Shown here piece after piece: positions 1 to 22,594 of a DNA stretch of 22,594 nucleotides. Source of the stretch: Candidatus Micrarchaeota archaeon. GTDB taxonomy: Archaea > Micrarchaeota > Micrarchaeia > Norongarragalinales > UBA8480. How positions within the stretch are numbered: position 1 is the stretch's first letter; each line of letters starts with the position of its first letter. The stretch covers positions 1-22,594 of the forward strand of contig JAZDHP010000040.1 in assembly GCA_043805855.1 (NCBI GenBank), given 5' to 3'. The translations under genes were made by a program, and so were the position numbers. The notes below the pieces were generated by a model. The model did no database searches, was not told where the DNA came from, and worked only from the letters and a program-made list of their open reading frames with translations.

Positions 1-372
1 GTAAAGCACTGAAAATGAATAGCCAGTTTGTGGCGTCGCGTGGTCAAACTCCAACAACGTCTTCTGAACTATCTTGTAACGGGAGTCGTACACCCTGCAA
101 TTCAGGTAAATGCCTATTACTGAAGCTTCTTTTATGCTTGTGAGCTTCTGGAGGACTTTCTTGGCGCAAATGGACTTCCCGCTGCCTGTTTTGCCATAAA
201 TGAGTGCGTTTGTTGGCTTTCTGCCTTGCACTATTGGCGCTAGGCAAGTCATTATTTTTTTGATTTCGTTTTCACGGTGAATTAAAGTTTCTGGCACGTA
301 ATGTGGGGATAGAACGCTTTTGTCTTTGAAAATCGCGTCTTTTTTTAATAAATCGTGAAAGCTTGTCTCCAT
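1..372 (-). CDS. cdc6: Orc1/Cdc6 replication initiator, 5' part (runs off window start)
   Basis: Missing from the ORF track. Manual translation from ATG at 372: METSFHDLLKKDAIFKDKSVLSPHYVPETLIHRENEI...NALIYGKTGSGKS...IYLNCR. IFKD..VLSPHYVP, Walker A and YLNC are Orc1/Cdc6 hallmarks. Confidence 0.93.
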   Translation of the reverse strand, partial: METSFHDLLKKDAIFKDKSVLSPHYVPETLIHRENEIKKIMTCLAPIVQGRKPTNALIYGKTGSGKSICAKKVLQKLTSIKEASVIGIYLNCRVYDSRYKIVQKTLLEFDHATPQTGYSFSVLY

Positions 373-482
373 ACAGTATAACTTGTGTCCTAAGGATTTA
401 AAATCAATTTCTTTGAGGGTTTTTGCCATACGCATAGCTTTTTAATTTATTACACTGTAAATAATGCGTTAATTATCTTTAC

Positions 483-489
483 AGGTGGT
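483..489 (+). promoter_or_regulatory. Shine-Dalgarno site of sepF
   Basis: AGGTGGT 9 nt upstream of ATG 499. Confidence 0.6.
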
Positions 490-498
490 ATATACAAA

Positions 499-861
499 AT
501 GGGTTTATTTCAGAATTTGTCAGGCATGCTTGGCGTAAAAAGGGAGATGAATGTAGAAGAGTTTATGTCAGCAGCTGAAGCTGAAGAAGTTGACGTAATG
601 CACCAACGTGCAGATTTCTACGTAAAACCAATTGCACTACAGTCAGAAGCTGATTTGAAAATAGTTGAAGAGGAACTAACAAACAAGAACCTCGTGTTGT
701 TGAACGTTACTCCAATTGCGCGTAACCCAGCTAAACTAAAAGCAGCTGTTGAACACTTGCGAAAATTCACAATGGGAATCAACGGCGACATTGCTCGCAT
801 TGACGAAGACAAAATCATGCTAACTCCAGCAAACGTCAAAATCGTAAAGAAAAGACATTAA
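499..861 (+). CDS. sepF: Archaeal cell division protein SepF (DUF552)
   Basis: 120 aa; N-terminal amphipathic segment, then NLVLLNVTPI...INGDIARIDEDKIMLTPANVKI, matching the archaeal SepF core (GDIA..., LTP..VKI). Confidence 0.88.
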   Translation: MGLFQNLSGMLGVKREMNVEEFMSAAEAEEVDVMHQRADFYVKPIALQSEADLKIVEEELTNKNLVLLNVTPIARNPAKLKAAVEHLRKFTMGINGDIARIDEDKIMLTPANVKIVKKRH

Positions 862-867
862 AAACAT

Positions 868-928
868 TACTTTACCTTTTTGCTTTTTAATTTTTTCTTT
901 TATTTTCTTCTTTCCTTCTTGTTTTTTA
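868..928 (+). terminator. Oligo-T/pyrimidine tract after sepF (archaeal-type terminator)
   Basis: Long T-rich run directly after the sepF stop. Confidence 0.55.
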
Positions 929-951
929 ATTCCGTTCAGCGTAAGCTTTTC

Positions 952-1713
952 ATGCCAGTTGAATGGAAGACTACGCGGGTTGGAGATACTGTTGTCCACC
1001 ACTGGAAGCGACACAATCCGCGCGAGATTCTAGCTGCTTTGGCGGAAGAGCCAATTGAAACTAAGGGAGAAACGCCTCAAGTTAGGCGATATAAGCTCGG
1101 TAAATTAAACTTGGCAGTTAGGCAATTACCGCGGGTAAGTGGTTATGCTACTAATACTGGAAAGCTGTTTGCAACTTTAAAACAAATGCAGCGAGAGCGA
1201 ATGCCAATTATAGAAGTTCCAGTTGCAATAATAAAGGAACCAGCTAATGTTTTTAAAGTTGTGACTGTTTGGAAAAAAGGCGCGAATTCTTTACTGTCGT
1301 GGGTTAATGAAGCGGATTTGAGTTCAAGAGTAAGTTTAAACGAAGTACGTGATGTTGCAAATAGTGTGGCTCGTAAGGTTGCACAGTTACACGTTGCTGG
1401 TTATGCTCACGGTAATTTAAAATTAGATAATTTTGTCATTACTCCTTCAGGCGTTCCGCTGCTTGTTGACTTTACTAAATTACAGAAGGTTGGAAAACAA
1501 AGTTTACCTGCTAAACGGGGTGACAATTGGTTATATGGGCATATTGACGCGGGCGAGTTAAATCTTTTATTTGACAATTTTGCATCGTTGCAAGTAGCTA
1601 AGTTAAAAACAAAAAATAAAACTGAAAGATTAAATTTTTATCGACAAGCTGTGAATGATCTATGGTCAGAGTATAGTAAGTGGTATACTCACTATTCTGG
1701 AATTAAAGAGTAA
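952..1713 (+). CDS. Kinase-fold orphan protein (Kdo/WaaP/RIO-like), probable pseudokinase
   Basis: Start moved to ATG 952 because the upstream extension is a poly-T tract. Contains EVPVA, VAQLHVAGYAHGNLKLDNF and LVDF, the catalytic-loop and DF motifs of atypical kinases, with Asn in place of the catalytic Asp. Confidence 0.7.
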   Translation: MPVEWKTTRVGDTVVHHWKRHNPREILAALAEEPIETKGETPQVRRYKLGKLNLAVRQLPRVSGYATNTGKLFATLKQMQRERMPIIEVPVAIIKEPANVFKVVTVWKKGANSLLSWVNEADLSSRVSLNEVRDVANSVARKVAQLHVAGYAHGNLKLDNFVITPSGVPLLVDFTKLQKVGKQSLPAKRGDNWLYGHIDAGELNLLFDNFASLQVAKLKTKNKTERLNFYRQAVNDLWSEYSKWYTHYSGIKE

Positions 1714-2140
1714 GGTTAGCTTTTATTTTTGTCGCAATTTCTTGCAATTTTTCTTCGTTTGTCTCTACTCGTGGGCCGGGGCGGTAGAGAAATTCCCGCG
1801 GGTCGTATTTCATTACTCCTCTATCGCCTTTTTTGCGCGGCACCACAGGTCCGGGTCAGTGTTCAATGTTTTGTCCACCTGCTGTGCCTTCGTTCCACGC
1901 GCAGTTAAACCCCTCGGCACCGTAAGTTTTCACAAGCGCGTCTTTTACTTTCAAAACTAGTTCATAGAGGTCTTTCAATTCGTAATAGTCAAGGTCGTCG
2001 ATTTTGGCAACGCACCGTTTTGGACAAACCAAAGTATGGCCTGGGGTTATTGGAATGTTTGTGAGAAATGCGAACGCAGTGTAGTTGCTGATGATTGTTC
2101 TCTTTTTGACGTTTTCACTTGTACAAAAAAGGCAAGACAT
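1703..2140 (-). pseudogene. HIT-family nucleotide hydrolase interrupted by an in-frame TGA at the histidine triad (pseudogene or sequence error)
   Basis: MSCLFC...PITPGHTLVCPKR...GFNCAWNEGTAGGQNIEH* continues in the same frame as PGPVVPRKKGDRGVMKYDPREFLYRPGPR...KIKANLTL* to TAA at 1703-1705, giving a full-length 145-codon HIT frame. Confidence 0.85.
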
Positions 2141-2168
2141 ATTCATTATTTTTGTAGAGGGCGAGTTA

Positions 2169-2278
2169 TTTAAGCAAGGCAGCGCAAATGCCTTGCTTAA
2201 AGTCTTCAGCACAAATCTTCGATTTGTGTCTGAGTCTTCGAGTTATGGCTCGAAGCCCATACACGTAGCCAACGTGTA
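2169..2278. repeat. Cluster of four abutting inverted repeats (structured element / candidate ncRNA or MITE)
   Basis: Perfect stems 2169-2181/2189-2201 (13 bp), 2210-2217/2221-2228 (8 bp), 2236-2242/2249-2255 (7 bp), 2260-2266/2272-2278 (7 bp). Confidence 0.8.
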
Positions 2279-2325
2279 AGCTATAAAAACGCGGAGTTCC
2301 TTTTATTTGAGAGGACGTTAGTGAA

Positions 2326-3363
2326 ATGGTTAACTTGGATGCGTCTTGTTTGAAACTAGAGCTCACGCCTGAAGCGGCGATTGGCATTGTGCAAAAAGAA
2401 GTTGTACGCCACGGTTGGAAGAAGTACGACTTGAGCGATATTGTAACTGTTTACGTTCCGTTTTACGTTTTTTCATTTGACGTTATTGCAGAGGGCGGAG
2501 CGCCACCTGGCAAAGCAGCGATGAACGCTAACACTGGCGAAATGAATGAATTTGTTCCAGTACTTTTAGAGAGGCCAATTCAGCGCCAAAAAAAGACGCC
2601 AGAAGGTATGGAAGTTGAAGTTGAACCAACGAATGTAAGGGAAAGTGAAGTTGAAAAAGTCGCGGCGGTAAAGTTAGCGAATATGCTTGGTGCAAAGCGG
2701 GAGAATATTGTGATCTCCGCAGTTTCGAAGATTTACGTTCCGTTTTTCAGAATGTGGATTGACGTTGCTGGTGATAGTTTCAAAATTGAAGTTGACGGCG
2801 CTCTTGGATACGCTTCTGGAAGCGACGCTATACCAAAGCGTGAGAAAACATGGGAGGAAAGTACTAGTGACACAATTCAAAAAATGCAATCTCCTTCAGG
2901 AATAGCGCAATTAGCAGGCGCAACTGGTGGCGAAGTTGCAAAAAGTTTCGGCAGTTCTGGCCAGAATAAGTACATCCAGTGGGCGATTATTGCGGTTGTC
3001 ATTATTGTTATTGGCTATTTTGTAATGCAGCAGTTCAACGCGCAAGTTGCGTGTGTTCCTGACGAGGAGTTTCTCTCTACACCGCAATTCTTTGGGTTGA
3101 TTGGTGCGAGGAAAATTGTTCCGCAGGAACTAGATGCTGATTCAATGTACGTTGCAGGTAAGTGCACGTTTTCATCGCGGGAGAATGACAAGTTTATAGT
3201 TGTACAAGTGCTTTTGAAAAACTCTGGAGTGCCAATTTCAACTACGGTGGTAAATGTAACGCTGCAGAGTGACGTTCCGGCAACGCGTAGTTTCCAAATT
3301 GACTTTCCGTCAAGCGATGTAACTGGTGACTACGAGTTAGCTGTAGAGCGGCTTGTTGGTTGA
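2326..3363 (+). CDS. Hypothetical single-pass membrane protein with duplicated N-terminal domain
   Basis: 345 aa; two related units (YVPFYVFSFDV..MNANTGE / YVPFFRMWIDV..VDGALG), a TM helix WAIIAVVIIVIGYFVM, and a beta-rich C-terminal domain; GAGGA upstream. Confidence 0.8.
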   Translation: MVNLDASCLKLELTPEAAIGIVQKEVVRHGWKKYDLSDIVTVYVPFYVFSFDVIAEGGAPPGKAAMNANTGEMNEFVPVLLERPIQRQKKTPEGMEVEVEPTNVRESEVEKVAAVKLANMLGAKRENIVISAVSKIYVPFFRMWIDVAGDSFKIEVDGALGYASGSDAIPKREKTWEESTSDTIQKMQSPSGIAQLAGATGGEVAKSFGSSGQNKYIQWAIIAVVIIVIGYFVMQQFNAQVACVPDEEFLSTPQFFGLIGARKIVPQELDADSMYVAGKCTFSSRENDKFIVVQVLLKNSGVPISTTVVNVTLQSDVPATRSFQIDFPSSDVTGDYELAVERLVG

Positions 3364-3408
3364 AAAGTTGTTTTAAATTTAGTGTTTCTTTTTCTTTGCT
3401 GGTAGCTA

Positions 3409-4188
3409 TTACTTTGGCTTTACTCTACTTGTTTCCATCGCTTTGAGCGCTTTGTTCACGCGTGCTAGTGTTGCCATTATTGTCTGCGCTTCTGTTTGCG
3501 CTACGTTTGTGCGGCCGAATACGCGTTTAAATGCAACTTTTGCCTTGTCGGGATCGCGCATTTTTGGCCTTAGGTAAATTACTTTTTCGAGTTTTTTCAA
3601 CTCGTCTACAATTTCGCAGAACAAATAGTTCAACGCTCTTAAATCTGCAGTTGTAGCTGTTGTGAATTTTGACTTCGTTTTACCGCTAAAGAACAACGCG
3701 TATAACGTAACAGCGACAGAGTGTGACAAGTTTAACACTGGGTGCGCTCTTTCTGCGGGGATAGTTGCAATTACATCGCATTTTTGTAAATCTTCGCCAG
3801 TTAATCCGTTTCCCTCTGAGCCAAACACAATTGCGATTTTTTTCCCGTTTATTTTATCTTTTAGCGAAGGTAGGGAAACGCAGTTTTTCAGCGAGTTTGC
3901 AAACCGCCGTACGACGCCCGTTGTTCCAATAACTAAGTCAAATCCAGCAATTGCCTCGTCAAGCGAGTCGCAAATCTTTGCGTTTTCGTAAACTTCTTTT
4001 GAGTGTTTTGCGTACTTTTCTGCTTCTATGTTCAACGCGCATTTTGGGCGTACAATTGCTAAATCTACAACTGAGAAGTTTTTCGCTGCGCGGCAAGCCA
4101 TGCCAACGTTCATGGAATACTCTGGACTTACAAGTACAACGCGTACTGGCAGTGGTTTTTTTACTTTTCTACTTCCGGTAAATTCCAT
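3409..4188 (-). CDS. trmJ: TrmJ/LasT-family SPOUT tRNA 2'-O-methyltransferase
   Basis: VVLVSPEYSMNVGMACRAAKNF, IGTTG, IVFGSEGNGLT..DLQKCD and PVLNLSHSVAV are SPOUT/TrmJ motifs. Confidence 0.88.
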   Translation of the reverse strand: MEFTGSRKVKKPLPVRVVLVSPEYSMNVGMACRAAKNFSVVDLAIVRPKCALNIEAEKYAKHSKEVYENAKICDSLDEAIAGFDLVIGTTGVVRRFANSLKNCVSLPSLKDKINGKKIAIVFGSEGNGLTGEDLQKCDVIATIPAERAHPVLNLSHSVAVTLYALFFSGKTKSKFTTATTADLRALNYLFCEIVDELKKLEKVIYLRPKMRDPDKAKVAFKRVFGRTNVAQTEAQTIMATLARVNKALKAMETSRVKPK

Positions 4189-4229
4189 TATGTGTCACGT
4201 TTTAAAAGCATTAAGCGCTTATTTTTACT

Positions 4230-5503
4230 ATGAATAACAAGAGATTTGCACTTTTAGCCTTTTTTACTATTGCCTTGCTTCTACCTTTCGTAAACGCGGT
4301 TGTTCCAAGTGAACGTGCGGTTGAAGTTGCCTCTGCTTACCTGCGTACTGGAGAACAAGCTTCTATTGTAAATCGTCCGTTTGTGGTTGACAACCGGCAG
4401 TATTTTGTCGTTTATTTCCACCCGCAAACTGACCAGGAGACTAGAAACTTAATTGTTGTTGTAGATGCAGAAACTGGAGAGCTGGTGCTTGACGAGAAAG
4501 TGCTTGGCAAAGTTTATTCGTTCGACGCAAAGTTAAACTTTTTACAAAATTTCGCAAGTGAAAAGAAATTATCTTTTGCAGAGATTAAAACCGCAATTGA
4601 CAACGGCGCTAGCTTAAGACAACAAGCGCAAGTTACGCTTGATCAAGTTGAAACTAATCTTGATAGTTTTGACGAGAACCTTGCAACTGTGCAAAGTTTA
4701 TTTTCCCAATTTCAATTACAAGTTGACCGCTTGCAAGAGCAGGTTGACAGCGGCGTGGAAGCGCAATCAAATTTCGAGCGCGATTATTCAAGCCAAACCT
4801 TTTCAGTTTTTGTCACTCATTTCAACTCTTCTCTAAAAACTCTCGTTACAGGGGTAAAAGCAGGTGAAGATTACCAAAAAGCCGTTATAAACAAGTCAAA
4901 CCAATTAACGCAAAAGGGAATTGAACAAAATAAGTTCAAACCAGGATTGCAGTCAGCGTTTGACGTTGGGCTTACTACTTTCCCAGCAAGCGCAGCGCTT
5001 GAAAGCGCATTTCAGTCATTTTTACAAATTGACTCACTGCAAATCAAGCGCCAGGTGAACGATTCAATTCAAAGTTATCTCTATCGTAAAAGCAAAATTG
5101 ATAGCGATGCAACTGTAGTAGAAATTCAATCAAACGTTGAACAAATTTTACAAAGCAAAGAGCAAGTTCAAGAATGCACTTCGATAAGTAATTTAGAAAA
5201 AGCATGGCAAGCTGTGCTGTTATCGCAAGAGCGTAACTATTTTGGAGCAGTTAACGGCAACGCGACACTAGTACGCGGCGAGTTAACTAAAATCAAAGCG
5301 GCAATTGAACGCTGTAATAATGCTACTCCTTCGCCTGTAGACGCTACTAAAAAGGAAAACTACGACTGGGCAATTGCGGTTATATTATTGGTTTGGTTGC
5401 TTTCATCGCGTGGAAGTACTTTGGCAAAAAGAAAACAGGCGAAAGCGAAGACGCTGCTGAACCTGCAGTGCAGGAACCAAAAAGAAACTTGTTCGGCGAC
5501 TAG
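4230..5503 (+). CDS. Secreted, C-terminally anchored coiled-coil surface protein (frameshift near 5383)
   Basis: Signal peptide MNNKRFALLAFFTIALLLPFVNA; PepSY-like VVVDAETGE; long Gln-rich helical body. The -1 frame from about 5384 gives IIGLVAFIAWKYFGKKKTGESEDAAEPAVQEPKRNLFGD* (TAG 5501-5503), which completes a TM anchor with a basic tail. Confidence 0.8.
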
Positions 5504-5529
5504 TTTGCTAAATTACTTTTTTTGTGAGT

Positions 5530-5835
5530 TTAAGTAGGTACTACTCTAAAAGCTTTTTTATCTTCTTCTGCGATTATTTGCATTGTTTGCTTTTCTTTTA
5601 AGTGCAGTGAACGCACAACACTTGCCGGAATGCGAACTGCAAGTGATTCACCCCACTTTGACAATTTTACTGAGTATATTTGTTCAAGTGCCTTGTAGAA
5701 AACTCTAGCTTGGCCGAAGTTCAACAATACTTCTCCGCATTTATTGCACTTAAATCCTTTATACTCAATACCTTCTGGGCTTTTGTTTCTTTTTAGCTCG
5801 TACGTGCCGCCACATTTGCAATTTCGGTTTTTCAT
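5530..5835 (-). CDS. Antitoxin-like protein: YgiT/MqsA-type zinc finger fused to AbrB/MazE DNA-binding domain
   Basis: CKCGG...FKCNKCGE zinc ribbon followed by VKLSKWGESLAVRIPASVVRSLHL (AbrB/MazE signature); ATGA overlap with the upstream gene. Confidence 0.85.
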   Translation of the reverse strand: MKNRNCKCGGTYELKRNKSPEGIEYKGFKCNKCGEVLLNFGQARVFYKALEQIYSVKLSKWGESLAVRIPASVVRSLHLKEKQTMQIIAEEDKKAFRVVPT

Positions 5836-6083
5836 CTTCCCACTTCCACGGTTATTATTTTTATTTTATCTTTCTCAATTACACCGATGCAGATTACTTT
5901 TCCTCTATGAAAATTCTTACATATTCTTACTTTATTATTTCCGAACCGTTCAAACTTTCCTTCGTAAAGCGTCCTTTCTAAGAGTTCTCTTGGAATTTTC
6001 CGCTGTGCTGCTCTAATAGCTGCGTGTTCAAGAACGAACACTTCATAATCTCCTCTAAATAATCGCCAGTAACTTGATATCAA
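5832..6083 (-). CDS. DUF4258-like (RelE/BrnT-fold) putative toxin; start uncertain
   Basis: EHAAIRAAQRKI...KIKIITV resembles the DUF4258 HA..R...R.I / .ITV pattern; coupled to a YgiT-type partner. The ORF-track start (6155) lies upstream of the TATA box, so TTG 6083 or the later GTG is preferred. Confidence 0.7.
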   Translation of the reverse strand: MISSYWRLFRGDYEVFVLEHAAIRAAQRKIPRELLERTLYEGKFERFGNNKVRICKNFHRGKVICIGVIEKDKIKIITVEVGR

Positions 6084-6110
6084 TATGATATTAAGTAGAT
6101 AGTATTTAAA
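6072..6110 (-). promoter_or_regulatory. TA operon promoter: TATA box plus inverted-repeat operator
   Basis: TTTAAATA on the minus strand at about 6110-6103; ACTTGATATCA-ata-TGATATTAAGT (6072-6096), 11-bp arms with 1 mismatch. Confidence 0.6.
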
Positions 6111-6219
6111 GTTTTCCAGCAATTCAAAAAGCGGTAATCCAGCCATGTAGTTCATTGAAGTGGAAAGTTCTTAATGAAAACGATGCGAAAAGTGGACAAA
6201 TGGCAAATAGCTATAATAA

Positions 6220-6885
6220 TTAGATTTTTGTCACTTTGTGTACGTATATTCTCTCGAAGAAAAACGCTTGGCTTGAAATTTCTTTACAGTTGAATCCAAG
6301 CTTTTGTAATATTTCTTTTGTTTTGTCAACGTTGTTTAAACTACTTTGCAATAATAGCAGTTTTCCGTTTGGCGCGAGAAATTTTGGAAATTGCACTAGA
6401 AATTTATCTAGAATTTCTCTTCCAGTTGCTCCGCCGTGCCATGCCATTGACTCTTCGTCGCGGATTTCGCTTTTCTCAACTGGGACGTAAGGCGGGTTGA
6501 AAATGATCGTGTCAAATTTTTGCTTTGAGTTTACTTTTTGAAACAGATTGCTATTAATGAATTTTATTTTGTTTGTAGCAACGTGGTTTTGTTCAACGTT
6601 TTTCTCTGCACAGCTAAGAGCTTTTTTGCTAAGGTCAACTGCGGTTACGCTTGTAACTTCTTGTTTTTGCGCTGCAACTATTGCTTGTATTCCTGAACCG
6701 GTTCCAATGTCAAGGACAGTGCCGGTTGCAAGTTGTTGTACTGCTTTTGCGAGTAGAAAAGAATCTTCGCGTGGTAAGTAAACTGTAGGCTGAATTGTTA
6801 GAATTACGCCTTCGAATTCTATTGTTTCAACTGAAGGCGCTTTTTGTATGTTTGCAATTAGCTTTAAGTTTGCAATTTTTTTCAT
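6220..6885 (-). CDS. HemK2/Mtq2-family release-factor glutamine methyltransferase
   Basis: VYLPREDSFLL, VLDIGTGSG, IFNPPY, WHGGATGRE motifs. Confidence 0.92.
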   Translation of the reverse strand: MKKIANLKLIANIQKAPSVETIEFEGVILTIQPTVYLPREDSFLLAKAVQQLATGTVLDIGTGSGIQAIVAAQKQEVTSVTAVDLSKKALSCAEKNVEQNHVATNKIKFINSNLFQKVNSKQKFDTIIFNPPYVPVEKSEIRDEESMAWHGGATGREILDKFLVQFPKFLAPNGKLLLLQSSLNNVDKTKEILQKLGFNCKEISSQAFFFERIYVHKVTKI

Positions 6886-8325
6886 TTACCTTCTCTTCCA
6901 GTGCGGTTTACGCTTGTCAAACTGTTTTTGCTTGTCGAATTTGTCAAAGTGTGGTTTGTCCTTGCGGAGTGCAATTGGATAAACTACTGTTTCTTCGCCG
7001 AAAGTATAAATTTCAAATTCAGTTTGGTTTGTGTGGAAGTCGCGCACTTCAATAACTGGACGAGCTAAATCACGTTCAGTCATTCCGCTTGGTGTCTTTA
7101 CGGTGAATTTCAATTGAAATGTTTTCGTAATTTGTCCTTTGCTTACAAATACAATTGTGTCGATTATCTGCGGAATCATTCCAAGTTCAACTTTGCCGAT
7201 GAAACGCTGCACTGCGTCGATTGGTTTTGAAGCGTGGACAACACCGATCATTCCAATTCCAGCTAGTCTCAAATCCGCAAATGTAAGGAAGTCTGCAGGT
7301 TTACGCACTTCGTCGTAAACAGTGTAGTCTGGCCTTACGAGTAAGAGTACGTCGGTTAGTATTGACGGGTCTTTGCCAATTGCGTATTGCGTGATGTCTT
7401 TTCCAACTTGTAAATCTCGCGGGCTTTCAATTGTTTTTACAATTTTTTTACGCGACGCGTAGTATTCTGCAAGTGCACTTGCAAGTGTTGACTTTCCACT
7501 GCCTGGCGAACCTGCGATTAACACACCTTCTGCGCGAGTTGTAAGTAACTCGAAAAGTTTACCGTCCATTTTGTAATCTTGAAGTGATAGTTTTACTATT
7601 GGCCTAACTGCGGTTAACTCAGCAGTATCTGAAAGTGGCGGGCGCGTGTAAGTTACCCGGTATTCGTTTGCCTGTATTACGGTTAAACCTTCTTCGTCGA
7701 TTTCAATGAATGAGTTTGGCGTGCGGCGGGAAAATTCAACGCATTCTTGCATGATTTTTTCCAATTCCTTTCGCGTTACTGGCGTTGTTCTCGTTTCAAC
7801 TAGGTTGAAATCGCCTGGCAGCCCTTGCTTTGCGCGGGGCGTTATTCCTTCTTTCAAGTGTAATGACATTGTGTTTGGCGTGAAGTACTTTGCCAGCGAG
7901 AATTCCAACTTTGTAACAATTGGCTCTAGGTATAAGACGTTTATTCCCTGTGCGCTTGCAACTTCTGATTGCACTTTGTCAGTTGTGATAAGTTGGCCCT
8001 TGTTCTTGAGCGCTAGTTCGCGGATTTTTGAATCGATTTCGCCGAACTTTGCGCGTTCAATTTCTGTAGATGAAGGTCGCTCGCCGGTAAATTCCAAGGT
8101 TATTATTCCTTGGCTGGCAAGTGAAACTAACTGCTTTAATTCACTTAAGCCAGAGAAGCCAATTTCTTTTCCAGTGTTTGCTTGATACTCGAGTTCTGCA
8201 ACGACGCTGTTGTGCACCAGCACGTGCGGGTGTTTGGACTCGAGGTTTACAAGTTTTTGTGTAATCCTTCCATCGATTAAAGCGCCGGTGTCAGGTACAA
8301 TTACAATTTTTTCAAATGTAGACAT
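6886..8325 (-). CDS. PINA-type PIN-domain/PilT-like ATPase (short form)
   Basis: N-terminal PIN (IVPDTGALIDG, ELEYQAN), Walker A GSPGSGKST, KTIESPRDLQV, LLVRPDYTVYDEVR, GVVHA, DAVQRFIGKVELG. Confidence 0.92.
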   Translation of the reverse strand: MSTFEKIVIVPDTGALIDGRITQKLVNLESKHPHVLVHNSVVAELEYQANTGKEIGFSGLSELKQLVSLASQGIITLEFTGERPSSTEIERAKFGEIDSKIRELALKNKGQLITTDKVQSEVASAQGINVLYLEPIVTKLEFSLAKYFTPNTMSLHLKEGITPRAKQGLPGDFNLVETRTTPVTRKELEKIMQECVEFSRRTPNSFIEIDEEGLTVIQANEYRVTYTRPPLSDTAELTAVRPIVKLSLQDYKMDGKLFELLTTRAEGVLIAGSPGSGKSTLASALAEYYASRKKIVKTIESPRDLQVGKDITQYAIGKDPSILTDVLLLVRPDYTVYDEVRKPADFLTFADLRLAGIGMIGVVHASKPIDAVQRFIGKVELGMIPQIIDTIVFVSKGQITKTFQLKFTVKTPSGMTERDLARPVIEVRDFHTNQTEFEIYTFGEETVVYPIALRKDKPHFDKFDKQKQFDKRKPHWKRR

Positions 8326-8729
8326 AACTAATTTTTAATTCCTCTATTTTTATTTTATATTTTTTTATTCTCTTATGCTTACTATTTTTTAATTAACTAT
8401 TAACGTTTACTAAATTCTTGTTTTATCTCTTAAGCCAGTTAAGGCTTTCCAACTATTTAAAGTTGGCTTGAGAAATGGCAATCGTGTAATTTTCGTATGT
8501 TAAGCGATTAGCCATAAAATAAGAAGTATTAGAATTATTCGTAGTCTCTTAGTAAGTATAAGTAAATTAATAGAAAACTCCCGAGCTATAAATGTTTGGT
8601 TTAGCGCAAGTTTGGGTTTTTTAACTTAAGTTTAGTTATAGTTAATTGTTATGAACTGCTATTTTCCAAGGAAGAAATTGAAAAGCACTGGTTGCAAGTA
8701 ATTGCGTTGAAGTGAAGGTTGATAATTAA

Positions 8730-9956
8730 ATGGTTGGAAAGTTAACTAAGGCAAGTTTGACAAAGAAACACGGTGCAGTTATACGGGGTTTATTGGAAGG
8801 GCTTAACCAAGCTCAAATTGCTGAAAGAGAAGGCGTTTCAAATAATACTATTTCTCAACGTTTTGTGAAATTGAAGCCGTTTCTAAGTGAACGTACTTTA
8901 ACGCGGATTAATAGAGTGCGGGCATTAAGTCCTGAAGTTATGCAGATTGTTGCGTTGAAAATTAGCGGGAAGTCCGCGAGACAAATTGCAGAACAATTAG
9001 GTATGAAAAGAGATAATGTGCAATCTAGAATTAATCGCGCTAAAAAATTCCTCGATACAGCTACATTGAGGCGACTTAATCCGCGTTTAACAAAGAAGCA
9101 CGGCGATATTATTCGGCTACGTTTAGCTGGTAAAAACTATAAGGAAATTTCGAATGAACTTGGTTATAATTCAGGTAATGCGGTATATGCTACTTTAAAG
9201 ACTGTGTTAAAATATTTGCACCCGCGGACAATTGCGCGGCTGGCTATTGGTATACGTACTACGCCAAGTAGACTTGCGACGCGGCAGAAAATAGTTGACG
9301 TGTTTTTTGCTCAGCTTAAGGGGTTTAAAACAGGTCATGGAGCCGTTACTGCTACTGGTAAATTTTTTGGGGTTGACAGAACCGCGGTTAAACATAGCTT
9401 AAAATTAGCTGGGGTAAACGTAGCTGGCGAGCTTCAGCGTAAACGCTTAGCGTTAGATATTCAAGTTAGCGAAACAATGCATTTGCCAGTTTCTCAAGTT
9501 GCAAAACAATTAGAAATTCGTAGCGATCTGGTCAGTAGGTATCGCACTAGGGTTAGGCGAGGCGAACACCTTCGCGGTGCGTTGGAATTAGTTGAACATC
9601 CAGACGCGCAGCAATGGTGGAATATTACACCGCCGGGAGTTTCCGATGCTGAAGTTGGGCCTGGGAGGGTTAACTTAACGATACGCAATGAAACCGTGCA
9701 GAAAGATTTGCAACTATTCAGCGATTTAGCGAAACAAGCTCGCAGTGAAGCGCGGAAATGGCATCCTGATAATCGAGAAACTCGCGATCACCCAAAGAGA
9801 GTTGAATTTTACAGTCGTGCGCTTGCCTCTGCTAGAAAAGCTAGAGCTGCACGCAGTCGCTATGCGGCGAAAGAAGTTGCGTTTAGAGAAAAGTACAAAT
9901 TACCGGTGCCAAGTTTTCTTAAGCTTCCCGAGCAATCTGAGCGGTTTGAAAAGTGA
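8730..9956 (+). CDS. Basic orphan protein with tandem sigma70-region-4/LuxR-like HTH repeats
   Basis: Three ~55-aa units (GLNQAQIAEREGVS; GKSARQIAEQLGMK; GKNYKEISNELGY); LTKKHG repeated 110 aa apart; further HTH-like segments (VSQVAKQLEI). Confidence 0.75.
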   Translation: MVGKLTKASLTKKHGAVIRGLLEGLNQAQIAEREGVSNNTISQRFVKLKPFLSERTLTRINRVRALSPEVMQIVALKISGKSARQIAEQLGMKRDNVQSRINRAKKFLDTATLRRLNPRLTKKHGDIIRLRLAGKNYKEISNELGYNSGNAVYATLKTVLKYLHPRTIARLAIGIRTTPSRLATRQKIVDVFFAQLKGFKTGHGAVTATGKFFGVDRTAVKHSLKLAGVNVAGELQRKRLALDIQVSETMHLPVSQVAKQLEIRSDLVSRYRTRVRRGEHLRGALELVEHPDAQQWWNITPPGVSDAEVGPGRVNLTIRNETVQKDLQLFSDLAKQARSEARKWHPDNRETRDHPKRVEFYSRALASARKARAARSRYAAKEVAFREKYKLPVPSFLKLPEQSERFEK

Positions 9957-10018
9957 GGGTTTTTATTCGTTGTTTCTGTAGTTAGTGTAAGAGTTTAGTG
10001 TTTTTGGGTATATTGTTT

Positions 10019-10711
10019 ATGGAGCAGTTAAAGGTTAAAATTGCAGGTGAAATTGCACTGTCTGACAATCCAGGCGCAGCGATGAAAAAGTGGCGCGAGG
10101 TTTTCGGGGTATCTCAAACTGACTTAGCGCAGCACTTGAAAATTACTCCTTCAACAATTAGCGACTACGAAGGGAACCGCCGTAAGAGTCCAGGCATTCA
10201 CGTTGTGAAGCGTTTCATCGACGCGCTGTTTACAATCGACGCAGTTAATGGCGGTAAAATAGTTGCGCAGTTCAAGCAAGCTGAGAATAATGGTGATGAA
10301 TATTTTCAAGTGTTTAACTTCCCGCGAGAAGTTAGCGGAAAAGAGCTTGCCAAGGTGCTAGACGCGAAGATAGTTGCAGGCGAGCAGAAGTTGCAACAAG
10401 CGAAGGGAGTATTTGGCTGTACTATTCTCGATAGCTTGAAAGTTATTCTTGAACTTCCGTATGAAAACTTCGTGAAAGTGTATAGCAACACGTCGCAACG
10501 CGCGTTGCTATTCACGAGAGTTGAAACTGGCAGGAGTCCATTAGTTGCTGTGCGGGTAACGCCGATTAAACCAGCGCTTATTATTCTTCACGGCGTTGTT
10601 GAAGTGGATAAGCTGGCTGTTAAAATTGCCGAAGCTGAGAAAATCCCGCTGTTAGTTACAAACATGGACTTGGAAGAAGTTAAGAAAAAGCTAGCTGAGT
10701 TAAGTGCGTGA
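10019..10711 (+). CDS. Archaeal XRE-HTH transcriptional regulator (COG1709-like)
   Basis: KIAGEIALSDNPGAAMKKWREVFGVSQTDLA..LKITPSTISDYEGNRRKSPG; RALLFTRVETGRSPLVAVRV. Confidence 0.9.
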   Translation: MEQLKVKIAGEIALSDNPGAAMKKWREVFGVSQTDLAQHLKITPSTISDYEGNRRKSPGIHVVKRFIDALFTIDAVNGGKIVAQFKQAENNGDEYFQVFNFPREVSGKELAKVLDAKIVAGEQKLQQAKGVFGCTILDSLKVILELPYENFVKVYSNTSQRALLFTRVETGRSPLVAVRVTPIKPALIILHGVVEVDKLAVKIAEAEKIPLLVTNMDLEEVKKKLAELSA

Positions 10712-10721
10712 TTAAAAACAA

Positions 10722-11375
10722 ATGGCTAATGACCAAATTGAGCCGGTAAAGCTAATTGGAGTGGCTCACGGTAACGGATATTGGACTGAATTAGCGCCTA
10801 AAATGGAAAATTTAACTCGAACATCTAGACGTTTAGGTGTTGAAATGTCACCTGCATTTTTAAATTACTTGCAGGGAGAAATAAAGAGAGAACAATTAAT
10901 TAAGGCTAGAACTAGATTAAGAAGAAAAACTGGAAAATTCTTTGAAGTGCCGAAACACCAGTTTCCACCGCATGAAGTGCCATGGCACATGGTAGATTTT
11001 TGGAAAGAGGTACTTCGTTTTGCAGAAGCTAAAAAGTTAGTTGTAGTGCCTTTAGTTTCAAATCGTATGTATGACGTGGTTGCTCAAACAGCGCGCAGAA
11101 CTTTAACCGGTTATGAAGTTCCGGATCGCGTTAAAATTTCCATGCAAGAAAGAAATATTGCGCGTAATATAAGATTAAAACGTGCAGATACGGTTATGGC
11201 TGGGGATGATCATATTTTTGGGCTTGAATCAGAATTAGCTCGGTTTAAGCGCACGTCAAATGTAATTCATCGTGAAAGTGAATTTGATTCTTCTGAAGTA
11301 AAAGAAGCTAGAGTTGTAGAAGCTAAGCGGTTAGAAGAACGCCGAAAACGAAATATTGCGCGTAAATTATTGTAA
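10722..11375 (+). CDS. Basic orphan protein, possibly TraB/GumN/ChaN (EreA-like) fold
   Basis: Motif order LIGVAH...LGVE...ERNIA...VMAGDDHIFGL parallels TraB-like LIG..H / vE / R..MA / VG..H..GI; the assignment is tentative. Confidence 0.55.
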   Translation: MANDQIEPVKLIGVAHGNGYWTELAPKMENLTRTSRRLGVEMSPAFLNYLQGEIKREQLIKARTRLRRKTGKFFEVPKHQFPPHEVPWHMVDFWKEVLRFAEAKKLVVVPLVSNRMYDVVAQTARRTLTGYEVPDRVKISMQERNIARNIRLKRADTVMAGDDHIFGLESELARFKRTSNVIHRESEFDSSEVKEARVVEAKRLEERRKRNIARKLL

Positions 11376-11421
11376 TTCAAATAATATTGAAAAGCCGGTA
11401 AGCTAGCTGAGCGCGTTTGGC

Positions 11422-11817
11422 TTAATAATTTTCTACTTTTAAACCAGGTACTCTTGAAAAGTGTTTTACGTTTTGCGTAACTATTGTATCCTGGCCATTA
11501 GCTAAAGCAATGGCTGCGATTAAAATGTCGCTGGTTGCAACCATTTGCCCGTTTTTGTTAAGTTCAGCAGCAAGCTTAGCTGCTAGGTGAGCGCTCTTAT
11601 CATCGAGCTCAAGCACTTTAATTGAACTAAGCAAGTCGTTTAAAATCGCTAAAGCTCTACTTGACTCAAACTGATTTTTTGAATAAACTCCAATTAACAC
11701 TTCAAAAACATTTAAACGAGTAGTGTAGCTTGGAACTGGCAGTACCTTACTTTTATTAGCTGCTTTTTGATTGCCTCGAAGTAAGTGAATTATAAAAGTC
11801 GTGTCAAGTATTACCAT
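11422..11817 (-). CDS. vapC: VapC PIN-domain toxin
   Basis: MVILDTTFII, NVFEV, SDILIAAIAL, IVTQNVKHFSRVPGLKVENY. Confidence 0.93.
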   Translation of the reverse strand: MVILDTTFIIHLLRGNQKAANKSKVLPVPSYTTRLNVFEVLIGVYSKNQFESSRALAILNDLLSSIKVLELDDKSAHLAAKLAAELNKNGQMVATSDILIAAIALANGQDTIVTQNVKHFSRVPGLKVENY

Positions 11818-12041
11818 TTTTGCGCTGGCCTCCAGTTTTTCCTGGCTTTTTTCGCTTCACATTCAATATTATCCAAAGCGTCTTTAGATAAGAACTTCCA
11901 AGCGCCGGCAAAATCCGCTAAATCTTTTCGCTCATTAGTGTGGAGAAAACGGTTAATTACCATTGTGAAACTTTCCCCGGCTTTTTTCAGCATACTTAAT
12001 TCTTTGTAAACATTATCGGACACCATAATTGCGCGTGCCAT
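11811..12041 (-). CDS. vapB: VapB-family antitoxin (DUF217-like)
   Basis: MARAIMVSDNVYKELSMLKKAGESFTMVINR..LADFAGAW; overlaps the vapC start; AGGTGA SD at 12053-12048. Confidence 0.88.
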   Translation of the reverse strand: MARAIMVSDNVYKELSMLKKAGESFTMVINRFLHTNERKDLADFAGAWKFLSKDALDNIECEAKKARKNWRPAQKW

Positions 12042-12054
12042 TCAAAATCACCTA

Positions 12055-12090
12055 AGTATATATACTATGTATGTATTTAATAAGTTTTTT
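12055..12090 (-). promoter_or_regulatory. vapBC promoter (BRE/TATA) with palindromic operator
   Basis: Minus strand AAAAAACTTATTAAATAC, then the perfect 12-bp palindrome AGTATATATACT at 12055-12066. Confidence 0.6.
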
Positions 12091-12784
12091 GATTAGAGAA
12101 AAATTGCAATCGCACGCAGAACGTGTGTCGATATAGGTCTTTGCCGTTTTTTCTTCCAATTAGCTTGCGCGTGTGTTTCACAGTATCGCCTATTGCGTGT
12201 GCGGCTTGCATTGATGGAGTTATTCCAGAAACGTAGACGTCTAACCCGCCGGCAGTTTCTTCAGTTTTGCGCACGTAGCCGCCGCGGTAACGTATTAACT
12301 TGTCAAGTTTCTTTGCTTTAGAGTTAAGTGTTTCAATTGGAATAGGTTGTTCAGTTCCACTGCGTAGTTGGATTATTGTATCGTAGTAGCCGCCTTGTTC
12401 ACGGCTGCAGTTAATGCACTGTGTTTGGTCGAACTTTACAACTGTGAATAGCTGTCGGGTTATTTTTTTCCCATTTATTTCAAATTCAACTTCTAGATTT
12501 GCGTTAAACGCGTTGCGTTGCCCGCTACGTAGCTGGACGTCTTTTATTTTAAAAGGTGAGTTGGACTTGAGGTTGCGGGTTACAATTTCGCTGATTGATT
12601 TTTTATTCTCTTCTTCCCAGGCGTTGGCGTTTTTTATCATTCCACAAACCGCGCATCGGGTTATTTCAATTCTTGTTGGGAGCTTCGCTATGGTAAAGTG
12701 CGCGGTGAAACAAGCGCGGCAAAAGTTATTAATAAACTCCGAGTTTTCCTCGGGTTTCCCGCAAGATGGGCATTTGTGTTTCAT
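12077..12784 (-). CDS. nmd3: NMD3-family ribosome biogenesis protein
   Basis: Four CxxC pairs (CPSC, CRAC, CAVC, CINC), GGYYDTIIQLR, GLDVYV, RKLIGRKNGKDLYRHTFCVRL. Confidence 0.88.
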   Translation of the reverse strand: MKHKCPSCGKPEENSEFINNFCRACFTAHFTIAKLPTRIEITRCAVCGMIKNANAWEEENKKSISEIVTRNLKSNSPFKIKDVQLRSGQRNAFNANLEVEFEINGKKITRQLFTVVKFDQTQCINCSREQGGYYDTIIQLRSGTEQPIPIETLNSKAKKLDKLIRYRGGYVRKTEETAGGLDVYVSGITPSMQAAHAIGDTVKHTRKLIGRKNGKDLYRHTFCVRLQFFSNQKTY

Positions 12785-12885
12785 GTAATTATTTGACCGC
12801 TATTGCTATTTAACTTACCTCTCTTTTTTTGTTTTTATGCCTCAACAGACGTGCTTTAATTTAAAAGCGGTGTATTACTTGTGTT

Positions 12886-14718
12886 ATGTCTAGCGAGATT
12901 GATGTTGACCAGAAAGCTGTTGACTTGACGCAGTTTTTTTTCAAGACGCCTAGCTATCGCAAGAGTACGGCGTTGTTGTTAATTGCCTCGTTTATTTTTG
13001 GAGTAATTGGCAGGTTAAATTTAACAAAGCCGGAGAGTTTACTTGAAACTTTTCTCTATGGCGGTACTGATGGTATTCTTATCCTTGCGTTGCCGGCAAT
13101 TGTTGCTGCTTTGCTTGCTACGTTTTTCGTTTCTCGCAAGCAGTTCAAAAACGGGTTCAAGTACTTTTCACTAATTGCGCTTGTTTCTGCAGTACTTTAC
13201 GGGTTAGTGTTGCTGTTTGGTTTACTCGTTGGACAAAAATTGTTCGCTGGTTTAGAAGAGAGTTCATTTGTAATTATTGGCAACGCGCTTGTGCTAGTAT
13301 TGTGGTTTGCATCAACCTGGATTGCACTAGCATATAGAAAAAAAGCGTTGTTTTTGTGCACCTTGCAACCATTAACGAGCCTCGCGTTTATCGTTTTGTG
13401 GAACAAATTTTCAATCATTGAATCGAGCGTTGCGTTTAGCCACTCGCCTTTAGTTGCAGTGTTTAAACTCGCAGTTGCGTCTATAATTCTTTTAATCGCA
13501 GTTGGGGCGCTTGGGTTTATTATAAACGCGCCGACTAAGCGTAATTTCGGAATTTCAACTATTGACACTATTACTATGTTTTTCGCACAGTGGGTTAGCG
13601 GTAGTAAAGATTTAGAGCACGTGTTGGCTGAAAATGGAGAGTTCATTACAACTGAAGTTGGCGTAATCCAGTTTAAGCAAGGTTCAAAAACAAAAGGCGT
13701 TTTTGTTGTTCCGCAACTACACTATGGCCCAATTGGCAATCTTGGCGGTAGTGAATTTCCAGGTTTAATTTCTTCTTATTTAAACAAACAAGTTAATGCG
13801 CCGGTGTTTGTCTTCAAAGGCGCAGCTAACCATGACTTTAACCCAGTTTACTCAAGCGACGTTTCTATAGTTAACGCAGCGTGTATTGATGCAATGCATG
13901 AAAGTAACAAACGTGCGGTTAGTGCAATTTCTTTTCTCAACGGAAGAAGCGGCTACTCGCAGGTATTTGGGCTTGATGTTGACGGCACAGCGTTTCTAAC
14001 TTTGTCGCGCCAGCCGCAGAACTGCGAGGATATTGACCAAGCGCTTGGGAGAGCGTTGCATAACAAGATTCTTTCAATGGGCTTTAACGAAGCTATTTTA
14101 GTTGACCGGCACCACTGCAAGAGAGACGGCGTTTTGTTCGGCGCAGGTTCAAAAGAGTATCTAGATTATGAAAATGCAATTGAAAACATCGAACGCTATG
14201 GTGGTAAACTATGGTTCGGCGCAGCTACGTCGCGCAGAGAGTTTACAGTTGAACAAGGTATTGGCAAAGGCGGGTTAAAAGTTTCAGTTATGCAAGTTGG
14301 CAAAAAGAAAAGTTGCTTTATTGTTGTAGATGCGAATAACTGTTTACCTGAATTCCGCAATGCGGTTGTAAATTACATTGGCGATAAATATAGTTTTGAT
14401 TTTGTTGACTTAATGACAACTGACTCGCACGCGGTTAATAGCATTAATGGTATTCACAACCCGCTTGGAGCTAGAGTAAATAGGCAAGAGTTCATCTCTG
14501 CGGTTGACGAAACGGTCAGCGAGGCAATTATGGAAATGGCGCCGTGCACTGCTTCTGCGTACGTTAAACGTTTTGACATTGAAGTGCTTGGCCCACAGCG
14601 TTCAAGTGAATTAGTTATAACTGTAAATTCAATCTTCGCAGTGCTAAAAATCCTCGCGCCGGTTGTTTTCCTTAGTTCAATTGTACTAGCATTCCTGGCA
14701 TTAGTGGCGGTGAAATGA
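12886..14718 (+). CDS. DUF2070 (COG3356) membrane protein
   Basis: 610 aa; about 6 N-terminal TMs, then PQLHYGPIGNLGGSEFP, HDFNPV, DANN, MTTDSH, and a C-terminal TM. Confidence 0.85.
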   Translation: MSSEIDVDQKAVDLTQFFFKTPSYRKSTALLLIASFIFGVIGRLNLTKPESLLETFLYGGTDGILILALPAIVAALLATFFVSRKQFKNGFKYFSLIALVSAVLYGLVLLFGLLVGQKLFAGLEESSFVIIGNALVLVLWFASTWIALAYRKKALFLCTLQPLTSLAFIVLWNKFSIIESSVAFSHSPLVAVFKLAVASIILLIAVGALGFIINAPTKRNFGISTIDTITMFFAQWVSGSKDLEHVLAENGEFITTEVGVIQFKQGSKTKGVFVVPQLHYGPIGNLGGSEFPGLISSYLNKQVNAPVFVFKGAANHDFNPVYSSDVSIVNAACIDAMHESNKRAVSAISFLNGRSGYSQVFGLDVDGTAFLTLSRQPQNCEDIDQALGRALHNKILSMGFNEAILVDRHHCKRDGVLFGAGSKEYLDYENAIENIERYGGKLWFGAATSRREFTVEQGIGKGGLKVSVMQVGKKKSCFIVVDANNCLPEFRNAVVNYIGDKYSFDFVDLMTTDSHAVNSINGIHNPLGARVNRQEFISAVDETVSEAIMEMAPCTASAYVKRFDIEVLGPQRSSELVITVNSIFAVLKILAPVVFLSSIVLAFLALVAVK

Positions 14719-15878
14719 AAAAAATGCGAATTGGTTTCTATACTGACACGTATCTTCCTAATGTCGACGGCGTAGTTTCGCAGGTACTTGCAAGTAAAAA
14801 GGAGCTTGAACGCCGTAAACATTACGTTCACGTTTTCACTCCCGGTACATTGAGCGAAAAGCGCGCGAACCGCGATAAAACAGTTAGTTACTACACTGGC
14901 GTTAAGTTTCCACTTTACTCGCAGTATAAGCTAGCGTTGTTTCCATTTGCCTCTGTTTTTGAATGCAAAAAACGTAATATTGAACTAATTCACTGCCACG
15001 CGTTGGCAACAATGGGCGTTGCAAGTATAGCAACTGCCAAAGCATTGCGTTTACCGTTGGTTGGAACTTTTCACACGATGGTTCCACTTGCAATGCACTA
15101 CGTTACAAGTAACCTGCGTTACCAAGATTTACTTTCAAGCGCAGCGTGGAAAGTAATTGAAGCTTTTTACACTCCGTTTGACATTGTAACTGCGCCGTCG
15201 CACGTAATTGCTGCTTTATTGGAACAGCATGGCGTTGAAAATGTAAAAGTTGTTTCAAATGGCATTGACACTCAATTGTTTAACTCGCGAGTAGCGGGCA
15301 GTCAGACAAAGCGTAAACTAGGAATAAAAAGTGACGAAAAAGTTTTTGTATTCGTAGGCAGAATGACACGGGAAAAACAAGTTGACGTTTTGCTACGCGC
15401 ATTTGCTAAATTGAAAAATGAAAATAAAGGCGACGATGCAAAGTTATTAATTATTGGCGATGGCCCTGCATTTAGCGAAGTAAAAACACTTAGCCGCAAA
15501 CTAGGTTTGAAAAACGTAGTTTTTACTGGCAATGTAAAACACGATGAACTGTCTAATTACTTAGCTGCGTGCGATTGGCAGGTTAGCGCCTCTAATTTTG
15601 AAACGCAAGGCATTGGAATATTAGAGGGAATGGCGTGCGGTAAACCCTGCGTCGGTGCAAATGCACTTGCAATTCCGGAAACCGTAAAAGAAAATTACAA
15701 TGGTTTATTGTTTAAGTCGCTTGATGTTGATGATTGTGCCGCGAAGCTTGAAACTGCTTTGGAAATGAGTGGAAAGAAATATTCTAGCTTATGCAAAGGC
15801 GCCACGCTTACTGGCAAAAAGCACTCAGTTGAAATAACAGTTAACGCGTGGGAAGAGATTTACAATTCAGTTTTATAA
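14715..15878 (+). CDS. GT4 glycosyltransferase (diacylglycerol glucosyltransferase-like subgroup)
   Basis: MRIGFYTDTYLPNVDGV, VGTFHT, SNGID, FVGRMTREK, ETQGIGILEGMACGKP. Confidence 0.92.
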   Translation: MKKMRIGFYTDTYLPNVDGVVSQVLASKKELERRKHYVHVFTPGTLSEKRANRDKTVSYYTGVKFPLYSQYKLALFPFASVFECKKRNIELIHCHALATMGVASIATAKALRLPLVGTFHTMVPLAMHYVTSNLRYQDLLSSAAWKVIEAFYTPFDIVTAPSHVIAALLEQHGVENVKVVSNGIDTQLFNSRVAGSQTKRKLGIKSDEKVFVFVGRMTREKQVDVLLRAFAKLKNENKGDDAKLLIIGDGPAFSEVKTLSRKLGLKNVVFTGNVKHDELSNYLAACDWQVSASNFETQGIGILEGMACGKPCVGANALAIPETVKENYNGLLFKSLDVDDCAAKLETALEMSGKKYSSLCKGATLTGKKHSVEITVNAWEEIYNSVL

Positions 15879-15914
15879 ATATTTTTTCAAGCAATATTAC
15901 TTTTTTTTGTTGCT

Positions 15915-16601
15915 TTAAGCTAATTTCTGTAAATTTTCCAGTGTTGGAGCTTCGTTTAGCGTTTCATCATTTACAATTACTGTTGGCGCGTTGGTTGTCT
16001 TGTACATTGAAGATAGAATAGCAATTGACGGCATTGTTTCTTTATAGTCTAAGTTAAATGAGTACGCTAGAATGTTTCCTGGGTTTTGTTGCTTAAATTG
16101 TCCAATAGCTTCGTCGTATGCAGTGCATTCGCCGCAGTTAGAAGTGTAAAAGTACAGCACAAGTGTTAAGTCAGTGCCGCACAGGTTTTTCAATCGTTTC
16201 CAGAACAAGTAATCGCGCGATTCAAGTGCAAAGTAACGCTGTTCCAACGCTAACACGTCGTTTGTTTGTCCGCGCTTAGCTTCAAATAAACGTAATCTTC
16301 GTCCCACGTCTGCAGTTTGCACGCCGAGGTTGTGTGCGCTGTCTTCAACTGCTTTACAGAGAGTTGCTTTCATTTCGAGATTATTTGCAATTGCCGGGTC
16401 GCTTTCAAGAAGAGATAGCACTTCTAGGTTGACGTTGCTTGTTTGTAGTGAATCTATCTCGTTGTAAAACTGGTCGTTTACCTGGCTTGCTAGGCCATTT
16501 CCAATCCAAATGCCAACTGCGAATATAACTATTGTAATAACTAGCGTGCTTAAGTGAAGCGGGATTGAAAGCGAACGTTTAACCTTTTCCTTATCTTCCA
16601 T
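15915..16601 (-). CDS. Membrane-anchored protein with coiled region and C-terminal thioredoxin-like CxxC domain
   Basis: N-terminal TM (LVITIVIFAVGIWIG), LYFYTSNCGEC, and APTVIVN (cis-Pro motif). Confidence 0.75.
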   Translation of the reverse strand: MEDKEKVKRSLSIPLHLSTLVITIVIFAVGIWIGNGLASQVNDQFYNEIDSLQTSNVNLEVLSLLESDPAIANNLEMKATLCKAVEDSAHNLGVQTADVGRRLRLFEAKRGQTNDVLALEQRYFALESRDYLFWKRLKNLCGTDLTLVLYFYTSNCGECTAYDEAIGQFKQQNPGNILAYSFNLDYKETMPSIAILSSMYKTTNAPTVIVNDETLNEAPTLENLQKLA

Positions 16602-16613
16602 TTTTGTTTTTCG

Positions 16614-17807
16614 TCACCATTTTTGCTTTTTGCCGAATAACTCTTCGCCAAAAGTAACAAGCCAGAATATCGACATGAAGTACGTATACGCTATTAAAAA
16701 TAGTAACAGTTTAGGAATTGAAAGTACGGCGCGTTCATCGTGGAATAATTTTCTCCCAGCTAATAGCCATAATATTCCAAGAATAAGTATTAAGATTGAA
16801 ATTGTTTGTATTGCGCCGAAACTGTAAATTAAACCCTCGAGGGAAAACCACGAGAAAAATTGGCCGGTTATAATTTGCCACAATACACTTGCAAAAATTA
16901 AAACAACTAGCAAAATCGTAATTACCCCTAGTGGCAGTACAACGGTTCCTAAGTCGCCGTATTTTGCGCTTAGTAATGTACGGTGCTTGTAGAAATTGCG
17001 TATCCCGCCGCGGTTCCAGCGTACTCTTTGACGTACAAGTTGTGAAAACGTTGACGGCACTTCAGTGTAAACATCGGCGTTTATTGAACCAACTATTTTA
17101 TAATTATGCGCTTGTATCCTGTAAGCCATTTCCTGATCTTCTAAAATGCTACTCTCGTCAAAAAGCCCCACTTTGTTAAACACTTTACTGCGAAACACGC
17201 TGAACGGCCCCGGCGTTACAGTGACGCTGTCGACAAAAGTTAATAATTTTCTGCTAAGCATGACGAAAATGTACTCGACGCTTTGTAGTTTTTCAATAAT
17301 TGTCTTTGGCTCGTGTACTTTTACAGCTGCAGTTACTGCCATTAGCTTTTCGTCTACAAAGAACGAAATAAGCTGATGTAGTGAGTTTTTTTCCGGAAAA
17401 GAATCTGAGTCGAGAGTTGCAATTAACTCGCATTTTGCAGCGCGTATACCTGCGTTCAACGCGCTGCTTTTACCAACGCCCCGGTGTTTATTTTGTAATA
17501 ATTTCACGCCGTGGCCGTAGTTCTTCACTTCGCGAACAGTATTATCTGTACTTCCGTCGTCAACTACAATTACTTCCATTTTGTTCTTTGGATAATTTAG
17601 CGCGAACACTGCGTCGAGGGTTTTTGTAATTGTACCTGCTTCGTTTAGCACGGGTATAACAATTGAAACAGCCGGCAACTTGTTTTTCTGCAATAGTGCT
17701 GGCTCTTCGTTAAGTTCATTGCGGTGCTTGTACAAAAGTAGAAAGAAGAATACACTAGCGTACAGTGCGACAAACGCAATTGTATACTCTAGAATTGGAA
17801 CTTGCAT
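16614..17807 (-). CDS. Processive GT2 beta-glycan synthase-like glycosyltransferase (CesA/PgaC-like)
   Basis: VSIVIPVLNE, VDDGSTD, KSSALN, LDSDS, LEDQE and QRVRW motifs; one N-terminal and several C-terminal TMs. Confidence 0.92.
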   Translation of the reverse strand: MQVPILEYTIAFVALYASVFFFLLLYKHRNELNEEPALLQKNKLPAVSIVIPVLNEAGTITKTLDAVFALNYPKNKMEVIVVDDGSTDNTVREVKNYGHGVKLLQNKHRGVGKSSALNAGIRAAKCELIATLDSDSFPEKNSLHQLISFFVDEKLMAVTAAVKVHEPKTIIEKLQSVEYIFVMLSRKLLTFVDSVTVTPGPFSVFRSKVFNKVGLFDESSILEDQEMAYRIQAHNYKIVGSINADVYTEVPSTFSQLVRQRVRWNRGGIRNFYKHRTLLSAKYGDLGTVVLPLGVITILLVVLIFASVLWQIITGQFFSWFSLEGLIYSFGAIQTISILILILGILWLLAGRKLFHDERAVLSIPKLLLFLIAYTYFMSIFWLVTFGEELFGKKQKW

Positions 17808-17870
17808 ATCTCTAGTATTAACCCATTTCTCCCTTAAAAATAACCGCTAGAGCAGCAAAACTAATAGTTA

Positions 17871-17932
17871 ATAAAATTAAAAAGAAAAGAGAAACAAATA
17901 AGAAAATAAAGAAATAAAAGAAAAAAATAAAA
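17871..17932 (-). terminator. Long T-rich tract on the minus strand, downstream of the displaced EF-2 3' end
   Basis: About 60 nt, overwhelmingly A with a few G/T on +; begins about 14 nt past the duplicate EF-2 stop codon. Confidence 0.55.
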
Positions 17933-17945
17933 GGAATTCTTCTGG

Positions 17946-17974
17946 TTTAATCCATGAAGAACTGAGCTGTTGGG
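17946..17974 (-). repeat. Duplicate of EF-2 3' end (att-like direct repeat, distal copy)
   Basis: TTTAATCCATGAAGAACTGAGCTGTTGGG vs 18523-18551 TTTAGTCCATGAAGAACGCTGCTGTTGGG: 25/29 identical; encodes PTAQFFMD*. Confidence 0.9.
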
Positions 17975-18024
17975 TAAAAAACCGAAACGGCACTCTTAAA
18001 AATAATGATTGGTCTAGCAGTTGT

Positions 18025-18216
18025 ATGGAAAATGTAAATATAGATATGGTTTATAAAGAAATACAATTGGTTAAGCAGAAGCTCGATTACCTTAATGATA
18101 TTCTAGTGCCAGAAGAGGAACTTGCGGATAACGAATCGCGCGAAGTAGACAAGCTACGCGCTGAGGCTCTGGAAGAACACAAGAAAGGCCAGACTATTTC
18201 AGTTGAAAAACTTTGA
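18025..18216 (+). CDS. Small acidic antitoxin (RelB-type partner)
   Basis: 63 aa, acidic, ends EEHKKGQTISVEKL; directly upstream of relE; TATA-like CTTAAAAA about 25-30 nt upstream. Confidence 0.75.
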   Translation: MENVNIDMVYKEIQLVKQKLDYLNDILVPEEELADNESREVDKLRAEALEEHKKGQTISVEKL

Positions 18217-18230
18217 AGGTCGCTATCCCA

Positions 18231-18500
18231 ATGTTTAACGTTGAATTTAAACAGTCGGCCAAAAAAGAGCTTGACGAACTTCCAGAGGATTATAGAATTA
18301 AAATAATTGAAGCGGCTAAGTTTCTCGCTGGTGAGCCATATCCCTTTAGGTTCTATGATGTTAGAAAAGTAAAGGGAAAAGAAGGCGTTTATGGGATCCG
18401 AATTGGGAAATATCGATTTCTCTACGAAATTTTCAAAGAACAACGGCTAATTCTAATATTCAAAGTAGGGCAAAAGTCGGATAATACCTACAAGTTCTAG
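18231..18500 (+). CDS. relE: RelE/ParE-family toxin
   Basis: MFNVEFKQSAKKELDEL...PYP..DVRKVKG...IRIGKYRFLYEI. Confidence 0.88.
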   Translation: MFNVEFKQSAKKELDELPEDYRIKIIEAAKFLAGEPYPFRFYDVRKVKGKEGVYGIRIGKYRFLYEIFKEQRLILIFKVGQKSDNTYKF

Positions 18501-18523
18501 CGCTATTCGGGCGCGTCCCTTTT

Positions 18524-20710
18524 TTAGTCCATGAAGAACGCTGCTGTTGGGAGTTGTTCCACTTCGCCTTTGCGTTTCCTGATTGAGAGGATGGTTTTGT
18601 TTTGCAATTCGCTTGGCATTTTCTCGTAGCCAGCGTATTCAGTGTACCAAATTGCTCGTCCCTGCGACGCACCTCTAATTTCTGAAGCGAATCCGAACAT
18701 TTCGCTAACTGGAACTTTTGCGTGGAGTGTAACTGTTTCTCCCTCTTGTTGCATGTCTATAATGTGTCCACGTCGGCCTTGAATTTGGCTAATGATGCCG
18801 CTCATGTAGTCACTTGGACTGTTTACAACGAGTTTTTGCTTTGGTTCAAGTAACATTGGCTTTGAACTTAGCATTCCTGCGTAAATTGGCCTCTTGATTG
18901 CCGGAATTATCTGTGCTGGACCACGGTGAGCTGGGTCAACGTGGATAGTTGCATCTTCAAGTTTTACTTTCATCCTCACGCATTCTTCCTTTGCAAGTGG
19001 ACCTTGTTTCATTGCTTCGAGAAACGCTTGAATTACAAGTTCCTGTATTTCTTGCAGGTACTGTACTCCTTTTGTGACGTCGACGAAAATGTTATTTTCA
19101 TAAACGCTCATTACCTTCCTTGCTTCGTCGCGCGGGAGCCCTGCTTTGATTAACCTTTCTTGTAGGTCTTTGCCTTTCATTTTATCGTGTAGTTCCCCGT
19201 CGGCAAACGCCTTTACTACGCTTTCTTCAAGTGGTTCAACACTTACTTTGAACTTGTTGTGTTTGTTTGGCGATTTACCGTCAAGAGTTGGACCAGCTGC
19301 TGTTACGGTTTCATGGTAAACCACAATTGGCGGAGAAGTTACAATTGCAACTCCGCGTTCCTTTTCAATTTTATATTCGATGATTTCTAAGTGAAGTTCT
19401 CCCATTCCAGAAAGTAAGTGTTCGCCAGTCTGCTGATTTATCTCAACGCGAATTGTTGGGTCTTCTTTTCCAATTTTGTGCAAAACGTCAACAAGTTTAA
19501 CCAAATCCTTTGGGTTCTTTGCTTCTATTGATTTAGTGACAACTGGATCAGAGTGGTGTTTAATTTTTTCAAACGGAGTAATTTCGCCTTCAGAAACAGT
19601 TTCACCAGCGTAAACTTCGTGAAGTCCAACAAGTGCAACGATGTTTCCAGCAATAGCGCTATCTACTAATACTCTATCAGGGCCCATGTAAAGTGCAACT
19701 TGTTGTACTTTTTCATTTTTGTACCTAGAAGCTATCCACAATTCAGTGCCTTTTGTAATTTTTCCACTGTATAATCGACCTACTGCAACTTCGCCAGCAT
19801 GTGGATCATTTTGAATTGCAGTTACGACGAAACAAGCTCTGCCTTTTGGATCGCAGTTAACCATTGCTTCCCCCTCTTTGCTTTTCGGGTCGCCGTGCCA
19901 AATTGTTGGAATGCGGTATTTTTGCGATTCAACTGGAGAAGGTAAATGTTCAATAACCATGTCGAGGATAATGTCGTCCAGTGGTGCGATTTTCTGCAAG
20001 TCAGCATGTTCGCCGTTTAGACATTTTTCGTACATTTGCTTAAACGAAAGATTGTTCTTTTTCATAACTGGATAAGAAATTGCCCATTTGTTGTACGCGG
20101 TTCCAAAGCAAACGTTTCCAGATTCGACGTTTATCTTCCACTGTTCTTTAAACTCAGCTGGTCCATAAGCGTCAATAAGTTTGTTTACTCCTGTAATAAT
20201 TTTTATAAAACGTTGTTGCATTGCAGTGTTGTCAAGTTTAAGCTCGTTGATAAAACGGTCAATTTTGTTAATGAATAGTACTGGTTTGACTTTTTCCTTC
20301 AACGCTTGACGCAGCACCGTTTCAGTTTGAGGCATTACTCCCTCGACACAATCAACAACAAGGATTACGCCGTCAACTGCACGAAGTGCGCGAGTAACGT
20401 GTCCGCCAAAGTCAACGTGGCCAGGCGTGTCAATTAAGTTAATCAAATAGTCGACGTCGTTTATCTTTACTGGCACTGAAATGTTAGCAGCTTTAATTGT
20501 AATCCCGCGAGCTTGCTCTTGCTCATCGTAGTCAGTTACGCGCTGTTCTCCGGCAAGTTCTTTTGAAATTAAACCAGCTCGTGCGATGAAAGAGTCAGAA
20601 AGAGTGCTTTTGCCATGGTCAACGTGTGCAACGATTCCTAGGTTGCGAATGTTCTTTTGATTGTACATTAATTTTTGAACGTGTGCTGCCACTGCTTCTT
20701 TAGTTGCCAT
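18524..20710 (-). CDS. fusA: Elongation factor aEF-2
   Basis: AHVDHGKST, RGITI, DTPGHVDF, NKID, GMGELHLEI, diphthamide loop HRGPAQIIP; AGGTG SD at 20722-20718. Confidence 0.99.
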   Translation of the reverse strand: MATKEAVAAHVQKLMYNQKNIRNLGIVAHVDHGKSTLSDSFIARAGLISKELAGEQRVTDYDEQEQARGITIKAANISVPVKINDVDYLINLIDTPGHVDFGGHVTRALRAVDGVILVVDCVEGVMPQTETVLRQALKEKVKPVLFINKIDRFINELKLDNTAMQQRFIKIITGVNKLIDAYGPAEFKEQWKINVESGNVCFGTAYNKWAISYPVMKKNNLSFKQMYEKCLNGEHADLQKIAPLDDIILDMVIEHLPSPVESQKYRIPTIWHGDPKSKEGEAMVNCDPKGRACFVVTAIQNDPHAGEVAVGRLYSGKITKGTELWIASRYKNEKVQQVALYMGPDRVLVDSAIAGNIVALVGLHEVYAGETVSEGEITPFEKIKHHSDPVVTKSIEAKNPKDLVKLVDVLHKIGKEDPTIRVEINQQTGEHLLSGMGELHLEIIEYKIEKERGVAIVTSPPIVVYHETVTAAGPTLDGKSPNKHNKFKVSVEPLEESVVKAFADGELHDKMKGKDLQERLIKAGLPRDEARKVMSVYENNIFVDVTKGVQYLQEIQELVIQAFLEAMKQGPLAKEECVRMKVKLEDATIHVDPAHRGPAQIIPAIKRPIYAGMLSSKPMLLEPKQKLVVNSPSDYMSGIISQIQGRRGHIIDMQQEGETVTLHAKVPVSEMFGFASEIRGASQGRAIWYTEYAGYEKMPSELQNKTILSIRKRKGEVEQLPTAAFFMD

Positions 20711-20772
20711 ATTTTTGCACCTTTGAAATTTTTCTTTTCCTAAGGTCTTTTCTTTTTTTGAAAAAGAAAAGC

Positions 20773-21390
20773 CTACCTTGCGGATTTTGCCATTCTCTCT
20801 GCTTCGTTCTTTCTCTTTACTGAGAAGGAATCCTGTGAATTCTTTGAAGCGAGGATAATTTCATTTGCAAGCGAATCTGCAACGCTGTTTTTCTTGTCAA
20901 ACGCCTGTATAATTGCGGCTAGCGTGATGTTGCGCAATGCTGTATCGAGCCTGCGTTGTGCACCAGCATCTACAGCTACTTGGTAAGCCATTCCACCTAA
21001 GCGCACTCGAGTTACTTCTTCACGTGGCGCACTGTGTTCAATTGCCATTATAAGTAATTGAATTGGATTTTGGTTAGTTTGCCTTGCAACGATTTCAAAA
21101 GCTTTTTCAACAATTTTAACCGCCTTTGTCTTTTTACCTTGCAATTTACCATGAGTGCGAATTATCTTTCCGCCTGTCTTTTCGCCAGTTCCACCACGCA
21201 TTAGTTTGTTAATCAAGCGTTCAACTACGTTTACGCCTTGCTTTGCGAACTGTTTATTCGCGTGACGTGCATACGTGTGCGGTATCTGAATTGACTTCAA
21301 GCTAACGACTTGCGCTATGCTTGGGTCGCGAATTTTAATCCCTTCGTATGTGTATTTTCCAAATAGTTTAAGTTCATTATTGTTTGTCAT
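20773..21390 (-). CDS. rps7: 30S ribosomal protein uS7
   Basis: VERLINKLMR, NPIQLL, APREEVTR, RRLDTALRNI, EAERMAKSAR; alternative ATG 21399 overlaps the rps12 stop. Confidence 0.97.
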   Translation of the reverse strand: MTNNNELKLFGKYTYEGIKIRDPSIAQVVSLKSIQIPHTYARHANKQFAKQGVNVVERLINKLMRGGTGEKTGGKIIRTHGKLQGKKTKAVKIVEKAFEIVARQTNQNPIQLLIMAIEHSAPREEVTRVRLGGMAYQVAVDAGAQRRLDTALRNITLAAIIQAFDKKNSVADSLANEIILASKNSQDSFSVKRKNEAERMAKSAR

Positions 21391-21395
21391 CAAGA

Positions 21396-21824
21396 TCATC
21401 TCTTTGGTTTCTCTTTTCTTCCCTTGCGCAGCTCTTCCAGTGAGACGCCGTTCACTGCAACTACTTTATAGCGGACTCCAGGGATTGAACCCATTTGCCC
21501 GCGTTGTGAACCGCCAAGACCCGCAATTGTAACTTCGTCGTGTTCGTCAATCTTTTCAATTGCCTTGTCGCGGGGACAATGCGCGGCAACTTTCTTGCCG
21601 TTTTTCAACAATTGAACAACGACGCATTTAATGATTCCAGAGTGAGGTTGCTTTTGTTCCATTCCCTTTTTCTTAATGACAATTCCCTTTGCCAACGGCG
21701 CTCCTTCTAGAGGGTCGTACTTTGCCTTTAAACCAAGAGCTTTGCGCTTCCATGGCTTTTTCAACCAGCGTGCCTTCTGGCGTTTCTTTTTCAACAATCG
21801 TCCAGCGTATAACCCTTTTGCCAT
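21396..21824 (-). CDS. rps12: 30S ribosomal protein uS12
   Basis: [46 protein letters not shown]. Confidence 0.97.
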
Positions 21825-21893
21825 TTTTCAACAACATACCTCTTTTCTAATATTTTTCCATTTTTTCTTTTTTAAATATTGTTCTATTTTTTT

Positions 21894-22307
21894 TTACAAT
21901 ATCTTCGCATCGACAATGCCAAACCGGCGTTTCAACGCGAGTTTCAGTTTCTTTATATTGGCTCCACTTTTTCCAATCGCGACACCGCGCGTCTGGGGGT
22001 CAACTGAAATAGTAATTTTATTATTCTCTTCAACTATATTGCGTATAACTGCTCCGCGTAGCGTCTTTTCAATCATCTGCTTAGCTTCAGGCGCATCTTC
22101 AATAACTTCAACATTGCGCGGTTTAAATGCCTCGCGCGTTTTCATCAACGTCGAACCGCCTTTGCCAATTGCCTTTCCCATTTCTCCCTCTTGCACAATG
22201 AAAACCAACTGGTCTTTATCTTCAATAACATCTTGAACCTTTGCGTGTGTCCGCTGTTCAAACACTTGCATTAATTCAAGCGAATTCCTATCTAGTGTGT
22301 TGGTCAT
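21894..22307 (-). CDS. nusA: Archaeal NusA (two KH domains)
   Basis: MGKAIGKGG and GVAIGKSGANIK KH loops; conserved position between L30e and S12. Confidence 0.93.
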   Translation of the reverse strand: MTNTLDRNSLELMQVFEQRTHAKVQDVIEDKDQLVFIVQEGEMGKAIGKGGSTLMKTREAFKPRNVEVIEDAPEAKQMIEKTLRGAVIRNIVEENNKITISVDPQTRGVAIGKSGANIKKLKLALKRRFGIVDAKIL

Positions 22308-22318
22308 TTGAATCAAAA

Positions 22319-22594
22319 TCACTCTGTGTTAACTGTTGGCGCTGCTACGCTTTTTAGAATGTCAGAGTTGCCAGCTTCTATTACTGACAACGCGCTTACG
22401 GGGAAAGGCTTTCCGCATACAACTCCAAGCTCGACGCTTGTTCCGGTAAATTCAATTAATGGCACTCCTGATAGTGAAGAGTAGTGCATTATATCTTGTT
22501 TGACATTTGCGGGGCAATTGCGCGCAACGACTATTGCCTTGGCTTCACCGTGCATTGCGAGTTTCCTCGTGCGGTCGCTGCCGAGAATAGTTTT
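22319..22594 (-). CDS. rpl30e: 50S ribosomal protein eL30 (5' end outside window)
   Basis: Open frame to the window end: KTILGSDRTRKLAMHGEAKAIVVARNCP...ELGVVCGKPFPVSALSVIEAGNSDIL. Confidence 0.95.
   Translation of the reverse strand, partial: KTILGSDRTRKLAMHGEAKAIVVARNCPANVKQDIMHYSSLSGVPLIEFTGTSVELGVVCGKPFPVSALSVIEAGNSDILKSVAAPTVNTE

Follow-up and report, generated by a model that had tools for sequence, protein, structure and literature searches.

A repeat-bracketed RelE-type toxin-antitoxin cassette at the 3' end of the aEF-2 gene of a Candidatus Micrarchaeota archaeon, and its probable integrase-free entry

In the window (the whole 22,594-nt stretch of DNA analysed here, from genome G000), the 3' end of the aEF-2 gene is present twice, as a direct repeat whose copies are identical at 25 of 29 nt and lie 577 nt apart. 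The repeat brackets a 548-bp RelE-type toxin-antitoxin (TA) operon with two open reading frames (63 aa and 89 aa) that converges on the aEF-2 stop codon. The best reading of this arrangement is an integrase-free insertion by a single crossover within short gene-end homology, which we put at a probability of roughly 0.6. According to it, the TA operon would have been inserted at the last 9 codons of aEF-2 by incoming DNA that carried its own EF-2 end, derived from a related lineage in which the cassette already lay beside EF-2. The donor EF-2 end would now finish the gene, and the recipient's 9 codons, together with the terminator tract, would have been pushed 577 bp downstream.

Read on the minus strand, the proximal copy at 18523-18551, TTTAGTCCATGAAGAACGCTGCTGTTGGG, forms the working end of EF-2 and encodes its last 9 codons as PTAAFFMD-stop. 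The distal copy at 17946-17974, TTTAATCCATGAAGAACTGAGCTGTTGGG, reads PTAQFFMD-stop (stop codon at 17947-17949) and now lies outside any gene, as would be expected of a displaced original EF-2 tail. The recurrence of these codons 577 bp downstream, pointed out in the earlier note, is therefore real; 3 codons differ between the copies and 2 of them are synonymous, as also stated there, and both copies look like allele ends, which supports the accompanying claim that the two tails come from different EF-2 alleles. An open frame through the distal tail, of 52 codons, antisense to the antitoxin gene and without an ATG, was rejected as a gene. In the 1.5 kb downstream of EF-2 the match of 23 of 27 nt was reached by 0 of 200 shuffles; two matches to the repeat pattern, a pattern itself derived from the repeat, occurred in the window and in 0 of 100 window shuffles; and a genome-wide scan of G000 for such repeat pairs returned 79, against 0, 2 and 0 in three shuffles. 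These three tests exclude a chance match. The longest exact word common to both tail copies measures 12 nt, beside a further identical run of 9 nt, and is thus too short for an assembly mis-join. No inverted repeats were found at the cassette ends.

The aEF-2 gene itself (18524-20710, minus strand, 728 aa) showed seven EF-G/EF-2 domains upon Pfam search, GTP_EFTU, EF-G_D2, EFG_III, EFG_IV and EFG_C among them. Its product is 89% identical to the EF-2 of sister species, and its C-terminal end is now the cassette-side tail ...GEVEQLPTAAFFMD, followed by the stop codon. Sliding identity between G000 and each of the sister species G001, G002 and G003 stayed flat at ~80%, with no recombinant EF-2 segment. 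Beyond the distal copy, the tract that had been reported as T-rich is indeed present on the EF-2 strand (17808-17945, minus strand), and is followed by a GT2 glycosyltransferase gene (16614-17807, minus strand; PF00535, 2.2e-31). Judging by its position, this tract probably combines the original EF-2 terminator with the upstream region of GT2. The GT2 gene is the conserved neighbour downstream of EF-2 in the genus, being the same in G001, G002, G003 and locus L075.

On the plus strand, the cassette starts with a left end (17975-18024) that can be aligned with the corresponding region of L075 and G001 and contains a TATA-like box, cttaaaaata, at 17995-18004, 21-30 nt ahead of the antitoxin ATG, which is a putative promoter. 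The antitoxin gene (18025-18216, 63 aa) lies upstream of the toxin gene in all seven close loci; its product had no match in Pfam, NCBIfam or PDB and does not belong to RelB or another named antitoxin family. The toxin gene (18231-18500, 89 aa, with an alternative TTG start at 18213) encodes a member of the ParE/RelE superfamily (PF05016, 35.8 bits against a cut-off of 23, 1.3e-8), whose nearest solved chain is aRelE of P. horikoshii (1wmi_A, E 1e-5, residues 3-81); NCBIfam TIGR02385 RelE_StbE scored 18.3 bits, under its family cut-off. By its best matches the toxin appears closer to the RelE type than to a ParE-like gyrase poison, in line with the relBE-like cargo recognised in the earlier note, and its ribosome-dependent mRNA-cleaving activity is putative. 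Its close relatives form 16 clusters at 64-91% identity, with none found among viral contigs; within G000 the toxin is single-copy, and one distant antitoxin homologue occurs on contig C29. The operon closes with a terminator-like hairpin and T-run at 18500-18522 (stem 18500-18514, then GTCCCTTTTT), a consensus match only, which abuts the EF-2 stop codon. That the element lacks an integrase also proved correct: only the two TA ORFs are present in the unit, with no integrase, transposase or other mobile-element gene, and no integrase was found among the ORFs of window positions 14500-20500.

The antitoxin is predicted to bind the toxin as a one-operon pair. The modelled complex scored 0.81, the best of three controls 0.00 (116 of 157 solved complexes attained the mark applied, compared with 2 of 215 mismatched pairs), with 100% contact agreement between runs and a partner pLDDT of at least 83, and the C-terminal two thirds of the antitoxin wrap the toxin. 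This prediction may reflect likeness only, since a like complex, aRelE-aRelB of P. horikoshii (1wmi), has already been solved. The likeness to that pair consists of the toxin alignment and of a small upstream antitoxin predicted to wrap the toxin; it differs in that the antitoxin here has no named family or solved-chain match.

The distal copy encodes exactly the peptide found at the working EF-2 ends of G002 and G003, and 25 of its 27 nt match the tail of G003; the AA type of the proximal tail is shared with L075 (PTAAYFMD-stop), a cassette carrier. An empty site, with PTAQFFMD-stop followed by an intergenic tract and GT2, had been predicted, and it exists in both G002 and G003, where a single such tail is followed by 95-98 nt and then the GT2 gene. 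The EF-2 site is thus empty in two of the three other species of the genus, and the third, G001, carries a decayed cassette at the same place, its antitoxin frameshifted and its toxin cut to ~28 codons. A decayed second tail was sought in L075 and G001, with local alignment scores at chance level; as both carry the cassette beside EF-2 without a recognisable second tail, the repeat is either not always left or has been lost. A tail-like stretch 20 nt past the stop of G002 (18 of 27 nt) was reached by 2% of shuffles, which is not significant with 30 loci tested.

Of the four-fold sites compared between G000 and L075, 12 of 44 in the cassette differ, as do 47 of 107 within GT2. An insertion older than the separation of the two would mean that the distal tail, still intact, has been preserved better than is expected of neutral DNA. 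A larger block occupies the EF-2 site of L075, where a 443-aa secreted protein is encoded along with a second pair of small genes and a duplicated 5' piece of GT2. By eye, this second pair resembles vapBC. In DNA read run X1, the only one found, a ~95%-identical relative covers the GT2 and EF-2 genes, and its contigs leave 17730-18998 uncovered and unbridged; neither a circle nor an excised product nor a junction-spanning read was observed, the run being mute on chimerism, empty sites and circles.

The seven close loci, among which L078 and L079 represent a single sequence found on two contigs, occupy six contexts, and L075 alone is beside EF-2. Same-size relatives of the cassette lie in five other contexts (L076, L077, L078/L079, L080 and L096). 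At the DNA level, the antitoxin genes of L076 and G001 are 89.6% identical, although the proteins that flank the former are only 38-48% identical to their matches in G000 and G001. In L079, the cassette measures 541 bp and is flanked by a perfect 26-nt repeat that duplicates the 5' beginning of the gene downstream. An AT-rich repeat flanking L096 (17 of 20 nt, against a shuffle maximum of 15) was left uncounted because both copies are promoter-like TATA regions. Judged from these comparisons, the cassette family is horizontally mobile. Of the two origins considered in the earlier note, a mini-element or the remnant of an island, the small mobile cassette is the one upheld by these same-size relatives and the perfect repeat, and the stump of a big island is not.

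The same layout recurs at other genes. Flanking repeats with at least 19 of 22 matching positions were detected at 10 of 41 RelE-type loci of the phylum (the other 31 show none at this threshold), compared with 9 non-flanking pairs within that DNA. They duplicate the 3' end of tRNA-Leu in L153, of RtcB in L154 and of an MFS gene in L073, and the 3' tail of a 290-aa gene in L060. A second EF-2 tail occurs at 2 of 30 EF-2 loci, namely in the window and, in another family, around a PIN cassette (L020). The use of a translation factor as target, considered unusual there, is not unprecedented, given this PIN cassette and the casposons in thaumarchaeal aEF-2 described in passages of PMC4046053. From the 79 repeat pairs of G000, 16 isolated ones were chosen by eye and the cargo of 9 intervals was run against Pfam; 7 of these 9 hold MazE+PIN, DUF2283, AAA_14/DUF4143 (twice), Schlafen-AlbA_2, LAGLIDADG or AbiEii. 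Thus, at least seven other accessory cassettes in G000 look alike in layout, and for the one at the RpoN tail, empty sites are found in all of G001, G002 and G003. Over all cases, in G000 and other genomes, repeat lengths range from ~24 to 206 nt, and the flanking repeats of the nine picked intervals have no shared core visible by eye.

The differences between repeat copies are themselves informative. The two copies of the L154 repeat show 17 differences in 204 nt, with 15 of 15 codons synonymous; pooling of seven coding repeats gave 26 synonymous codons and 11 non-synonymous ones, which for the most part lie at the edges of the repeats; and base changes in the tRNA repeat copy of L153 keep the T-stem paired. 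Copies that differ mostly at synonymous or structure-preserving sites point to two lineages rather than to a target duplication that later drifted. This substitution pattern argues that the repeat is one donor copy plus one recipient copy.

The event that would most likely produce such a pair is a single reciprocal crossover by which a small circular DNA, carrying the gene-end homology and the cassette, recombined with the chromosomal gene end. The crossover enzyme would be host homologous recombination or a relaxed recombinase acting in trans, the cassette encoding none, and the addictive TA pair would then favour retention. Both the circular intermediate and the enzyme are inferred, as is the identity of the donor tail, and the donor-tail assignment depends on the crossover position, which the earlier note placed, probably, within GCTGTTGGG. 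Two considerations weigh on the crossover: with 27-29 nt, the homology lies close to the minimum for homologous recombination, and identical stretches between the copies now measure at most 12 bases, which counts against it; and the perfect repeats of L079 and of the RpoN case are just as compatible with a true target duplication. The EF-2 cassette would be one example of a general, integrase-free entry of small selfish or defence cassettes at conserved gene ends in Micrarchaeota. More tentatively, and as a conjecture that may well prove wrong, small addictive and defence cassettes of DPANN could lead a recombinase-free life cycle as minicircles, tagged with a few dozen bases of a conserved housekeeping gene end (EF-2, RpoN, RtcB, tRNAs), which host homologous recombination inserts at that end in whatever related genome and can release. 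Such a cycle, if true, would explain both how TA pairs move between genomes and why they are located at conserved gene ends.

Among the alternatives, site-specific integration in trans, for which we see an appreciable but low likelihood, would make the cassette an integrase-less, cis-mobilisable mini-element whose attL and attR serve a tyrosine recombinase supplied by another locus of the cell or by a helper element. A restored gene end with direct repeats, including the tRNA 3' end of L153, is the classic att signature, G000 has two tyrosine recombinases (open frames of ~400 aa), and the synonymous pattern would fit too, because gene ends carried by an element experience coding selection for as long as they are integrated. 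Nonetheless, at least nine different repeat sequences without a visible common core have to be set against only two recombinase genes in G000, the repeats vary in length over the whole range given above, and no integrase lies in or adjoining the cassettes examined. The attL/attR reaction that had been read into this locus is, for the same lack of a common core and of a constant length, not borne out. A larger integrase-bearing island at the EF-2 end, from which deletions left the TA pair and two att sites, is improbable. The larger block at the EF-2 site of L075 would suit it, and TA pairs are expected to outlast decay; on the other side, same-family cassettes of the same size (~505-590 bp between repeats) recur as single operons in unrelated contexts, and the window region yielded no fragment of an integrase.

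A true long target duplication would require a staggered break of ~26-29 nt, whether introduced by a nuclease (casposase-like or other) or arising in break repair, followed by insertion of a linear cassette, fill-in and later divergence. Two cassettes of the same family with similar repeat lengths, 29 nt here and a perfect 26 nt in L079, would agree with this, as would casposons, whose duplications span 1-27 nt and which use the aEF-2 3' end, according to passages of PMC4046053. We nevertheless hold it to have little chance of being correct, considering that (i) Cas1 is found in none of 12 family genomes, G000 and 11 others (it is present in 6 of 68 genomes of the order), and terminal inverted repeats are lacking, (ii) repeats reach 206 nt, (iii) synonymous or structure-keeping differences, as in the 15 of 15 codons of L154, are not expected from drift of a dead copy, and (iv) the working copy, and not the dead one, departs from the tail of the sister species. 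Finally, an artefact, whether a two-strain assembly chimera or a match by chance, would be favoured by the origin of the genome as a 67-contig metagenome bin, and is very improbable: the shuffles did not reach the match and the longest shared exact word is short, the cassette is found at the same EF-2 end in independent assemblies (G001 and L075), and the layout recurs at the EF-2 of L020 as well as at numerous other genes. The preferred reading remains a single-crossover insertion in gene-end homology.

TA modules are credited with exceptional horizontal mobility in passages of PMC2701414. No entry route of a bare two-gene TA unit into the chromosome was met in those passages or in the literature searched on repeat-flanked TA cassettes. 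The locus and its relatives offer a concrete, testable route of this kind, at a conserved gene end and via a short shared sequence, without an element-encoded enzyme. EF-2 and RpoN are, moreover, essential genes repeatedly used as landing sites in reduced DPANN genomes, so that the last codons of such genes can be of foreign origin, a point that matters for annotation and marker phylogenies.

Several known systems share features with this cassette. Element-borne replacement of a gene end is exemplified by e14 and phage 21 at icd of E. coli. Archaeal integrase-bearing elements at the 3' end of tRNA or protein genes bring a substitute end (passages of PMC4158269). As here, an element copy replaces the gene end, the old end becomes the far-side direct repeat, and differences are mostly silent; however, those elements are kilobases long with their own integrase, whereas the unit described here comprises 0.55 kb and TA genes only. 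Integrase-less units with small cargo between att sites, possibly moved by enzymes in trans, are represented by the CIMEs of streptococci and by tycheposon satellites. Such units use an att site in common with a known helper; for the present cassette, neither a helper nor a common site is evident. In Thaumarchaeota, family 1 casposons occupy the 3'-distal part of aEF-2 (Krupovic et al. 2014, PMC4046053; PMC8464041); in contrast to the present cassette, they are large, with Cas1, PolB and terminal inverted repeats. The aEF-2 cassette comes closest to the "insertion with long target duplication" of RM units, for which Nobusato et al. (2000, Gene 259:99) is reportedly a further source.

Insertion of RM gene units with long target duplication has been described by Furuta et al. 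2010 (PMC2853133), and the text available from that work records no archaeal case surviving the selection of its survey, which applied a 30-bp repeat threshold; the 29-nt EF-2 repeat falls just under this threshold, and some repeats are shorter. The cassette studied here differs in its cargo, a TA pair instead of an RM unit, and in its archaeal host. As expected for that class, its flanking repeats are longer than those of usual transposons, a relative's empty site is found (G002 and G003) and no mobile-element gene is present. The two copies do not both come from the recipient's target, a departure that bears on mechanism and not on layout; indeed, their synonymous two-lineage signature argues against simple target duplication, and the presence of donor and recipient copies within one repeat bears on how such insertions arise. 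In other respects the likeness to the RM units of PMC2853133, as far as the text available from it goes, is close: an addictive unit without transposase or integrase, long and variable direct repeats, a single repeat at the relative's empty site, and repeats that in many cases include a start or stop codon, which leaves the target gene whole.

The bin that holds the window as contig C40 comprises 67 contigs and 1.03 Mb, at 92% completeness. The aEF-2 gene (18524-20710, minus strand) encodes 728 aa with all the EF-G/EF-2 domains, its C-terminal end reading GEVEQLPTAAFFMD before the stop codon. The sole direct repeat reported spans 29 nt, at 17946-17974 and 18523-18551, with 25/29 positions identical and a spacing of 577 nt. 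In the EF-2 direction its distal copy, part of no plausible gene, reads PTAQFFMD and a stop codon, and the likeness of the two EF-2 tails is far above chance, none of 200 shuffles equalling it. The recurrence of the tail at the EF-2 3' end, on which the earlier note was built, is real. An assembly chimera joined through the repeat is unlikely because the longest exact word that both copies share is only 12 nt. On the EF-2 strand (17947-18526, minus), no T-run follows the working stop codon until the old T-rich tract 577 nt on, past the displaced tail, so that EF-2 transcripts may run antisense through the whole toxin-antitoxin operon. Farther along, downstream of a glycosyltransferase gene (GT2), a 228-aa ORF (15915-16601, minus) lacks a Pfam match; a homologue adjoins a GT2 gene in the L079 locus too.

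The 548 bp between the tail copies contain two plus-strand ORFs convergent with EF-2, one for a 63-aa antitoxin (18025-18216) and the other for an 89-aa ParE/RelE-superfamily toxin (18231-18500), which matches PF05016 above the cut-off and NCBIfam RelE_StbE below it, and which, among solved chains, lies closest to P. horikoshii aRelE. The antitoxin finds no match in Pfam, NCBIfam or the PDB and is a member of an unnamed family found alongside RelE-type toxins throughout the phylum; the 10 aligned sequences (alignment A2) exhibit invariant Y10, L23, P29 and G55 and a conserved (I/V)PEEE stretch. When modelled together, toxin and antitoxin scored 0.81, the best control giving 0.00, with 100% of contacts agreeing between runs and a partner pLDDT of at least 83; the mark used for such models is reached by 116/157 solved complexes versus 2/215 mismatched pairs. 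Since a similar complex is already solved, the modelled pairing is to be taken as a likeness rather than a proof.

EF-2 was found in all 41 related genomes, and 30 of the EF-2 loci were compared. The genus of the window's genome (G000) has three other species. Two of them (G002 and G003) display a single PTAQFFMD tail and stop, then 95-98 nt, then the same GT2 gene, which is the empty site that had been predicted; between the G003 tail and the distal copy of the window there are two mismatches in 27 bases. In the third (G001), EF-2 ends in PTADFFMD and a decayed cassette occupies the same place, with the antitoxin end frameshifted and the toxin shortened to about 28 codons; no second EF-2 tail was found beyond it. 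The metagenome contig L075 encodes a toxin 91% identical to that of the window and a GT2 protein 92% identical to that of G000 (versus 67-71% in the other species), and its cassette adjoins an EF-2 ending in PTAAYFMD. Between this cassette and GT2 (L075:1-3700) lies a larger block with an extra gene, whose 443-aa product looks secreted, another small gene pair, vapBC-like by eye, and a duplicated GT2 5' fragment of 128 codons, 76-78% identical to the full genes, so that a foreign gene start has been left there too; a second EF-2 tail is not recognisable in L075. Four-fold sites differing between G000 and L075 amount to 12/44 in the cassette and 47/107 in the GT2 gene. Were the insertion older than the split of these two lineages, the distal tail would be more intact than neutral DNA is expected to stay; either the insertion in G000 is the younger event, the site having been entered more than once, or the distal copy is constrained.

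Two further features were seen among these EF-2 loci. A weak tail-like stretch about 20 nt past the EF-2 stop, right after the real tail, in G002 and G003 (L010/L039) could be the scar of an old event; its 18/27 matches in G002 are reached by 2% of shuffles with 30 loci tested, and are thus indistinguishable from chance. In G005, G013 and G014, the EF-2 open frames extend to about 1240-1257 aa, with a large intein-like insert after about residue 30-45. In G005 (L040, G005:C17:6000-16500), the EF-2 N-terminus and the first residues of the insert recur about 2 kb downstream in a short ORF; this ORF adjoins a fragment resembling ribosomal protein S7 (by eye) and repeated small membrane-protein genes, and a weak EF-2 C-terminus match lies just past it.

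Close relatives of the toxin form 16 protein clusters, at 64-91% identity. Seven close cassette loci were recovered (L078 and L079 represent the same sequence on two contigs), in six genomic contexts, L075 alone adjoining EF-2. The antitoxin gene of L076 is 89.6% identical in DNA to that of G001, while the proteins encoded beside it find G000/G001 matches only 38-48% identical; the cassette has therefore passed from one genome to another distant from it. A perfect 26-nt repeat flanks the 541-bp cassette of L079, and its right copy corresponds to the 5' end of the coding sequence of the gene that follows.

Across the phylum, 41 distinct RelE-type loci were scanned for repeats with at least 19/22 matching, 300-1200 nt apart. 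Such a pair brackets the toxin-antitoxin operon in 10 of them, nine pairs lying elsewhere in the same DNA, and the flanking repeats correspond to ends of adjacent genes, namely the 3' ends of tRNA-Leu (L153), of RtcB (204 nt, L154) and of an MFS gene (L073), and the final codons of a convergent 290-aa gene (L060, AVGTRVRV versus VVGTRIRV before the stop), with the L152 repeat placed just upstream of a gene taken by eye for GAPDH. The RtcB-end duplication (L154:1278-2227, G018:C41) surrounds one toxin-antitoxin pair, and another adjoins. One repeat occurs in three copies between successive small cassettes in L056:1386-3015 (G028:C2) and L149:1205-2275 (G102:C89), a RelE-type pair followed in L056 by a second small gene pair, vapBC-like by eye, resembling a short cassette array. 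A second EF-2 tail copy is found in 2/30 EF-2 loci, the window and L020 (3661-4334, G018:C2, from a different family of the same order). The EF-2 gene there faces a convergent pair, a PIN toxin (PF01850, 7.9e-23) with a 67-aa partner, and a second GDFLD end with its stop lies 644 nt on, past the cassette (23/27 matching; 0/200 shuffles); this duplication is independent of that in the window.

Within G000, repeat pairs with at least 21/24 matching, 250-2500 nt apart, number 79 versus 0, 2 and 0 in three shuffles, many of the 79 being tandem paralogues. Sixteen isolated pairs were chosen by eye, and Pfam was run on the cargo of nine intervals. Seven of the nine (L159, L160, L161 at G000:C8:3500-6100, L162, L163, L164 and L166) are small accessory cassettes flanked by 27-62-nt direct repeats of neighbouring gene ends, and carry genes of the kind usual for selfish or defence elements: MazE+PIN, a DUF2283 pair, two AAA_14/DUF4143 ATPases, a Schlafen-AlbA_2 ATPase, a LAGLIDADG protein and AbiEi/AbiEii. 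Two copies of an IDEIKHFQRF end enclose one ATPase cassette at the stop codon of RpoN, a site that is empty in all three sister species (3/3).

Had the second copy arisen by duplication of the target, the non-functional one would be expected to decay at random. The RtcB ends carry 17 base differences, spread over 15 codons and synonymous throughout; the L073 copies show three synonymous and one conservative change; and in the partial tRNA copy of L153, the T-stem has one compensated pair and one G-C pair turned into G-U. Pooling seven coding repeats gives 26 synonymous versus 11 non-synonymous codon differences, and most of the non-synonymous ones sit at the edges of the repeats. Differences that are synonymous or keep structure show that each copy was a functional gene end during its evolution, in a lineage of its own. 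The EF-2 tails support the two-allele origin proposed in the earlier note, the displaced copy having the sister species' peptide and the working copy being of the AA type, which a further carrier of the cassette shares; such a pattern agrees with arrival of the cassette joined to the EF-2 end of its donor.

The same note read the tails as attL/attR sites. Such site-specific entry is unproven and less likely than entry driven by homology, considering that the repeats range from about 24 to 206 nt, that no common core is visible by eye in the nine chosen G000 intervals, and that G000 has only two tyrosine recombinases; Cas1 is absent from this genome. The simplest process yielding all observations would be a single crossover between a chromosomal gene end and a small circle carrying a gene-end fragment and the cassette. 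The circle could come from a random fragment of a donor where the cassette adjoins the gene, as in G001, or alternatively from recombination between existing repeats. In such a homology-driven process, the lower bound near 25 nt would represent the minimum homology for recombination, and conserved genes would probably be favoured as targets because their ends stay similar across lineages.

Classic integrative elements carry substitute gene ends too, but encode integrases. No description of repeat-flanked toxin-antitoxin cassettes in archaea was found in searches of the literature outside subscription journals. The choice of an essential translation factor, previously considered unusual, is not new, since the aEF-2 3' end is already known as the target of thaumarchaeal casposons (PMC4046053). 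The EF-2 cassette belongs to a known, little-studied kind of insertion, and has some value for understanding the movement of toxin-antitoxin modules. Its layout matches the "insertion with long target duplication" of bacterial restriction-modification units, a class whose survey retained no archaeal case; start or stop codons often fall within the repeats there, and the mechanism is left open (PMC2853133).
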